64,000 bases of DNA from Actinomycetota bacterium (GTDB lineage: Bacteria; Actinomycetota; AC-67): contig JBKKBZ010000116.1 of assembly GCA_046713235.1 (NCBI GenBank), positions 2,742 to 66,741 on the forward strand. The letters run 5' to 3'. Below the pieces are notes generated by a model, which did not search any database, had not been told where the DNA came from, and was given only the letters and a program-made list of their open reading frames with translations. Shown in pieces: positions 1 to 64,000 of this stretch; position 1 is the stretch's first letter, and every line of letters starts with the position of its first letter. The position numbers were made by a program, and so were the translations under genes.

Positions 1-1304
1 TACCGGTCGATCTCGAACGGCGAGACGTACGCCCTGTATGCGTCCCACTCCGCGCGCTTGTTGCGTATGAAGTACTCGAAGACGTGGTCGCCGAGCGCCT
101 CGCGGACGAGCTCACTTTTCTCCATCGCCGCGATGGCTTCGTAGAGATCCTCGGGCATGGACTCAATGCCGGCGGCGCGCCGCTCGGCCTCGCTCATCTC
201 GTAGATGTTGGCCGATGCCGGCGGAGGCAGCTGCTCGTTGCCGGCGATCCCGCGCAGCCCGGCCGTGAGCATCACGGCGAAGGCGAGATAGGGATTGCAA
301 GCGGGGTCCGGGGAGCGAAACTCCACCCGGAGATCACGTCCCGGCGTCGAAGGGATGCGCAGGAGCGCGGAGCGGTTTTGCTTCGCCCAGCAGATGTGCA
401 CCGGCGCCTCATAGCCGGGAACCAGGCGCTTGTAGGAGTTCACCCACTGATTACAAACGGCGGCGGTCTCTCGGGCGTGTCCGAGGATGCCCGCGATGAA
501 CGCCCGGCCGATCTTCGAGATTCTGTCGGGATCCTCGCCGTCGTAGAAGGCGTTGCGCTCGCCTTCGTATAGCGCCATGTGGGTGTGCATGCCGCTTCCC
601 CAAGCTCCCTGAATGGGTTTCGGCATGAACGTCGCGTACACCCCGGCCTCTTGGGCAACTTCCTTCACGGCCAGCCGCGACGTCATGACGTTGTCGGCCA
701 TCGTGAGCGCGTCGGTGTCACGCAGCACGATCTCGTGCTGCGACGGGGCGACCTCGTGATGGACGCTTTCGACGGAGATTCCCATCGCCTCCAGGTAGAA
801 GACCGTGCGCTTGCGCAGATCGGAGGCCACGTCCAGCGGCGTCAAGTCGAAGTACCCGCCGTGGTCGAGCGGCTCGGTGCTGGAGGCGCTTGGAAAGTAG
901 AAGTACTCGAGCTCCGGCCCGACGTAGAACGTGAAGCCCATCTCGCCGGCCTTAGCGAGCGCTGCGCGGAGCACGCGGCGTGGGTCGCCCGGGAACGCAT
1001 CGCCGTCGGGCGTCAGCACGTCGCAAAACATGCGAGCCACGCCTTGTGCTTCCGGTCGCCACGGCAGGATCTGAAAGGTCGCGGGGTCGGGCTTGGCGAG
1101 CATGTCGGATTCCTGCACGCGTGCGAACCCCTCGATGGCCGACCCGTCGAAGCCCATGCCCTCGTCGAACGCCACCTCCAGCTCTGCGGGTGTAATGGCG
1201 AACGATTTCAGATACCCAAGGACGTCGGTGAACCACAGCCGGATGAATCGAATGTCTCGCTCTTCTACGGTCCTGAGCACATACTCTGTATCGCGCGCGC
1301 TCAC
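1..1304 (-). CDS. glnA: glutamine synthetase type I (GlnA2/GSI-alpha-like); last few C-terminal residues lie beyond the window start
   Basis: Own minus-strand translation; absent from the ORF track because the frame runs off the window edge. Reads VSARDTEYVLRTVEERDIRFIRLWFTDVLGYLKSFAITPAELE...FYVGPELEYFYF...HHEVAPSQHEI...GSGMHTHMALY...NSYKRLVPGYEAPV...RVEFRSPDPACNPYLAF. The GTG start at 1304-1302 overlaps the stop of the upstream gene (GTGA). Confidence 0.92.
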   Translation of the reverse strand, partial: MSARDTEYVLRTVEERDIRFIRLWFTDVLGYLKSFAITPAELEVAFDEGMGFDGSAIEGFARVQESDMLAKPDPATFQILPWRPEAQGVARMFCDVLTPDGDAFPGDPRRVLRAALAKAGEMGFTFYVGPELEYFYFPSASSTEPLDHGGYFDLTPLDVASDLRKRTVFYLEAMGISVESVHHEVAPSQHEIVLRDTDALTMADNVMTSRLAVKEVAQEAGVYATFMPKPIQGAWGSGMHTHMALYEGERNAFYDGEDPDRISKIGRAFIAGILGHARETAAVCNQWVNSYKRLVPGYEAPVHICWAKQNRSALLRIPSTPGRDLRVEFRSPDPACNPYLAFAVMLTAGLRGIAGNEQLPPPASANIYEMSEAERRAAGIESMPEDLYEAIAAMEKSELVREALGDHVFEYFIRNKRAEWDAYRAYVSPFEIDR

Positions 1305-1960
1305 GCATGCCTCCGCGGCTCAAGCTTGTATCCGACGTTGCGAATCGTTCCGATGATGGATTCGTGCTCCGCGCCCAACTTAGCCCGCAAGCGCCGGACG
1401 TGCACGTCCACCGTTCTGGTGCCTCCGAAATAGTCGTACCCCCACACCTCTTGCAGGAGCTGGCTGCGCGAGAACACTCGGCCCGGCCGCTGGGCTAGGA
1501 AGCGAAGGAGCTCGAACTCCTTGTAGGTCAGGTCGAGCGGCCGTCCTCGAAGCCGCACCTGATAGGTGTCGGGGTCGATCGACAGCTCGCCGATGCGCAC
1601 CACACCCGGCGAATCGACGAGATGACTTCCGATCAGCAAGCGAACCCGTGCAAGGGTCTCGGCGGGCGTGGCCCCCTCAACGAGGAACGCATCAATTTCC
1701 CAGTCGGGCGCGAGCGTGTCCACCGCTTCTGCGGCCACCGTCACAAGCAGCCGGAGGCGAGGCGCCTGGAATCGGAGCGAACGGCATGCTTCCCGTCCGC
1801 GCGCGATGTCCTTCACCGCATCGACGACGCAGATGTCGGGAGTCGGCCCCGAGCCCAACTGGGCGCCCAGCGCCGTGTAAGCGACGCGATGTCCGGCCGA
1901 CTCGAAGATCGCTCCGAGCTGCTCGTCGTCGCGATCCGAATGGATCAGAATGTCTGCCAC
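1301..1960 (-). CDS. OmpR/PhoB-family winged-helix response regulator with atypical receiver domain (GlnR-like orphan)
   Basis: ORF 1301..2065. C-terminal wHTH reads LTYKEFELLRFLAQRPGRVFSRSQLLQEVWGYDYFGGTRTVDVHVRRLRAKLG...IRNVGYKL. A receiver-like N-terminal domain is present. Preferred start is GTG 1960, preceded by GGAGG with a 6-nt spacer. No histidine kinase gene is adjacent. Confidence 0.8.
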   Translation of the reverse strand: MADILIHSDRDDEQLGAIFESAGHRVAYTALGAQLGSGPTPDICVVDAVKDIARGREACRSLRFQAPRLRLLVTVAAEAVDTLAPDWEIDAFLVEGATPAETLARVRLLIGSHLVDSPGVVRIGELSIDPDTYQVRLRGRPLDLTYKEFELLRFLAQRPGRVFSRSQLLQEVWGYDYFGGTRTVDVHVRRLRAKLGAEHESIIGTIRNVGYKLEPRRHA

Positions 1961-2168
1961 GTCGCGCCTCCGCGAAGGCCTCGAAAAGCGAAGAAACCCC
2001 AGGCGACCGGCTTCCTTGCCTGAGGTTCTAGACGCCGGTTGCGCTTCCCGGCGCCTGCCGAGCAAAGTAGCAGAGCCAGTCGCGTCTCACAAGGAGGATT
2101 CGCCTGCTCCCACCGACGAAGCGAGGTCGTGCCGCCCGGCGATTTTCGGCCGGGCATGAGGACTTCTT

Positions 2169-2984
2169 GTGCCGATGAACGACGGCGCGGAAGGACGCGG
2201 ACGCCATCTCTTTGTTGCCGGCGTGCTGGCGGTCGCCGCTTTGATCGGATTGCTGGCCGGCAAGGCCGCCCTCGCCGTCGTGACCGCGGGGGCAGCGATC
2301 CTCGGTGCGCGTGAGGTCTTCGACCGGCAGCGCCTTCGCGGGCTGCGCCCTGTTCCGCTTGTCGGCGTCGGTGCCATAGTTGGTCTTTTCGGGATTGCGC
2401 TGGCCACGGGAGAGGACGCACCACGTGTCTTCCCCTTCGTAGTTGCCTCGGCGACGGTCGCGTGTTTCGGAGCGATCATGTTGCGTAAGCGAATTGCCGG
2501 CGCGACCGAATCGATCGTGACGACGCTGCTGCTCGTCGTCGTGCTTGGAATGCTGGGAGCATACGTGGTCGTGGTGCGCGGTCTGCCGCTGGGTGTGCGA
2601 TTCGCGGCGGGGCTCCTGTCGATGGTGGCGGCGACCCAAGGCGGGAGTGCTGCCTATGCCGCATGGCGCCGCCGACGCGCCGGAAGTCATGCTCTGGCCC
2701 GCCCCGCGTGGGAGACGCGGGTTGCAGGTGCCGTAGGGTGCTTCGCCGTAGCTATGGTCGACGTCGTCGTTTTCGCGCCGGCCTTTGATCGCGGTAGGGC
2801 GCTGTTTCTCGCGGCAATCGTCATCATCTTCGTGCCACTCGGCGAGCTGTGGGTTTGGATGTTCCGGCAAGACCTCGCCGCCGAGGGTGAGCCGCTTCCA
2901 GAATTCCCCATCCTTGCGCGCGTTGCACCGGTGCTAACGGCCGCGGCCCCGTTCTTCTACGCGGTTCGAGCCCTGATCCGCTAG
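2169..2984 (+). CDS. polytopic membrane protein, degenerate CdsA (phosphatidate cytidylyltransferase)-like
   Basis: ORF 2169..2984 has multiple hydrophobic segments. The C-terminal half is colinear with the CdsA signature region (GSAAYAAW...RPAWETRVAG...GELWVWMFRQDLAAEGEPLPEFPILARV), but the K/D/PGHGG/DR residues are replaced. The stop overlaps the next start (TAGTG). Confidence 0.6.
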   Translation: MPMNDGAEGRGRHLFVAGVLAVAALIGLLAGKAALAVVTAGAAILGAREVFDRQRLRGLRPVPLVGVGAIVGLFGIALATGEDAPRVFPFVVASATVACFGAIMLRKRIAGATESIVTTLLLVVVLGMLGAYVVVVRGLPLGVRFAAGLLSMVAATQGGSAAYAAWRRRRAGSHALARPAWETRVAGAVGCFAVAMVDVVVFAPAFDRGRALFLAAIVIIFVPLGELWVWMFRQDLAAEGEPLPEFPILARVAPVLTAAAPFFYAVRALIR

Positions 2985-3745
2985 TGGGTCTGCTCGAGGC
3001 GCTCGTCCTTCGGCGGGTTACGCTAGCGCTCGTGCGCATGGTGCGGCGGCTCGTGGTGTTCCTGGTCCTCCTGGCCGGTCTAGGCCTCGTGGCCGGCGCG
3101 GCGCTTCAGCCGTTTGCCGAGCGCAAGATCGGCGAGACGATTCAGAAATCACTCGAGCTCGAGACACCACCGACGGTCCGCCTCGACGCCTTTCCCATCC
3201 TGGTACGTGCAGCGCAGGGCCGTGTTGCGGGCCTGACCGTTGATGGACGCAATCTCGTCGTTCAACGTCTCCGGCTCGCGCGGTATCACGTCGATGTCGT
3301 CGGTGTGGCCATCTCTTACTCCGCCCTGCTCACGGGAAATCCGCGCGCACGCGTGCAGGGTGGTGAAGCGTCGGCTCTTGTCACGCAGGAAGCCGTGAAC
3401 GCCTATCTTGCCGCGCGCAAGGAGACGGCGCGGGTGACCTTTGGAAAGGGCACGGTTCGCGTCCGAGATCGCGCGCGCTATCTCGGATCCGTTCGCAACC
3501 TCGAGGCGGTGGGACGGTTCTCGATCGATGGCCGGGATCTCGTGTTCGTCGCCGACCGCGTGACGATCGACGGCAAACCGCCCCCCGGAGCGCTGGCCGA
3601 GCGGGCAAAGCGGGACGCCGGCTTCCGCCAGCCGCTTCCGGCTCTCTTCGGGGGAATTCGCGCACGACGAATCACCGTCGAGCCGACGGGCGCCGAGCTC
3701 GTCGCCGAATTCGGTGCAACGACGATCGATCTGGGCGCCGCTTAG
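2984..3745 (+). CDS. DUF2993 (LmeA-like) membrane-anchored protein
   Basis: ORF 2984..3745. An N-terminal TM segment (VVFLVLLAGLGLVAGAAL) is followed by a repeated beta-rich pattern (VRLDAFPILVRAAQGRVAGLTVDG...) typical of DUF2993. Confidence 0.65.
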   Translation: MGLLEALVLRRVTLALVRMVRRLVVFLVLLAGLGLVAGAALQPFAERKIGETIQKSLELETPPTVRLDAFPILVRAAQGRVAGLTVDGRNLVVQRLRLARYHVDVVGVAISYSALLTGNPRARVQGGEASALVTQEAVNAYLAARKETARVTFGKGTVRVRDRARYLGSVRNLEAVGRFSIDGRDLVFVADRVTIDGKPPPGALAERAKRDAGFRQPLPALFGGIRARRITVEPTGAELVAEFGATTIDLGAA

Positions 3746-3750
3746 CGCTG

Positions 3751-5034
3751 CTAGGTGCGATAGCGTCGGAACTCGGGGACGAGGACCGCCAGAAGCATCG
3801 CGCCGGCGATACAGGCGACTCCCCCTGAGACGACGGAGGCGGTGGGCCCGAAGGCTTCGGCGACGAGTCCCGCCTCCAGATCGCCGAGCCTGGGACCGCC
3901 GGTGACAACCAAAATGTGGACGCCGGAAAGGCGCCCGCGCAAGGAGTCCGGAACGGAGGACTGGAGAATCGTCCCGCGAAACACCGCGGAGATGACGTCG
4001 GCGGCACCGGCGCCGGCGAGCAGGATCAGGGCGGCCGGCAAGTTTGAACCGACGAGTCCAAACGCGGTGATCCCCGCGCCCCAAATCGCCACCGCGATCA
4101 GCACCGCGAGACCTTGCCGGCGTATGCGTCCCACCCAACCGGCGGTGAGCGCACCGACCAGAGCCCCGGCGGCAATCGCGGAGAACAGCGCGCCGACGAC
4201 CTCCGGGCCGCGCCGGAACTGCGTCACCGCCAAGAGCGGAAACAACGCTCGCGGCATCCCGAAGATCATCGCGACGAGATCAACCGTGAAGGTCGACTGC
4301 AGCACGGGCCTGCCCTTGAGAAAACGAAATGCCTCGAGCACGGCACGGGGTCCGGAGGCAACGATGCTCGAAGCATCGCTCCGCGGTGTATGCGGGCGCA
4401 TGGCCATGGCGGCGCCGATCGTCGCGGCATACGTGAGGAGATCTACGGCGTATACCCACGCGAGTCCGGCGCGTGCGATGACGACCCCCGCGATCGCCGG
4501 CCCGACGACCATCGACGCGCTCCACATCGCCTGATTGAGCGCGATCGCCGACGGCAGCAATTCGCGCGGCACGAGGTTCGCCGTCAACGACGACCGGGTG
4601 GGCTGAGCGATTCCCGACAGGGCCGCAGACAATGCAACGGCCCCGTAGATCAGGCCGAGGGGCGGCCGGCCGGCCAGCGCGGCGAGAAGGAGCGCGGCCG
4701 ACGTCGCCGCGAGGCCTACCTGAGAGATCAGCAGTAGCTTCCGGCGGTCGGATCTGTCGACCAGCGGTCCGCCGCCGATCGTGGCAAGGATCAGCGGCAC
4801 GAGTTGCACGAGACCCACCAAGCCAACGGCTGCGGCCGACCCGGTGAGACGGAACACTTGATAGAAGACCGCGACGACCGTCATCTGATGTCCCGATGCG
4901 GATACGATCTCCCCGAACCACAGCAGGCGGTAGTCGCGCGACACGCGCAAGGGTGTGATATCGACGGCGACGAGTCGCGCGCGCTTTCGAAGGCGAGAAG
5001 CGAATCCGGGTTCGGTTGGGTCGCGCTCGTCCAC
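3751..5034 (-). CDS. MFS transporter
   Basis: ORF 3751..5034, 427 aa with about 12 hydrophobic helices. The N-terminal region LLWFGEIVSASGHQM...GGPLVDRSDRRKLL is typical of the EntS/DUF894-type MFS. Confidence 0.85.
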   Translation of the reverse strand: MDERDPTEPGFASRLRKRARLVAVDITPLRVSRDYRLLWFGEIVSASGHQMTVVAVFYQVFRLTGSAAAVGLVGLVQLVPLILATIGGGPLVDRSDRRKLLLISQVGLAATSAALLLAALAGRPPLGLIYGAVALSAALSGIAQPTRSSLTANLVPRELLPSAIALNQAMWSASMVVGPAIAGVVIARAGLAWVYAVDLLTYAATIGAAMAMRPHTPRSDASSIVASGPRAVLEAFRFLKGRPVLQSTFTVDLVAMIFGMPRALFPLLAVTQFRRGPEVVGALFSAIAAGALVGALTAGWVGRIRRQGLAVLIAVAIWGAGITAFGLVGSNLPAALILLAGAGAADVISAVFRGTILQSSVPDSLRGRLSGVHILVVTGGPRLGDLEAGLVAEAFGPTASVVSGGVACIAGAMLLAVLVPEFRRYRT

Positions 5035-5088
5035 TCCTGCTTAGCCTAGCCCCGAACGTCCCGTCAATGATTCGGTAATAGTTGGGGT

Positions 5089-5649
5089 TCAGACGGGAGA
5101 GGACGCCGGGCTGATCATCAGCTTGCCGTGGAACTCGAGGGGCTCCATCGGGTCGATGACTTCGGAGATTGCGGCGGTCGTCACGATCTTCTGAATTCCC
5201 TTGGAGAAGCGATTGCGGTAGGTGCGAGACGTGCACCCAGCCGAGACTCCGACCGGGTTGTGCGGGGCCGGCGGCATAACAAGCTCGAGGGGACCGACGC
5301 CGTCTTCAGGCGCAAGGCCGGTGAGATACTGGCAGGTCGCCCCGAAGATCAAGCGCCCGAGCGGGTCGAACCACGAGACCGAAACGTACCCTCCTGGGAT
5401 GACCGGCATGGCGACGTGGAAGTTCGCGTGGGACTCGACGAGAGATACGTACCCCGCCCGCGTGAGGGTGAACTGCCCAACGCAATCGCCGTACCAGCCT
5501 CCATCGCCGGTCGGCGTGGTCATCCCGGAGCACTCGCCCGGAACGGCTCCCGTCGCCAGAAGCTCGTGCACGGTGGCCCGGCCCGAACCGGGGACGGCCG
5601 TCCCCAGGGCAAGCGCAAGCATGAGTATGAAAAGTCTCGATCGGCCCAT
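5089..5649 (-). CDS. secreted hypothetical protein (signal peptide, 4 Cys)
   Basis: ORF 5089..5649. N-terminal signal-like MGRSRLFILMLALALGTAVPGSG. GAGGGG lies upstream of the ATG. No recognisable family. Confidence 0.6.
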   Translation of the reverse strand: MGRSRLFILMLALALGTAVPGSGRATVHELLATGAVPGECSGMTTPTGDGGWYGDCVGQFTLTRAGYVSLVESHANFHVAMPVIPGGYVSVSWFDPLGRLIFGATCQYLTGLAPEDGVGPLELVMPPAPHNPVGVSAGCTSRTYRNRFSKGIQKIVTTAAISEVIDPMEPLEFHGKLMISPASSPV

Positions 5650-5823
5650 ATGCAGATCCCCTCAAATATTGGAGGTTCGACATTGGCTCATTGATCTCCT
5701 TCCCGGCGGACACGGGGGATCCGGCACAATGCCGCCTCGCCCGGTAGCGCGAGGTCCCTACCGGGCGCCGGGGCTTTCCGGCCCTGCTGAGGACTCCCCC
5801 AAAGGGGCTCCGAACACGCACGA

Positions 5824-5846
5824 GCGCGGGGCGATTGACCCCGCGC
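5824..5846 (-). terminator. GC-rich hairpin downstream of the small membrane-protein gene
   Basis: GCGCGGGG-cgattga-CCCCGCGC, an 8-bp stem 19 nt after the stop at 5865. There is no U-tract. Confidence 0.35.
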
Positions 5847-5864
5847 GCGCCCGTGCGACTGTTT

Positions 5865-6008
5865 CTACGGGTTGGGAGCGGCTTCCTCCCAGCCCGACTC
5901 CTCACCCGCGCGGCCACGCTTCTTCTTCATGAAGAAGAACACACCACCGACGATTGCCAGCAGCGCGGCAAGCAGGCCCTTCTTCGAGCGCTTCTTCTCT
6001 TCGGCCAT
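5865..6008 (-). CDS. small (47 aa) single-pass membrane protein
   Basis: Internal ATG 6008 of ORF 5865..6188 is preceded by GGGAGGGG. Product is MAEEKKRSKKGLLAALLAIVGGVFFFMKKKRGRAGEESGWEEAAPNP, one TM helix flanked by basic residues. Confidence 0.55.
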   Translation of the reverse strand: MAEEKKRSKKGLLAALLAIVGGVFFFMKKKRGRAGEESGWEEAAPNP

Positions 6009-6039
6009 ACGGACCCCTCCCAATAGACGGGACGGGAGC

Positions 6040-6069
6040 ATCATAACGATCGCGCACGACACCCGACAA
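6040..6069 (-). promoter_or_regulatory. candidate sigma70-type promoter for the small membrane protein gene
   Basis: On the minus strand: TTGTCG (6069-6064), an 18-nt spacer, then TATGAT (6045-6040), about 30 nt upstream of ATG 6008. Confidence 0.3.
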
Positions 6070-6235
6070 TGCCCAGCCCGAAATCTGTCCGGATGGACAT
6101 GACCGTTTCGGGCTTGGAGAGTAGATATTTCGGCCCAGGAGGGGCAGGCGGGCCACCGGCTTCGCCTCTTGCTCGTCGCGGCGCTCATGGTCGGAGGGGG
6201 CGCCGATCCAGGACTGCCGGCGACTTAGGCCGACG

Positions 6236-7150
6236 TCATGGATCTTCTCGCGCCGTGCGGGTTGAGCGGATCACTCCGAAGTAGACGCCTACGAGCACGA
6301 GGATCGAGCCGACGACGAACGTGCCGGTGGTCTGCTCGTCCAGCAGCCAGGCCGCAAGCGCGATGCCAACCAGTGGCGCGAGCACGAACTCATAGGAGGC
6401 GGCGCTCGCCGACCATCTGCTGAGCACGAACAGATACAGCCCGAACACGCCCACCGTGCCGATGGTGACGAGGTAGGCCTGCGCTGCCCAGGTCGAACCT
6501 TCCTCGGGGATCTTGAAAGACTGGCCGAACAGCGGCATCAGTACGAAAAGCATCACGGTCGCCACGGCGAGGCCGATCGCATTCCTCGCCGCCGGATGCA
6601 CGGGAGGGAAGCCCTTCACAGCGATCGCGCCCTCAGCCGCACACGCCGCGGCCGCGAGGACTGCCAGCAATGATGCGACGGGCACACCTTCGTCGACGCC
6701 TCCGCGGAGGACGACCACCGTTCCCACCACGACGATCGCCGCGCCCGCAAGGCTGTCCCAGCGGAATCGCTCCTGGCCATGGGCAAGCGCAAAGATGAAC
6801 GTGAGCAATGGTCCCGTCGCCAGCAGCATGCCCGCCATCCCGGCGGGGACCTCTTGCAATCCCAAGTAGATGAATCCAAAGAAGGCGCCGAGCGAGAGTG
6901 CTCCGTACAACAGCGCGCCCACAAGTGCGCGCCCTCGCGGCATCGACGCACGAAGCACGCGCGCGACGATCGCGAAGATCACCGTGGCGATCAGGAAGCG
7001 CGACGCAGCCGCCCACAGAGGATCGATCCCCGGCTCGCGCAGTATGAGCTTGACGGCGACGACGTTACCGCCGATCCCGATCACCATGAGGAAGAACGCG
7101 CCAAGGACGGCCCGATCGGGCCGCTTGCCGGCCTCCTGCGCTTCCACCAC
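6236..7150 (-). CDS. EamA/DMT-family transporter
   Basis: ORF 6236..7150, 304 aa, about 10 TM segments in two repeated halves, typical of the EamA duplication. Confidence 0.8.
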   Translation of the reverse strand: MVEAQEAGKRPDRAVLGAFFLMVIGIGGNVVAVKLILREPGIDPLWAAASRFLIATVIFAIVARVLRASMPRGRALVGALLYGALSLGAFFGFIYLGLQEVPAGMAGMLLATGPLLTFIFALAHGQERFRWDSLAGAAIVVVGTVVVLRGGVDEGVPVASLLAVLAAAACAAEGAIAVKGFPPVHPAARNAIGLAVATVMLFVLMPLFGQSFKIPEEGSTWAAQAYLVTIGTVGVFGLYLFVLSRWSASAASYEFVLAPLVGIALAAWLLDEQTTGTFVVGSILVLVGVYFGVIRSTRTAREDP

Positions 7151-7252
7151 GTGCGACTTTATCGACAGCGCCCGATAGCATGCGTTGATGCCTCAGCGGT
7201 GTCGAAGACGCCATGCGGTCCGACCCGGCGTCAGGTTCGAACATTGTCAATC

Positions 7253-7329
<77 letters not shown>

Positions 7330-7350
7330 GCGGCCGGACAGGCTACCACT

Positions 7351-7713
7351 TCAGCCCTTTTCCGACACCGAGATCTCGATGCCGCCGACCACGTCGGCGA
7401 TGAGGTTGTAGAGAAACACGCCGCAGACGGTGATGATCGTCCAGACCACGGTCCCGAGGGCCCCGATGAGGAAGAACCACTTGAAGATCGCTCCGCCGGA
7501 GACCGTCACGGGATAATCCACGTCGGCGAACAACTGCTCGATGTCGGCGATGACCCCGAAGGCTTTCAGCATCGCGAAGATGATGGCCGAGCCGAGCAGA
7601 AAGACGAGGAGCAAGCAAAAGTAAAACAGGAGGGAGAACTTGAGGACCGACCACGGGTCGATCTTGCGGACGACGAGGCGAGCGCGGCGCCAGCCGCGAG
7701 GCGCAGCGGACAT
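7351..7713 (-). CDS. DUF3566 transmembrane protein (Rv0007 C-terminal-domain-like)
   Basis: ORF 7351..7713. The sequence RKIDPWSVLKFSLLFYFCLLLVFLLG...FLYNLIADVVGGIEISV is characteristic. It holds the conserved position next to the gyrA/tRNA-Ile region. Confidence 0.8.
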   Translation of the reverse strand: MSAAPRGWRRARLVVRKIDPWSVLKFSLLFYFCLLLVFLLGSAIIFAMLKAFGVIADIEQLFADVDYPVTVSGGAIFKWFFLIGALGTVVWTIITVCGVFLYNLIADVVGGIEISVSEKG

Positions 7714-7727
7714 CGTCTGGCCGGTCG

Positions 7728-9164
7728 CTATCCCTTGACGACCGCCAGAGGGCGCAGGCGCGCCACTCTCCTCGATAACTTCGCCCCCTCGCAGGTCTCC
7801 ACCACCGCGGACACATCCTTATACGCGGCCGGCGCCTCCTCCGCCAGCAGGCCCCATTGTGTCGCATTCACCAGCACACCGGCCGCAGCGAGGTCGGCCG
7901 CGAGCTGTCGGCCGCTGACCTGCTTCTTGGCTTGCGTGCGGCTCATCATTCGGCCGGCGCCGTGGCAGGTGGAGGAAAACGCCCGAGCGCCCTCGGCGAC
8001 ACCGGCCAGCACGTAAGAGGCCGTGCCCATCGAGCCCGGGATGAGCACCGGCTGTCCGGCCTCACGAAACGCATCTGCCAGCTCCGGGTGGCCGGGGCCG
8101 AACGCCCGCGTGGCGCCCTTGCGGTGAACGCAGAGAAGCCGCTCGCGCCCATCCACGTCGTGCCGTTCCAGCTTGGCAAGGTTATGCGAGACGTCGTACA
8201 CGAGCCGAAGGCCGAGATCCTCGGCACTCCGGCCGAAAACGGTCTCGAAGCACCGGCGAACCTCGTGTGCCAGAAGGTGCCTGTTCGCCCGGGCGAAATT
8301 CGCCGCCGCGGACATCGCCGACAGATACCGCTCACCTTCCGGCGTTCCCACCGGGGCACACGCGAGCTGCCGATCCGGGACGGTGATCTTGTATGCGGCC
8401 ATCGCCCGGTCGAACTTACGGACCTCGTCGGTGCAGACTTGGTGGCCGAGTCCTCGGGATCCGCAGTGCATCATCACCGTGATCGTCCCGGGCTCGAGGT
8501 CGAAGGCCGCAGCGGCGCGCTCGTCGAAGATTTCCTCGATCGCCTGGATCTCGAGGAAATGATTGCCGGCACCGAGCGATCCGAGCTGCGTCGCGCCGCG
8601 CTCGCGTGCCCGATCGCTTACCGCGTCGGGATCCGCTTCGAGGCGGCCCCCGTCCTCGCACCGCTCCACGTCCGAGGGCCAGCCGACACCGCGCTCGAGC
8701 AGCGCAACCACTCCGTCGGTGAGCACGTCCCGCATCTGGGCACCGTCGAGCTTCATGAGACCGTCGCGGCCCGTCCCCCGGGGTATGCGGCGCGCCAGCT
8801 CGTCGATCAGACGCTGCATCGCCGGCGCTGCTTCGGCGAGCAAGAGGTCGCTTCGCAACAGTCGCACACCGCAACAGATGTCGAATCCGACGCCCCCCGG
8901 TGTGACGACGCCGCCATTCTCGACGTCGGTCGCCGCAACCCCGCCGACGGGGAAGCCATAGCCCCAATGCACGTCGGGCATCGCGAACGAAGCGCGAACG
9001 ATGCCGGGAAGCATCGCCACGTTGGCCACCTGATCGAGGGCTCGATCCTCTTTCGCCTTTACCAATAACCCCTCGCTGGCAAAGACGTGGCCCGGCACGA
9101 CCATACCCGCCCGGGCGCCCACCGGGATCTGCCATTCGTACGGTCCGAGGCGGAGCAGGTCCAT
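7728..9164 (-). CDS. rtcB: RNA-splicing ligase RtcB (3'-phosphate/5'-hydroxyl ligase)
   Basis: ORF 7728..9203. Motifs seen: GGVGFDICCGVR, HCGSRGLGHQ, GSMGTASYVL, HGAGR. The preferred start ATG 9164 (MDLLRLGPYE) avoids overlap with the archease gene. Confidence 0.92.
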   Translation of the reverse strand: MDLLRLGPYEWQIPVGARAGMVVPGHVFASEGLLVKAKEDRALDQVANVAMLPGIVRASFAMPDVHWGYGFPVGGVAATDVENGGVVTPGGVGFDICCGVRLLRSDLLLAEAAPAMQRLIDELARRIPRGTGRDGLMKLDGAQMRDVLTDGVVALLERGVGWPSDVERCEDGGRLEADPDAVSDRARERGATQLGSLGAGNHFLEIQAIEEIFDERAAAAFDLEPGTITVMMHCGSRGLGHQVCTDEVRKFDRAMAAYKITVPDRQLACAPVGTPEGERYLSAMSAAANFARANRHLLAHEVRRCFETVFGRSAEDLGLRLVYDVSHNLAKLERHDVDGRERLLCVHRKGATRAFGPGHPELADAFREAGQPVLIPGSMGTASYVLAGVAEGARAFSSTCHGAGRMMSRTQAKKQVSGRQLAADLAAAGVLVNATQWGLLAEEAPAAYKDVSAVVETCEGAKLSRRVARLRPLAVVKG

Positions 9165-9172
9165 CGGGGCCT

Positions 9173-9577
9173 CTACACGTCGACGTAGACCCGAGCCATC
9201 CATTCGGACCTAGTCTTGGACACGGTCAAGCCGTGATAAGTGACCGCCTTGATCATGGGGCCGGCCGGCTCGGAGTCGATAACCACATAGACGTCCCCCT
9301 CCGCACGAGTCGGCGACACCTGCCGGAGGTCGGCGCCTACCACAAGCTCGCCTCGGGTCTCGAAGCGGTACAGGCACTCCTCCAGGAACTGGACGAGGGT
9401 GTCCTCAAGGTCGGACCCCTCGACCAGGATCGCCCGGGCGTCGTCGGAATCGTCGGGCTCGTCGTCGAGGATGATCGCCGCAAGGGCGCGAGCCGCGTCG
9501 GCGAACAGGACGGGAAGCTCGGGCGCACGCACCTCGATTCCCACGTCCGCCGTGTGGGGGATGATCTCGTACGGCAT
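9173..9577 (-). CDS. archease (RtcB activator/chaperone family)
   Basis: ORF 9173..9577. N-terminus MPYEIIPHTADVGIEV...LFADAARAL and C-terminus KAVTYHGL match the archease family pattern. Confidence 0.85.
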   Translation of the reverse strand: MPYEIIPHTADVGIEVRAPELPVLFADAARALAAIILDDEPDDSDDARAILVEGSDLEDTLVQFLEECLYRFETRGELVVGADLRQVSPTRAEGDVYVVIDSEPAGPMIKAVTYHGLTVSKTRSEWMARVYVDV

Positions 9578-9581
9578 CCTG

Positions 9582-12032
9582 CTACTCCGCCTCTACCTCC
9601 GCGATCACCGGGGCCATCGCCGAGATCTGCTGATCCTTGTCGAGGCGCATAACCCGGACCCCCTGAGTGTCCCGCCCCATCCGGGAGATGTCCTTGCAGG
9701 CCATTCGGATCACTACCCCGCTGGAAGAGATGAGGAAGACCTCGTGACCGGGCCGGACGACCATGGCGCCGCGGATCTGGCCGCGACGGGAGGTCAACCG
9801 CGCAGTCTTGACACCCTTACCTCCTCGCCGCTGGCGCGGATAGTGGGTCAGCATCGTGCGCTTGCCGAAGCCGGACTCGGTGACGATGAGTAGCTCCCCA
9901 TTCGGGTCCACGACGTCGAAGGCGACCAATTCGTCGTTGCCTCCAACCCGCATCCCGATGACCCCGGTTGCGGTGCGACCCATCGGCCGGACGTCGTTCT
10001 CGTCGAACGTGATCGAATAGCCGCCTCTCGAGACCATGATGAGCTCGTCCTCGCCCGTCGTCGCGCGAACCTGAACGACTTCGTCGTCTGCGCGCAGGTT
10101 GACGGCGATGATGCCGTCGCGGCGCGAAGAGTCGTACGCCGAGAACAGGGTCTTCTTGATCACGCCGCGTTTCGTCGCGATGACGAGATACTTACGCGTC
10201 GCGTAGTCGCGGGTATCGATCACCGCGGCGATCGACTCGTCCCCGGCCAGAGGAAGCAGGTTGCGCAGGCTGATCCCGCGTGCGGTGCGGTCCTTCTCAG
10301 GGATCTCGTGCGCCTTGATGCGGTAGACCTTGCCGCGATTCGAGAAGAACAGCACGTAGGAAAGGTTTGTCGTCGTCAGCATCTGGCCGACGATGTCTCC
10401 TTCCTTGGGCTTCGCGCCGCGTATCCCCTTGCCACCCCGTCCTTGGGTCCGGAAGACGTTCGACAGCACGCGTTTGATGTACCCGGACCGCGTGATGGTA
10501 ACGACGACGTCGTCGTCGGCGATCAAATCCTCGACGTCGATATCGCCCTCATCGCTGCCGATCTGGGTGCGGCGCTTGTCGGCGTGGCGGGACCGGATCT
10601 CGCCCAGCTCGTCCTTGATGATGCCGCGAATGCGCATCGGATCGGCGAGGATCGCTTTGTATTCGGCGATCTTCGCCGACAGCTCTGCGTGCTCCTCCTC
10701 GATCTTCTGGCGCTCGAGCGCCGCCAGCCGGCGCAACTGCATGTCCAGGATTGCATTCGCCTGGATCTCGCTCAGACTGAACCGTTCCATCAGGGCGGTC
10801 CGCGCCTGATCCGCGTTCGCCGAGGCGCGGATGAGCGCGATGACGGCATCGAGGTTCTGCAGCGCCACCAGCAGCCCTTCGAGGATGTGCGCACGTTCCT
10901 CGGCCTTGCGCAAGCGGAAGCGCGTCCTGCGCGTGACGACGTCGATCTGATGAGCGATGTACGGTGCCAGCACTTGAGGAAGCGACAGCGTCCGCGGGAC
11001 GCCGTCGACGAGCGCGAGGCAGTTCACGCCGAACGAGTCCTGCAGCTGCGTGTGCTTGTAGAGGTTGTTCAGCACGACTTGTGGAATGGAGTCCCGCTTC
11101 AGCTCGATGACGAGCCGCAGACCCTGCCGGTTCGACTCGTTTTTCAATGCCTTGGCCGTCGCAGGGATGCCGGTTATGACCTTCTTCTCGATCAACTCGG
11201 CGATCTTGGCAAGGACCCGATCGCCGGACACCGTGTACGGCAGCTCGGTGACGATGATGCGCTGCTTGCCCGACGCCGTCTCCTCGATCACGGCTTTGCC
11301 GCGAACCTTGACCGAGCCGCGGCCGGTGGTGAACGCATCCTTGATGCTTTCGCGCCCCATGATGATGCCGCCGGTCGGAAAGTCCGGGCCCTTGACGTAC
11401 TTCATCAGTCCGGCAACGGTGATCTCGGGATCGTCGATCATCGCGATCGTGGCGTCGATGACCTCTCCAAGATTGTGCGGCGGAATGTTCGTCGCCATAC
11501 CGACCGCGATCCCGCTGGATCCGTTCACGAGCAGATTGGGAAACCGCGCCGGCAGCGGCATCGGCTCGACCTCTTCGCCGTCGTAGTTGGGCAGGAAGTC
11601 GACGGTCTCTTCATCGATGTCGCGAAGCAGCTCCATCGCAAGCCAGGTAAGCCGGCATTCGCTGTACCGCATCGCCGCCGGCGGATCGCCGTCGACGGAT
11701 CCGAAGTTTCCATGCCCCTGGATCAGCGGTGCGCGCATCGAGAAGTCCTGCGCCATCCGAACCAGCGCATCGTAGATCGCTGTGTCGCCGTGGGGATGGT
11801 ACCGACCCATCACGTCACCGACCACGCGGGCCGACTTCTTAAATGGGCGGTCCGGCCGGATGCCCTGCTCGTTCATGCCGTAGAGAATCCGTCGGTGTAC
11901 CGGCTTCAAACCGTCGCGCACATCGGGCAGCGCGCGTCCGACGATGACCGACATCGCGTAGTCGAGGTAGGAACGCTTGACCTCCTCTTCGATATCGATC
12001 GGTTCGATGTTGGGCTCGAGCGGAAGTGTCAT
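9582..12032 (-). CDS. gyrA: DNA gyrase subunit A
   Basis: ORF 9582..12032, 816 aa. Contains [31 protein letters not shown] and [10 protein letters not shown], plus C-terminal beta-pinwheel repeats. Confidence 0.98.
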
Positions 12033-12036
12033 CGGC

Positions 12037-13953
12037 TCAGATGTCCACGAACGCGTCCTTCGCGTTCCGCTGGATGAACTCCCGGCGAGACTCCACGTCC
12101 TCGCCCATGAGCACGGTGAAGATCTGGTCGGCCACGGCGGCGTCGTCGAGCGTCACCTGGAGGAGCCGCCGTGTCTCCGGGTTCATCGTGGTATCCCACA
12201 GCTCTTCCGCGTTCATCTCGCCGAGACCCTTGAACCTCTGGATCGGAACCTTCTTGTTCGCCGGCGCCCCGGCGAGCACCTCGTCGCGCTGCCGGTCGCT
12301 GAAGGCGTAGCGCTTCTTTCCCTCGATCACGAGCCGGTAGAGCGGCGGCTGCGCGACGTAGACGTGTCCGGTTTCGACCAGCAAACGCATGTGCCGGAAG
12401 AAAAAGGTCAGCAGAAGCGTGCGGATGTGTGCGCCGTCGACATCGGCGTCGGTGAGGATCACGACCTTCCCGTAGCGCAGCTTCGACACGTCCGACTCCT
12501 CCCCGATGCCTGCCCCGATCGCGGAGATGAGTGCGAGGATCTCGTTGTTCTCCAGGACCTTGTGGAGACGGGCCTTCTCAACGTTGAGGATCTTTCCTCG
12601 GATGGGAAGGATCGCCTGAGTCTCCCGGTTTCGGGCCTGCTTGGCGCTCCCGCCCGCCGAGTCTCCCTCGACAATGAAGACCTCGCACGCATCGGGGTCG
12701 TTCGATGAGCAGTCGGCGAGCTTGCCGGGCAGACCCCCAGCATCGAACGCACTCTTCCGCGCGATGTCGCGCGCCTTCTTTGCGGCGAGCCGGGCGCGGG
12801 CGGCCTGCGTGGCCTTCGCGACCACGCGGCGTCCTTCGGTCGGATGCTCCTCGAACCACTCCGCCAGCCGCGCGTTCAGCGTCCGCTCGACGAACGCGCG
12901 GATCTCGGTGTTGCCGAGCTTGGTCTTGGTCTGTCCCTCGAATTGCGGCTCTCGAAGCTTTATCGACACGATCGCAACGAGGCCCTCACGAATGTCCTCG
13001 CCTTGAAGGTTCTCTTCCTTTTCCTTCAGCAGACCCTTGGCCCGGGCGTAGCGGTTCACGACGTTCGTGAGCGACTTCTTGAAGCCCTCCTCGTGCATTC
13101 CACCTTCGTGGGTGTTGATCGTGTTCGCGAAGGTGTAGATGGAGTCGTTGAAGCCGGCGTTCCACTGGAGCGCCATCTCGATCTCGCGCTCCTCCTCGGC
13201 GGCCTCGAAATAGATGATCTTGTTGAGGGTCTCGCGGCCGGCGCTCAGCGCCTTCACCATGTCTGCGATGCCGCCGGTGAAGCGATAGGTCTGCTCGTTC
13301 TTCGGGTGGGTTCGCTCGTCGGTGAGGGTGATCGACACACCCTTGGTCAGGTAGGCGAGCTCCTTGAGCCGTTGCTGAAGCACGTCGAACTTGAACTCGA
13401 GGTCCTCGAAGACCTGCGGATCGGGCCAGAAGTCGACCGTGGTCCCCGACTTCTGCGATGGTTTACCGCGCTCGAGCTTGGAGGTCGCCTTCCCTCTCGC
13501 GTAGCTTTGCTTCCAGGTGAAACCCTCGCGGTGGACCGTGACCTCGAGGCGCTCGGAGAGGGCGTTCACCACGGAGACACCCACCCCGTGGAGACCTCCG
13601 GAGACCGCATAACCCTTGCCGTCGAACTTTCCGCCGGCATGGAGCACCGTGAGCACAACCTCGAGCGCCGGACGCTTGTCCTTGCGGCCGGGGATCGGCT
13701 GGACGGGGATCCCTGCGCCGTTGTCGGTCACGCGGACTCCCCCGTCGGCCATGAGGACGGCGTCGATCTTGTCGCACCGGCCGGCCAGCGCTTCGTCGAT
13801 CGCGTTGTCGACAACCTCGTAGACCAGGTGATGGAGTCCCCGCGGACCGGTGGAGCCGATGTACATTCCGGGCCTGCGGCGAACCGCTTCGAGCCCCTCC
13901 AGAACCTGGATTTCGCTCGACGTGTAGCTCGTAACCGGCTTGGCCAAGCTCAA
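12037..13953 (-). CDS. gyrB: DNA gyrase subunit B
   Basis: ORF 12037..13953, 638 aa. Contains [39 protein letters not shown] (Toprim) and [12 protein letters not shown]-like motifs. Confidence 0.98.
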
Positions 13954-14130
13954 CTCCTCCAGGGCGTGCCGAAGCCCCGGGGAAGGGGCTCGGGGGGCCG
14001 GATCGGGCGACCGTTTCGAAGACCAATTCTAGCACGTCAGAGGCCTTTTTCGGCACCTCGGAGGCGCCGGTTTCGCCTCCTTCGGAGCATGTCCGACGAG
14101 CCGGACCTCACCTCCGCGGCCGGCTCCCCC

Positions 14131-14475
14131 TCATTCCTGTCTGGCCCGGCCTACGACGGCCCGCACCCGAGTCACCGATCCGGGCGGTAAGACGCCCGCG
14201 ACCCGCTCCAGCAAGGTTGCAGAAAGCAGCGTGAGCTCGGTGGCCCACGTGGGATTCTCGGCGCGAACGAAGAGCTCGCCGTCGACGAGCTTCACCGGTT
14301 CGCATCGGGCCGCGACGGTGGCCCCTACGATCTCCGCCCACCGCGCGGCAAGCTTGCCCAGAGCAAGCCGCTCCGACCAGCCGGGCCGATGACTGAGGTC
14401 CTCAATCAGCTCACCGAGACGCCGCGGGTCCTTGCGCCGCGGGTCCGTGTTGCCGTCATCACGCCGCATCGACAC
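14131..14475 (-). CDS. dciA: DUF721 protein (DciA-type helicase-operator family, Rv0004-like)
   Basis: ORF 14131..14475, sited between recF and gyrB as in mycobacteria. The sequence LGKLAARWAEIVG...LFVRAENPTWATELTLL is typical of DUF721. Its start overlaps the recF 3' end by 17 nt. Confidence 0.75.
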   Translation of the reverse strand: MSMRRDDGNTDPRRKDPRRLGELIEDLSHRPGWSERLALGKLAARWAEIVGATVAARCEPVKLVDGELFVRAENPTWATELTLLSATLLERVAGVLPPGSVTRVRAVVGRARQE

Positions 14476-15562
14476 GTCCCTCGCCGACGTGGAAGACCTT
14501 GGCTTCGAGCGAATCGGGAACCGCCCCCGGATCGGCCGCCGTGATGATGGCTTGCGCTCCGTCGGGCAGGGCGGCGGCCACTCGCTCGCGCCGCGCCGGG
14601 TCGAGCGGCTCGAGGGCGTCGTCGAGAAGCAGGACCGGCTCGTCCCCGCCCGTCGCTTCCCTCACCGAACTCCACGCCGCGAGCGCGAGCGCGAGCGTCA
14701 CCACCCACGCCTCTCCCTGCGACGCATGGGTCCGTGCCGGCAGGCCGTCGATCCCGAAAGCGACGTCGTCGCGATGAGGCCCCACCAGCGTCATCGCGCG
14801 GATGATCTCGTCCGATCGGCGCTCCTCAATGCGCGCGAGCATCGCCGCTGCCCAAGCTGCTGCGTCTGTTCCCACCCCGGGATGAGGAATGTTCGGACGA
14901 TAGGCGATCTCGAGCAGCCCGCGTCCCGCCACCGCCGCCCAGGCCGCGGCGGCGTGCGGCGCCAGCGCGCGGATGGCGGCTTCGCGCCTCGCCGAGATCT
15001 CTCCGCCGGAGGCCGAGAGCTGCGCGTCCCAGACCTCGATCCCGTCGGGCCTGCGCCCGGCCGACTCCCGTAGCAACGCGTTGCGCTGTCTAAGCGCGCG
15101 TTCGTAATCGCGGAGCACCCCGGCCAGCCGCGGCGTCACTTGCACGAGGATCTCATCGAGGAAGCGCCGGCGCTCGAGCGGATCTCCCCGAACGACCTCG
15201 ACCCGCTCCGGCGCAAAGAGACATGCACGAAGCACGCCGAGAACCTCGCGCTTGCGCCGAAGCGGCTCCCCGTCTAGCCGAACCCGGGACGCCCCCTGAG
15301 AACGGATCTCTACCTCGACCACCTGCTGCCTCACGTCGCGCTGCGTGTGAGCCCGAACGACGGCGCTCACACGGGACCGCTGGATGAGCGCCGGATCGGG
15401 GGCCCGGTGCGAGCCGAGAGTCGCGGCGTACCACGCTGCCTCAACGATTGAGGTTTTACCCGACGCGTTCGGTCCGACCAGTGCCACGCGTCCGGACGGG
15501 ATCGCGAGATCGAGTCCTTCCCAGCACCGGAACCCGTTCAGCTCGAGACGAGCGAGCCGCAC
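14459..15562 (-). CDS. recF: DNA replication/repair protein RecF
   Basis: ORF 14459..15562. Walker A GPNASGKTS, an ABC-signature-like SQGE region, and LLLDD (Walker B). Conserved dnaN-recF position. Confidence 0.93.
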   Translation of the reverse strand: MRLARLELNGFRCWEGLDLAIPSGRVALVGPNASGKTSIVEAAWYAATLGSHRAPDPALIQRSRVSAVVRAHTQRDVRQQVVEVEIRSQGASRVRLDGEPLRRKREVLGVLRACLFAPERVEVVRGDPLERRRFLDEILVQVTPRLAGVLRDYERALRQRNALLRESAGRRPDGIEVWDAQLSASGGEISARREAAIRALAPHAAAAWAAVAGRGLLEIAYRPNIPHPGVGTDAAAWAAAMLARIEERRSDEIIRAMTLVGPHRDDVAFGIDGLPARTHASQGEAWVVTLALALAAWSSVREATGGDEPVLLLDDALEPLDPARRERVAAALPDGAQAIITAADPGAVPDSLEAKVFHVGEGRVDAA

Positions 15563-15570
15563 CCCGCCCT

Positions 15571-16662
15571 CTAGGAAAGGCGTACCGGCATCAGTAGGTA
15601 CTGGAAACCGTCGTCCTGCGCGCCACGTAGCAGCGCCGGCTTTAGGCCGTCGCGCACCGACAAGATCAGCTCTGGTCCCTCGACCGCAGCGATCCCGTCG
15701 CTGAGATACCCCGGGTTGAACGCCACGGTCAGCGCTTCTCCCTCGAAAGTCGCGGCCACGTGCTCCGAAGCCTCTCCAAGATCTTGCGTCCCCGACGTCA
15801 GGCGCACACCTTCGGGCGAGAGATCGAGACGGACGGGCGCACCCTGCTGCGCGAGAATACCGACGCGCCTCACCGACTCGGCGAATGCTTCGCGCTCGAG
15901 ACGAAGGACATTGGGCTGGGCGTCTGGAACCAGTTGCCTCCAGTTCGGAAACTCACCCTCGATCAGACGAGTGGTGAGCCTGCGGGTGCCGGCCTCGACC
16001 CCGGCCTGCGTCGTCCCGAGCGCCAGTCGTACCTCGCTTTCATTGTCGGCGGCGCGCGCCGCTTCGCTCAAGGCGCGCCCCGGCACGACCCGGCGGAGCT
16101 CCTCGTCCGGCCCCGACCACGTGAGTGATCGCACGGCAAGCCGGTAGCTGTCGGTCGCCACCAAGGTAAGGGCGGAAGGACCGGCCTCCAGCAGGACGCC
16201 GGTCAAGATCGGCCGAGCTTCGTCGCGCGAAGCCGCCCGAGCCACCTGACTCACCGCGGAGAGGAAGAGCTTGGCGTCCAGTACACCGGTGTGGCCTTGG
16301 TCGGGAGCGCCGAGCGCAGGGAAATCGTCTGCAGGAAGGACGCGGAGCGTGAACTCCGCGGCACCTCCGACTATGCGAGCTTGAGACGCGTCGGTTTCGA
16401 GGAGAACTCCTCCTTCGGGAAGAGCGCGCACGATCTCGCCGAGCAGACGCCCCGGAAGCACGGCCCGGCCCGGCTGCTCTACCTGCCCCTCGATCTCCGC
16501 CCGGCCGGCGACCTCAAGGTCCGTGCCGGCGAACACGACTTTTCCTTCCCCTGCCTCGATGAGAACCCCGCCGAGCACCGGGAGCGTCGCCTTGCTTCCG
16601 ACCGATCGAAGAACCCATAAAACGACGTCGGCGATCTGGTCACGCTCGATCCGGATCTTCAC
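15571..16662 (-). CDS. dnaN: DNA polymerase III beta sliding clamp
   Basis: ORF 15571..16662, 363 aa with a three-domain clamp pattern (MKIRIERDQ...TLPVLGGVLIEA...LMPVRL). The GTG start is preceded by GGAGG. Confidence 0.95.
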   Translation of the reverse strand: MKIRIERDQIADVVLWVLRSVGSKATLPVLGGVLIEAGEGKVVFAGTDLEVAGRAEIEGQVEQPGRAVLPGRLLGEIVRALPEGGVLLETDASQARIVGGAAEFTLRVLPADDFPALGAPDQGHTGVLDAKLFLSAVSQVARAASRDEARPILTGVLLEAGPSALTLVATDSYRLAVRSLTWSGPDEELRRVVPGRALSEAARAADNESEVRLALGTTQAGVEAGTRRLTTRLIEGEFPNWRQLVPDAQPNVLRLEREAFAESVRRVGILAQQGAPVRLDLSPEGVRLTSGTQDLGEASEHVAATFEGEALTVAFNPGYLSDGIAAVEGPELILSVRDGLKPALLRGAQDDGFQYLLMPVRLS

Positions 16663-16848
16663 GGTTTCACACCTCCAGGGAGAATCGTACTTCGCGGCTG
16701 TGACAGAACCTTATCCACCCGATCTGTATCCAGGCTTTTAAAGGAATAATTCTGTAGTAACAGTCGTAGGGGCTGGGGACGCTGTGGAGAATGCCACGCC
16801 TTTGGGGAATTCGGCCGTCCCCCGCTGTGCACGGTGTCGTGGATGACA
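16663..16848. other. oriC: candidate oriC core (dnaA-dnaN intergenic): DnaA-box-like 9-mers plus an AT-rich unwinding element
   Basis: TTATCCACC at 16711-16719, TGTGGAGAA at 16783-16791, GTGGATGA-type box at 16839-16847. GCTTTTAAAGGAATAATTCTGTAGTAACAG at about 16733-16764 is among the most AT-rich stretches of the window. Confidence 0.6.
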
Positions 16849-18225
16849 TCAGGCCGATTCCACCTGCTGCGCGGTTCTTCTTCGGATTCTCGCCGTCAAC
16901 TCTTGGACCTGTGAATAGATTTGGCGGTGCTCGCCCATCAGCTTTCGGATCTTGCCATCGGCGTGCAAAACCGTGGTGTGGTCTCGTCCGCCGAAGATCT
17001 CGCCTAGCTTCGGAAGGGACAGCGGGGTCAGCTCCCGGCACAGGTACATGGCCACCTGCCGGGCCAGTACGATCGGGCGCTGGCGCGACGGACCCAGGAG
17101 ATCGCCGCGCGAGATGCCGAAGAACGAAACGCATTCCGCGATAACGACGTCGGGCCGGATCTCGCTGGCGCCCTCGGGAGCCAGCAGCGGGTTGAGAGCC
17201 TCTCGTGCCAGCTCCAGCGTCAGCGGCAGTCTCGACAGGGAGGACCACGATACGACCCGGATGAGCCGGCCCTCGAGCTCACGGATGTTGTTTTGCACGC
17301 GAGTCCCGATGAACTCGAGGACGTCATCGGGAACCTCGAAGCCTTCCGCCCGGGCCTTATTGTGGAGAATCGCCACCCGGGTTTCGAGATCAGGGGGCTG
17401 AACATCGGTGATAAGACCCCATTCGAAGCGGGTGCGCAGGCGATCCTCCAGCGAGGCGATGGCGCTCGGTGGCCGGTCGGAAGAGATGACTATCTGCCGG
17501 CCGTCGTTGTAGAGGGCGTTGAAGGTATGAAAGAACTCCTCTTGGGTGCGCTCACCGGTTGCCAGGAACTGGATATCGTCTACGAGCAGCACGTCGGTCT
17601 CGCGGTAACGCCGGCGGAACGCCGGCATCTTCTCCTCCCGCACGCCGCTGATGAACTCGTTCATGAATTGCTCGCTCGACACGTACCGCACGACCGCGGT
17701 CGGGTAGAGCGAACGGACGCAGTGTCCAATCGCGTGAAGCAAGTGGGTCTTTCCTAGACCGGCTCCCCCATAGATGAAGAGCGGGTTGTACGACCGGGCC
17801 GGTTGCTCGGCGACCGCCAGTGCCGCCGCGTGGGCGAACCGGTTCGAGGGACCGATCACGAACGTGTCGAAGCTGTATTTCGGAATGAGCTGCGAAGCTT
17901 CGGCGGCCGCGCGCAGTGGTGCCGGTACCGGGTCGGCCGGAGCGTCGAGGTCGAACACCTCCGGGGGCGCCGGCCGTGCGTCGACCGTGACCGATAGAGA
18001 AAGCGGCCTCTCCGCGGCAGCCTGCAGAGCCTCCGTGACTAGGCCTGCGTATCTTGTCTCCAGCCACTCCTTGGCGAACGCACTCGGGACTCCGAGGACG
18101 ATTTCGTCCCCGGAGAGGCTGAGCGGCCGGCTTCCTTCGATCCAGGTCTTGGCGCCGGGTGAGGGCAAGCGGTCACGCAGCGTCGCAAGGGTCCTCTGCC
18201 AAATTACGTCAAGTTCGTCGCCCAC
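16849..18225 (-). CDS. dnaA: chromosomal replication initiator DnaA
   Basis: ORF 16849..18399. Contains [15 protein letters not shown] (Walker A), LLVDDIQFL and a C-terminal HTH (DHTTVLHA). The preferred start GTG 18225 follows GGGAGG, though the 3-nt spacer to the GTG is short. The longer ORF would translate across a DnaA box (TTATCCACG 18248-18256). Confidence 0.93.
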
Positions 18226-18501
18226 GGGCCTCCCTGGTCCACAATGGTTATCCACGGTTGTGCAAAACCCTGGGGAAGGATTCACGCGTAGACAAACAGC
18301 AACTTCGCGAGGCCGAGGGAAGGAAGGGCTTGCCCAGTCGCCGACGCTCATCGGCGGACGAGCGGGCGCGAAGATACCATCGGTTTCCACAGACCTCAAG
18401 AGCGGGAAAGCGCCTCACTTTTGCCCCTCTCTAACGGTGACGAGAGGCGCCGATCGGCACGGTTGCGCCCCCACAGGCCGACCCGTAGACTGCGGACTTC
18501 G
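18226..18501. promoter_or_regulatory. dnaA/rpmH divergent control region with DnaA-box-like sites
   Basis: TTATCCACG at 18248-18256 and GTTTCCACA at 18383-18391. This is a 276-bp divergent intergenic region. Confidence 0.5.
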
Positions 18502-18636
18502 ATGAAGCGCACCTATCAGCCACACGTTCGGCGGCGGAAGCGCACGCACGGGTTCCGTGCACGTATGAAGACGCGCGCCGGCCGCGCCGTGCTTGCTCGC
18601 CGCCGGCGCAAGGGTCGCGCCGAGCTGACCGTGTGA
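18502..18636 (+). CDS. rpmH: 50S ribosomal protein L34
   Basis: Internal ATG 18502 of ORF 18421..18636 gives [44 protein letters not shown], the canonical L34 sequence. Confidence 0.95.
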
Positions 18637-18995
18637 CCCGGGCTCCCCGCCCGACCATGAAGCGAGCGAACCGCCTCAGGGCGCCCAGCGAGTTCGCGCA
18701 TGTCTACAGCACCGGACGACGCATTCAAGGCGACGGCGTTGCTGCCACCATCGCTTTCTCCCAGGAGCGGGCGCCCCGCGTGGCCGTCACTTGCGCGCGG
18801 CGGTTCGGGACCGGCGTGGCCCGCAACCGGGCAAAGCGACGTCTGCGCGCCGCTATCGCCCCGCTGATCCCGCGCCTGCGGCCGGGATCCGAGACCATTC
18901 TTCAGGCAACCCCTGCGGTGCTCTCCATGAGTTTCCAGGTACTGCACTGGGAGATCATGGAAGTCCTTCGAAAGGGCCAGGTCCTGGATGCTTAG
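18633..18995 (+). CDS. rnpA: ribonuclease P protein component
   Basis: ORF 18633..18995. Contains [12 protein letters not shown]...[14 protein letters not shown] (RNR motif). GTG 18633 overlaps the rpmH stop (GTGA). ATG 18657 is an alternative start. Confidence 0.88.
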
Positions 18996-19221
18996 GGCCC
19001 TCGCCATCGGGGTTCTCCGGCTCTACCAGGTAACCGCCGGGCGGGTGACCGCCGGGCACTGCCGGTTCCATCCCACGTGCTCGGAGTACGCCCTTCAGGC
19101 GGTGCGATCAGGTGGAGTCGTCCGCGGCATTTTCCTGGCCTCGTGGCGGATCCTTCGTTGCGGGCCGTGGAACCGGGGCGGCGTCGACTACCCGCCGCAT
19201 TCGGCGCGGTCCCATGGCTGA
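18988..19221 (+). CDS. yidD: membrane protein insertion efficiency factor YidD
   Basis: ORF 18988..19221. Contains CRFHPTCSEYALQAV...RILRCGPW, the YidD signature. Confidence 0.9.
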   Translation: MLRALAIGVLRLYQVTAGRVTAGHCRFHPTCSEYALQAVRSGGVVRGIFLASWRILRCGPWNRGGVDYPPHSARSHG

Positions 19222-20359
19222 GCTCTGGGGAGCAATCTTAGGAGGCTTCGGCTTCGCCCTCGATGCCATCTTCCGGGTCGTTCCTTCATACGGCGTAGCG
19301 ATCATCCTGCTCACGCTGGTCGCCCGGGCGCTCATCGCCCCCTTGGGCGTGAAGCAGATCAAGAGCATGCAGCAGATGCAGAAGTTGCAGCCGGAGGTAA
19401 AGAAGCTCCAGCAAAAGCACAAGGGCGACCGTCAGAAGATGAACGAAGAGCTAATGAAGCTCTACCGGGAGCACGGGGCAAACCCGCTCGGCGGCTGCTT
19501 TCCCCTCATCGCGCAGTTCCCCGTTTTCATCGCGCTCTATGCGGTGATTCGCGCCGTGGTGCCTTTCCAGGCCGCTACCGAGTCGCCGATTGCCCAGCTC
19601 CCCAAGGCGACCATCTGCACGCCGGCCGGCGCGACCGGGGACCCGCTCGTTCCCTCGGTCGGCGGTGAGGCGCCGGCTGCGGTCAGCTGCGACATCAAGG
19701 ACGGGACCGAGAGCTTCAAGATCAAACAGTGGAGCACCAGGGTAGGTACTGCGGTCGCCCAGCCGCCCTCCTATCTGGCCCGCTGCAACGTACAGGGCAC
19801 GGACGCCTTCGTTTGCGCCTCGCCACTCGGGACGGGTCACCTACCCAAGGACGGGAAGCTGTTCCGACAGCTGGTCGAGGGCAAGGGGCAGTTCCTCGGC
19901 ATGCATTTGGCTTGCTCGCCTAACCAGGCGGGAAGCAGCAACGGCATCCGCCAATGCACCTCCAGCGCCAAAAAGGCCGCCGGCCCGGCCCTGATCATGT
20001 ACTACCTGCTGGTCCTGGCGATGGCCGGGACGACGTTCTTCCAGCAGCGCCAAATGATGAAGAAGGCTCCTCCTCAGCAGGCGCAGCAGATGAAGGTGAT
20101 GGGCGTCATGATGCCCGTCGTTCTCGGGTTTTTCTCTCTCCAGTTTCCGGCTGCCCTGTCCGTCTACTGGATCACCGGAAACATCTGGACGATCGTCCAG
20201 CAGAAGGTGATCATGGACAGGCAGGAGGCCGCTCAGGCTGCCCAGCCCGCTCCGAAGCCCGAGCCGGGTAAGAAGCCCGGGGGCAACAGCAAGAGGCCCG
20301 GGGGCAACAGCAAGAAGCCCGGCGAGAAGGGAAAAGGGCCGACCAAAGGTAAGGGGTAG
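19214..20359 (+). CDS. yidC: membrane protein insertase YidC with a large Cys-rich loop insertion and a basic C-terminal tail
   Basis: ATG 19214 of ORF 19112..20359 overlaps the yidD stop. Contains LLTLVARALIAPL...QKLQPEVKKLQQKH...NPLGGCFPLIAQFPVFIALY...LSVYWITGNIWTIVQQ. Confidence 0.9.
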   Translation: MAELWGAILGGFGFALDAIFRVVPSYGVAIILLTLVARALIAPLGVKQIKSMQQMQKLQPEVKKLQQKHKGDRQKMNEELMKLYREHGANPLGGCFPLIAQFPVFIALYAVIRAVVPFQAATESPIAQLPKATICTPAGATGDPLVPSVGGEAPAAVSCDIKDGTESFKIKQWSTRVGTAVAQPPSYLARCNVQGTDAFVCASPLGTGHLPKDGKLFRQLVEGKGQFLGMHLACSPNQAGSSNGIRQCTSSAKKAAGPALIMYYLLVLAMAGTTFFQQRQMMKKAPPQQAQQMKVMGVMMPVVLGFFSLQFPAALSVYWITGNIWTIVQQKVIMDRQEAAQAAQPAPKPEPGKKPGGNSKRPGGNSKKPGEKGKGPTKGKG

Positions 20360-21082
20360 GTGCGAGAGGCGGTCGAGACCGAGGGGCGTACGGTCGAGGA
20401 AGCCATCGACGCGGCGCTGGATCTCCTCGGAGCGACCGATGACGAGGTCGAGATCAAGGTCCTCGCCGAGGGAGGCACCTGGCGGGGCAATGAGATCGCG
20501 CCGGCGCGAGTCCGGGTCGGTTTTCGCGATGAGCTCAGTCCCCAGGAGCGAGCCGAGCGAGAAGAGCGCGTGCGGGAGGAGCCTCTAGATCCGGCGCTCG
20601 GGGAAGAGATCCGCCGACAGGCCGAGGTTTGCCGTGATTTCCTGGTGGGGCTGCTCGAAAAGATGGATATCGAGGCCGAAGTTACCGCGTCGACCGGCCG
20701 GGACGGGGTGGAGTTGGAGATCGAGGCAGACGGGGACGACGGGGCGCTGCTCATAGGCCGGCACGGCCTGACCCTCGATGCGCTCCAGCTGCTTACGCGG
20801 GCTCAATCCTCACGCAGCGGTGGGCCTCGATTGCCGATATCCCTCGAGATCGCCGGATATCGAGCGCGCAGGAGGGCTTCTCTGCACCATCAGGCCGGGC
20901 GCGCTGCGGAGCGCGCCCGTCGGACGGGACGTAGCATTGCCTTGGCCCCCATGACCCCTCTTGAGCGCAAGGTCGTCCACGAGGCGATTGCCGAGCTCGG
21001 GGGCGTGCGATCCCGCAGCGAAGGGGAAGCCCTCGATCGACATGTGGTGATCGAGTGGGACCAATCGCATTCCAACGGTTAG
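20360..21082 (+). CDS. jag: RNA-binding protein Jag/KhpB (Jag_N, KH, R3H domains)
   Basis: ORF 20360..21082. N-terminus EGRTVEEAIDAALDLLG, C-terminal R3H region LAPMTPLERKVVHEAI. Conserved position after yidC. Confidence 0.88.
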   Translation: MREAVETEGRTVEEAIDAALDLLGATDDEVEIKVLAEGGTWRGNEIAPARVRVGFRDELSPQERAEREERVREEPLDPALGEEIRRQAEVCRDFLVGLLEKMDIEAEVTASTGRDGVELEIEADGDDGALLIGRHGLTLDALQLLTRAQSSRSGGPRLPISLEIAGYRARRRASLHHQAGRAAERARRTGRSIALAPMTPLERKVVHEAIAELGGVRSRSEGEALDRHVVIEWDQSHSNG

Positions 21083-21096
21083 TTTCACGGGAAACA
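21081..21096. promoter_or_regulatory. parS: parS-like centromere site
   Basis: AGTTTCACGGGAAACA matches the consensus TGTTTCACGTGAAACA at 14 of 16 positions. It spans the jag stop and the rsmG start. Confidence 0.6.
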
Positions 21097-21704
21097 TGGA
21101 CGCGTCCTCGGTTGTTGCCGGGCTGCTCCACGAGTTGAGCCTGCCCGATCAGGTGCTCTCCCTGTTGCTCGCGCACGCGCAGGCCGTGGCCCGGGAGGCG
21201 GATCGCCTGGGGCTTGTCTCGGATCGAGACGTCGAGCGGGTCCTGCTCAGGCATACGGCCGACTCCCTCCTCGTCGCCCTAGCCCGTCGCCCCGCCGCGG
21301 GAGAGCGCTGGGTGGACGTGGGATCGGGCGCGGGATTCCCGGGCTTGGTCCTTGCGGCGGCGTTCCCTGCGACCCGGTTCGTCTTGCTCGAACCGCAGCA
21401 GCGCCGCGCCGGATTCCTCGACCTGCAGATTCTCACGCTCGGCCTCACGAACGCCGAAGTGCTGCGGCAACGCCTCGAGCAGTTTCCGCGGTCCTGGGCC
21501 GACGTGATCGTCGCTCGGGCGCTCGATCGGCCCCATAGCAGTCTTCTGCTCTTGCAGGAACCTCTGGTTGATGGAGGGATGGCGTTGATTCTCGGCGGGC
21601 CGGGGACCCCGGCTCCCGCCGGCGCCACAATCGTCGACGTCGCTCGTCCTTCCGTGGAGTCTCCCGGGATGGTGTTTATGATGGCCAAGGAGCCTAGAGT
21701 ATGA
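21096..21704 (+). CDS. rsmG: 16S rRNA (guanine527-N7)-methyltransferase RsmG
   Basis: ORF 21096..21704. SAM motif VDVGSGAGFPGLVLA. Conserved position between jag and parA. Confidence 0.88.
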   Translation: MDASSVVAGLLHELSLPDQVLSLLLAHAQAVAREADRLGLVSDRDVERVLLRHTADSLLVALARRPAAGERWVDVGSGAGFPGLVLAAAFPATRFVLLEPQQRRAGFLDLQILTLGLTNAEVLRQRLEQFPRSWADVIVARALDRPHSSLLLLQEPLVDGGMALILGGPGTPAPAGATIVDVARPSVESPGMVFMMAKEPRV

Positions 21705-21748
21705 TCCAGTTTTTGCCAGATAGTAAAGCCTACAAACCAGGATAACCG

Positions 21749-22615
21749 ATGGAAGATTCTGGGATTATTTTTTCATTCTGCAACCAGAAGGGCGGGGTGG
21801 GCAAGACGACCACCGCGGTCAATCTCGGCGCATGCCTTGCCGAGGTGGGCGCCAAGGTTCTTCTCGTAGACGTGGATCCTCAGGGAAACGCGTCCTCGGG
21901 GGTCGGCATCGTTCGGGATCAAGGCGCCGTCGGCACCTACGAGCTGCTGGGTGGCGCAGGCCTGGACGAGGCCGTCACGACGACGTCGGTGCCCGGTCTG
22001 GACGTGATTCCGTCGTCGATGGACCTGGCCGGAGCGGAGATCGAGCTCGTTTCGGCGCTGGCGCGCGAGTCCAAGCTGCGCGGCGCGCTGGCCCCAGCGC
22101 GGAGCCGTTACGACTACATCCTCGTAGACTCCCCGCCGTCGCTCGGCTTGCTGGCGATCAACGCGCTGGTGGCAGCCGACGCCGTAATCATCCCGATCCA
22201 GTGCGAGTACTACGCGCTGGAGGGCCTGGGACAGCTCCTGCGCACGATCGATCTCGTTCGCGAGGGATTGAACGGCGATCTCGAGATCGGGGGCGTCGTG
22301 CTCACCATGTACGACGCACGCACCAGGCTGTCGGAGCAGGTGGTGAACGATGTGCGCGCCCACCTCGGGGACGTCGTCTTTCGCATGGTCATTCCGCGTT
22401 CGGTTCGGCTGTCTGAAGCGCCGGGCTATGGAAAGCCGGTGACACTCTACGATTCGGCATCGCGAGGTGCGTTTACCTACAGGGCGCTGTGTCGTGAGCT
22501 CGTGCACCGCTGGCCACGGGGCGCCGCCGCGGCGCTGCTCGACCAGCCGGCCGCGGTCGTGAGCCTGGACGATCGAGTCGAGCGTTCGGCCGGCGTCGAG
22601 AGGAGAGCAGGGTGA
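21749..22615 (+). CDS. parA: chromosome partitioning ATPase ParA/Soj
   Basis: ORF 21749..22615. Deviant Walker A NQKGGVGKTTTAVNL; also VDVDPQGNASSG. Confidence 0.95.
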   Translation: MEDSGIIFSFCNQKGGVGKTTTAVNLGACLAEVGAKVLLVDVDPQGNASSGVGIVRDQGAVGTYELLGGAGLDEAVTTTSVPGLDVIPSSMDLAGAEIELVSALARESKLRGALAPARSRYDYILVDSPPSLGLLAINALVAADAVIIPIQCEYYALEGLGQLLRTIDLVREGLNGDLEIGGVVLTMYDARTRLSEQVVNDVRAHLGDVVFRMVIPRSVRLSEAPGYGKPVTLYDSASRGAFTYRALCRELVHRWPRGAAAALLDQPAAVVSLDDRVERSAGVERRAG

Positions 22616-23475
22616 GCAGAGCAGCGGGAGGACTCGGCAGGGGGTTGTCGGCGTTGCTGCAGCCGGACTCCGGCATTGGCTATCGCGACGTGCCGGTCGG
22701 GGACATCGTCCCCAACCCTCGGCAGCCGCGTCGAACCTTTGACCCTCAAGCCGTCGATGACTTGACGGCGTCGATTCGCGCCGTCGGCGTCTTGCAGCCG
22801 GTCGTGGTACGCAGGGATGGAGAACGATTTCAGCTCGTGGTTGGTGAGCGTCGCTGGCGTGCCGCGATGAAGGCCGGCCTGGAGCGCATCCCCGCGATCG
22901 TTCGCGAGACCGACGACTTCTCGATGCTGAGCGAAGCGCTGATCGAAAATCTTCAGCGGGAGGACCTCAATCCACTCGAGGAGGCGGCGGCCTTTCGCGC
23001 GCTGATCGAGGACGGGGGACTGACTCACGACGACGTTGCGAACCGGGTGGGTAGAAGCCGGGCCGCGGTGACGAACGCGCTCCGGCTGCTCGGCTTGGCG
23101 CCGGGCGTCCAGGAGCGCCTCGCTTCCGGGGCGCTCTCGGCGGCACACGGCCGGGCGATTGCCGCGCTCGCGGATGCCGCAACGCAGGAGCGAGCGGCTA
23201 CCCGCGTTCTGGCTGAAGGGCTAAGCGTGAGGGCAGCCGAGGAACTCGTCCGGCGGCTCGCGGCGTCCGGAGAACGGCTGGCGGAACGCGCGGCAAAGAC
23301 CCGACGCGCGCCGCCGGAGAGGCCGCCGGGAATCCTGGAAGTGGAGCGCCGGCTGTCGGATATGCTGGATACGCGCGTACGCATCCGCACAACGGGCCGG
23401 CGCGGGAGCATCGAGGTCGAGTTCGCCGACCTCGAGGACCTCGAGCGGATCTGGCGCGCGATCGCCCCCAAATAG
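22612..23475 (+). CDS. parB: chromosome partitioning protein ParB/Spo0J
   Basis: ORF 22612..23475. Contains IVPNPRQPRRTFD, GERRWRAA and an HTH region. The start overlaps the parA stop by 4 nt. Confidence 0.95.
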   Translation: MSRAAGGLGRGLSALLQPDSGIGYRDVPVGDIVPNPRQPRRTFDPQAVDDLTASIRAVGVLQPVVVRRDGERFQLVVGERRWRAAMKAGLERIPAIVRETDDFSMLSEALIENLQREDLNPLEEAAAFRALIEDGGLTHDDVANRVGRSRAAVTNALRLLGLAPGVQERLASGALSAAHGRAIAALADAATQERAATRVLAEGLSVRAAEELVRRLAASGERLAERAAKTRRAPPERPPGILEVERRLSDMLDTRVRIRTTGRRGSIEVEFADLEDLERIWRAIAPK

Positions 23476-23499
23476 CGACCGTACACACAGGAGCGTCCG

Positions 23500-24669
23500 G
23501 TGGAGTTCCGCCGCATCGATCGCCTGCCGCCCTACGTTTTCAACGTCGTCAACGAGCTGAAGGCCCTGGCCCGGCGAGAAGGAGACGACGTCGTCGACCT
23601 CGGCATGGGGAATCCTGATCTCGCGACCCCTGCTCGCGTCGTCGAGAAGCTCGTCGAGGCGGCGCAAAACTCGCGCAATCACCGCTACTCGACGAGCCGG
23701 GGCATCCCCAAACTCCGATCGGCGATTTGCGATTGGTACCGGCGCCGCTACGGGGTCCGGCTTGATCCGGAAACGGAGGTTACCTCGACGATCGGGGCCA
23801 AAGAGGGTCTGAGCCATCTGGCCTGGGCGCTGGTCGAACCCGGAGACACCTGCCTCGTTCCGGAACCGACTTACCCCATCCACACGTTCTCGCTGGCCCT
23901 GGCCGGAGCACAGGTGCGCTCCGTACCTCTCGGGCCGGAGGAGGATGTCTTCGCGAATCTTCTGGCGGCATATGAGAGCACTTGGCCGCGTCCCCGCGTT
24001 GTGCTCACGAGTTTTCCGCACAACCCGACCACGGCGTGCGTCGACCGAACGTTCTTCGAGCGGCTCGTGCAGTTCGCGCACGAGCGTAACCTGATGGTGA
24101 TTCACGATTTCGCCTACGCGGACTTGTGCTTCGACGGCTACCACGCGCCGAGCTTTCTCGAAGTTCCCGGTGCCATCGACGTCGGCGTCGAGGTGTTTTC
24201 GTTGTCGAAATCCTTCTCGATGCCCGGCTGGCGCATTGCCTTCGTGGTGGGCAACCGGGAGATGGTCGGCGCGTTGACGCGCCTGAAGTCCTATCTCGAC
24301 TACGGCGTGTTCCAGCCGATTCAGATCGCGGCGATCATCGCGCTCAATGAGTGCGAGGACGAGACCAAGGTCTTCAACGACATCTACCGCTCACGGCGCG
24401 ACGCGCTCATCGAGGGGCTGGCTCGCGCCGGCTGGGAGGTGCCCTCGCCGAAAGCGACGATGTTCGTCTGGGCGGCCATTCCCAACGAGCACAGAGAGAA
24501 GGGGTCTCTGGAGTTCGCGAAGATGCTCCTGGCCGAAGCCAAGGTGGCCGTCGCGCCGGGGATCGGGTTCGGCCGGGCCGGCGACGGCTTCGTGCGATTC
24601 GCGCTCGTGGAGAACGAGCATCGCATTCGGCAAGCCGCTCGCGGCATCAAGCGTGCCCTGGGAGGTTGA
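23500..24669 (+). CDS. PLP-dependent class I aminotransferase (AlaT/AspC-like)
   Basis: ORF 23500..24669. Contains [21 protein letters not shown], and [15 protein letters not shown] with the PLP-binding lysine. Confidence 0.88.
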
Positions 24670-24676
24670 TGAGGAC

Positions 24677-24814
24677 GTGACGGAAGACGTTCGGAGTCGT
24701 GGGATCGCCGAAGGCAGCGAGGTGCGGCGCGCCACGATCGCGGTCGCGCTCGGCGCCGCCGTCGGCGTCGTACTCGGATTCCTGCTACGGAGAGACGACC
24801 GCGAGGAGCACTGA
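24677..24814 (+). CDS. possible small (45 aa) single-pass membrane protein
   Basis: GTG 24677 is in the frame of ORF 24347..24814 and gives VTEDVRSRGIAEGSEVRRATIAVALGAAVGVVLGFLLRRDDREEH. The stop overlaps the next ATG (TGATG). The start codon is uncertain. Confidence 0.35.
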   Translation: MTEDVRSRGIAEGSEVRRATIAVALGAAVGVVLGFLLRRDDREEH

Positions 24815-25440
24815 TGGGCCGGCGGATCCAGGACTTGGCGCTCGGGACACTGGACCAGTTGCCGCTCAGGTGCCGGGGATGCGTTTTCTGGGAGCTCTCG
24901 CCACTGGAGCGGGCCCTTGCGATGGAGCACGATCCCGAATTCGAAAAGGAGGCCTGGGTTTCCTCGGTCTCCCTGGAGTCCGGGAACTGCGGAAAGACGG
25001 CCTACGTCGACGGCCGGCCGGCCGGCTACGCGCTTGCGGGACTCCCGGAGGACTTTCCACGCGCCGACTTCTTTCCCGCGAAGGTGTCGAAGGACGCGTA
25101 TCTGCTCGCCACGCTTTACGTCATCCCGGAGTTCGCCGGACGGGGTATCGGCAAAGCAATGATCCAGGCGGTGTTGAGGGACGCAAAGGAGCGCGGGAAG
25201 CGAGCGCTCGAGTGCTTTGCAGACCGCCGTTGGGCCGGCCCCGATTGCATGATCCCGGCCGAGTTCTGCGAGGCGGTGGGCTTCAAGATCAAGCGTGACC
25301 ACATGCGGTTTCCGTTAATGCGGATCGATGTGCGTTCGCTGGCCAAGGTCGCCGAAACCATGGAGGCGGCGGTGGAGGCTTTCCTAGAGGCCGTTCGGGT
25401 GACAGAGCCTGCCACCCGTCCCGCAGGCATGCGGCCCTAG
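24814..25440 (+). CDS. GNAT-family N-acetyltransferase
   Basis: ORF 24814..25440. Acetyl-CoA motif region VIPEFAGRGIGKAMIQAVLRDAKERG. N-terminal CRGC motif. Confidence 0.75.
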   Translation: MGRRIQDLALGTLDQLPLRCRGCVFWELSPLERALAMEHDPEFEKEAWVSSVSLESGNCGKTAYVDGRPAGYALAGLPEDFPRADFFPAKVSKDAYLLATLYVIPEFAGRGIGKAMIQAVLRDAKERGKRALECFADRRWAGPDCMIPAEFCEAVGFKIKRDHMRFPLMRIDVRSLAKVAETMEAAVEAFLEAVRVTEPATRPAGMRP

Positions 25441-25448
25441 CGCGTTTG

Positions 25449-26540
25449 CTAGGCAGGGACGGCGGACGAAGCGAATCGCCCGACGGCCTCCGCCAGCGCG
25501 CCGGCAAGCATGCGGCGGAACCTATCGTCGGCGAGTAGCGCCTCATCGGCCGGGCTCGTCAGGTAAGCGGGCTCGAGGTGAACCGCCGGCATGCGAGTCT
25601 CTCGCAAAATCGGCCACGTCTTGGCGTGCGTCCGGCCGTCGGTGAGGCCGAGCCCACACACGGCCGATTGGCAGAGATCGGCGAGTCTGGCTCCTACCTG
25701 AGACTCGAATCGCTCGTGTCCGTAGTAGAAGGTTGCCGATCCGCTCGCCGCCGAATCGGTGTGTGCCGCGGTGTGGATCGAAAGAAAGATGTCGGCGGAA
25801 AGGCGATTGGCAAGATGTGCCCGTTCCCGGTCGGTTGGGTTCGCCATGTCGTCACGCGTCAGGAACACCGATGCCCCGGAAACCGCGAGGCGTTCCTCGA
25901 GATGCCGGGCGACGGCATACACGCAGTCGGCTTCTGCCAGGCCGTCCGGACCCACATCTCCGCGGTCGGGACCGCCATGTCCCGGGTCGATCACTACGAC
26001 CAGCCCGGGCGTGCCGGCAAGACGGCGAAAGGACTCGCGCTCACGAATCGGCCCCACCTGAGGAACGGTTGGGTGAGCGAGATGGGGAAGGCCGGCCAGC
26101 GCGCGAACCGTCGATTCCCCGACGATCGCGTCGGGGGGGAGTCCGTAATTCTCCTGAAACTCGCGCAACGCAAGCGCGGTTCGGGGCCCGAGAATGCCGT
26201 CGACCCTGCCGGCGTCGAATCCGAGCGCGCTCAACCGCTCCTGAAGCTCCCGCACGTCGTCGCCGCGGATCTGTGGGGAACGCAGATACAGCGTGCGATC
26301 GCCCAGCCGCCAGGAGGCCTCCACTAGCTCGCGCCAGGTATCGGGACCGACGAGACCGTCTACGAGAAGACCTCGCGCTTGCTGGAAAGAGCTGACGGCT
26401 TGAGCCGTTCCGGAACCGAACGCCCGGCTCCCCTCGTCCTCGCCTACCGAATGGCCGAGAGCGATCAGCCGCTGCTGGATGTCGCGGACTGCTCGTCCTC
26501 GGGCTCCCGGTCCGATGACCATGGCGCTATCCTTCCCCAA
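25449..26540 (-). CDS. cwlM: CwlM-like N-acetylmuramoyl-L-alanine amidase (2x PG-binding domain plus Amidase_3), no signal peptide
   Basis: ORF 25449..26540. Two PG_binding_1 repeats (VRDIQQRLIALG...GPDTWRELV; VRELQERLSALGF...GPRTALALREFQ) are followed by VVIDPGHGGPD...FLSIHTAAH. Confidence 0.88.
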   Translation of the reverse strand: MGKDSAMVIGPGARGRAVRDIQQRLIALGHSVGEDEGSRAFGSGTAQAVSSFQQARGLLVDGLVGPDTWRELVEASWRLGDRTLYLRSPQIRGDDVRELQERLSALGFDAGRVDGILGPRTALALREFQENYGLPPDAIVGESTVRALAGLPHLAHPTVPQVGPIRERESFRRLAGTPGLVVVIDPGHGGPDRGDVGPDGLAEADCVYAVARHLEERLAVSGASVFLTRDDMANPTDRERAHLANRLSADIFLSIHTAAHTDSAASGSATFYYGHERFESQVGARLADLCQSAVCGLGLTDGRTHAKTWPILRETRMPAVHLEPAYLTSPADEALLADDRFRRMLAGALAEAVGRFASSAVPA

Positions 26541-26563
26541 TCGTCCCCTCGAAGCGAACTCCT

Positions 26564-26636
26564 GGAGTGGGCAGATCTCTGCTGTGGGGGTCTCGTCGTT
26601 GAGAGCACCGGCCGGGTTCGAATCCGTTCACCTCCA
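26564..26636 (+). pseudogene. decayed tRNA-like element (good 3' half, non-functional fold)
   Basis: A 73-nt stretch ends ...GGGTTCGAATCCGTTCACCTCCA-CAA, giving a T-loop, a 3' acceptor strand and a discriminator. The 5' strand GGAGTGG pairs at only 5 of 7 positions, and the T-stem, D-arm and anticodon arm do not fold. Confidence 0.35.
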
Positions 26637-26734
26637 CAACCGCTTCTGGCCTGCGCGTTTGAGAAATGCACCCCACCGGTTCGCGAACCGGCGCGCCTCG
26701 AGATCGGTTGCCGCGACTTGTGGGCTGGGCAGGG

Positions 26735-26950
26735 CTACCGAGCGTAGATGGCGGGCCGATAACGGGGGCGCGGAATCGGTCGCCCTTCCTCACGGGCTGC
26801 CGCGAGCCACGCTTCCTTCGCGCGGTTGACTTCCGCGACCGCCTCCTCGGGAGTCTTGCCGAAGGCGGAGCACGCCTCAAGGTCGGGGATGTCGGCGATG
26901 TAGCCGCCGTCCTCCTCGCTGTAGAAAACGTTGATGTGGTAGTCGCTCAC
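26735..26950 (-). CDS. hicB: type II antitoxin HicB
   Basis: ORF 26735..26950. Contains YHINVFYSEEDGGYIADIPDLEACSAFGKTPEEAVAEVNRAKEAWL, the HicB/UPF0150 fold signature. It overlaps hicA by 4 nt. Confidence 0.85.
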   Translation of the reverse strand: MSDYHINVFYSEEDGGYIADIPDLEACSAFGKTPEEAVAEVNRAKEAWLAAAREEGRPIPRPRYRPAIYAR

Positions 26951-27279
26951 CGGTCCTCCCTGAGCTTCAAAGCATACCGTTCAACGAGCTTCATGAGCTG
27001 ACGGACCTGGTAGGGCTTCGCCTGACCGCTCACCTCTTGGAGGTTGACGAGCTCCGAGAGGTCCGGATGGCCGTAGATGTGATGACTCCCTGAGACCCGC
27101 TTTCGCTCGAACCCAAAGGCCTCCACGAGCCGGGCAAGATCATCGAACGAGACGTTCTTCACCGATCCTCGGGCTACGCGGCGAAGGAGCTTGCGAGGAT
27201 CCACGAGAACCACCCTATCGGGGACCGCCGTCACAATACCGAGGTCGCCGTTCGTGTGGACCGCGACCGCTGAGTCCAT
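26947..27279 (-). CDS. hicA: type II toxin HicA (mRNA interferase)
   Basis: ORF 26947..27279. Contains LARLVEAFGFERKRVSGSHHIYGHP...KPYQVRQLMKLVE. A shorter start at GTG 27204, preceded by AGGGTGG, would give the usual size of about 85 aa. Confidence 0.82.
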   Translation of the reverse strand: MDSAVAVHTNGDLGIVTAVPDRVVLVDPRKLLRRVARGSVKNVSFDDLARLVEAFGFERKRVSGSHHIYGHPDLSELVNLQEVSGQAKPYQVRQLMKLVERYALKLREDR

Positions 27280-27452
27280 CTTGGAGAAGGTCGCGCGGGG
27301 TCGCGTGGCCCTCGCACAAACCGCCGGTTAAACATGAGACACCACACTAGGGAAGCCCCGAGTTCAGCCCGCCCTCCCGCGCCGAGGGGAGCGTTGCGGA
27401 CGCCCCGTAGCCCGGCAACGGGCTCAACTCGCGTGGATCGGTCGGGATTGTT

Positions 27453-27479
27453 GTGGCACTCGACCAACTGGTCGGCCAC
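27453..27479 (-). terminator. hairpin immediately downstream of trxA
   Basis: GTGGC-act-CGACC-aact-GGTCG-GCCAC begins 6 nt after the trxA stop. There is no U-tract. Confidence 0.35.
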
Positions 27480-27484
27480 CTCGG

Positions 27485-27814
27485 TTAGGTGATGAATTCC
27501 TGGAGTTCGCCGAGGATCTGGGCCTTGCCTCGGGCGCCGACCACGCGGCGCTTTTCGACCCCATCCACGAAGAGCAGCATGGAGGGGATCGACATGATCC
27601 CGTAGCGCATCGAGGTTTGGGGGTTTGAGTCCACGTCGAGCTTGACGATGGTCAGGTTCCCCTGCTTTTCCTGGGCGATTTCCTCAAGGACCGGGGCCAC
27701 CATATGGCATGGCCCGCACCAGTCCGCCCAGAAGTCGACGAGGACGGGCGTACCGGCCTTGAGAACCTTCTCCTCGAAATCCGAATCGGTGACTTGGATG
27801 ATTGGGCCGCTCAT
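27485..27814 (-). CDS. trxA: thioredoxin
   Basis: ORF 27485..27814, 109 aa, active site WADWCGPC. Confidence 0.95.
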   Translation of the reverse strand: MSGPIIQVTDSDFEEKVLKAGTPVLVDFWADWCGPCHMVAPVLEEIAQEKQGNLTIVKLDVDSNPQTSMRYGIMSIPSMLLFVDGVEKRRVVGARGKAQILGELQEFIT

Positions 27815-27902
27815 GGTGGGAATCCTCCGTGTCGATGGTCGTCAGAGTCTAATACCGAGCCTCGACGCCCGAAACGTCGTCCCGGCTCCGCCTATTCCCG
27901 GC

Positions 27903-29036
27903 TCAGATCGCTTGCCCGTGCGCCTCGATGCGCCCGAGGTCCAGCTCCACACCGAGCCCCGGCTTGGCCGGAAGAGCTATCGTTCCGTCTGCGTCTACTC
28001 GAAACGGTTCGGCGAGCATCGCGTCGCGCCCTTCGGGGACCCATCCCGGCGGGTCGTAGGGGAACTCTATGAGCGCGCCGTTCGTCGCGGCGAGCACATG
28101 AAGATTCGCGGCGAAACCGAGCCCGTTGGACCAGGCGTGCGGCATGAATCCGATGCCGAACTGCTCGGCCGTACGTGCTAGGGACAGCGCCCCGGCAATG
28201 CCACCGCTGACCGTCGCGTCCGGCTGGATGATGTCGACCGCGCGGCGCTCAATCAGCTCCCGCACCGGCCAGATGTCCCCGGCAAACTCCCCCCCGGCGA
28301 TGGGGGTGGTCGTCTGGTCGCGCAGGCGACGGTAGCCTTCGAAATCGAACTGATCCAGCGGTTCCTCCAGCCAGGCGACCCCGTACTCCTCGTACGCGCG
28401 AGCGGTCGCGAGGGCCCGTTTGAAATCCCACCGCGGTCCCTGTGCGAAGACGTCGACGCGCCATCCCTGGTTGGCGTCGGCGGCGACGCCGAACTCGTCG
28501 CCGACCGCTTCTCGGACGGTGCGCACCTCGTCGACGTCCTCACGCATGGACTCGTGGCGCGGCCGGAGCTTCACGCAGCGAAAGCCGGCCTCCCGGGCGG
28601 CCAGCGCGTCGTCGGCTCGCCGCTTGGCCTCCCGCATCTCCCCGAACGACGCGTACGCCGGGACCCGGTCGCGTGTACCGCCGAGGTAGCGATACAACGG
28701 CAAGCCGGCCGCTTTCGCGGCGAGGTCGTAGAGCGCCGTCTCGATGAACCACACGCGCAGGCCCAGCGCGCGAACGGCGGCCTCGAGGATAGGACGCAGC
28801 TCCGCGGGTCGCGATGGGTCGCGCCCGATGAGGAAGGCGCGCATGAGATTCACCGGACCACGCGGCTCGTCGGCGAACGCCACCCACCCCGCGTAGCCCT
28901 CGAGGCCATCGTCGGTGACCAGGCGATAGACCACGCATGAGTTGTTGGGATTGGCGAGGCCGGGGATCCACGCCGGCGAGAAAGGCGCCGGAAGCGGGAA
29001 ATGGCATATCCATGCGTCGATGCGGTCGATCTTCAT
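27903..29036 (-). CDS. enolase-superfamily enzyme (mandelate racemase/muconate lactonizing family)
   Basis: ORF 27903..29036. Has an N-terminal capping domain, metal-ligand regions ADANQGW, LEEP and IQPD, and a barrel-end HAWSNGLG. Confidence 0.8.
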   Translation of the reverse strand: MKIDRIDAWICHFPLPAPFSPAWIPGLANPNNSCVVYRLVTDDGLEGYAGWVAFADEPRGPVNLMRAFLIGRDPSRPAELRPILEAAVRALGLRVWFIETALYDLAAKAAGLPLYRYLGGTRDRVPAYASFGEMREAKRRADDALAAREAGFRCVKLRPRHESMREDVDEVRTVREAVGDEFGVAADANQGWRVDVFAQGPRWDFKRALATARAYEEYGVAWLEEPLDQFDFEGYRRLRDQTTTPIAGGEFAGDIWPVRELIERRAVDIIQPDATVSGGIAGALSLARTAEQFGIGFMPHAWSNGLGFAANLHVLAATNGALIEFPYDPPGWVPEGRDAMLAEPFRVDADGTIALPAKPGLGVELDLGRIEAHGQAI

Positions 29037-29120
29037 CGGCGTCCCCCTGGTCGGTCGGCGTGGCTATCCTCGCACAGGGCCCGAACCGTGCGTCAAGCTG
29101 CTGAGGTAGGATGCGCTTTC

Positions 29121-29402
29121 GTGCCCCGCTATCTTCGTTGGATTGCCGCGGCGACGAGTGCCGTGATGGTGCAGTTCGCGTTCTTCGTAGGCGTCGGCGC
29201 GGTAGCGGTTGGAACCGGGAACAAGGAGCTGTCGGGAGGGATCGGGCTGTTGGTTACGCTCGGCTCGACGCTGGTGCCCGTTCTCGTGGCGCTTGCAGTC
29301 AACGATTGGCTTGCCCGCCGCTACCCGGCCACGGCGCAAGAGTCTTCTGAAACCGGGGCGGCCGGGCGACTCGCGCCGGTCGAGCCGTCAGTGCCCGAGT
29401 GA
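29121..29402 (+). CDS. possible small membrane protein (2 TM)
   Basis: In-frame GTG 29121 of ORF 29001..29402 gives VPRYLRWIAAATSAVMVQFAFFVGVGAVAV...LLVTLGSTLVPVLVALAV. The 3' end overlaps the trxB 3' end convergently by 15 nt. Confidence 0.35.
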   Translation: MPRYLRWIAAATSAVMVQFAFFVGVGAVAVGTGNKELSGGIGLLVTLGSTLVPVLVALAVNDWLARRYPATAQESSETGAAGRLAPVEPSVPE

Positions 29403-30314
29403 CTCGAGGTAGCGCTCGGCGTCGATAGCCGCCTGACACCCCATGCCGGCAGCGGTCACGGCCTGGCGGTAGATGTGATCGACAACGTCGCCGCACGCAA
29501 AGACACCCTCCACGCTGGTCGCCATGCGCGGGTGCGCGACCCGGATGTATCCCTCCGCGTTCATCTCGAGCTGGCCTGCGAAAAGCGTGCTGTTGGGGTC
29601 GTGACCGATGGCCACGAAGAGACCCCCGGTCTCGAGGTCGGTGGTGTCGCCCGTTTTCACGTGCCGGAGCCGCAGCCGGTCGACTTTGCCGTTTCCCCCG
29701 AGGACGTCCTCGACAACGGTGTCCCAGATGAAATCGACCTTGGGGTTGGCAAAGGCGCGCTCCTGCATGATCTTCGATGCGCGTAGCTCGTGGCGCCGGT
29801 GCACTACGGTGACCTTGGTTGCAAACCGGGTTAGGAACACAGCCTCTTCGACGGCCGAGTCTCCCCCGCCGGCGACGACGAGCGGAACACCTCGGAAGAA
29901 GAAGCCGTCGCAGGTGGCGCAGGTCGAAACCCCGCGGCCCAGGTACTCGCGCTCGCCTGGAACACCCAGCATCCGGGCGCGCGCGCCCGTGGAGACGATG
30001 AGCGTTTTCCCTTCGTAGGTCGCGTCGCCCGACTCAACGACGAAGGGACGTGTCCCGAGATCCACCCGAGTGGCGTCGGCGGTGATGAACTTGGCACCAA
30101 ACCGCTCCGCCTGCGCGCGGAACTTTTCCATCAGCTCGGGGCCGAGTATGCCGTCGGGGAAGCCGGGATAGTTCTCTACCTCGGTCGTCAGCATCAGCTG
30201 TCCGAGGGGTGTGGCGCCCTCGATGACCAGCGGGTCGAGCTGCGCGCGGGCCGCGTACAGCGCGGCGGTGAGGCCGGCCGGCCCAGAGCCGACGATTATG
30301 ACGTTCTCGGACAT
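29388..30314 (-). CDS. trxB: thioredoxin-disulfide reductase
   Basis: ORF 29388..30314. Contains GSGPAGLTAA (FAD), CATCDG (redox centre) and GGGDSAVEEA (NADPH). Confidence 0.96.
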   Translation of the reverse strand: MSENVIIVGSGPAGLTAALYAARAQLDPLVIEGATPLGQLMLTTEVENYPGFPDGILGPELMEKFRAQAERFGAKFITADATRVDLGTRPFVVESGDATYEGKTLIVSTGARARMLGVPGEREYLGRGVSTCATCDGFFFRGVPLVVAGGGDSAVEEAVFLTRFATKVTVVHRRHELRASKIMQERAFANPKVDFIWDTVVEDVLGGNGKVDRLRLRHVKTGDTTDLETGGLFVAIGHDPNSTLFAGQLEMNAEGYIRVAHPRMATSVEGVFACGDVVDHIYRQAVTAAGMGCQAAIDAERYLESLGH

Positions 30315-30388
30315 ACGAACCTCGCACGTGGGAAGGAAGTCCGAGGATTCTAACGCAGGGGCTTACCCGCCTCTTCCGTGATCCCGGC

Positions 30389-31177
30389 CTAGATCGGGCG
30401 TTGCGCCCAGTAGAGAGTGAAGCAATCCGACGGACGAAGGACCCAGACTTCGGCCCTCGTCGGGCTGCCCTTGGGCGCGACGAAGAAGAGCACGTAGGCT
30501 TCGCGACCTTCGAACGTCGCGACCTCGTAGCGCTGGGGATCAAGCGGCGCATCGGCTCCACGGACGACGTCCTCGGCGCATTCGAGCAGCCCGGGTGGAG
30601 CCGTTGTAAAGGCCGTCCCTGTTTCGTATTCACCCGAGGCGGGACTAGGTATTAGCGTGTCCTTCGAGGTGCTTCTTGCGGTTCCCCTCTCGGTGGACCC
30701 GTCCACGGCAACGGTGCCGAACGCGGCCAGCTCGGCCGAGGCTGAAGCCCGGTCGTAGGTGCGTCCGGCGAGCACGGTGACCTGCTGATCCGAGGCTCCG
30801 GAGGTGTTCTCCCGGAGTGCCGAGTTGCCTCCCTGTCGAGAGACGTCGCGCAGGCTGAGCAGTCCGATCGCCAGCAATCCGGCTGCCGCCGCACCGGCGG
30901 CCCATCCCCAGCGGCGGGTCGCTTTGCTGCGCGCGGGGGAGACGACCGCGAGGCGACGTGCCTCGGCGACCCGGTCGGTGATGAAGGCTGCGGAGACCTC
31001 ATCGAGCGCCACCGGCTCGAGGGAACGCAGGTCGCCGACCGTCGCCCGCAGCGCCTCCAGGGTGCGGCGGCACTCCGCGCACTCGGGGAGGTGATCGTCG
31101 ATGCCGGCGCGGTCGGCGGCGTCGAGCTCTCCGTCGAGATAGGCGGAGAGCAGGTCGAGCTGGTCGTGTTTACTCAT
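30389..31177 (-). CDS. membrane-anchored zinc-binding (ZAS, HxxxCxxC) anti-sigma factor
   Basis: ATG 31177 of ORF 30389..31258 gives MSKHDQLDLLSAYLDGELDAADRAGIDDHLPECAECRRTL. One TM segment (WGWAAGAAAAGLLAIGLL) precedes an extracytoplasmic domain. The start overlaps the sigma gene stop (ATGAGTAA). Confidence 0.82.
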   Translation of the reverse strand: MSKHDQLDLLSAYLDGELDAADRAGIDDHLPECAECRRTLEALRATVGDLRSLEPVALDEVSAAFITDRVAEARRLAVVSPARSKATRRWGWAAGAAAAGLLAIGLLSLRDVSRQGGNSALRENTSGASDQQVTVLAGRTYDRASASAELAAFGTVAVDGSTERGTARSTSKDTLIPSPASGEYETGTAFTTAPPGLLECAEDVVRGADAPLDPQRYEVATFEGREAYVLFFVAPKGSPTRAEVWVLRPSDCFTLYWAQRPI

Positions 31178-31769
31178 CGGGTCTCGCCACCTTAGAGGGT
31201 TCTTCCTCCCCCTCGGGTTCCAAGTGCCCGAGAATACGTGCCAATTCGAGCCGGGCACGATGGAGGCGGCTCTTTACCGTCCCGATCGGAATTTTCAAGG
31301 CAAAGGCGACTTCGGAGTAGTCCAGGTCCTCGAGGTCGTGAAGAACGACGACTGCCCGGTGATCCGGGCTCAGCGAGGCGACGCCTCGGCGGACGGCTTG
31401 GGCGCGGTGCGCTGCCAGGGCCAGTTCCTCCGGCCCGGGGCCGGCATCGGCCGTCTCGGGAACGTCGTCGAGCGCAGCGTGGTCGCGCCGGCTGCGGCGG
31501 CGACCGAGGTCCACGGCTGCGTTCACGGCAAGCCGGTGAAGCCAGGTGGTCAGTTTCGCCTCGCCGCGGAACGACCCCAGCGAGCGATAGGCCGTCACGA
31601 ACACTTCCTGGGCCACGTCGAGGGCGTCCTCGTGACGCCCGCACACGCGAAGCGCCACCGCGTACACCCGCGTGCGGTGGCGGGAGACGATCTCATCGAA
31701 GGCGGCAGTTTCCCCGGCGAGATGCCGCCGGACCAGCTCGGGGTCGGTCGCGCGGGTGGGGTCGGTCAT
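31170..31769 (-). CDS. ECF-type RNA polymerase sigma factor (SigM-position)
   Basis: ORF 31170..31769. Region 2 reads DALDVAQEVFVTAYRSL...TWLHRLAVNAAVD; region 4 reads DLDYSEVAFALKIPIGTVKSRLHRAR. Confidence 0.9.
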   Translation of the reverse strand: MTDPTRATDPELVRRHLAGETAAFDEIVSRHRTRVYAVALRVCGRHEDALDVAQEVFVTAYRSLGSFRGEAKLTTWLHRLAVNAAVDLGRRRSRRDHAALDDVPETADAGPGPEELALAAHRAQAVRRGVASLSPDHRAVVVLHDLEDLDYSEVAFALKIPIGTVKSRLHRARLELARILGHLEPEGEEEPSKVARPDE

Positions 31770-31776
31770 CGACGCC

Positions 31777-32943
31777 TCAGCCGCCGTCGTTCACGTATAC
31801 CCGCTCGATGTGGGAGCCCACGAGCAGGCGGCGGGCCTCGATGCGCACGACGTCTCCCACGGCCACTCCCGGAACGTCGCCGACATCGACGGTTGCTTGC
31901 TGCATCGAGATTCGTCCGACGACGGGCGCCCGTCCGCCGCGTACCGTAACCGCGCGCGGGGACGAGCGACGGCCGGCGACGATCGCCGCGACGCGCAAGC
32001 CGGCTCGCGCCGCTTCCGACCAGGATTCGGTTCGGGCGGCAGGCTCGAGGCCGAATCCGTCGGCGTATCCGACCGGGATGGTGGCAACTCGCGTCGGCCG
32101 CCCGGCGCGCCACTCGCTCCCGTACCCGACACCTTCGCCGGTTGCGACCGTTCGCAGGCTGACGATGCGTGCGAACCAAGAGAACGGATCCTCCAGCGGC
32201 ATCGGTGCGCGAACGTGCGGAGGATCGAGACCGTATAGGAGCGTTCCCACGCGCACCATGTCGTAGCGCGCCTCCGGGTGGGCAATCGTCGCCGCGGAGT
32301 TTGCCGCATGGAGGATGGTCCGGGCGGCTCTCTTTCCCAGCGCCGTCCGGACGCGCTCGAAGGCCGCGATCTGAGGAGAGGCCGACGCGGTCCCGGCGGC
32401 CGCGAAGTGGGTCCAGATACCTTCGAGCGAAATGTGGTCATCCCCGGCCGCCCGGCCGGCAACGACCACCGCGTCGTTGGGCGAAACCCCCAGGCGTCCC
32501 ATTCCGGTGTTGACCTTCATGTGGACATGCGCGCGCTTCCCGCCGGCCTCGGCGGCAGCCGAGATGGGACCGAGATCTTCGGATGAGGCGACGCATAGGG
32601 TGAGGTCGAGGGCGATCGCGTCGCGGATCAGGTCTGCCGGAATCGGAGTGAGCAGCAGGACGGGCGTGGAGATCCCCGCTGTGCGGAGCTCGCGTGCCTC
32701 TTCCCATCGGGTGACCGCGAGCATGCGAGCCCCGGCGTCGGCCAACGTGCGCGCGACGGCAACGAGCCCGTGGCCGTAAGCGTTGGCCTTCACCACGGCG
32801 CACACGGGAACGCCGGCGTGTGCCGCAACGGCCGCAAAGTTGTTGCGTATGGCGTCGAGCGAGATCTCGATCCACGTGGACGCACCCCGGGGGATCCGCC
32901 CGGCATCACCGGGAGATCCAAGGTCAGTCGGCGAGCGAGCCAC
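31777..32943 (-). CDS. alr: alanine racemase
   Basis: ORF 31777..32943. PLP-lysine motif AVVKANAYGHG, plus PVGYADG and a C-terminal beta domain. Confidence 0.92.
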   Translation of the reverse strand: MARSPTDLGSPGDAGRIPRGASTWIEISLDAIRNNFAAVAAHAGVPVCAVVKANAYGHGLVAVARTLADAGARMLAVTRWEEARELRTAGISTPVLLLTPIPADLIRDAIALDLTLCVASSEDLGPISAAAEAGGKRAHVHMKVNTGMGRLGVSPNDAVVVAGRAAGDDHISLEGIWTHFAAAGTASASPQIAAFERVRTALGKRAARTILHAANSAATIAHPEARYDMVRVGTLLYGLDPPHVRAPMPLEDPFSWFARIVSLRTVATGEGVGYGSEWRAGRPTRVATIPVGYADGFGLEPAARTESWSEAARAGLRVAAIVAGRRSSPRAVTVRGGRAPVVGRISMQQATVDVGDVPGVAVGDVVRIEARRLLVGSHIERVYVNDGG

Positions 32944-34012
32944 CGCTGCCTCGCAGAGCCTTGAGCGCTCTCATTGCCACCGGCGCACCGTATCGCCATC
33001 CTCGGTACATCACCGAACGCAGCGGGAGGTCCAGCTCGCCGACGTACTCCACGTAGCGCGCGCCGAACCCGGCCTTGAACCGATTCAGCCCGGCAAGGTG
33101 CTCTTCGGTCGGCTTGCCGTTACGCATGGGCGACACCCCGCGAAAATCGTAGGTCTGAAAGCCTCGGTCGTGCGCCCAGCGGATCATCGTCCACTGGAGC
33201 AGATGATTCGGCATGACGTTGCGATCCCGGCTCGACGAGGCGCCGTAGGTATACGTCGCGCGAGACCCGAACGTGAGCAGCATCGCCCCGGCGATCGCGC
33301 GACCCTCGTACCGCGCGAGGAACATCGCGAGCCGGCCGGCCGGCGTCAGGACGTCGACCAGGCGCTCGAAGTACTCGCGGCCGCGAATGAGGAAATGGTC
33401 CCTGCGCGCCGTCTCGAGCAGCAGGTCGTAGAAGACCGGAAGTTCGTCTCGTCCGGCCTCGGAAACTTCCACTCCCTTTCGCTCGGCCAGCCGGATGTTG
33501 TACTTCCATTTCTTGTGGAACCCTTCGTGCACGCTGTCGATGCCGGGGGCGAGATCGAGGACCATGACCGCGCGCGGTTGTACGCCACCGAATCGTCCCG
33601 CCCCCGACGGACGAAAACCTGCGGCCGCCAGGGCACCCGCTTCCGCGATGCCCATCGGAATCGGAGGATCACACTTCAAGAGGATTGCCTTTCCCGCTCG
33701 CCGCTCGACCTCGGCAAGTATTGCCCCAAGAGCCTCTGGTTGCCGGTAATCGAGCACCGGGCCACGCGGACAGTACAGAATCGGAGGCGCCCCACGAACC
33801 GGTCTCGTTTCCAGAACCTGAGCCGCTGCGACGATCCCGTGGCCGCCTTGGACGAGGATCCGATGGGGGACCCAGCCGCCGGTGCGCTTGACCTCCCCCC
33901 AGGCGAAGGATTGGAGAACGTCGGCGAAGGGCGAGCGCGCAACGAAGTCGTCGTAGAGATCCCTCTCGTGCTCGCCGGCGATGCGGGGCCGCAAGGCCCC
34001 TGAGTCGATCAA
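32924..34012 (-). CDS. FemAB-family peptidoglycan branch peptidyltransferase (aminoacyl-tRNA dependent family)
   Basis: ORF 32924..34222. Contains FLQSFAWGEVK-like SFAWGEVKRTGGW, KKWKYNIRLAERKGV, and YTYGASSSRDRNVMPNHLLQWTMIRWAHDRGFQTYDFRG. The preferred start TTG 34012 overlaps the pseudokinase stop (TTGA). Confidence 0.8.
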   Translation of the reverse strand: MIDSGALRPRIAGEHERDLYDDFVARSPFADVLQSFAWGEVKRTGGWVPHRILVQGGHGIVAAAQVLETRPVRGAPPILYCPRGPVLDYRQPEALGAILAEVERRAGKAILLKCDPPIPMGIAEAGALAAAGFRPSGAGRFGGVQPRAVMVLDLAPGIDSVHEGFHKKWKYNIRLAERKGVEVSEAGRDELPVFYDLLLETARRDHFLIRGREYFERLVDVLTPAGRLAMFLARYEGRAIAGAMLLTFGSRATYTYGASSSRDRNVMPNHLLQWTMIRWAHDRGFQTYDFRGVSPMRNGKPTEEHLAGLNRFKAGFGARYVEYVGELDLPLRSVMYRGWRYGAPVAMRALKALRGSGGSLAD

Positions 34013-35397
34013 CCTGCCGCCTCGAATGTGATTTCGGCGACGGCGGCCTGGAACGGGAGGTTGCTTCCCGAGCCGGCGTTGGCAAGCTCCGTTATCCACA
34101 GCAGCCAGTAACGACCCTGGTTTTCCCCGGACGGCTTCACCGCGCCGTCGGAGCTGGCCGTAAACGACGCGACGACCCTGTAGTCGGCCGCAGACCCTCC
34201 GGCCGCGCCGGAGACTCGCCATTCACCACGCCAGCCGGCGATGGGGCTGCGCAGACGGATCGTATCGACGCGCACGTTGGCTCCGAGATCGAAGAGCAGG
34301 CCGACGCCGGGCTTGGAGCCGCCGAGGTTTGCCGACGCGTAGCCCACAGTCGTCCATGCGCTGGTGGCGTCACCGTCGAGAACCAGCGCTACCTTTTCGG
34401 GGTGTTCGCTGCCGTTTCCGGGATTCGGGTCGAAGTCCCGGACGGCTGCCACGGATAGCGCCCCCCGGGGCGAAGGGGAAGGGGATGCCGCGCCCTCGCG
34501 TCGCTGGGGAAGGAGCTTCGCAACGGTCAAGCCGGCGACGATCGCCCCGGCCGCGACGCCGAGGAACAACAAGAGCGCGAGCAACCACCGGCCCTCCGTT
34601 CGCAGGTAGCCCGGCTCCCGAGCGGCCGGCGGTGCCTTGGGGGCTGCGAACGGCTCGACTGCGTCGAGAAAGCTCGGCAGGTCCGAGTGCCCACCGAGAG
34701 CGCGTTCGACGGCCGAAGCGAGTTCCGCAGTCACCCCGCGCGATCCTGTCAGGGAGGTGCCCGGTGTGTTGGGCGGGCGGCCGGTGAGCATGTGGACGGT
34801 GAGAGCGGCCAGTGCCCGAAGGTCTGCCTCTGCCGGCTCCTTCGGATCGGGACCTGGGTACCCCTCCGGCTGTACCGGTGGATCGGCCGGCTCTCCTCGC
34901 GCTCCTCCGGCAAGCATCGCAACCTCCACCAGGCCGGGTCCGAGCAGCTTGGCTCGGCCTTCCTCGTCGAATGCCACCCAGGCCGGACCGATGGCGCCGT
35001 GCGTCCGCCCCGCTTGATGAAGGACCCGGAGCGCGGCCCCGACACTGGATGCCACCCGCGCCGCCTCGGCAACCGGGAGCGTGCCGTCGCGCAGCCGCTC
35101 GGCGAGCCGCCCGCCCGTCGGGTGCTCGGTGACCAGGTACGGCGGATCGTCGCCGCAGTCGTAGATCTGCACCAGACGCCGGTCGACGAGCTGGGCGTCC
35201 CGTGCGGCGATGCGCAGAAGCGCCTCGCGGGTCCCGGCATCGCCGGCAACATCGGGACCCAGCATGTGAACGAGCACCGGCCGGTTCAGGACGGTGTCGC
35301 GCGCCTCCCAAACCGGCCCGGCCGGCGCCGGCCACGCCAGACGTTCCACGCGGTAACGCCCCGCGATCACGGTGCCGGTTCGCACGACGTCTTTCAT
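34009..35397 (-). CDS. membrane-spanning pseudokinase (degenerate Ser/Thr kinase fold) with an extracellular discoidin/F5-8-type-C-like domain
   Basis: ORF 34009..35397 has a Hanks-kinase-like layout with the catalytic motifs lost. The G-loop reads AWPAPAGPV, VAIK reads VLVHM, HRD reads GRTHGAIGP, and DFG reads LLGPG. One TM segment (WLLALLLFLGVAAGAIVAGL) follows. The C-terminal domain reads DGDATSAWTT...YWLLWITEL. Confidence 0.8.
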   Translation of the reverse strand: MKDVVRTGTVIAGRYRVERLAWPAPAGPVWEARDTVLNRPVLVHMLGPDVAGDAGTREALLRIAARDAQLVDRRLVQIYDCGDDPPYLVTEHPTGGRLAERLRDGTLPVAEAARVASSVGAALRVLHQAGRTHGAIGPAWVAFDEEGRAKLLGPGLVEVAMLAGGARGEPADPPVQPEGYPGPDPKEPAEADLRALAALTVHMLTGRPPNTPGTSLTGSRGVTAELASAVERALGGHSDLPSFLDAVEPFAAPKAPPAAREPGYLRTEGRWLLALLLFLGVAAGAIVAGLTVAKLLPQRREGAASPSPSPRGALSVAAVRDFDPNPGNGSEHPEKVALVLDGDATSAWTTVGYASANLGGSKPGVGLLFDLGANVRVDTIRLRSPIAGWRGEWRVSGAAGGSAADYRVVASFTASSDGAVKPSGENQGRYWLLWITELANAGSGSNLPFQAAVAEITFEAAG

Positions 35398-35444
35398 TTG
35401 GATAAACGCACCCTCCCAGCGCGGCGGGTAATGTCGAGAGACGG

Positions 35445-35834
35445 TCAGACGGAAAATGCTCGCGCGCTCGAACGCACCCTGACGAACCTCCTGAGTGGTC
35501 CGATTCGGTGAATGAAGAGGGTCTTGGCCTCCCTGGCTACGGTGACATTGACCCGCTCCTGGCCGCCTGCTCCTGCGTCGTCCGCAGAGAACCCGACGAG
35601 AACGGATCCCTCTCGGCGGACGATCTTCTCGGCTTCCGCACGTGCCGCCCGAACGTCGCGCGAATGCGCGAAAACGCCGACTGCCTCCTGGGCGGCGGTT
35701 CGGGAGGCGTTGTCCGCGCCGACGTTGGCGATCACGATTGCCGCGCCCTCAAAGAGCAGCACGCCGGCGACGGCCAGCCCGACGAATACCCGAAGGAACC
35801 ATCCGATGAGGATGCCGCCGCGCTCGCCGCTCAC
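35445..35834 (-). CDS. membrane-anchored hypothetical protein (N-terminal TM, TadE-like topology)
   Basis: ORF 35445..35834. The start overlaps the murJ stop by 4 nt. N-terminus reads ERGGILIGWFLRVFVGLAVAGVLLF. Confidence 0.6.
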   Translation of the reverse strand: MSGERGGILIGWFLRVFVGLAVAGVLLFEGAAIVIANVGADNASRTAAQEAVGVFAHSRDVRAARAEAEKIVRREGSVLVGFSADDAGAGGQERVNVTVAREAKTLFIHRIGPLRRFVRVRSSARAFSV

Positions 35835-37513
35835 ACCCTCGATCCTCGCACGAAACGCGCGAGTACGGTGCGAACCAGGGGGCGCGACTCCTCCATGCGC
35901 AGCAGCACGGCAAGTCCGGCATAGACGGCGATCCCGGACGCCACACCCGCCGCAACCTCCAGCATCTGCCCGGAGAGCGCGGTCGTATCGACGGCATCGG
36001 CCACTGCGCGCGAAGCGGCCCAGGCCACCGCTCCGGTCGCGGCGGACGCACCGAGAATCTTGGCGTGGCTTACGGCCACCCGGCGCCCGTCGATGCCGCC
36101 CAGCTTGCGCCGGAGAATCGCACCACCGATCACCGCGGCCAGGAGGTACGACGCGGCGTGCCCCAGGGCGAGACCCGGGACGCCCAGCGCGGCAAACAGC
36201 GGGAAGTTGACCACGATGTTGAACGCGGTCGACCAGAAGTTGATCAGCCAGGGCGTCCTCGTATCCTGCCGGGCATAGAGCGCTCGCGTTTGCTGTTGAA
36301 ACACGGCGAAGCCACCGAGTCCGAGCGCCATGAACGCGAGCGTGTCGGCTAAGAGTTCCGTGGATCCCCGCGAGAACACCCCATGCTCGAGAAGGAGCCT
36401 GACGATGGGCGTGGCGAGGGCGACGAACCCGGCCGCGGCCGGCAGCACGACGAAGGAGGTCATGCGCGTGCCGGTGGAGAGGTCCCGGATGAAGCTCGTC
36501 CTGTCGCCCCGTACGTGATGCGCCGAGAGCGCCGGGATCAGGGCTGTGAAGACGCTAACCGCAAAGATGCCGTACGGCAGCTGATACAGCGCGTAGGCGC
36601 CTAGAAACGCCGTCACCCCGCCGTTCACTCGGTTCGCCAGGGCGAAAACCATCCAGAGCCCGACCTGATTGATCGCGACGAAGGCAAGCGAGTACTTGGC
36701 GAGATGCCCGACGCGGCGGACGGCGGGATGTCGCCACTCCCACGCACGGAAGCTGTACCGGCCGGGCAGTTGACGAATGTACGGCCACAAGATGAGCGTC
36801 ATCACGACGACCCCCAGCGTCGTCCCCCCTCCCAACAAGAGCTTGTCGGCCGTCGTCAGATCGGTGAGCTGGAGGATCCCTTCCGGGTTCTTGATCCGGA
36901 AGGCAACAAACGTGGCCGCGACGATCACGTTGTTCAAGACCGGAGCAAACATCGGCGGCGCGAAACGCCGGTGTGCCGTGAGGAGGCCCGTCAGCACGGC
37001 GCCTGCGGCGTAGAAGATCATTTGGGGCATCAACAGCCGCAGCAGAAACGCACCGATTTCGTTCTGCTGGGAGCGCAAAGGCTCGGGCGCGCGGAAGGTG
37101 TACATCCGGATAAGCCAGGGAGCGGCGAGCACCGTCACGACGACCAGTGCCGCGGCCGCCACCACCGCAAGATTGAGAATCGTTGAGGCCAGCCGCCAGG
37201 ACTCGTCACGGTCCCGCGTGGTGAGATACTCGACGAAGACCGGAACGAAAACGGTTGCGAGAATCTCTCCCAGGATCAGTTGGTACACGACGTTGGGTAG
37301 GTTGTTTGCCAGGTTGTACGTGTCGGGGACCTTCGATTCGACCCCTCCGATTGCCCAGGCCATCACCGAAAGCCGCACGAAGCCGGTCGCCCGGGACAGC
37401 GTGGTGCCGACGCTCATCACTGCGGTCGCCCTCGTTAGCGAGATTCCGGCGTGCAGGTCCGGGGCCTCCGGGGCGGCAGGCTCGGGCGCGGCCGGGCGAT
37501 CCGCTTCGCTCAC
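35831..37513 (-). CDS. murJ: lipid II flippase MurJ (MviN)
   Basis: ORF 35831..37513, 560 aa, 14 TM-type profile. Contains TLSRATGFVR...AFVPVFVEY...YALYQLPYGIF. Confidence 0.92.
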   Translation of the reverse strand: MSEADRPAAPEPAAPEAPDLHAGISLTRATAVMSVGTTLSRATGFVRLSVMAWAIGGVESKVPDTYNLANNLPNVVYQLILGEILATVFVPVFVEYLTTRDRDESWRLASTILNLAVVAAAALVVVTVLAAPWLIRMYTFRAPEPLRSQQNEIGAFLLRLLMPQMIFYAAGAVLTGLLTAHRRFAPPMFAPVLNNVIVAATFVAFRIKNPEGILQLTDLTTADKLLLGGGTTLGVVVMTLILWPYIRQLPGRYSFRAWEWRHPAVRRVGHLAKYSLAFVAINQVGLWMVFALANRVNGGVTAFLGAYALYQLPYGIFAVSVFTALIPALSAHHVRGDRTSFIRDLSTGTRMTSFVVLPAAAGFVALATPIVRLLLEHGVFSRGSTELLADTLAFMALGLGGFAVFQQQTRALYARQDTRTPWLINFWSTAFNIVVNFPLFAALGVPGLALGHAASYLLAAVIGGAILRRKLGGIDGRRVAVSHAKILGASAATGAVAWAASRAVADAVDTTALSGQMLEVAAGVASGIAVYAGLAVLLRMEESRPLVRTVLARFVRGSRV

Positions 37514-39504
37514 ACCGGGGCCCGGTTCCGCGAGCGGCTACGCAGCGCCCTGCGCATCCACGTGAGGAAGAGCGCAATCGCTCCGCCGAGGGTGATGATG
37601 AGCGTCACCGCACTAACGCGAGTCGAGCGCACGACCAGCTCGCTCTGCCCGACGGGGGCGCCGTCGAGGGTCTCCAATCGCACGACGACGGGGAAGGATC
37701 CGCTGACCCGTGTCTCTGCTTGGAACGTCATGGTGAAGACCCGCTGGGCCACCGTCACGTTGCGGCTCGCGCCTCTCGGGAAGCGCATTTTCGTCGAATC
37801 GAGCGTGACCCGCACGCGCACCGGTTGACCGGTGCCGTTGACGAGCGTGACCGGAATCTGAGCGATTCGCGATGTCAGGGTCACCCGGCGCTCCGGCACC
37901 CTGATCAAGTCCAGTGTGCGCTCGGCGCGCCCCCGTGCAGCACGTGCGAGGATCGAACCCCGAGAGGGATCGGCGATCCAGTCCGCGGACTGGGCCGCCA
38001 GGATGAGACGCTCCAGAAGCTCGACCGGCCTCTCGGGCTCGAGCACCCGTACGAGTGTGTCCACGGCCCGACGAGCCGCGCGAGCAGCAGACAGCGCCGG
38101 CCGGTCGGGGTCCGTGGAGCTGTCGAGAGCGAGTACCTTGTCGGTTGGGGGGAGCGCGGATGCGGCTTGGGTGGCGGTGAGAAGGCGGACCCATGGAGCG
38201 CCTGCCAGCGCGTCGAGAAGCGCGCCTGCTGCAGCCGAGTCGGGCGACGTCGGGGTGCCGACAACGAGCAATCGCTCGGAGGCAAGCGCCGGGAGCTCGA
38301 AGAACGAAGCGGCGGTCTCTGCCACCACGCCCTGCGCGGCCAGGACCGGATCGCGCCTGCTGCTCAATCGGTCGCGAATGGCGGGATCGACGACCAGGCC
38401 CGTCAGTCGAACCTGATTTCCGCCGGCTAGTGCTTGGGGGCGATCGAATCCGAAGTTCGTCAGGCTTTGGGGGAGGGACTCGGGCGCGATGGCCACCACC
38501 CGGGCACCAGTCGCGGCGATCGCGCCGGCCGAGCGCTTGTCGAGACGGAAATCCGGGGGCACGAACAGTCCCGGCGTGGCCGGGCGCCCGAGCAACCGCC
38601 GGATGCGCTCATCTTCGGAAGAGAGTTGCAGGCTCAGCTCGCTCTGCATCCGGTTCGACAGCAACCCGATGATGTCGGCGCGGGAATAGGTCGAAGAAGC
38701 CAGGTCGATTGCCGGCGACCCCACCGCGCGGCGGAGGGCGGCGAGCGCCCGACGCGCTCCCACCGCGGTCGGGTCGCCGGGATGCACGGCGCGCCTGCCG
38801 CCGGCCGGGTAGCCGTCCCCGGCGTCGTCGAGCTGGTCGAGCGTCAGTCCGGTCGGCGCGATCGTGACCGGAGCGCTGGGGCGGGAAGCAAGTGCCTCGA
38901 TCACCGCCCGGAGACCTGCTCCCGGCGCCAGGTGGCGCTCGATCGTTCCGGATGGGTAGACGCCGCGGGCATCGAATGCGGCCGGCAGATGAACCGGGTA
39001 GATCCACGCGACGTTCAGCCGGCTTGACGGCGGCGTGAAGAAGAACGGCACAGCCGTTGTCGCGTGGGCCAGGTCCCGGCCACCGGATATAAGGCGCACC
39101 GACACGGGATACACACCATCGCGGCCCTGGGCGCGAAACGTCCCGGCAAGGGTACCGAGATCCCGGGTCAGGGTTCGGACCCGGCGCTCCCCGGAGACGA
39201 GCGGTTCGACTTGGTCTGTCGTTACAACGAGAACATCACCCCCGGGGTTGCCGTCGAGGGCCGCACGAAGCTCCGATCGCGAGAAAACCCGGTTGTGCAC
39301 GGAGATTCTGATCGTGAGATCCTCGAGCGGGATGGATCCGGGGTTCGTGAGCGCGAACGTCACGCTCAGCAGGCGATCCTGACCGACGAAGGGGGAAACC
39401 CCCAGGAGCGTGAACCCGGGGTCCCGGTCTTGGGCAAGTCCGGATCCGGGAAGTGTCCCCAGGAGGAGTCCGAGCGCGAGGAGAGCGGCGCGTACGATCC
39501 GCAC
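37510..39504 (-). CDS. large secreted/anchored protein, Rv3909-like (DUF6049-type)
   Basis: ORF 37510..39504. Signal peptide MRIVRAALLALGLLLGTLPGSGLA and a C-terminal TM (VTLIITLGGAIALFLTW). It overlaps the murJ start by 4 nt and holds the conserved position upstream of murJ. Confidence 0.65.
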   Translation of the reverse strand: MRIVRAALLALGLLLGTLPGSGLAQDRDPGFTLLGVSPFVGQDRLLSVTFALTNPGSIPLEDLTIRISVHNRVFSRSELRAALDGNPGGDVLVVTTDQVEPLVSGERRVRTLTRDLGTLAGTFRAQGRDGVYPVSVRLISGGRDLAHATTAVPFFFTPPSSRLNVAWIYPVHLPAAFDARGVYPSGTIERHLAPGAGLRAVIEALASRPSAPVTIAPTGLTLDQLDDAGDGYPAGGRRAVHPGDPTAVGARRALAALRRAVGSPAIDLASSTYSRADIIGLLSNRMQSELSLQLSSEDERIRRLLGRPATPGLFVPPDFRLDKRSAGAIAATGARVVAIAPESLPQSLTNFGFDRPQALAGGNQVRLTGLVVDPAIRDRLSSRRDPVLAAQGVVAETAASFFELPALASERLLVVGTPTSPDSAAAGALLDALAGAPWVRLLTATQAASALPPTDKVLALDSSTDPDRPALSAARAARRAVDTLVRVLEPERPVELLERLILAAQSADWIADPSRGSILARAARGRAERTLDLIRVPERRVTLTSRIAQIPVTLVNGTGQPVRVRVTLDSTKMRFPRGASRNVTVAQRVFTMTFQAETRVSGSFPVVVRLETLDGAPVGQSELVVRSTRVSAVTLIITLGGAIALFLTWMRRALRSRSRNRAPV

Positions 39505-39545
39505 GGCAGCGCGATGCTAGCATCCCGGACGGAAGGGGGAAGCCA

Positions 39546-39911
39546 ATGGCCGCGGACGTGCTCGTCGGCGTTGCGATCGGCGTTGTGGCCGGGGTGCTGG
39601 CGGGGATGTTCGGTATCGGAGGAGGAATCCTCATCGTTCCCGCGCTCGTGCTCCTTGGGCTGACCCAGCATGAGGCGAGCGGGACCTCGCTCGCGGCTCT
39701 TGTGGTTCCCGTCGGGATTCTCGGCGTCTTCGAGTACGCCCGGCGTTCGCAGGTGCGATTCGTCTATGCCATCGGCCTGGCGATAGGGCTCACGCTGGGG
39801 GCCTGGCTGGGGGCTCGCTTTGCCGGCCGCTTGTCGAACACAGACCTTCAGCGCGCTTTCGGCGTCATCCTCGCAGCCGCCTCCGTGCGCTTTCTCTTCT
39901 TCGCGCGCTGA
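39546..39911 (+). CDS. half-size TauE/SafE (TSUP) family membrane transporter unit
   Basis: ATG 39546 of ORF 39453..39911 is preceded by GGAAGGGGGA. Contains GVLAGMFGIGGGILIVPALV...GTSLAALV. It has 4 TM segments in 121 aa. Confidence 0.7.
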   Translation: MAADVLVGVAIGVVAGVLAGMFGIGGGILIVPALVLLGLTQHEASGTSLAALVVPVGILGVFEYARRSQVRFVYAIGLAIGLTLGAWLGARFAGRLSNTDLQRAFGVILAAASVRFLFFAR

Positions 39912-39978
39912 CCTCCTGGGCGGCGCCCCACAGACCGGCGCCGTCTTCAAGGGTGTCGAGCCGGGGGTTCCCTGCGGG

Positions 39979-40191
39979 TTACTTCGAGCCGCCCTTTCGC
40001 CCGATCCGCTGGTAGAACTCGACCCCGTAGCGCCGCTTGGTGGACTCGCCGCCCTTCTTCCCACCGAGCCGCCCGATCTTCCCAAAGAACTCGTCGCCGT
40101 GGCGCTGCTTCGTGGCGAGTCCGCCCTTGCGTCCCGCTTCCGCTCTGGTCATCTTGCGCTTTTCTGCAGTGTCCTCCGCGAACACGGGCAT
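39979..40191 (-). CDS. KGG-repeat general stress protein (YciG/Con-10-like)
   Basis: ORF 39979..40191. Repeated motifs: GRKGGLATKQRHGDEFF, GRLGGKKGGESTKRRYG and GRKGGSK. Confidence 0.8.
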   Translation of the reverse strand: MPVFAEDTAEKRKMTRAEAGRKGGLATKQRHGDEFFGKIGRLGGKKGGESTKRRYGVEFYQRIGRKGGSK

Positions 40192-40358
40192 ACCTCCTCT
40201 ACCTCCGGTCCGGTTCGACCCATTCTTTCCCTACCCGAGGTCTTGGGCCCATAAACGCTCGGTCCGGTGGGCGTCCCTGAGGCCGGGGGTGCCCGGGGGT
40301 ATCAAGATCGATCTCAGCAGGGCCGATTGAAGGAGAGATACCTCACGAGCGGGAGCCC

Positions 40359-41438
40359 ATGGCCCAGATAGAGATCGACGACCTGCTGAGAATGACGGCC
40401 GAGCGCAAGGCCTCCGACCTCCACCTCCGGGCCGGAGGTCCCCCGTACGTGCGGGTGGACGGCGAGCTGTACCAGCTCGACGGCATTTCCTTGACGCCGG
40501 CCGACGCCGAGCGCCTTGCGTTCAGTCTCATGACGGAACAGCAGGCGCGGGAGTTCAACCGGACCAACGAGCTTGATTTCGCCTACACCGTCCCCGGGCT
40601 GGCCCGCTTCCGAGTCAACGTCTTCCGCCAGCGGGGCAGCCTCGGCGTGGCCGTGCGACGCGTGCTGCCCGGCGGGTCGTCGTTTGATGCTCTCGGCCTC
40701 CCTCAGGTCGTGCGGAAACTGGCCGACGAGCAGCGAGGGCTAGTGCTCGTCACCGGAATGACGGGCTCGGGAAAGACGACCACGACGGCGTCGATGATCC
40801 ACCACATCAACATGACCCGCCGTTGTCACATTGTGACGATCGAGGATCCGATCGAGGTTCTTCACGACGACCGGATGGCGATCGTCGATCAGCGGGAAGT
40901 AGGGATCGATACCGCCGACTTCTCGGTGGCGCTCCGTCACGTTGCCCGGCAAGACCCGGACGTGATCTTCATCGGCGAGATGCGCGATATCGAGACGGTA
41001 AAGGCGGCGCTGCAGGCGGCCGAGACCGGCCACCTTGTCGTCTCCACGCTGCACACCTTGAATGCGACCGAGACGGTCAACCGCATCATCGACTTCTATC
41101 CGCCGCACCAGCAGATGCAAGCGCGCCTCTCGCTTGCGGGAACCCTGAAGGGGACGGTCTCGCAGCGGTTGCTCCCCCGAACCGACGGCAAGGGCCGGAT
41201 CCCGGCCGTCGAAGTCTTGATCATGACCGGGCGCGTCTACGACATGATCATCAACCCCGAGAACACCCACCTGATCGAGGACGTCATTGCCGAGGGAGAT
41301 TTCTACGGGATGCAGACCTTCGATCAGCACCTGCTGGGGCTCTATCGTGAGGGCCTTGTGACGATCGAGAATGCGGTTGCCGCCGCGAGTTCTCCGCACG
41401 ACTTCACGCTGGCGGTTCGTCAGGCCGGTCTGGCCTAG
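40359..41438 (+). CDS. pilT: PilT-family type IV pilus retraction ATPase
   Basis: ORF 40359..41438. Contains ASDLHL, Walker A GMTGSGKTTT, Asp box IVTIEDPIE, Walker B VIFIGEMRD and His box LVVSTLHT. Confidence 0.9.
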   Translation: MAQIEIDDLLRMTAERKASDLHLRAGGPPYVRVDGELYQLDGISLTPADAERLAFSLMTEQQAREFNRTNELDFAYTVPGLARFRVNVFRQRGSLGVAVRRVLPGGSSFDALGLPQVVRKLADEQRGLVLVTGMTGSGKTTTTASMIHHINMTRRCHIVTIEDPIEVLHDDRMAIVDQREVGIDTADFSVALRHVARQDPDVIFIGEMRDIETVKAALQAAETGHLVVSTLHTLNATETVNRIIDFYPPHQQMQARLSLAGTLKGTVSQRLLPRTDGKGRIPAVEVLIMTGRVYDMIINPENTHLIEDVIAEGDFYGMQTFDQHLLGLYREGLVTIENAVAAASSPHDFTLAVRQAGLA

Positions 41439-41523
41439 TTCGCCACAACCTCGCGGCAGCGCGGCGCCGGCCCCACGTTCAATCGCCGAATCATCGGTCC
41501 GGCGAAGGTATCCTGAGCACGCC

Positions 41524-42948
41524 ATGTCCTTGCCACCTGAGGTGACCGCTCGAATCCGCGAGCTGATAAAGGTCCCTGCGGTCGCCGAGGACCTGGCGAA
41601 GCGCTTCGCAGCCGCCGGCCACGACTTGTATCTCGTCGGCGGGTCCGTGCGCGACGCGCTTCTGGAACGCCGTAACGAGCCGGATCTCGACTTTGCGACC
41701 GACGCACGCCCGGAGCGCGTGCTCGAGATCGTCAAGCGCTGGGCCGAGGGCACCTGGATCACCGGCATCAAGTTCGGGACGGTAGGAGCGAACAAGCAGG
41801 GAAGGCGATTGGAGATCACGACCTTCCGCGAGGAGCACTATCCGGAGGATTCCCGTCAGCCGCAGGTGCGTCACGTCGCAACGATCGAGGACGATCTGGC
41901 TCGCCGCGATTTTACGATCAATGCGATGGCCTACCGGCTTTCGGATCGTAGGTTCGTCGACCCGCACGGCGGTCTCGGTGACCTGGCGTCGAAACGGCTT
42001 CGAACGCCTCTGTCGCCGGAAGTGTCGTTCTCCGACGACCCACTCCGGATGCTGCGGGCGGCTCGATTCGCCGCCACGCTCGACCTCGCGCCCGACGAGG
42101 CGCTGACGGATGCGATGCGCGCCCAGCGCCACCGGCTGAGGATCGTCTCGGCCGAGCGAATTCGGGACGAGCTGGAGAAGCTTCTGGATGCCGCGCAACC
42201 CTCTACGGGCTTGGATCTGGCAACTGAGACGGGTCTGTGCGACCTGTTCTTGCCCGAGTTACCGGCGCTCCGGCTCGAGCAGGATCCGATTCACAGGCAC
42301 AAGGATGTTTACCGGCACACGCTCGCCGTGGTGGACAAGATCGCAGCCTCGGATCCCGGCCCGGAGCCGGATACCGAGCTCCGCCTCGCCGGACTCTTGC
42401 ACGACGTCGGCAAGCCGGCGACCCGTCGCTACGGACCCGAGGGCGTGTCGTTCCACCATCACGAGGTCGTCGGTGCGGAGATGGCCGAACGACGCATGCG
42501 CGCGCTTCGCTTCTCGACGGAGCAAATCCAGGACGTCACGCAACTGATCGCGATGCACCTGCGCTTTCACACGTTTCGACTCGGATGGAGTGATTCGGCA
42601 GTGCGGCGTTACGTCCGCGACTCCGGTCCTCTCCTCGACCGGTTGAACCGGCTCGTCCGCGCAGACTGCACGACGCGCAATCCCTTCAAGGCTCGCCAGC
42701 TTGGGCTCGCCATCGACGAGCTCGAGGAGCGTATCGCCAGGCTTGCCGCCGATGAGGATCTCAAGAGCATCCGGCCTCCGCTTAACGGTCACGATGTCAT
42801 GCAGCATCTGCGAGTGCCTCCGGGAGCAATTGTCGGCGAGGCGCTCGACTTCCTCCTCGAGGTCCGGCTGGACCGCGGCGAGTACGGCCGGGAAGAAGCC
42901 ATGCGCTTGCTCGACGAATGGTGGCACCAACGCAACGAGGGGCCGTGA
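41524..42948 (+). CDS. cca: CCA tRNA nucleotidyltransferase (class II, HD domain)
   Basis: ATG 41524 of ORF 41371..42948. Contains LYLVGGSVRDALL, DLDFAT, RRDFTINAM and HD-region HDVGKP. Confidence 0.9.
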   Translation: MSLPPEVTARIRELIKVPAVAEDLAKRFAAAGHDLYLVGGSVRDALLERRNEPDLDFATDARPERVLEIVKRWAEGTWITGIKFGTVGANKQGRRLEITTFREEHYPEDSRQPQVRHVATIEDDLARRDFTINAMAYRLSDRRFVDPHGGLGDLASKRLRTPLSPEVSFSDDPLRMLRAARFAATLDLAPDEALTDAMRAQRHRLRIVSAERIRDELEKLLDAAQPSTGLDLATETGLCDLFLPELPALRLEQDPIHRHKDVYRHTLAVVDKIAASDPGPEPDTELRLAGLLHDVGKPATRRYGPEGVSFHHHEVVGAEMAERRMRALRFSTEQIQDVTQLIAMHLRFHTFRLGWSDSAVRRYVRDSGPLLDRLNRLVRADCTTRNPFKARQLGLAIDELEERIARLAADEDLKSIRPPLNGHDVMQHLRVPPGAIVGEALDFLLEVRLDRGEYGREEAMRLLDEWWHQRNEGP

Positions 42949-42972
42949 CGGCCCCTCGTCCGCGCCGCGCGT

Positions 42973-43368
42973 CTATTTCTTGCTTGCGGTGAAGACCTCG
43001 CCGATCTCGTCGATGAGATCGAGAAGCTTCTGGCCGTCTTTCGGGTCGAGGGACTTCTTGCACTGACCCGCCTGCTTCGTCGCCGACCAGAACAGCTCGT
43101 GGAGGTTCGGAAACTTGTCGAGGTGCTCGGGCTTGAAATAGTCGGTCCAGAGCACCCACAGGTGGTGCTTGACCAGCTCCGAACGCTCCTCCTTGACCTG
43201 GATTGCGCGGGTTCGGAACTGCTCGTCGTCGTTCTGCTCGTACTTCTCCATGGTCGCCTTGACCGACTCCGCCTCGATTCGGGCTTGAGCCGGGTCGTAC
43301 ACTCCACAAGGCAGGTCACAGTGCGCATGGACGACGCGCGACGGAGCGAACCACTGCGAGAGTGTCAC
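42973..43368 (-). CDS. sodN: nickel superoxide dismutase precursor
   Basis: ORF 42973..43368. A leader MTLSQWFAPSRVVHA is followed by the Ni-hook HCDLPCGVYDP. Confidence 0.93.
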   Translation of the reverse strand: MTLSQWFAPSRVVHAHCDLPCGVYDPAQARIEAESVKATMEKYEQNDDEQFRTRAIQVKEERSELVKHHLWVLWTDYFKPEHLDKFPNLHELFWSATKQAGQCKKSLDPKDGQKLLDLIDEIGEVFTASKK

Positions 43369-43423
43369 CGAGGGCCTCCTTCAATGCCGGTGTCCGGACC
43401 ATCACGTATACCATCCGGGATCG

Positions 43424-43771
43424 ATGAAGGGCATTCGAGCTCTCGCTTTGCTCGCCGCCGCCGGGCTGGCGACGGCCTGGAAACGGGCCCGGCTCTTCCC
43501 CGTCCGGGTGCAAGGGCCGAGCATGGAACCCACGCTGCACGCCGGAGACCTCGCGGCAGTGTCTCCACGTATACCGGCATACGTCGGCTCGGTGGTCGTC
43601 GTGCGATCGGGCGGCAGGGAGATTATCAAGCGGGTGGGAGCCATCTCGCCGGGCGGGATCGAGCTGGCGGGCGACAACCGGAGGGCAAGCACCGATCTCG
43701 TCGTACCGACCGACGATGTCGCGGGGGTCGTCGTGGCACGCTACTGGCCGCGCCCCGCGATGCTGCTCTAG
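43424..43771 (+). CDS. sodX: S26-family peptidase, NiSOD maturation protease SodX
   Basis: ORF 43424..43771. Contains GPSMEPTL (catalytic Ser) and IIKRV (Lys). It is divergent from sodN with a 55-bp spacer. Confidence 0.85.
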   Translation: MKGIRALALLAAAGLATAWKRARLFPVRVQGPSMEPTLHAGDLAAVSPRIPAYVGSVVVVRSGGREIIKRVGAISPGGIELAGDNRRASTDLVVPTDDVAGVVVARYWPRPAMLL

Positions 43772-43784
43772 CCGGGCTGGCGGA

Positions 43785-44669
43785 TCACGCCTCGGCGACG
43801 CTCTCGGACTCCAGGAAGCGCGCCGCGATATCCCTTGCGGCGTCCAGCAGGCGCTGGGTCTGCGAGAGATCGTTGTAGCGGATGTTGCTCGAGTCTACGG
43901 CCGGAAGAACGACGATCTCCGCGACGTCGTTGTATCGCGTAAGGTCGAGATCGAGCCGCACTGCGCGCGAATGGGTGAACGCCTGAACGAGTACGTCAAG
44001 CGGCCGGCGGATCGGCTGCGGCTGGTTTTTCCGAAGCCCGCACGTCAGCAGGTAGATCTTCCGCGCCCCGAGATCGACTGCGCGTGAGATCGGGGCGTTG
44101 TTCACGACCCCGCCGTCAACGTACAGCTCGTCGTCCACTTGTATCGGTGGAAAGATTCCGGGAAGCGCCGTCGAGGCGAGGACCGCTCGCATGAGCGGGC
44201 CCTCGGTGAACCAATGCTCAGCGCCGGTGCGCAAGTTCGTGGCAGAGATGTGCAGCGGTACCACCGTCTCTTCGAACGTGCGGACGGGCAGACGCTCGAT
44301 CAGCCGCCGGAGGCCTTCGTTGGGATAGATGTGGTCGCCTCGAGCCACGATATGCCACGCGCGAGAGAACCTGCTGCCGGGGAAGATGTCCTCGGTGCGC
44401 ACGCCGACCCAGATCTCGGCGAGCTCGTCGGCGGAGGCCGCAGTCGGCGTGCAGGCGAGGAACGCGGCGTTGAGGGAGCCGACCGAAGTTCCTACGAGCA
44501 CGTCGGGGATGATCCCGGCGTTCGTGAGTGCCTGGAGCTGACCTGCCTGAATTGCCCCGAGCACGCCGCCGCCGGAGAGCACGAAGGCAGTGCGCGGGGG
44601 CAGGTGGGCAACCCCAGAGGCAGCGTAACCGCGCCGTCTGAGCTTCCGCACGTATCCACCTAGACCCAC
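43785..44669 (-). CDS. patatin-like phospholipase
   Basis: ORF 43785..44669. Contains GGGVLGAIQAG (oxyanion hole), GTSVGS (GxSxG) and DGGVVNN (catalytic Asp). Confidence 0.88.
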   Translation of the reverse strand: MGLGGYVRKLRRRGYAASGVAHLPPRTAFVLSGGGVLGAIQAGQLQALTNAGIIPDVLVGTSVGSLNAAFLACTPTAASADELAEIWVGVRTEDIFPGSRFSRAWHIVARGDHIYPNEGLRRLIERLPVRTFEETVVPLHISATNLRTGAEHWFTEGPLMRAVLASTALPGIFPPIQVDDELYVDGGVVNNAPISRAVDLGARKIYLLTCGLRKNQPQPIRRPLDVLVQAFTHSRAVRLDLDLTRYNDVAEIVVLPAVDSSNIRYNDLSQTQRLLDAARDIAARFLESESVAEA

Positions 44670-44730
44670 GGTCGCTCCTCGTTGAGGATCTCGGAGTTCA
44701 TCCCCCCCAGCAGGATAGCCACCGAATGGG

Positions 44731-46365
44731 TCATCCTCGGCTAGCCCGTTCGGGCCCGTCTCCCGGTAGACCCAGCAGTGCCTGTGCGACCAGGGGAACC
44801 GGCATGGACCCCTCGTTGAGCACCCGGTCGTGAAACTCCGTTAAAGAGAATTTCGGCCCCTCCCGCCGCTTGACCTCCCGGCGAAGCCGGAGGATTTCCT
44901 CCTTACCGATCGCGTAGGACATCTGATAGCCGGGGGTAAAGGCGTACCGGCGGACCTCTGCCTCGGCGTTCGGGCGCTCCACGTCGGCCTCGCGGACGAG
45001 CATGTCCACCGCCTCCTCGACGGTCATCGTCCCCTGATGCAGGCGCATGTCGATCACAACCCGGCACGCGCGCCACAGCTCGTCTTTTAACTGGCATAGG
45101 CGCGACTGCGGAGAGAGCAGCCCCTGCTCGTGGCCGAGCTCTTCGCAGTAGAACGCCCAGCCTTCGATGAGCAGCGGGGAGTCGCCCAGCCGCCGGACGC
45201 GCGACGGATGCCGGTTGGCCCGCGTGAGCTGGAGATGGTGGCCGGGATAGCCCTCATGCAGTGCCACGACGGGGATCGCCGCGCGGGCATGGTCTTTGAG
45301 TGCCTCGAGGTTCCCGTCTGGCGGGGTGACCCAGAAGATGCCGCGCTGATCCTCCTCGAACGCGCCCGGCACCGTATAGGCGGCGAAGGGCATGGTGTGG
45401 CGCCAGAACAGCGGTGTCGCCATGACGTCGAGCGGCGCGTCGGACGCCGGCGTCGCCAGGCGCCGATCCCGGACGACCTGTTCCGTCCAGCGCATCGCCT
45501 CGGCATACGCGTCCACGAGGGCGTCGGGCGACGGAACGTCCTTCTTCGTTTCGGCAACTGCCGAGCGCCAGTCGGGAAAGCCGAGCGACCCGGCGACGGC
45601 CGAGATCTCTTCGCCGATACGCCGAAGCATGTCCTCTCCGCGAAGTGCGATCTCGTCGGGTGCGTCGGGCAACAGGTGATGGGCGGCGACGATCCTCGAG
45701 AGCAACTCCGCACCGACGGCCGTCGGTGCGGTGCTCCGCGCCAGGTAATCGTCCCGAAGCCATGCGGCGTGCTCGCGTAGCGCCTCGGCCGCGGGCCCGG
45801 CGGCCTCGCGAACGGCGCGGCCTGCTGCGCCGAGCGGTTCCACCCATGCCGGTATCTCGTCCTCGATCAACCCCACGCCGCCTTCTGCCGATTGAATTGC
45901 CGTCTCCGTGAGCACGCGCGGGGTGTCGGTCAGCGTGGCACGTGATCGCGCCAGGTAGGCCGGGAGCTCTCCGAGCCGCCCGGCAAGTGATGCGGCGCGC
46001 TCGTGCGCCGGAGCGAACTCCCGCTGCATCAGGAAAAAAAGTCCGGTGAGCGCGAGATCGACCGCCTGATCCGGGTTCCGCTGCCACCATCGGGTGTCCT
46101 CGGCCTCGAGCAGCTCGGAATCCAGGAGATGAAGGAGGAAGCGACGGTCGATGCGGTCCGCCTGGGATGCGGGGGCCGTATCCTCTACCCCTCGCCGCAA
46201 CGCCCGGAGCGCCGATGCGTATGCGGCTACGGACTCGTCGGTGTAGGTCCCGAGATCGCCGTCGCGGTCGTGCAAACCGAGCAACGTACCGGCGACGGGA
46301 TGCGTCGAGGCAAGAAGCTCGATGAACCGGTGCCCGATTGACTCCAAAAGCTCGTGGGTAGTCAT
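44731..46365 (-). CDS. DUF885-family protein (metallopeptidase-like HExxH-related HEGYPGHH)
   Basis: ATG 46365 of ORF 44731..46419 overlaps the upstream gene stop (ATGA). Contains HEGYPGHHLQ. Confidence 0.78.
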   Translation of the reverse strand: MTTHELLESIGHRFIELLASTHPVAGTLLGLHDRDGDLGTYTDESVAAYASALRALRRGVEDTAPASQADRIDRRFLLHLLDSELLEAEDTRWWQRNPDQAVDLALTGLFFLMQREFAPAHERAASLAGRLGELPAYLARSRATLTDTPRVLTETAIQSAEGGVGLIEDEIPAWVEPLGAAGRAVREAAGPAAEALREHAAWLRDDYLARSTAPTAVGAELLSRIVAAHHLLPDAPDEIALRGEDMLRRIGEEISAVAGSLGFPDWRSAVAETKKDVPSPDALVDAYAEAMRWTEQVVRDRRLATPASDAPLDVMATPLFWRHTMPFAAYTVPGAFEEDQRGIFWVTPPDGNLEALKDHARAAIPVVALHEGYPGHHLQLTRANRHPSRVRRLGDSPLLIEGWAFYCEELGHEQGLLSPQSRLCQLKDELWRACRVVIDMRLHQGTMTVEEAVDMLVREADVERPNAEAEVRRYAFTPGYQMSYAIGKEEILRLRREVKRREGPKFSLTEFHDRVLNEGSMPVPLVAQALLGLPGDGPERASRG

Positions 46366-47948
46366 GTGCCGGAATCCTCTCTCGCTGTTCCGATCGGAGT
46401 GGCCCGCTCGATCTCCCACAGCGAAGCGTTCTCATTATAGGAAAGTCGAACGCGCTGGCCGGCCGCTCGGACGACGAATACGCGGCGCCGCACTCCATCG
46501 CGTTCCTCCAAGGCCCGCCACACGACGTCCTCGATCGGTATCTCGCGATCGCCCAGGAGGATGGCTCGCGGAGCCTCGTCGGCGCGCGACCCGGAATATG
46601 AGCGCACATTCACGAGCTCCCCTGCGGAGAAGGGGGACGCAATCGTTTCCTTTCGGGTAGCGGCAGGCTTGCGGTGTCCCCAGCGTCGCTCGAGCTTCCA
46701 TTCCCACACCGCGAATCCTCCTGCGCAGAGCAGGAACGCAAGCGCGATAGCCCCCACTGCCGCTCGTGTACCGGCGCCCAACCCGTATGCTGCCGCGATG
46801 ATCGCGATCCCGACTACCCGGGCGATATTGAACAGCACGTCGTAGACTGCGAAGGCTCGTCCCCGGACGTCATCGGCCATCTCCTGCTGGACGATCGTAT
46901 CCACGGGGATCTTGGCGAACGCATAGGCGACGCCGACGACACCGGCTCCGGCGACGAGAGTGACCCGGTTGAGGCTTACCACGCCGAGCGAAGCGCCGGC
47001 TGCGGCGATGAGAAGAGCCGCGGGAATCAGGATGTCGTGGCGCAGCCGTCGCCCCACAACGGGGACCAGGATGACTCCTGCGCCGATTCCGATCGCGAGG
47101 ACGGCGAGCAGACCGAAAGCGGACCCCTCGTCGAGCCGAAGCTCGGCGATAAAGTAGTGAACGATCACGCCAATCATCGCCCCGACCAGCACCTGCAAGA
47201 TCCCCACGGCCGTCAGACCGAAAACGACCCTGTGGTCGGCGCGAACACGGCGCAGGCCCTCCACCATCTCGTCGGTAACTTCCCGAAGCTCATCGCGCAC
47301 GGGGGCACGTCGTGGCGTGAACCCGCGATGAACCGGCACGAGCCGTGCGACCATTGCGCTGATGGCGAATGCGACCGCGGCGAGAAGCGAGGTCCGAATT
47401 CCCCCGATTACTGCCGAGACGGCGGAGCCGATGGCCTGGCCGGAGACGTTGGCAACTGCGCCGCCGGTGGTGGCGGCCGAGTTGGCTACGAGAAGGTCAT
47501 CCTCCGGGACAAGTTGCGGCAATGCTGCCGACATCGTCGCCAGGAAGAAGCGATTCGCGGAAAGCACGACCAGAACCACGGCGTAAAACGGGATGCTTCC
47601 GGTTCCGGCGACGGCGGCGGCCGCGGGAAGAAGCGCTGCGACCGCCGCGCGCAACAGCGGCACTCTGGTGAGGATCTTTCGGCGCTCCCACCGATCGATG
47701 AAGACGCCGACGAAAGGGCCGATCACGCTGAAGGGCACCAGGGTCACTGCGCTGATGACCAGCAGATCGACGACGGGGTTGGGACTCGCACGCTCGAAGA
47801 GCAGCACGGCGGCCGCCGAGAATTGGAATAGGCCGTCCCCGAACTGGGAGACGAGTCGTGCGGAAAAAAACCGTCGGAAGCCCGCACCGGCGAAGATCTC
47901 GCGGAGGCGCTCCAGCGTGCCGACGGCGTCCTGAGTGCCGCTCGACAC
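46362..47948 (-). CDS. MFS transporter with about 110-aa C-terminal soluble extension
   Basis: ORF 46362..48137. The preferred start GTG 47948 follows AGGAGGG and avoids overlap with ino1. There are 12 TM-type segments (FRRFFSARLVSQFGDGLF...), then a hydrophilic tail ...RSYSGSRADEAPRAILLGDREIPIEDVVWRALEE... Confidence 0.78.
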   Translation of the reverse strand: MSSGTQDAVGTLERLREIFAGAGFRRFFSARLVSQFGDGLFQFSAAAVLLFERASPNPVVDLLVISAVTLVPFSVIGPFVGVFIDRWERRKILTRVPLLRAAVAALLPAAAAVAGTGSIPFYAVVLVVLSANRFFLATMSAALPQLVPEDDLLVANSAATTGGAVANVSGQAIGSAVSAVIGGIRTSLLAAVAFAISAMVARLVPVHRGFTPRRAPVRDELREVTDEMVEGLRRVRADHRVVFGLTAVGILQVLVGAMIGVIVHYFIAELRLDEGSAFGLLAVLAIGIGAGVILVPVVGRRLRHDILIPAALLIAAAGASLGVVSLNRVTLVAGAGVVGVAYAFAKIPVDTIVQQEMADDVRGRAFAVYDVLFNIARVVGIAIIAAAYGLGAGTRAAVGAIALAFLLCAGGFAVWEWKLERRWGHRKPAATRKETIASPFSAGELVNVRSYSGSRADEAPRAILLGDREIPIEDVVWRALEERDGVRRRVFVVRAAGQRVRLSYNENASLWEIERATPIGTAREDSGT

Positions 47949-48009
47949 GGTGGTCAACCCTCCTGGTGGAGGATCCTGCCGGCCGCACCCACCGGCACCA
48001 TCTCGGCGA

Positions 48010-49179
48010 TTAGCGGAGGTCGGACGGAGCCAGCAGCGGTTCGCGCGTGCCGTTGGACGGTGCGAGTCCGTTGGGATGAGCGCCGTTTCCGGAGACCGGC
48101 GTGCCGACGATGAACTCCTCGACCAGCTTTCTTGCAACCTCGTCCGGGTACTGGGCGGGCGGGGACTTCATGAAGTACGAACTCGGCCCGACGAGCGGAC
48201 CGCCGATCCCCCGGTCGAGGGCGACCTTCGCGCACCTCACGGCGTCCACGACGATCCCCGCGGAGTTCGGCGAGTCCCACACCTCGAGCTTGAGGTCCAC
48301 CGTCAGTGGGACGTTTCCGAACTCTCGTCCCTCGAGCCGGATGTGCGCCCATTTGCGATCGCTCAACCAAGGAACGTGGTCGGACGGCCCGATGTGCACG
48401 TCGTCCTTACCGAGGCTCCGGCGCATGTTCGATGTGACGGCTTGCGTCTTGGAGATCTTCTTCGACTGGAGGCGCTCGCGCTCCAGCATGTTCATGAAGT
48501 CCATGTTGCCGCCGAAGTTCAGCTGGTACGTGTGGTCGAGATGCACGCCCCGGTCTTCAAAAAGCTTCGCGAGCACGCGATGCACGATCGTCGATCCCAG
48601 TTGACTCTTGATGTCGTCGCCGATGATCGGCAGGCCGGCGGTGCGGAATCGTGTCGCCCATTCCTCGCGCGATGCGATGAAGACGGGGATGCAGTTTACG
48701 AACGCAACGCCGGCTTCCAGGGCTGCCTCGGCGTAGAAGCGCGTCGCCATCTCGCTGCCGACGGGAAGGTACGAGACCAGGACGTCGGTGCCGGACTCGC
48801 GCAGCGCCGCGGCGACGTCGACCGGGTCCGACGGTGCTTCCTCCACCATCTCGCGGTAGAACTGACCGAGCCCGTCGAGAGTGTGTCCGCGAAGAACCTC
48901 GATGCCGACCGGCGGGACATCGGCGAATTGGATCGTGTTGTTCGGTGGCGCAACGATCGCCTCGGCGAGATCCCGGCCGACCTTCTTGGCGTCCACATCG
49001 AAAGCGGCGACGAACTCGATGTCGCCGACATGGTAACGGCCGAGTGAAACGTGCATGAGACCCGGAACATCGTCATCGGGCTGCGCCCCGGCGTAAAAAT
49101 GCACGCCTTGCACGAGCGACGAGGCGCAATTGCCGACACCGGCGATTGCGACCCGGACTTTCTTTGCCTCAATGCTCAT
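48010..49179 (-). CDS. ino1: myo-inositol-1-phosphate synthase
   Basis: ORF 48010..49179. Contains [27 protein letters not shown] and [10 protein letters not shown]. Confidence 0.93.
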
Positions 49180-49205
49180 CTACGTCCTCCTAATCGGTCC
49201 CGCGC

Positions 49206-49778
49206 TCAACCCATACCTTCGACGGGGCGTGCGGGCTGGGGCGGCGGGGTGCCGTTTCCGCTGGTTCCGTTCCGCTCGGCCTCGAGCATGCCGTCGAGCC
49301 AGCGAATGTCGTGCTCCGCTTCATCGACGCCGTACCGCATCAACTCGAGCGAGTAGGCGTCCATCTTGTCGCGCAGCCGCTTCAGGCTCGCCGCCATCTT
49401 CGTGAGACGGTCCTGCAAGTAGCCGCGCCGTCGTTCCAACAGTCTCCGTCGAGACTCCGGCCGCATGTAGCGGCTGAAAGCAAGGCGAAGCATGAACGCA
49501 TCGCGGTCGCTCACCTCTGGGGAGGCGGCCTCGAGCTGGTCGGTAAAGAGCTGCTCACCCTTCGCTGTGATGCGGTAGACATTCTTGCGGCGCGGGGTTT
49601 CCCCGGCCGGGGTTTCGAATTCCACGGCCTGGTCTCGAGCCAGACGCTTGAGAGTCGGATACAGCGACCCGTAGGAGAAGCGCCAGAAGTGCCCCAACTG
49701 CTCGTCGAGGTTTTTCTTGAGCTCGTAGCCGTGCATGGTCTTCTCCTTGAGAAGCCCCAACACTGCAAGCTCGAGCAT
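49206..49778 (-). CDS. PadR-family transcriptional regulator
   Basis: ATG 49778 of ORF 49206..49889 gives MLELAVLGLLKEKTMHGYELKKNL...SYGSLYPTLKRLARD (PadR wHTH). The longer ORF would translate the repeat array. Confidence 0.85.
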   Translation of the reverse strand: MLELAVLGLLKEKTMHGYELKKNLDEQLGHFWRFSYGSLYPTLKRLARDQAVEFETPAGETPRRKNVYRITAKGEQLFTDQLEAASPEVSDRDAFMLRLAFSRYMRPESRRRLLERRRGYLQDRLTKMAASLKRLRDKMDAYSLELMRYGVDEAEHDIRWLDGMLEAERNGTSGNGTPPPQPARPVEGMG

Positions 49779-49815
49779 TTGCGCTATCCTCCAGATCGCC
49801 ACGATCGGGCCGCCA

Positions 49816-49880
49816 CGATATCTCGGAACGATATATCGACGCGATATATCGACGCGATATATCGAGTCGATATATTGTCG
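49816..49880. repeat. five tandem 13-bp units centred on the palindrome CGATATATCG (putative operator array)
   Basis: Unit starts fall at 49816, 49829, 49842, 49855 and 49868. The units read CGATATCTCGGAA, CGATATATCGACG, CGATATATCGACG, CGATATATCGAGT and CGATATATTGTCG. The array lies in the 192-bp padR/DUF5318 divergent intergenic region. Confidence 0.9.
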
Positions 49881-49970
49881 GGGCTGCACCCTCGCCTGTC
49901 AAACACCACGGTCGGTGACCGAATTGCGTCCCTTGGGGTGCTTGCAGCCGGGCGTACAATGCGTTCCACC

Positions 49971-50333
49971 ATGGCAGCAGCGATCGACTACCGGATGGCG
50001 AAGCGAGCCATCCTGCGCCAGCTCCGCTACGGGCTTCTGTCCAGGCTAGATGTGTGCGACGCGCACCCCGAGCTTCTGCGCGCCGCCCGCCACATCGGGG
50101 TCGAGACCTCGGACGTGTGCCCGGTTTGTGAGAGGGAGTCTCTCCGCCTCGTCGTCTACACCTACGGCAAGGCACTGAAGCGAGGCAGCGGCCGCGTGCG
50201 CCGTCTCCAAGATCTTCACGAGTTGCGCCGCGAGGTCGACGAGTTCATCTGCTACGTGGTCGAGGTGTGCACCCGGTGCCAGTGGAACCATCTGGTGCGG
50301 TCCTACCTCACCGGACGCCGGCACGCCGTCTAG
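49971..50333 (+). CDS. small Cys4 protein, DUF5318/Rv0049-like
   Basis: ATG 49971 within ORF 49311..50333 gives MAAAIDYRMAKRAILRQL...CPVCERE...CTRCQWNHL. It holds the conserved position between padR and ponA. Confidence 0.75.
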   Translation: MAAAIDYRMAKRAILRQLRYGLLSRLDVCDAHPELLRAARHIGVETSDVCPVCERESLRLVVYTYGKALKRGSGRVRRLQDLHELRREVDEFICYVVEVCTRCQWNHLVRSYLTGRRHAV

Positions 50334-50419
50334 TACCGCTTTGTCCGGGCTTACCGCCCCCTCCTCCGCTTGGATGTCGGTTGTCCTGGGTAGCCTCGTC
50401 GCAGGAGGGAGTTTCAATC

Positions 50420-52516
50420 GTGAAGACACGACCACGGGCTCGGGCCTCACGCACCCCAATGAAGGGCCGCCGCGGACGCTCGCGCTTCGGTCTCGACGCG
50501 GCTCGGGTGAAGCGGTGGCTGATCTTCGCCGTCCCAGGGTCGCTCGTGCTTGTGTTGTTGCTGCTCGGCCTGGCGTACGCACTTGCCCGCGTGCCGGAGA
50601 CGTCCGACTTCGCGACGAGCCAATCGACGATCATCACCGACCGCTACAACCAGCCTTTCGCGCGGTTTCACGCTGAAGTCGATCGCTCGGACGTTCCGTT
50701 TGAGGAGATGCCGAAGTACCTGCGGGACGCGGTCATCGTTGTGGAAGACCGAACGTTCTACCGGCATGGCGGGGTCTCGGTCTCGTCCGTAATCCGAGCC
50801 GCATTCACGAACCTGGTTAACAGGGACGTGGTGCAAGGGGGGAGCACGATCACGCAGCAATACGTTAAGAACGCCTATGTCGGCCGGGAACGCACGTACT
50901 GGCGCAAGATCAAAGAGGTCATCGTTGCCATGAAGCTGGAGCGCTCGGCGTCGAAAGACGAGATCTTCGAGCAGTATCTGAACACTGTGTATTTCGGCGG
51001 GGGAGCATACGGTGTCGAGGCCGCCGCCAGAACCCATTTCGGCCGACCGGCAAAGGCGTTGTCGCTGTCGCAAGCCGCATTTCTGGCCGGAGCGATTCAC
51101 GCGCCACAGCGATACGCCGAGGATCCGGAACGCGCCCGGGAAAGACGCAACGCCGTGCTCGACACCATGGTCGACCTCGCCAAGATCTCGTCGAAGGATG
51201 CCGAGGCGGCGAAGGGGGAGACCCTGAGCTTCGTCCGGCGCCCACCCAACTTTGACACCTCGGTAGGGATCTATTTCGTCGAGGACGTGCGCAAGCAACT
51301 CATCGACGAGTTCGGGGAGAACAGGGTGTTTCGCGGAGGTCTTCGGGTGAGGACGACGCTCGATTTCAAGATGCAGCTGGCCGCCGAGGAGGCGGTGCGC
51401 AAGACACTCGATCGCCCCGACGACCCCGAGGCGGCCCTGGTCGCGGTCGAGCCGCAAACGGGGGCAGTGCGTGCGCTGGTCGGAGGTCGCGACTTCGCGC
51501 GCCAAAAGATGAACCTCGCGACTCAGGGCCGCGGCAGGCAACCGGGAAGTGCGTTCAAGCCGTTCATCCTCGCGGCGGCGCTCGATGAGGGGACGTCGAT
51601 TAAATCGACTTTCCGGGCGCCGTTTTCCATCGTGCTGAAAACCGGGTTCGAGCCGTGGGACGTGTCGAACTACGACGAGCGCGACTACGGAACCCTCGAT
51701 CTTCTCGACGCCACCGCTTTCAGCGTTAACACCGTCTACGCGCAGCTCATTCTCGAGGTCGGGCCACGCGCAGCTGCGCAGGCTGCCCAGCGCGCCGGGA
51801 TCACCAGCCCGATGTCGGCAGTGCCCTCACTTGCCCTGGGGACGAAAGAGGTGAAGCCGATCGAGCTCGCCGGCGCGTACGCGACGTTCGCCAACCGCGG
51901 CCTGCATCTTGCGCCGCACCTGATCGAGCGCGTGGTCGCCCCCGACGGAGAGGTCCTCTTCGAGGCTGAGATCGAGCCGGTGCGGGCTTTCGAAGAGAGG
52001 GTTGCGAACACCGTCAACTACGCGCTGCGCAACGTGATCGAAAGGGGCACGGGTCGCAGTGCCGCGTTCGGCCGGCCGGCAGCCGGAAAGACGGGTACGA
52101 CCGAGTTCCACGTCGACGCCTGGTTCGCGGGGTACACGCCCGAGCTTGCCGCCGCGGTGTGGATGGGGTACCCGCAGGGTGGGAAACGTATGGAGAACGT
52201 GCGCGGGGCCGCCGTGGTGGGAGGGTCGTTCCCCGCGCAGATCTGGCGCGCGTTCATGTCGGCGGTGCACAACGGAAAGCCGATCACCGATTTTGGCAAG
52301 CCGGATCTCGGCGGGGCGGTGGCATCATCGACGCCGTCGGTGGCGCCGTCACCGAGCCCGAGTGCGACCACTATTCCTCCCTCGTCGTTCTCGCCGGCAC
52401 CCTCGCTCCCGCCGAAGAAGACGAAGCCGCCGTCGCCCGGACCCTCCCCCACGTCCTCGCAGAGTTCCTCGCCGACGCCGACGCCGACGCCGGCGCCGGC
52501 ACCCGGTCCCACCTAG
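50420..52516 (+). CDS. ponA: class A penicillin-binding protein (transglycosylase/transpeptidase)
   Basis: ORF 50267..52516. The preferred start GTG 50420 follows GGAGGGAG. GT51 motifs: VVVEDRTFYRHGG and GGSTITQQYVKN. TPase motifs: SAFKP, SVN and KTGTT. The C-terminus is a Pro/Ser-rich tail. Confidence 0.93.
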   Translation: MKTRPRARASRTPMKGRRGRSRFGLDAARVKRWLIFAVPGSLVLVLLLLGLAYALARVPETSDFATSQSTIITDRYNQPFARFHAEVDRSDVPFEEMPKYLRDAVIVVEDRTFYRHGGVSVSSVIRAAFTNLVNRDVVQGGSTITQQYVKNAYVGRERTYWRKIKEVIVAMKLERSASKDEIFEQYLNTVYFGGGAYGVEAAARTHFGRPAKALSLSQAAFLAGAIHAPQRYAEDPERARERRNAVLDTMVDLAKISSKDAEAAKGETLSFVRRPPNFDTSVGIYFVEDVRKQLIDEFGENRVFRGGLRVRTTLDFKMQLAAEEAVRKTLDRPDDPEAALVAVEPQTGAVRALVGGRDFARQKMNLATQGRGRQPGSAFKPFILAAALDEGTSIKSTFRAPFSIVLKTGFEPWDVSNYDERDYGTLDLLDATAFSVNTVYAQLILEVGPRAAAQAAQRAGITSPMSAVPSLALGTKEVKPIELAGAYATFANRGLHLAPHLIERVVAPDGEVLFEAEIEPVRAFEERVANTVNYALRNVIERGTGRSAAFGRPAAGKTGTTEFHVDAWFAGYTPELAAAVWMGYPQGGKRMENVRGAAVVGGSFPAQIWRAFMSAVHNGKPITDFGKPDLGGAVASSTPSVAPSPSPSATTIPPSSFSPAPSLPPKKTKPPSPGPSPTSSQSSSPTPTPTPAPAPGPT

Positions 52517-52566
52517 CGCGCGTCGGTTGATACCGCGGCTGCGGGGAAGAGACCGTGGCGGGTCGG

Positions 52567-54216
52567 TCAGTCCAGCGCGAAGATCAGCAGCCGGCCGGAT
52601 CGACGTTTGCGCATGCCGTCCGGGAGCGGCCGGCCGGCGACGTTGTGCAAGCGCGTTCCCGGCACGAGATCAAGGTGCACGATCACCACGTCGACGCCGT
52701 AGGCGCGCAGGGCGCGCACGGAACGCTCGTCGGGGAAATCGCCGATCTGTGCGGCGAGTCGTTCGAGCCTCGGCGGAGAAAACCCCGAGTAACCGTTTGC
52801 CATCGCCGGGAAGGCCTGCGTCGTCCAGAGCATGTAGAGCCCCTGGCTCGGGTCCCCGACGTTCAGTGGTAGGTGAAGTTGCAGACGGCCGGAGACCGTC
52901 TCGATCCCCGGCGGCGGCTCGGGTACCGCTGCCGTTGGGATAGGCGCGCCGAGCCCTTCGATCGAGACCGCGAGCCCCAAGACGAGGAGCGAGTAACGGT
53001 GGTGGCCGGCGATCCGCTCGGCTCCGGCGGCCGCAAGGAGCCCAAGAGGTAGCGCCGCGAGTGCCATCAGCCGGCCCGGAGTCCGTGAGGAGTCGAAACC
53101 AGGCGCGAACTCGAGCAAGGCGCGGTAGGGATAGAAGCGCCCCGGACCCTCGACGTGCGCGCCCAAGGCGAGGGCTACGAGAGTGATCGATGCGGCGGCG
53201 AGTGCGAGCCTCCGTCGCTTGCCCCACGCTCCCCAGGTGGCGCCGACGAAGGCGAGAATCGGGACGACGAGGCCGGGGAATACGGCGTGCTCGGGCGGAT
53301 AGCTCACCCGATCGCGAAACGGCCGGGTAACTCCGGCCCAGGTTCGCGACTGCTCGGTGGCGGCGAGAAGCCCGGCGACGGGCGGTGAGAAAAGTGACAC
53401 GTCCCCGAGGCCGCGCCGGGACTCCGGATGGCGATCGGCTACGCGCAGATACGGCCGCGCCATCACGGCGGCGGCGAGGAGGAACACGGTGATCCCTGCG
53501 ACGCTGGCGGTCAGGATGGCCGCCGGCGGACGTTCTCGCCTTTTGATCAGCATGACGGAGTACCCCAGCGCAACGGCTGCCAGTCCGTAGCTGAAGGGGA
53601 CGCCGATCGTCCAGGAGATGGTCACCTGCCACGCCGCAACCAGCCAGCCGCTAATGATCGTTCCGGGACGGCGTCTCCGGTACCCGCGAACGAGGAGGAA
53701 GAACGCGAGCGCCGCCGGGCCGCTCCACAGGACGTGAAGGTGTCCGCCTTGGCTCAGGCGGAAGGGCGCATACGCAAACGCTATACCTGCGACGGCGGCC
53801 GCTCCCGGTCGGGCGCCGAGTTCGCGCGCAAGAAGATACGCGCCCAGCAATGCCACGACGTATGCGCCGATCCAAAGCAGCCCGTGGCGAATCAGCGCAG
53901 ACCGCATTCCTCGCCCGCCGATGTTGAAGGGCGCCAGACCGAGAAGAGAGTCGGTGAATGCCAGCGTGTCGCGCTCGGGTCGAAAGATGTTTGCCTGGAA
54001 GGTCCGCGCTTCGGAGCGCAGGGCGTGGCCGCCCCAGGCGGTCTGCCACGTCGTGAGCACGGGGTCGCCGAGGTCGTACGGCACGTGTGTGGCAAGTCGT
54101 GCCGGAAGGGGCCACGACATCGCGAGTGCGAGGATCCAGGCCGCGACGACGACGACGACGACCTCCCGCCGGGTTACGCTTGTCTGGTCATCGTGTTCGG
54201 ACGCGAGACTGTTCAC
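52567..54216 (-). CDS. GT-C-fold-like polytopic membrane protein (putative glycosyltransferase)
   Basis: GTG 54216 of ORF 52567..55182 overlaps the upstream stop (GTGA). The N-terminal loop reads HVPYDLGDPVLTTWQTAWG, followed by many TM segments and a C-terminal soluble domain. The upstream 322 codons of the long ORF overlap the neighbouring gene out of frame. Confidence 0.65.
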   Translation of the reverse strand: MNSLASEHDDQTSVTRREVVVVVVAAWILALAMSWPLPARLATHVPYDLGDPVLTTWQTAWGGHALRSEARTFQANIFRPERDTLAFTDSLLGLAPFNIGGRGMRSALIRHGLLWIGAYVVALLGAYLLARELGARPGAAAVAGIAFAYAPFRLSQGGHLHVLWSGPAALAFFLLVRGYRRRRPGTIISGWLVAAWQVTISWTIGVPFSYGLAAVALGYSVMLIKRRERPPAAILTASVAGITVFLLAAAVMARPYLRVADRHPESRRGLGDVSLFSPPVAGLLAATEQSRTWAGVTRPFRDRVSYPPEHAVFPGLVVPILAFVGATWGAWGKRRRLALAAASITLVALALGAHVEGPGRFYPYRALLEFAPGFDSSRTPGRLMALAALPLGLLAAAGAERIAGHHRYSLLVLGLAVSIEGLGAPIPTAAVPEPPPGIETVSGRLQLHLPLNVGDPSQGLYMLWTTQAFPAMANGYSGFSPPRLERLAAQIGDFPDERSVRALRAYGVDVVIVHLDLVPGTRLHNVAGRPLPDGMRKRRSGRLLIFALD

Positions 54217-55448
54217 GCGGGCGCCTCTGCTCGGCGGGCCCGGTGCAGCGTGAGGAGAACGAGCAGGAGAACACCGAACGCCAGGAACCGAGCGAAGATC
54301 GCCGCGCTGAACCAGGTGTGGCTGAGAAGACCGGCGAACTCCGGGGACCAGAAACGCGTCACGAGAACGAACACGTCGAGAGCCTGAAAGGCGATCCAGA
54401 CGCCGACGGCTCGCCCCGTGGCCGGGAGGATCAGCGCCCACAGCGGGAGCAGCCACACACCGTACTGGGGCGACCAGACCTTGTTCACCATGAGAAACCA
54501 GGCCACGAGGATGAACATGGCGCTTGCCGTCGACCGGCGGATGCCGGGCGCCGCGTCGACATCGTCGGGGCTTCGAAGGCCAAGCCACTGCCACAGCCCC
54601 AGCAGCGCGAATCCGGCCACGAACAACAGTGCGGTGTTGCGGTTGAGCTCGAGCGTCGGGATGCCGATGTGCCACACGCGATCGATGTGGTGCCAGATCG
54701 AGTCCCAGTCGGCGCCGCGTTCGGCGTTCAATCTGAAGAACTCTCGCCAGCCACGCGGAGCCCCGACCGCGACCGGGAGGTTGACGGCGAGGATCGTGAG
54801 GCCGCTCACCACCGCCAGCATCGCCGCGGCGCGCTTCCGACCTTCTCGCAGACGTTGCAATGCCAAGAACGGTAAGGCGAACGCCGGATAAAGCTTGGCT
54901 GCGGCGCCGATGCCGAGAAGCAGGCCCGCCGTTCCGTCGCGGCCGGCTGAGAACGCCAGGAGCGCAAGACACATCGGAACCACGGCAAGCAGATCCCAGC
55001 TGATGCCGCCGAGTAACAACAGTGTGGGTGCGGCCGCAAAGTAGAGCGCGCGCCGCCATCCGACCAGACGTGCCAGCGCGGCCGCGCCGCCCACTATGAG
55101 CAGTCCGAACGCCACCTGGGTCAGCCAGAAATACGCGTTGACGTTTGCTTTGGGGGCGAGCTTGGCCATCGCGTACATCCATGCCCCGGTCAGCACGGGG
55201 TACTCCATGTAGCGGCCGTCCTCGCGAACGTCGAAGTACGGCACGACGCCCTCATGGAGTCCTTCGCTGTAGTACAGCGCGTACACGTCGGTGTAGCAGA
55301 GCCGTTCCAGCGACTCTTTGAGCTCGCCGCCGGCGCGCACGCACGGGATGCGAAAGATGAATCCCAGAACGACGAGCGCGGCAGCGGCGGCCACCGGGAT
55401 CGTGACGGACCGAGCCCGGCGTGGGTCGTCCGGCTCCGGAGAGCGCAT
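54213..55448 (-). CDS. GT87/DUF2029-type membrane glycosyl(mannosyl)transferase-like protein (Rv0051-position)
   Basis: ATG 55448 of ORF 54213..56093. Contains CYTDVYALYYSEGLHEGVVPYFDV...MEYPVLTG, followed by about 10 TM segments. Confidence 0.7.
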   Translation of the reverse strand: MRSPEPDDPRRARSVTIPVAAAAALVVLGFIFRIPCVRAGGELKESLERLCYTDVYALYYSEGLHEGVVPYFDVREDGRYMEYPVLTGAWMYAMAKLAPKANVNAYFWLTQVAFGLLIVGGAAALARLVGWRRALYFAAAPTLLLLGGISWDLLAVVPMCLALLAFSAGRDGTAGLLLGIGAAAKLYPAFALPFLALQRLREGRKRAAAMLAVVSGLTILAVNLPVAVGAPRGWREFFRLNAERGADWDSIWHHIDRVWHIGIPTLELNRNTALLFVAGFALLGLWQWLGLRSPDDVDAAPGIRRSTASAMFILVAWFLMVNKVWSPQYGVWLLPLWALILPATGRAVGVWIAFQALDVFVLVTRFWSPEFAGLLSHTWFSAAIFARFLAFGVLLLVLLTLHRARRAEAPA

Positions 55449-55505
55449 GACGGGAAGCGTATCCGAGAGCGCGCGCGATGCTCGGTCCCGGGGCCGTCGG
55501 ATAGC

Positions 55506-56213
55506 ATGGCCGGCGTGAGCGACGAGCGACCGCACCCGCGGCAGATCGTTCGGTACGCGTTTTACCGGGCGGACCCGGCGTGGCGCGGCCTGCCCGCGGA
55601 CGACCGGGCAACCGCGCACAAGGAATTGGTGGAGCTCCTGCTCGACGGGCGCGACCGCTTTCCGATGCTCCGGACGTACTCCACTGTTGGGATGCGAGCC
55701 GATGCCGACATGCTGATCTGGATGGCGGCTGCCACCCTCGAGGAGGTGCAAGACTTCGAGACGGCGATGCGGGGCACGCAGATGGGACGGTATCTGTTGC
55801 CGACGCATTCGTATCTGGCGATGACCAAGCGTTCGCCGTACGAGGACCGGCTGGATCCGTCGCGCAGGCAGAGGCTTCAGGTCAAGCCGGGCCGCGCGAA
55901 GTATCTCTTCGTGTATCCGTTCGTGAAAACGCGGGCGTGGTACGCGCTGCCCTTCGCCGAGCGCCAGAAGATGATGGACGCCCACATCGAGGTCGGTCAC
56001 AAGTACCCGACGGTGAAGCTCAACACGACGTACTCGTTCGGCCTCGACGATCAAGAGTTCGTCGTGGCATTCGAGACCGACCACCCCGACCATTTTCTCG
56101 ATCTCGTGATGGAGCTACGCGAGGTGCGATCGTCGGAGTTCACTCTGCGGGACACCCCGATCTTCACCTGTATAGCGGGAGAGCCGGCAGCCGTGCTCGA
56201 CGCGATCGGCTAA
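55506..56213 (+). CDS. hemQ: coproheme decarboxylase HemQ/ChdC (chlorite dismutase family)
   Basis: ATG 55506 of ORF 55254..56213. Contains YLFVYPFVKTRAWYALPFAERQKMMDAHIEVGHKY and FGLDDQEFVVAFETD. Confidence 0.88.
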   Translation: MAGVSDERPHPRQIVRYAFYRADPAWRGLPADDRATAHKELVELLLDGRDRFPMLRTYSTVGMRADADMLIWMAAATLEEVQDFETAMRGTQMGRYLLPTHSYLAMTKRSPYEDRLDPSRRQRLQVKPGRAKYLFVYPFVKTRAWYALPFAERQKMMDAHIEVGHKYPTVKLNTTYSFGLDDQEFVVAFETDHPDHFLDLVMELREVRSSEFTLRDTPIFTCIAGEPAAVLDAIG

Positions 56214-56566
56214 TGCGTGGGGGTGGTCGCGGCGCGCAGTTCGGCGGTTGGGGCTGCGCGCAGGGTGAATCGGCAGTCGTACTCGCTCTCGAGGGAGAAG
56301 GAGTCGTTGGCCACCCCTTCGTCCACGTCCACGATCAACTCGGCGTCGCCGGCGTAGAGGTCGGCCAGCCACTTCGGCGACAAGATCGCCACGCCGTCGA
56401 TCTCTCCGACGGAGACGGCGTCGGGCTCGGGGAGGTAATGGTCGTAGAGGTACGGCGCGGTGGAGTCGCAGCAGCCGGTGCCGAGGATCATGACGAGCTC
56501 GGTGCGCCCCTCGTCGCGCACCCGTCGCACGGTAGCCGCGGCGGTCCCGGTGGTCGTGATCTTCAT
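56210..56566 (-). CDS. DUF779-family protein
   Basis: ORF 56210..56596, with preferred ATG 56566 (MKITTTGTAAATV...). Contains LVMILGTGCCDSTAPYLY, the characteristic CC motif. Confidence 0.75.
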   Translation of the reverse strand: MKITTTGTAAATVRRVRDEGRTELVMILGTGCCDSTAPYLYDHYLPEPDAVSVGEIDGVAILSPKWLADLYAGDAELIVDVDEGVANDSFSLESEYDCRFTLRAAPTAELRAATTPTH

Positions 56567-56595
56567 CTTGCCCAGTGTAGCCCGGCGGGAACACA

Positions 56596-57168
56596 TTGAC
56601 GCAGAGAGGCCGCGGGATTCTGCTGCTTGCCGCGCTTCTGGGGGCGCTGGGGTCGGGGGCGACGACAGTGTTCCTCATAGGCTCACGCAATCGCGCGATC
56701 GATCGCCTGGACGTGCTCGCCTACGAAGCGAGGGTCACCGCCGAGGTGCGTGAGATGAACGTCGTCGCCGGATCGATGCTTAACCTGGCCGATCAGATGC
56801 AGCAGCGGCGTGCGGACCCAGCACTGTTTCTGTCCAAGATGCGAGAGTTCCAGGGAACCTTGGGCCTCGTCGCGGCTCGGCTGCGCGAGATACCGCTGCC
56901 TCCTGCCGTGGGGCGGGGCTCCCCGGCGTTCCCCCCGGCTGCTGCGGAATACGCGGAAGCCGCGGATCGATTCGCCGTTGGTGCTTCGTGCTACGTCGAT
57001 GTTCCTCGAAAGGGCGGTGCGAAAATTTCATGCGCGGCCTTCAACGCCGCACGCGACCGCGCCGCGACGGCGCTGTCGCGGTATCGCGCCGCGGTGGAGG
57101 CGTTGCAAGCCGCCAGGGTGAGGCTGGATCTGGGACCGAGCCCAAATTTCGGAGATCCGCCCCGCTGA
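56596..57168 (+). CDS. hypothetical membrane-anchored/secreted protein
   Basis: ORF 56596..57168 (TTG start). N-terminal hydrophobic segment GILLLAALLGALGSGATTVFLIG. No recognisable family. Confidence 0.5.
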   Translation: MTQRGRGILLLAALLGALGSGATTVFLIGSRNRAIDRLDVLAYEARVTAEVREMNVVAGSMLNLADQMQQRRADPALFLSKMREFQGTLGLVAARLREIPLPPAVGRGSPAFPPAAAEYAEAADRFAVGASCYVDVPRKGGAKISCAAFNAARDRAATALSRYRAAVEALQAARVRLDLGPSPNFGDPPR

Positions 57169-57199
57169 CATCTCCTCGAAAGTGTGACCGTCGTGGACG

Positions 57200-57361
57200 A
57201 TGGAGCGCGCCGAAGGCGTTCCTGCGGGTCTCAACCACAATTTCTTCAGTGGCCACCGGCTGTGGCTCATCGCGGGGATCCTCGGCATCCTCTCCGTGAT
57301 CATCATCGTGATGATGGTGTGGAAGCCGGGCTCGGGCTGTGGACCGCTCTACCGCTGTTAG
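57200..57361 (+). CDS. possible small (53 aa) single-pass membrane protein
   Basis: Own reading; it falls below the ORF-track size cutoff. ATG 57200 through TAG 57359-57361 gives MERAEGVPAGLNHNFFSGHRLWLIAGILGILSVIIIVMMVWKPGSGCGPLYRC. GC3-rich codons. The RBS is weak. Confidence 0.3.
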   Translation: MERAEGVPAGLNHNFFSGHRLWLIAGILGILSVIIIVMMVWKPGSGCGPLYRC

Positions 57362-57392
57362 GGTCCGCGACCGCCGTTCCCTGAGAAAATAG

Positions 57393-58367
57393 TCAGTCCG
57401 GACCAGCGATGTTCCTGGCGCGCCCGGAGGATCTCATCGCGCGGGCGATGGCTCGCAACGCAGCGTCGGGTCCTTCGACGATGTCCGACCACGTCACGTG
57501 GATGACCAGCCAGCCCAGGGAGGTGAGCTCGTTCCGGCGCGCCAGGTCGCGGGTCCACCGAAGCCGTCCGCCGTGCCATCGAAATCCTTCGGCCTCGATC
57601 GCGATGCGCCGCTCCGGGTAGGCGAAGTCGACGACGGCGACGAGGCGGCCTCCATCCCTAATCCGATGCTGACGAATCGGATCGGGTAAGCCGACGCTTT
57701 GAAGCGCGCGCAGAACCCTGGTTTCTAACACGCTCTGGGGGACGGGGAGGCCGTCGGCGCGGGTTTCGACGAGCGAGCGAAGCAACGCCGCGCCGGCGCG
57801 CCCATTGCGCGGGGCCTGGCCCAGTTGCCACCTCATCCGCTTCAGGGATACCAGCCCCCTTCGTAGCGCATCGTCGAGAGCCTCTTCCACCGTGCGGGCA
57901 TCGGCAGCAGCCGCGACGTCGAGCAGCGTTCGTGTCGGGGTCGTCACCGGTATCGCGTCCCGAGTCGTGACGTCACCGGGCGGCAGAGAGAGTGGCCGGT
58001 GGACGGTGCCGGGACGTTTTCGGTCGCGGCCGCGCGGCACGATCAGCTCGATCGGCCCCGCCGGGAAACCAGGGAACGCCCACAGGGCGGCGGCGGCACG
58101 GTGGGACGCGACGGCTCCCGGTCCCCAGGCAAGACACGCCGCGATTAGCGCCTGGCGCCACGTCTCCGAGGATCCGGCCAGCCGGTACACGCTCTTGTGC
58201 ACCCGCTCCCAGCTACCGGTGGCAATGCGACGATGCATCATGCCGTCGCTCGCCCCCAGCTGCCGGGCCTGCATCCGGGAGAAAACCCCGTGTTGACCGG
58301 CCGCCAGCTTTGCTATCCGCCGGTCGGCGGATTCTCGTACGATCCTACGCTCGCCCGCGAACGCCAC
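57393..58367 (-). CDS. AbiEi_4-like N-terminal domain fused to a DUF559 (Vsr/restriction-endonuclease-like) domain
   Basis: ORF 57393..58367. N-terminus reads LAAGQHGVFSRMQARQLG...HRRIATGSWERVHKSVYRL. The C-terminus reads VVDFAYPERRIAIEAEGFRWHG...RDLARRNELTSLGWLVIHVTW. Confidence 0.78.
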   Translation of the reverse strand: MAFAGERRIVRESADRRIAKLAAGQHGVFSRMQARQLGASDGMMHRRIATGSWERVHKSVYRLAGSSETWRQALIAACLAWGPGAVASHRAAAALWAFPGFPAGPIELIVPRGRDRKRPGTVHRPLSLPPGDVTTRDAIPVTTPTRTLLDVAAAADARTVEEALDDALRRGLVSLKRMRWQLGQAPRNGRAGAALLRSLVETRADGLPVPQSVLETRVLRALQSVGLPDPIRQHRIRDGGRLVAVVDFAYPERRIAIEAEGFRWHGGRLRWTRDLARRNELTSLGWLVIHVTWSDIVEGPDAALRAIARAMRSSGRARNIAGPD

Positions 58368-58520
58368 TTCGTACGAGTACCACGGCAGTCGTCCGGGAGC
58401 AGCCGCTTCGGGGACCGGATCGAGACGATCGCGATCACTTTCTCGAAGTGGGCCCGGCCCGATCGTCCGAACGGAGTGAAACCGACCGAGCCCCGCCGCT
58501 CCGAGCCCGAGCCGCGCCGA

Positions 58521-60035
58521 TCACAGCCCGAGGATCTGGAACCAGAACTTCTGCTCCTTGCTCGGAAGCTGGTCTACCTGGATGTACTTCGTCTGCTGGT
58601 ACTCGCGGATGCCCCAGAGGCCGAGTTCGCGGCCGACGCCAGACTGCTTGTAGCCGCCGAACGGTCCGAAGCCGGACACCAGGTGGTAATCGTTGATCCA
58701 CACCGTGCCGGTCCTCATGCGCTTCGCCACGCCGATCGCTCGCGGGATGTCGCGTGACCACACGCCGCCGCCGAGCCCGTAGATCGAGTCGTTCGCCATG
58801 CGGATCGCGTCCTCGACGCCCTCGTAGCGGATGACCGACAGCACCGGCCCGAAGATCTCCTCCTGCGCAATTTTCATTCCGTTGTCTACTTCGCCGAAGA
58901 TCGTCGGCTTGTAGTAGTAGCCGCCCTCGTGCCCGGCAACAGTGACGGCTTCGCCGCCGGTGACCAGCTTGGCGCCTTCCTCGAGCCCGGTCCGTACGTA
59001 GCGATCGATGGTCTCGAACTGCGTGCGGTGAACGATCGGCCCCAAGTCGCTGGAGAAGTCCATTGCCGGCCCGACGGTCAGGCCCTCGGAAAGCTCCACC
59101 ATGCGGGCCACGACCTCGTCGTACAGCGACGCCGGTACGAAGCAGCGCGTCCCCGAGTGGCAGATCTGCCCCGAGTGCAGGAACGTCGCCCAGAGAGATC
59201 CCGGAATAGCGATGTCTAGGTCGGCATCCTCCAGGATGATGTTTGCGCTCTTGCCGCCGAGCTCGAGCGTGACTTTTTTCACCGTCGGAGCGGCGAGCTG
59301 CATGACGCGCCGGCCGACCTCCGTCGAACCCGTGAACGCGACCTTGTCGACGAGCGGATTAGAGGCTAGCTCCTCACCGGCCGCACCGCCGGCGCCGGGC
59401 ACAACATTCAGAACTCCCGGTGGAATGAGGTCGGACTCCGTCACGATCTTTCCGAACTCCGCGGTGGACATGGGCGTGTACGTCGCGGGCTTTACGATCA
59501 TGGAGTTACCGGCCGCGAGACCCGGCGCGACCTTCCACATCATCAAGATGAAGGGGAAGTTCCACGGAGTGATCGCCGAGCAAACGCCGTACGGCTCGCG
59601 CCGCACCATGCCCCACGCCGGCGCCGGATAGTCGATGGCCTCCACGGGCTCGTACTCGCCGAGCTTGCCGGCCATCTGCGCGGTGGCGCGCCAGTTCTCG
59701 ATGCCGAGCGGAATCGAGAACATGTTCGCCATCCGAATGGTGTGCCCGCCGTCGTGCGCCTCGATGTCGGAGAGCACGGCCTGCCTTTCCTGGAGGATGT
59801 GCCACAGCTTCACCATCCGGTCGGTGCGCTCGGCGATCGGCATCTCCGACCACACTCCCGAGTCGAAGGACGCCCGCGCGGCTTCACAGGCGCGCTTGAC
59901 GTCCTCGCGCCCGCCGCGGGCAATGCGCCCGACGACATCGCCGTCCGACGGGTCGGTGCTCTCGAACGTCGCCCCGTCTGCGGCATCGACGAACTGCCCG
60001 TCGATGAGGAGCTGATACTCGCGGATGTCCGCCAT
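58521..60035 (-). CDS. NAD(P)-dependent aldehyde dehydrogenase
   Basis: ORF 58521..60035. Contains FTGSTEVGRRV, ELGGKSANII (Glu), GQICHSGTR (Cys) and EEIFGPV. Confidence 0.93.
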   Translation of the reverse strand: MADIREYQLLIDGQFVDAADGATFESTDPSDGDVVGRIARGGREDVKRACEAARASFDSGVWSEMPIAERTDRMVKLWHILQERQAVLSDIEAHDGGHTIRMANMFSIPLGIENWRATAQMAGKLGEYEPVEAIDYPAPAWGMVRREPYGVCSAITPWNFPFILMMWKVAPGLAAGNSMIVKPATYTPMSTAEFGKIVTESDLIPPGVLNVVPGAGGAAGEELASNPLVDKVAFTGSTEVGRRVMQLAAPTVKKVTLELGGKSANIILEDADLDIAIPGSLWATFLHSGQICHSGTRCFVPASLYDEVVARMVELSEGLTVGPAMDFSSDLGPIVHRTQFETIDRYVRTGLEEGAKLVTGGEAVTVAGHEGGYYYKPTIFGEVDNGMKIAQEEIFGPVLSVIRYEGVEDAIRMANDSIYGLGGGVWSRDIPRAIGVAKRMRTGTVWINDYHLVSGFGPFGGYKQSGVGRELGLWGIREYQQTKYIQVDQLPSKEQKFWFQILGL

Positions 60036-60107
60036 GGGTGGCCTCCCGGTGCCCGGTGAAGAAGTGCTCGAATTATCGCAGCGAGGGTCTTCCGGGGACC
60101 AGCCCGG

Positions 60108-60995
60108 TCAGCCGCGCTTTGGCTTCATTCCCAGGGCCAGCAGCGCGTCGCGGAGATCCACGAGGTGTTCGGGGAACCGCTCGGCGAATGTGCGGCGGAC
60201 GCGCTGGCGGAACCCTTCCCATAGCTTCGGGCCGAGCATGGACCTCACGAACCGGCCGACGGCTTCGGTTTCCAGACCGACGATGAGGTCCTCCCGCGAC
60301 ATGCGGAAGCGGTACTCGCGCTTTTCAACCCGGACCGGCCGCAGGCCGGCGTCGCGCAGCACCGCCTCGAGCTTGGCCGGAACCGACAGCGCCTCCGCCC
60401 AGGGAGTCTCCTCTTTTATCGCGCCGCGCAGGACCTCGATGCCGACGGCTTCCTCGACGAGCTCCCGCCACGCGCGCATGAATTGGTCCTCCCCGGCAGC
60501 CCACGTCGAGACGGCGAGCCTGCCGCCGGGCCGCAGTGCGCGAAGGAGGTCGAAGAGCGCCGTGTCGAGCTTCGTGAAGTAGGGCAGGGTGAAGCATGCC
60601 ATGGCCACGTCGAACGCCCCGTCCTGCAGCGGAAGATCGAGCACCTCGGCCGCGACCACGACGAGTTCCGGCCGTGCGCGGCGAGATACCTCCAGCATTC
60701 GGACGGCCGGTTCCACGCCGATCGTCAGGCCCTCCGGCCCGGTGATGGCGGCGGCCTCCTTGGTGCCGGCCCCCGTGCCGGCTCCAATGTCGAGCACACG
60801 TTCACCGGAGCGCACCTCCGCGACGGCGAGCAGGTCGGCGGCGACCATCCTCGTGTGGGGCGCATGGGTGCGGTCGTAGTCTTCCGCGACCGCGTCGTAG
60901 GATCGCCAATCGAACCCGGTCTCGCGCTCGCGTCCCGGCGCTTCCGAAGAAGCTCGGCGGTCGCCCGGTTCTTTCCGGCCGAAGAAGCGTCTCAT
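60108..60995 (-). CDS. class I SAM-dependent methyltransferase
   Basis: ATG 60995 of ORF 60108..61400. Contains VLDIGAGTGAGT (motif I) and LRPGGRLAV. The upstream part of the long ORF is antisense to the cupredoxin gene. Confidence 0.85.
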   Translation of the reverse strand: MRRFFGRKEPGDRRASSEAPGRERETGFDWRSYDAVAEDYDRTHAPHTRMVAADLLAVAEVRSGERVLDIGAGTGAGTKEAAAITGPEGLTIGVEPAVRMLEVSRRARPELVVVAAEVLDLPLQDGAFDVAMACFTLPYFTKLDTALFDLLRALRPGGRLAVSTWAAGEDQFMRAWRELVEEAVGIEVLRGAIKEETPWAEALSVPAKLEAVLRDAGLRPVRVEKREYRFRMSREDLIVGLETEAVGRFVRSMLGPKLWEGFRQRVRRTFAERFPEHLVDLRDALLALGMKPKRG

Positions 60996-61046
60996 GCCGC
61001 CTGAGCCTACCGCGACAGGGTTTCGGGCCGCCGATATGCTCGCCGT

Positions 61047-61733
61047 GTGCGTGCGCGAATGGCTCCGGTTCTGCTCCTTGCCGTCACCTCGCTCGTGCCG
61101 GCGCAGTCGCGTGCCGTCGTCACCTGGACCGTCACGATTCGCGATTGCTCGTTCAGGCCCGATTTCCGCGCGATCGAGGTCGGCGACTCCGTGATGTGGT
61201 CCTACGACGAAGGGGACTGCAATCCGGCCAATCACCGAGTAAGAACCTTCGGTTCGCCACCGGAGTCGTTCGATTCGGGGGAATGCGACGGACCATTCAG
61301 CCCGGAGCCGTCGTGTTTGAACGATCAGCCCTTCAGGCAGGAGCGCTATCAGAAGGCCTTTCCCTCTGCCGGCACGTACAACTACTACTGTCCCATCCAC
61401 TCCGAAGTCGTCGGCTCGCGGTGCACAGGCAGCATGTGTGGTCAGATTCGTGTGGTCGCCGAACCGAGCATCTCTCCCCCGCCCCCGCCGCCACCAACCT
61501 CGCCTCCGCCGAGCCCTCGGCGCACCAGTCCGAGCCCGACGCCGTCGGGAACGGCAACCGGCACCGTCACGGCAACACCGACGGCTACGGCAACGGCCAC
61601 GATCCTCGGCCGCGGAGACGATGAACCCGGAGGCGGCGGCGGGTCCAGATGGCTCATCGCGCTCCTTGCGGTCGCCGTGCTCGGGGCAGCCGCATTCTTT
61701 GTCTGGCGCACCTACATCGCGGCCCCGGACTGA
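61047..61733 (+). CDS. Cys-rich cupredoxin-like protein with signal peptide, Pro/Thr linker and C-terminal TM anchor
   Basis: ORF 61047..61733. Signal peptide APVLLLAVTSLVPAQS. Copper-site-like NHRVRT...YYCPIHSEVVGSRCTGSM. Linker PPPPPPPTSPPPSP...TATPTATATAT. Anchor WLIALLAVAVLGAAAFFVW. Confidence 0.7.
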   Translation: MRARMAPVLLLAVTSLVPAQSRAVVTWTVTIRDCSFRPDFRAIEVGDSVMWSYDEGDCNPANHRVRTFGSPPESFDSGECDGPFSPEPSCLNDQPFRQERYQKAFPSAGTYNYYCPIHSEVVGSRCTGSMCGQIRVVAEPSISPPPPPPPTSPPPSPRRTSPSPTPSGTATGTVTATPTATATATILGRGDDEPGGGGGSRWLIALLAVAVLGAAAFFVWRTYIAAPD

Positions 61734-61753
61734 GGCGGGAATCGCCGGCCGCG

Positions 61754-62137
61754 GTGAGGTTCCGTATCATCCGCGATGTGCGCAAGGTTTCGATCCTTCC
61801 GGTGGTGGGTCTCCTGGCCGCCCTTTTCATGGCCCTGCCCGGCGGGAACTCCGGAGAGAAGGTGACGCTGCGCGAGTCCGTCTTCGCTCCGGCAAGGAAG
61901 CACGTCCAGGTTGGGGAGACCGTCTGGTTCGACAACCGGAGCCGGAACACTCACACGGCCACGTGTCGGAACTGCCCCCGCGACACCGGCGACATTCAGC
62001 CCGGCCTGGCCAAGCCGCTCACGTTCCACAAAGAGGGAGTGTTCGTCCTGCTCTGCCGGTATCACGGTGAAGCCGGGATGGTTGTGGAGATCACCGTCGG
62101 CGAGCCAACCACGTCGCCCGCTCCGATCCCGTCGTAG
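61754..62137 (+). CDS. plastocyanin/azurin-like type-1 copper protein (signal peptide)
   Basis: GTG 61754 in ORF 61649..62137; GTG 61776 is an alternative start. Ligand pattern NTHTA...LLCRYHGEAGM (H...C-x2-H-x4-M). Confidence 0.7.
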   Translation: MRFRIIRDVRKVSILPVVGLLAALFMALPGGNSGEKVTLRESVFAPARKHVQVGETVWFDNRSRNTHTATCRNCPRDTGDIQPGLAKPLTFHKEGVFVLLCRYHGEAGMVVEITVGEPTTSPAPIPS

Positions 62138-62275
62138 ACGGCAGGAGAGTGTCACACCACGCAGCTACGGTTGATCCTCGTAACCGGGTCACGGATGGAG
62201 GTCCGAGGGGTGCGATGGTATGCTTAGCCGTGCGGCGGCCCGGACCACACCGTCGGCAGAGATCTCACCCCTGTT

Positions 62276-62292
62276 CCTTCCCAAGGGGAAGG
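62276..62292 (+). promoter_or_regulatory. hairpin in the rpsF 5' leader
   Basis: CCTTCCC-aag-GGGAAGG, a 7-bp stem ending 27 nt upstream of the rpsF ATG. Confidence 0.3.
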
Positions 62293-62318
62293 GACCGTAT
62301 AGACCAGAGGAGGTGAGG

Positions 62319-62618
62319 ATGGCGGACCGGCGCCAATACGAAGTGATGCTCATCCTCGACCCGAGGGTCGAGGATGCCTCCATCCAGCAGGCGATCGAAC
62401 GGTATCTCGACGTCGTGCGCCAACGCGGTGGCGAGGTGACCAAGCTGGACCATTGGGGGCGGCGAAAGCTCTCCTTCGAGATGCAGCATCTCAAGGAGGG
62501 CTACTACGCCGTCGCCGCGGTGCTGGCGGAACCTGCTGCAATGAACGAGCTGGACCGCGTCTTGCGGCTCCAGGACGAGCTGTTTCGTCACAAGATCGTT
62601 CGACCCGGTAAGGATTAA
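62319..62618 (+). CDS. rpsF: 30S ribosomal protein S6
   Basis: ATG 62319 of ORF 62220..62618 follows GAGGAGGTGAGG. Product begins MADRRQYEVMLILDPRVED...WGRRKLSFEMQHLKEGYY. Confidence 0.95.
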   Translation: MADRRQYEVMLILDPRVEDASIQQAIERYLDVVRQRGGEVTKLDHWGRRKLSFEMQHLKEGYYAVAAVLAEPAAMNELDRVLRLQDELFRHKIVRPGKD

Positions 62619-62651
62619 TCGGAAGTCCTTCCCCGGGAGGAGGAAAGCAAG

Positions 62652-63104
62652 ATGGCGATCGGCAACTCAGTCGTGTTGGTCGGGAACCTGACCGACGACC
62701 CGGAGCTGCGTTTCACGCCCCAAGGCGTGGCCGTGGCGAACTTCCGGATGGCCGTCAATCAGCGCTTCAAAGACCAGCAGGGCAACTGGCAAGACGGCGA
62801 GACGTCGTATTTCCGTGTGAACTGCTGGAGGCAGCTCGCGGAGAACATCGCCGAGACACTGACGCGGGGCTCCCGCGCGATCGTGAGCGGGAGACTGAAA
62901 TTCCGTCAGTGGGAAACGCAGGACGGCGAGACGCGCTCGGTCGTAGAGATCGAGGCGGAAGAAGTCGGACCGTCGCTGCGCTTCGCAACGGCGAAGGTGG
63001 AGAAGGTGGCGCGGGGCGGCGGCACTGGTGGCACGCCGGCCGGCGGCGACGATTGGGACGCTTCCTCGGCGGCGACACCGCCCGCCGACGACGTTCCGTT
63101 CTAG
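62652..63104 (+). CDS. ssb: single-stranded DNA-binding protein
   Basis: ORF 62652..63104. OB fold NSVVLVGNLTDDPELRFTPQG, a Gly-rich tail and the acidic tip DDVPF. Confidence 0.95.
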   Translation: MAIGNSVVLVGNLTDDPELRFTPQGVAVANFRMAVNQRFKDQQGNWQDGETSYFRVNCWRQLAENIAETLTRGSRAIVSGRLKFRQWETQDGETRSVVEIEAEEVGPSLRFATAKVEKVARGGGTGGTPAGGDDWDASSAATPPADDVPF

Positions 63105-63113
63105 AGACGCAGT

Positions 63114-63161
63114 GGGAGGCGGGTGACGGCTTCGGGGAAGGAGTCCGTCACCCCGTCTCCC
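63114..63161 (+). promoter_or_regulatory. long imperfect hairpin between ssb and rpsR
   Basis: The core GGGTGACGG (63121-63129) pairs with CCGTCACCC (63145-63153). It is extended by GGGAGG/CTCCC and lies directly upstream of the rpsR RBS GAGGAGG. Confidence 0.3.
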
Positions 63162-63182
63162 GTTTGAGGAGGACGTTGAGAC

Positions 63183-63500
63183 ATGGGACGAGAAGGCAGA
63201 ACGCCGAAGGGGAAGGGCCGCGACCGGGATCGCGATCGCGGCCGTGATGGCGGCCGTGATGGCGGCCGTGAAGGCAAGGGCGGGTTCCGGCGTCATAGGC
63301 CCAAGGTGTGCCAGTTCTGCGCCGAGAAGGCGACGTGGGTGGACTACAAGGACGTGCAGTTGCTCCGCCGCTTCGTGTCGGACCGCGGCAAGATTCGTGC
63401 GCGCCGTGTGACCGGGACTTGCGCACAGCATCAACGCGACGTCGCCACGGCCGTCAAGAACGCTCGCGAGATGGCCCTGATCCCCTACGCAGCGCGATGA
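63183..63500 (+). CDS. rpsR: 30S ribosomal protein S18 with an Arg/Asp/Gly-repeat N-terminal extension
   Basis: ORF 63183..63500. The core [46 protein letters not shown] is preceded by [25 protein letters not shown]. Confidence 0.93.
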
Positions 63501-63943
63501 AGGTCATCCTGACCCAAGAGGTGCGGGCACTCGGCGTCCCCGGCGACGTCGTCGACGTAGCCGACGGTTACGGCCGCAACTATCTGATCCCACGAGGCTA
63601 TGCGCGCCGTGCGACGCCGGGATCCCTCAAACAGGTCGACGTGATCCGCCGCACCCGCGAGCTGCGTGAGATTCGCGACCGCGACAAGGCGCAAGAGCTC
63701 GCCGACCAGCTCGCGAAGTTGCGCGTGCGTATCGGCGCGAAGGCCGGCGATCAAGGCCGCCTCTTCGGACAGGTGACGCCCAACGCCGTCGCCGAGGCTA
63801 TCACCAAGGCGGGTGGCCCGAAGGTCGACAAACGCCGCCTGAATTTCGAGGGTCCGATCAAGCACCTCGGCGCCCACCCGGTGTCGATCAGGCTGCATCC
63901 CGAGGTGGAGGCCACCTTCCAGATCGAGATCACGAAGGTGTAA
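63497..63943 (+). CDS. rplI: 50S ribosomal protein L9
   Basis: ATG 63497 of ORF 63308..63943 overlaps the rpsR stop (ATGA). Product begins [36 protein letters not shown]. Confidence 0.95.
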
Positions 63944-64000
63944 CTGCTTCTGGGCGGCGGTTTGTGGCTGCCGCGTGACGGTTTGGTCCGGGCCATGTTC

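Follow-up and report, generated by a model that had tools for sequence, protein, structure and literature searches.

A phased palindrome array upstream of padR-ino1 is probably a long form of a conserved PadR autoregulatory operator

The intergenic region upstream of padR in the window (the whole 64-kb stretch of DNA that was analysed) carries a phased array of short palindromes. We consider it likely that this array is the autorepressor operator of the adjacent InoR/NapM-type PadR, placed on the padR-ino1 promoter of a lineage that has gained a 13-bp unit. Judged by its sequence, the array is an unusually long copy, by one or two extra units, of a deeply conserved and otherwise ordinary autoregulatory operator. 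The regulator gene, padR (49206-49778, minus strand), encodes the presumed array binder, a two-domain PadR with Pfam matches to PF03551 (PadR) and PF10400 (Vir_act_alpha_C). The presumed target, ino1 (48010-49179, minus strand, myo-inositol-1-phosphate synthase), begins 27 nt downstream of padR in the same operon. On the other side of the array lie DUF5318 (49971-50333, plus strand), a divergent neighbour outside the padR-ino1 system, and after it a class A PBP gene (50267-52516, plus strand).

The array occupies 49816-49880 and consists of five 13-bp units, each made of a 10-bp AT-cored palindrome and a 3-bp spacer. On the plus strand, 49816-49877 reads CGATATCTCG gaa CGATATATCG acg CGATATATCG acg CGATATATCG agt CGATATATTG. 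The three central CGATATATCG units (49829-49838, 49842-49851 and 49855-49864) are perfect, while CGATATCTCG (49816-49825) and CGATATATTG (49868-49877) each contain one mismatch, and the period is exactly 13 bp, just as the original prediction had described. In the padR sense (minus strand) the array reads CAATATATCG act CGATATATCG cgt CGATATATCG cgt CGATATATCG ttc CGAGATATCG tgg, where CAATATATCG is the promoter-proximal unit (49868-49877) and CGAGATATCG the promoter-distal one (49816-49825), which takes the form CGAGACATCG or CGAGATACGG in close relatives. Two of the 13-mers are identical (CGATATATCGcgt in the padR sense). Tandem Repeats Finder reported a period of 13 with 3.6 copies and 94% matches, a direct-repeat finder returned spacings of 13, 13 and 13, and the G+C content falls to 0.54 at the array, compared with 0.60-0.73 in most neighbouring 100-nt windows. 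Allowing one mismatch, the 10-mer occurs five times in the 64-kb window, every time inside the array, against 0.98 copies expected by chance. None of 100 shuffles of the 64 kb reached five, which bears out the earlier claim that such a block is unlikely to arise by chance. The distances first given, 38 bp to padR and 91 bp to DUF5318, are also correct for ATGs at 49778 and 49971.

The array sits on a predicted promoter. A consensus promoter scan identified TTGACA-17-GACAAT upstream of padR with 10/12 consensus matches, giving a putative -35 element (TTGACA, 49897-49902) and a putative -10 element (GACAAT, 49874-49879) on the minus strand, and a Shine-Dalgarno-like GGAGGA (49787-49792, minus strand) lies 8 nt ahead of the padR ATG. 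The last four bases of the predicted -10 hexamer are the first four of the promoter-proximal unit, so the site overlaps predicted core promoter elements of the regulator's own gene. By this reckoning padR transcription would start near 49867, and the remaining four units would lie inside a leader of ~89 nt. The gap between TTGAC and the first unit is 18-19 nt (mode) in most orthologous loci, and the window has the same register. The placement of the array on the predicted padR promoter is the classical position of a repressor operator. The consensus scan also found a promoter-like match, TCGACG-16-TATATT, inside the array on the plus strand, which was set aside since the DUF5318 neighbour is not conserved. 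Just upstream of the padR -35 element, at 49909-49921 (minus strand), there is a terminator-like hairpin, CGGTCACCGACCG, whose T-rich tail runs into TTGACA and which is probably a chance scan match.

To place the array in an evolutionary context, we drew on orthologous padR loci. A first group of 84 loci (L001-L084) has PadR proteins 47-85% identical to that of the window; 80 of these came from a PadR-alignment scan of Actinomycetota MAGs, with one genome per species and 47-70% identity, and some of the 80 are labelled Nitriliruptorales, Euzebyaceae, Egibacteraceae or Actinomycetes. Adding three later look-up loci and the window, followed by de-duplication, gave a non-redundant set of 86 loci. 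All of the first 84 carry CGATATATCG-like units (up to two mismatches) within 160 nt upstream of padR. When at most one mismatch was allowed across the 86 loci, the gaps between units were 13 bp (42 cases), 26 bp (28), 39 bp (1) and 15 bp (1), meaning that all except one are multiples of 13 bp. The motif is conserved in place at these loci and is rare elsewhere, with 157 units (up to one mismatch) in 19 kb of DNA upstream of padR and 2 in 410 kb of flanking DNA. The 15-bp element ATATCG-N3-CGATAT, which we refer to as the core, is more sharply confined, with 105 occurrences in the 19 kb and 0 in the 410 kb.

A scan of metagenomes by DNA alone, for CGATATATCG-N3-CGATATATCG, matched at least 120 loci. 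In 99 of the 120 listed loci, a padR homologue (32-84% identical) starts 8-140 nt downstream of the match, and several of the 21 others listed (e.g. L098, L179, L206) are cut by a contig end. The largest cluster of distant PadRs recovered by the motif has its named close homologues in Acidimicrobiia. Because the motif is present across the orthologues and a blind scan for it tracks padR, we conclude from these comparisons that both the motif and the 13-bp phasing are ancient and conserved in this PadR orthologue group, and not peculiar to the window. The proposal of a regulatory site linked to padR thus gains support from motif conservation upstream of padR orthologues, and the phasing upstream of those next to ino1, suggested as a check, is indeed conserved.

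The comparative data also indicate which of the two divergent transcription units the array belongs to. It had been suggested that the array controls both ino1-padR and DUF5318-ponA. In every protein-selected locus with enough sequence (83/83), ino1 directly follows padR, whereas a divergent DUF5318 gene within 500 nt is seen in only 21 of 87 loci. In Mycobacterium tuberculosis DUF5318 and Rv0047c are separated by a DUF1707 gene, and the motif is still directly upstream of Rv0047c; another locus (L088) has the array next to an unrelated upstream gene. The window array stops at 49877, which leaves 56 bp to the nearest plausible promoter element of DUF5318, and both the TACAAT -10-like hexamer at 49955-49960 and any DUF5318 -35 element are more than 50 bp away. 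By the pattern of conservation, then, the array is a padR-ino1 element, and the second half of the suggestion, control of DUF5318-ponA, finds no backing.

Several observations concern the genes on either side. In close relatives (L001-L004), padR, ino1, an MFS transporter gene and a DUF885 gene are co-directional with very short gaps, and in the window padR, ino1 and the MFS gene are likewise co-directional with very short gaps (46362-49778, minus strand); the operator may therefore control an operon longer than padR-ino1. On the divergent side, GTACAATG is conserved just ahead of the DUF5318 coding sequence (window 49954-49961, plus strand; L001 2756-2763; also L003, L004 and L209). It contains TACAAT (49955-49960, plus strand), a perfect -10-like hexamer 10 nt ahead of the annotated DUF5318 ATG at 49971, and an in-frame ATG at 49959. 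This arrangement suggests either that the DUF5318 transcript is leaderless or has a very short leader, or that the start codon is earlier than annotated. Further along, the longest PBP-gene ORF shares 67 nt with the 3′ end of DUF5318 (50267-50333); since relatives keep the two genes separate (by 93 nt in L001), the PBP gene of the window probably starts further downstream than this ORF does.

We then asked what the minimal binding element might be. The conserved element is probably ATATCG-N3-CGATAT, an inverted repeat centred on the spacer, and not the 10-bp palindrome; cores strung together every 13 bp read as CGATATATCG palindromes with 3-bp spacers. The window array contains four overlapping 15-bp cores, one with a single mismatch (49820-34) and three that are perfect (49833-47, 49846-60 and 49859-73), with adjacent cores having two bases in common. 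The case for the core as the binding unit is built on three patterns. One is that mycobacteria keep the core alone, which is AATATATCG agg CGATAC upstream of Rv0047c in M. tuberculosis (L085 2395-2445) and CAATATATCG gcc CGATAC in M. grossiae, with a single mycobacterial 15-bp core upstream of napM also at L087 2415-2445. This mycobacterial core sits directly after TTGACG-N17 upstream of napM. The edges of the arrays provide another pattern, as the first unit shows weak conservation of its outer CG at the 5′ edge (0.4 and 1.0 bits, against 1.5-2.0 inside), and at the 3′ edge a CG..AC half-site follows a 3-nt spacer after the last unit (edge logos). Lastly, a frequent architecture consists of a full unit, a left half only, a full unit and a weak left half, which amounts to two cores 26 bp apart.

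The geometry of these elements fits, by analogy, that of PadR family dimers. Two units 13 bp apart make one 23-bp palindrome, which is a normal footprint for one winged-helix dimer. In Bacillus subtilis, one PadR dimer binds each palindromic operator through its two winged-helix domains, on an 18-bp palindrome with half-sites 12 bp apart, and the padC promoter has two such operators (PMC5728393). In Clostridioides difficile cdPadR1, the recognition helices are ~34 Å apart (PMC5050560). Two features count against the autorepressor-operator reading. The centres of the core's half-sites are separated by ~9-11 bp, compared with a longer 12 bp for B. subtilis PadR, and the well-conserved outer halves of two-unit operators are incompletely explained by a single 15-bp core. 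The arrangement of one dimer on each 10-bp palindrome was ranked lower: the centres of its CGAT/ATCG arms are separated by only 6 bp, mycobacteria keep the spacer-centred element and not the whole unit, and array edges end in inward-facing half-sites.

The PadR protein itself has as its best solved structure 8JXK, M. tuberculosis NapM/Rv0047c (E 5.8e-33, residues 1-170), and by sequence it is the orthologue of Rv0047c/NapM. Orthology to Streptomyces InoR is proposed by gene position only. As a PadR-family orthologue with ino1 immediately downstream, the window protein belongs to the ino1-linked PadR group. NCBIfam contains no model dedicated to these orthologues, nor one for the DUF5318 protein. 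Y18 and Y40 of the window protein align with Tyr20 and Tyr42 of B. subtilis PadR, the residues that supply most of the binding energy (PMC5728393). The base-contacting H38/S39/Q40 of the B. subtilis protein are replaced by Y36/G37/S38, which are part of the stretch SYGSLYP. Across the aligned orthologues S35, G37, S38, Y40 and P41 are invariant and Y36 nearly so, and SYGSLYP is also present in NapM. A conserved, non-canonical recognition helix of this kind fits a conserved, non-canonical operator. The operator is non-canonical in that both half-site sequence and spacer length differ from the canonical PadR boxes (ATGT-N8/10-ACAT, CNTGNA-N6-TNCANG), the unit logo here being CGATATATCG and the core ATATCG-N3-CGATAT; the original prediction was right to set the array apart from operators described for the family.

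Among characterized regulators, NapM/Rv0047c is similar in its co-transcription with ino1 and in its padR-ino1 gene order with DUF5318-ponA nearby; it differs in having one core in mycobacteria, compared with four in the window, and in a protein identity of ~40%. NapM has been described as a nucleoid-associated, DNA-bridging and largely sequence-unspecific protein that antagonizes DnaA, with 573 ChIP-seq sites, and neither of these two papers mentions a specific operator for it (PMC13340245, PMC6377630). Such a non-specific nucleoid role does not obviously match a dedicated operator, which also counts against our best explanation. Deletion of napM in M. smegmatis raises ino1 expression, and inositol-phosphate metabolism is the most de-repressed pathway (PMC13340245). 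The likeness to InoR (SCO3900)/inoRA of S. coelicolor is that the regulator gene adjoins, and is co-transcribed with, the inositol-phosphate synthase gene, an arrangement that is general in actinomycetes (PMC4255298, PMC7581861, PMC4125116).

B. subtilis PadR (PDB 5X11) shares the family, the two-domain architecture and the two key tyrosines, whereas its half-site is CNTGNA with a 6-bp spacer and 18 bp overall, as opposed to ATATCG-N3-CGATAT here, and it regulates a detoxification gene and not its own operon. C. difficile cdPadR1 and Lactococcus LmrR are, like the system proposed here, autoregulatory PadRs whose target promoter contains several inverted repeats rather than one. In cdPadR1 the two sites are 27 bp apart and need an AT-rich centre, and multiple EMSA species suggest higher-order complexes (PMC5050560). 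However, the repeats of cdPadR1 and LmrR are separate and non-overlapping (TACT-N11/12-AGTA, ATGT-N8/10-ACAT), whereas the units here are head-to-tail with palindromes that two sites could share, and both proteins belong to the subfamily with a single-helix C terminus. PadR promoters with two sites are thus already known (bsPadR-1 and -2, cdPadR1, LmrR), and the present operator differs from them in half-site sequence, in head-to-tail arrangement and, for the window, in copy number. Our literature search found the motif described nowhere; the 2012 InoR primary paper lay outside that search, and a prior description is possible.

The value of the core is that ATATCG-N3-CGATAT is a concrete, testable operator, conserved from Acidimicrobiia and Nitriliruptoria to Mycobacterium, which can be used for re-examining NapM ChIP-seq data, for predicting the regulon (with two candidate extra targets) and in reporter assays. 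The most useful by-product of this analysis is a specific candidate operator for the NapM/InoR group, whose mycobacterial member has mostly been regarded as a nucleoid protein of little sequence specificity.

The window differs from most loci in the number of its units. The 86 protein-selected loci have one unit (3 loci), two (42), three (34), four (5) or five (2). Two is therefore the commonest state, two or three units account for 76 of the 86, and the five units and four overlapping cores of the window are the maximum among the loci examined. Three perfect units or four good cores were found in the window only, among 175 loci. Three relatives with PadR proteins 84-85% identical all have the synteny DUF5318 <- -> padR-ino1-MFS-DUF885, and in them the sequence CGATATATCG nnn CGATATATCG nnn CGAGACATCG occurs at the same place and period with fewer units; a degenerate in-phase unit overlaps their CACAAT or TACTCT -10-like hexamer. 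L209, the nearest relative identified (PadR 94% identical, intergenic DNA ~87% identical), has four in-phase units, GAATATAGCG gac CGATATATCG gct CGATATATCG ttt CGAGATACGG, one fewer than the window. The presence of two identical 13-mers in the window, together with one unit fewer in this relative, points to a recent 13-bp tandem duplication as the source of the extra unit. Copy number does differ between relatives, over a range of 2-5 units.

Negative autoregulation of padR-ino1 is the best-supported mechanism, since deletion of napM de-represses ino1 in M. smegmatis and the operator lies on the -10/start region. Under this model, dimers of the adjacent PadR would bind the ATATCG-N3-CGATAT cores, with the first unit over the -10 hexamer and the other four at about +1 to +52. 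As the array covers the -10/start region, the bound dimers would block RNA polymerase binding or promoter escape, and padR and ino1 would therefore be repressed. A metabolite effector would presumably relieve the repression. A 13-bp tandem duplication in the window lineage would then have led to five units and four cores in place of the usual two or three units, and repression would presumably become tighter or sharper with these added sites. The sequence of the array, its conservation, position and phasing and its gain of a unit are observed; that PadR binds it we infer through guilt by association, and the direction of regulation, the stoichiometry and any simultaneous occupancy of cores likewise go beyond the observations. 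The window offers a natural five-unit allele for probing the effect of site number on repression.

The exact consequence of the extra units could be nil. It is quite possible, though we hold it to be doubtful, that the operator is conserved and that the window's additional units are a neutral, recent tandem duplication without regulatory consequence. The two identical 13-mers and the 94%-identical relative with one unit fewer are as expected for such an event, and for 76 of the 86 protein-selected loci two or three units are enough. Nevertheless, several unrelated lineages (L010, L026, L031, L039, L054, L063) carry 4-5 units that have diverged, as have their spacers, indicating that long arrays can persist, and the outer units of the window are nearer to the consensus than those of its relatives. 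We think it unlikely, if worth stating, that NapM/InoR-type PadRs, instead of binding as isolated dimers, polymerise in a 13-bp register along such arrays, with the array at their own promoter acting as a specific nucleation site and the number of units (2-5) setting the repression threshold of inositol synthesis. Successive dimers of a polymerising PadR would be rotated by ~86 degrees, bringing units i and i+4 back in phase; neighbouring cores may be occupied together in this rotated fashion, or only alternately at 26-bp spacing. If true, filament formation would reconcile the DNA-bridging nucleoid behaviour of NapM with a deeply conserved specific operator. The cooperative wrapping or iteron-like titration raised earlier is nonetheless not needed to account for the array, because two units form a palindrome of one-dimer size and are the commonest state, and PadR promoters with two sites are known (PMC5728393, PMC5050560). 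Cooperative binding by several dimers is still conceivable.

Other readings would remove PadR, or any protein, from the array. It is improbable that the binder is instead a LacI-type IpsA homologue, WhiI or the DUF5318 protein, even though IpsA is a regulator of ino1 in Corynebacterium that also binds the locus in M. tuberculosis (PMC3899939), the DNA-binding domain of WhiI is reported to bind the S. coelicolor inoRA promoter (PMC4125116), and two other gene types also have the motif upstream. Against this, padR accompanies the motif in 99 of the 120 listed blind matches and in every orthologous locus, whether DUF5318 is adjacent or not. For IpsA, the M. tuberculosis site is inside the Rv0047c ORF and not upstream of it. 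LacI operators are even-length palindromes with a central CG, a symmetry unlike either symmetry centre of the array. A purely structural role, in which any unit pairs with any other in a 5′-leader RNA hairpin or a DNA cruciform, appears very improbable. The 115-nt leader does fold to -45.1 kcal/mol with the units stacked in a long hairpin (z = -2.2; 4 of 200 shuffles were as stable), and the repeat finder reported long inverted repeats. Yet of 419 variable inter-unit pairing columns, 336 break the pair and only 16 are compensatory; with pair-breaking changes predominating across loci, it is the sequence that is conserved and not the pairing. In addition, 49650-50100 has no Rfam match at E up to 1, the predicted unit-unit hairpin leaves out both the Shine-Dalgarno sequence and the start codon, with the Shine-Dalgarno region pairing in a separate weak outer helix, and mycobacteria keep only one and a half units.

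The variation in unit number, 2-5 between lineages and one apart between close relatives, would fit a slippage-prone, repeat-number phase-variation switch or an iteron-like titration array, both raised in the original prediction, but we regard both as extremely improbable. There are only three perfect 13-bp copies, and the array starts at the -10 element and runs downstream in non-coding DNA, whereas the repeats of a contingency locus are placed inside an ORF or between -35 and -10, where unit number switches expression; with the units downstream of the -10, gain or loss of a unit leaves the -35/-10 spacing unchanged. Iterons are direct, non-palindromic repeats next to a rep gene or an origin, whereas the units here are palindromic and the immediate neighbours (ino1, padR, DUF5318, PBP and the MFS transporter gene), all of housekeeping type, include no replication gene or origin context. 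Neither idea from the original prediction is therefore retained.

Beyond the padR loci, the exact 23-bp element CGATATATCG-N3-CGATATATCG also follows -10-like hexamers upstream of two other gene types on high-GC metagenome contigs (L096, L106, L159, L174; L109/L126/L129, L155, L167). One type encodes a P-loop protein of ~225 aa (Cytidylate_kin2-like) and the other a SAM-dependent methyltransferase of ~245 aa (Methyltransf_11). As these gene types are unrelated, the site is not exclusive to padR, a further point against our best explanation, and the P-loop and methyltransferase genes may be additional regulon members in some lineages. The same two-unit operator occurs at a padR homologue in contigs of lower G+C content (L197, 44%; L208, 54%; L187, 53%), with ino1 following the padR homologue in L197 and L208; the module or the operator may thus reach beyond typical high-GC Actinomycetota. 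At one further locus (L161, 9866-9888 plus flanks), ino1-like segments were matched several times over overlapping ranges and an intact padR was not detected adjoining the operator, which may represent a decayed copy of the locus or an assembly problem.
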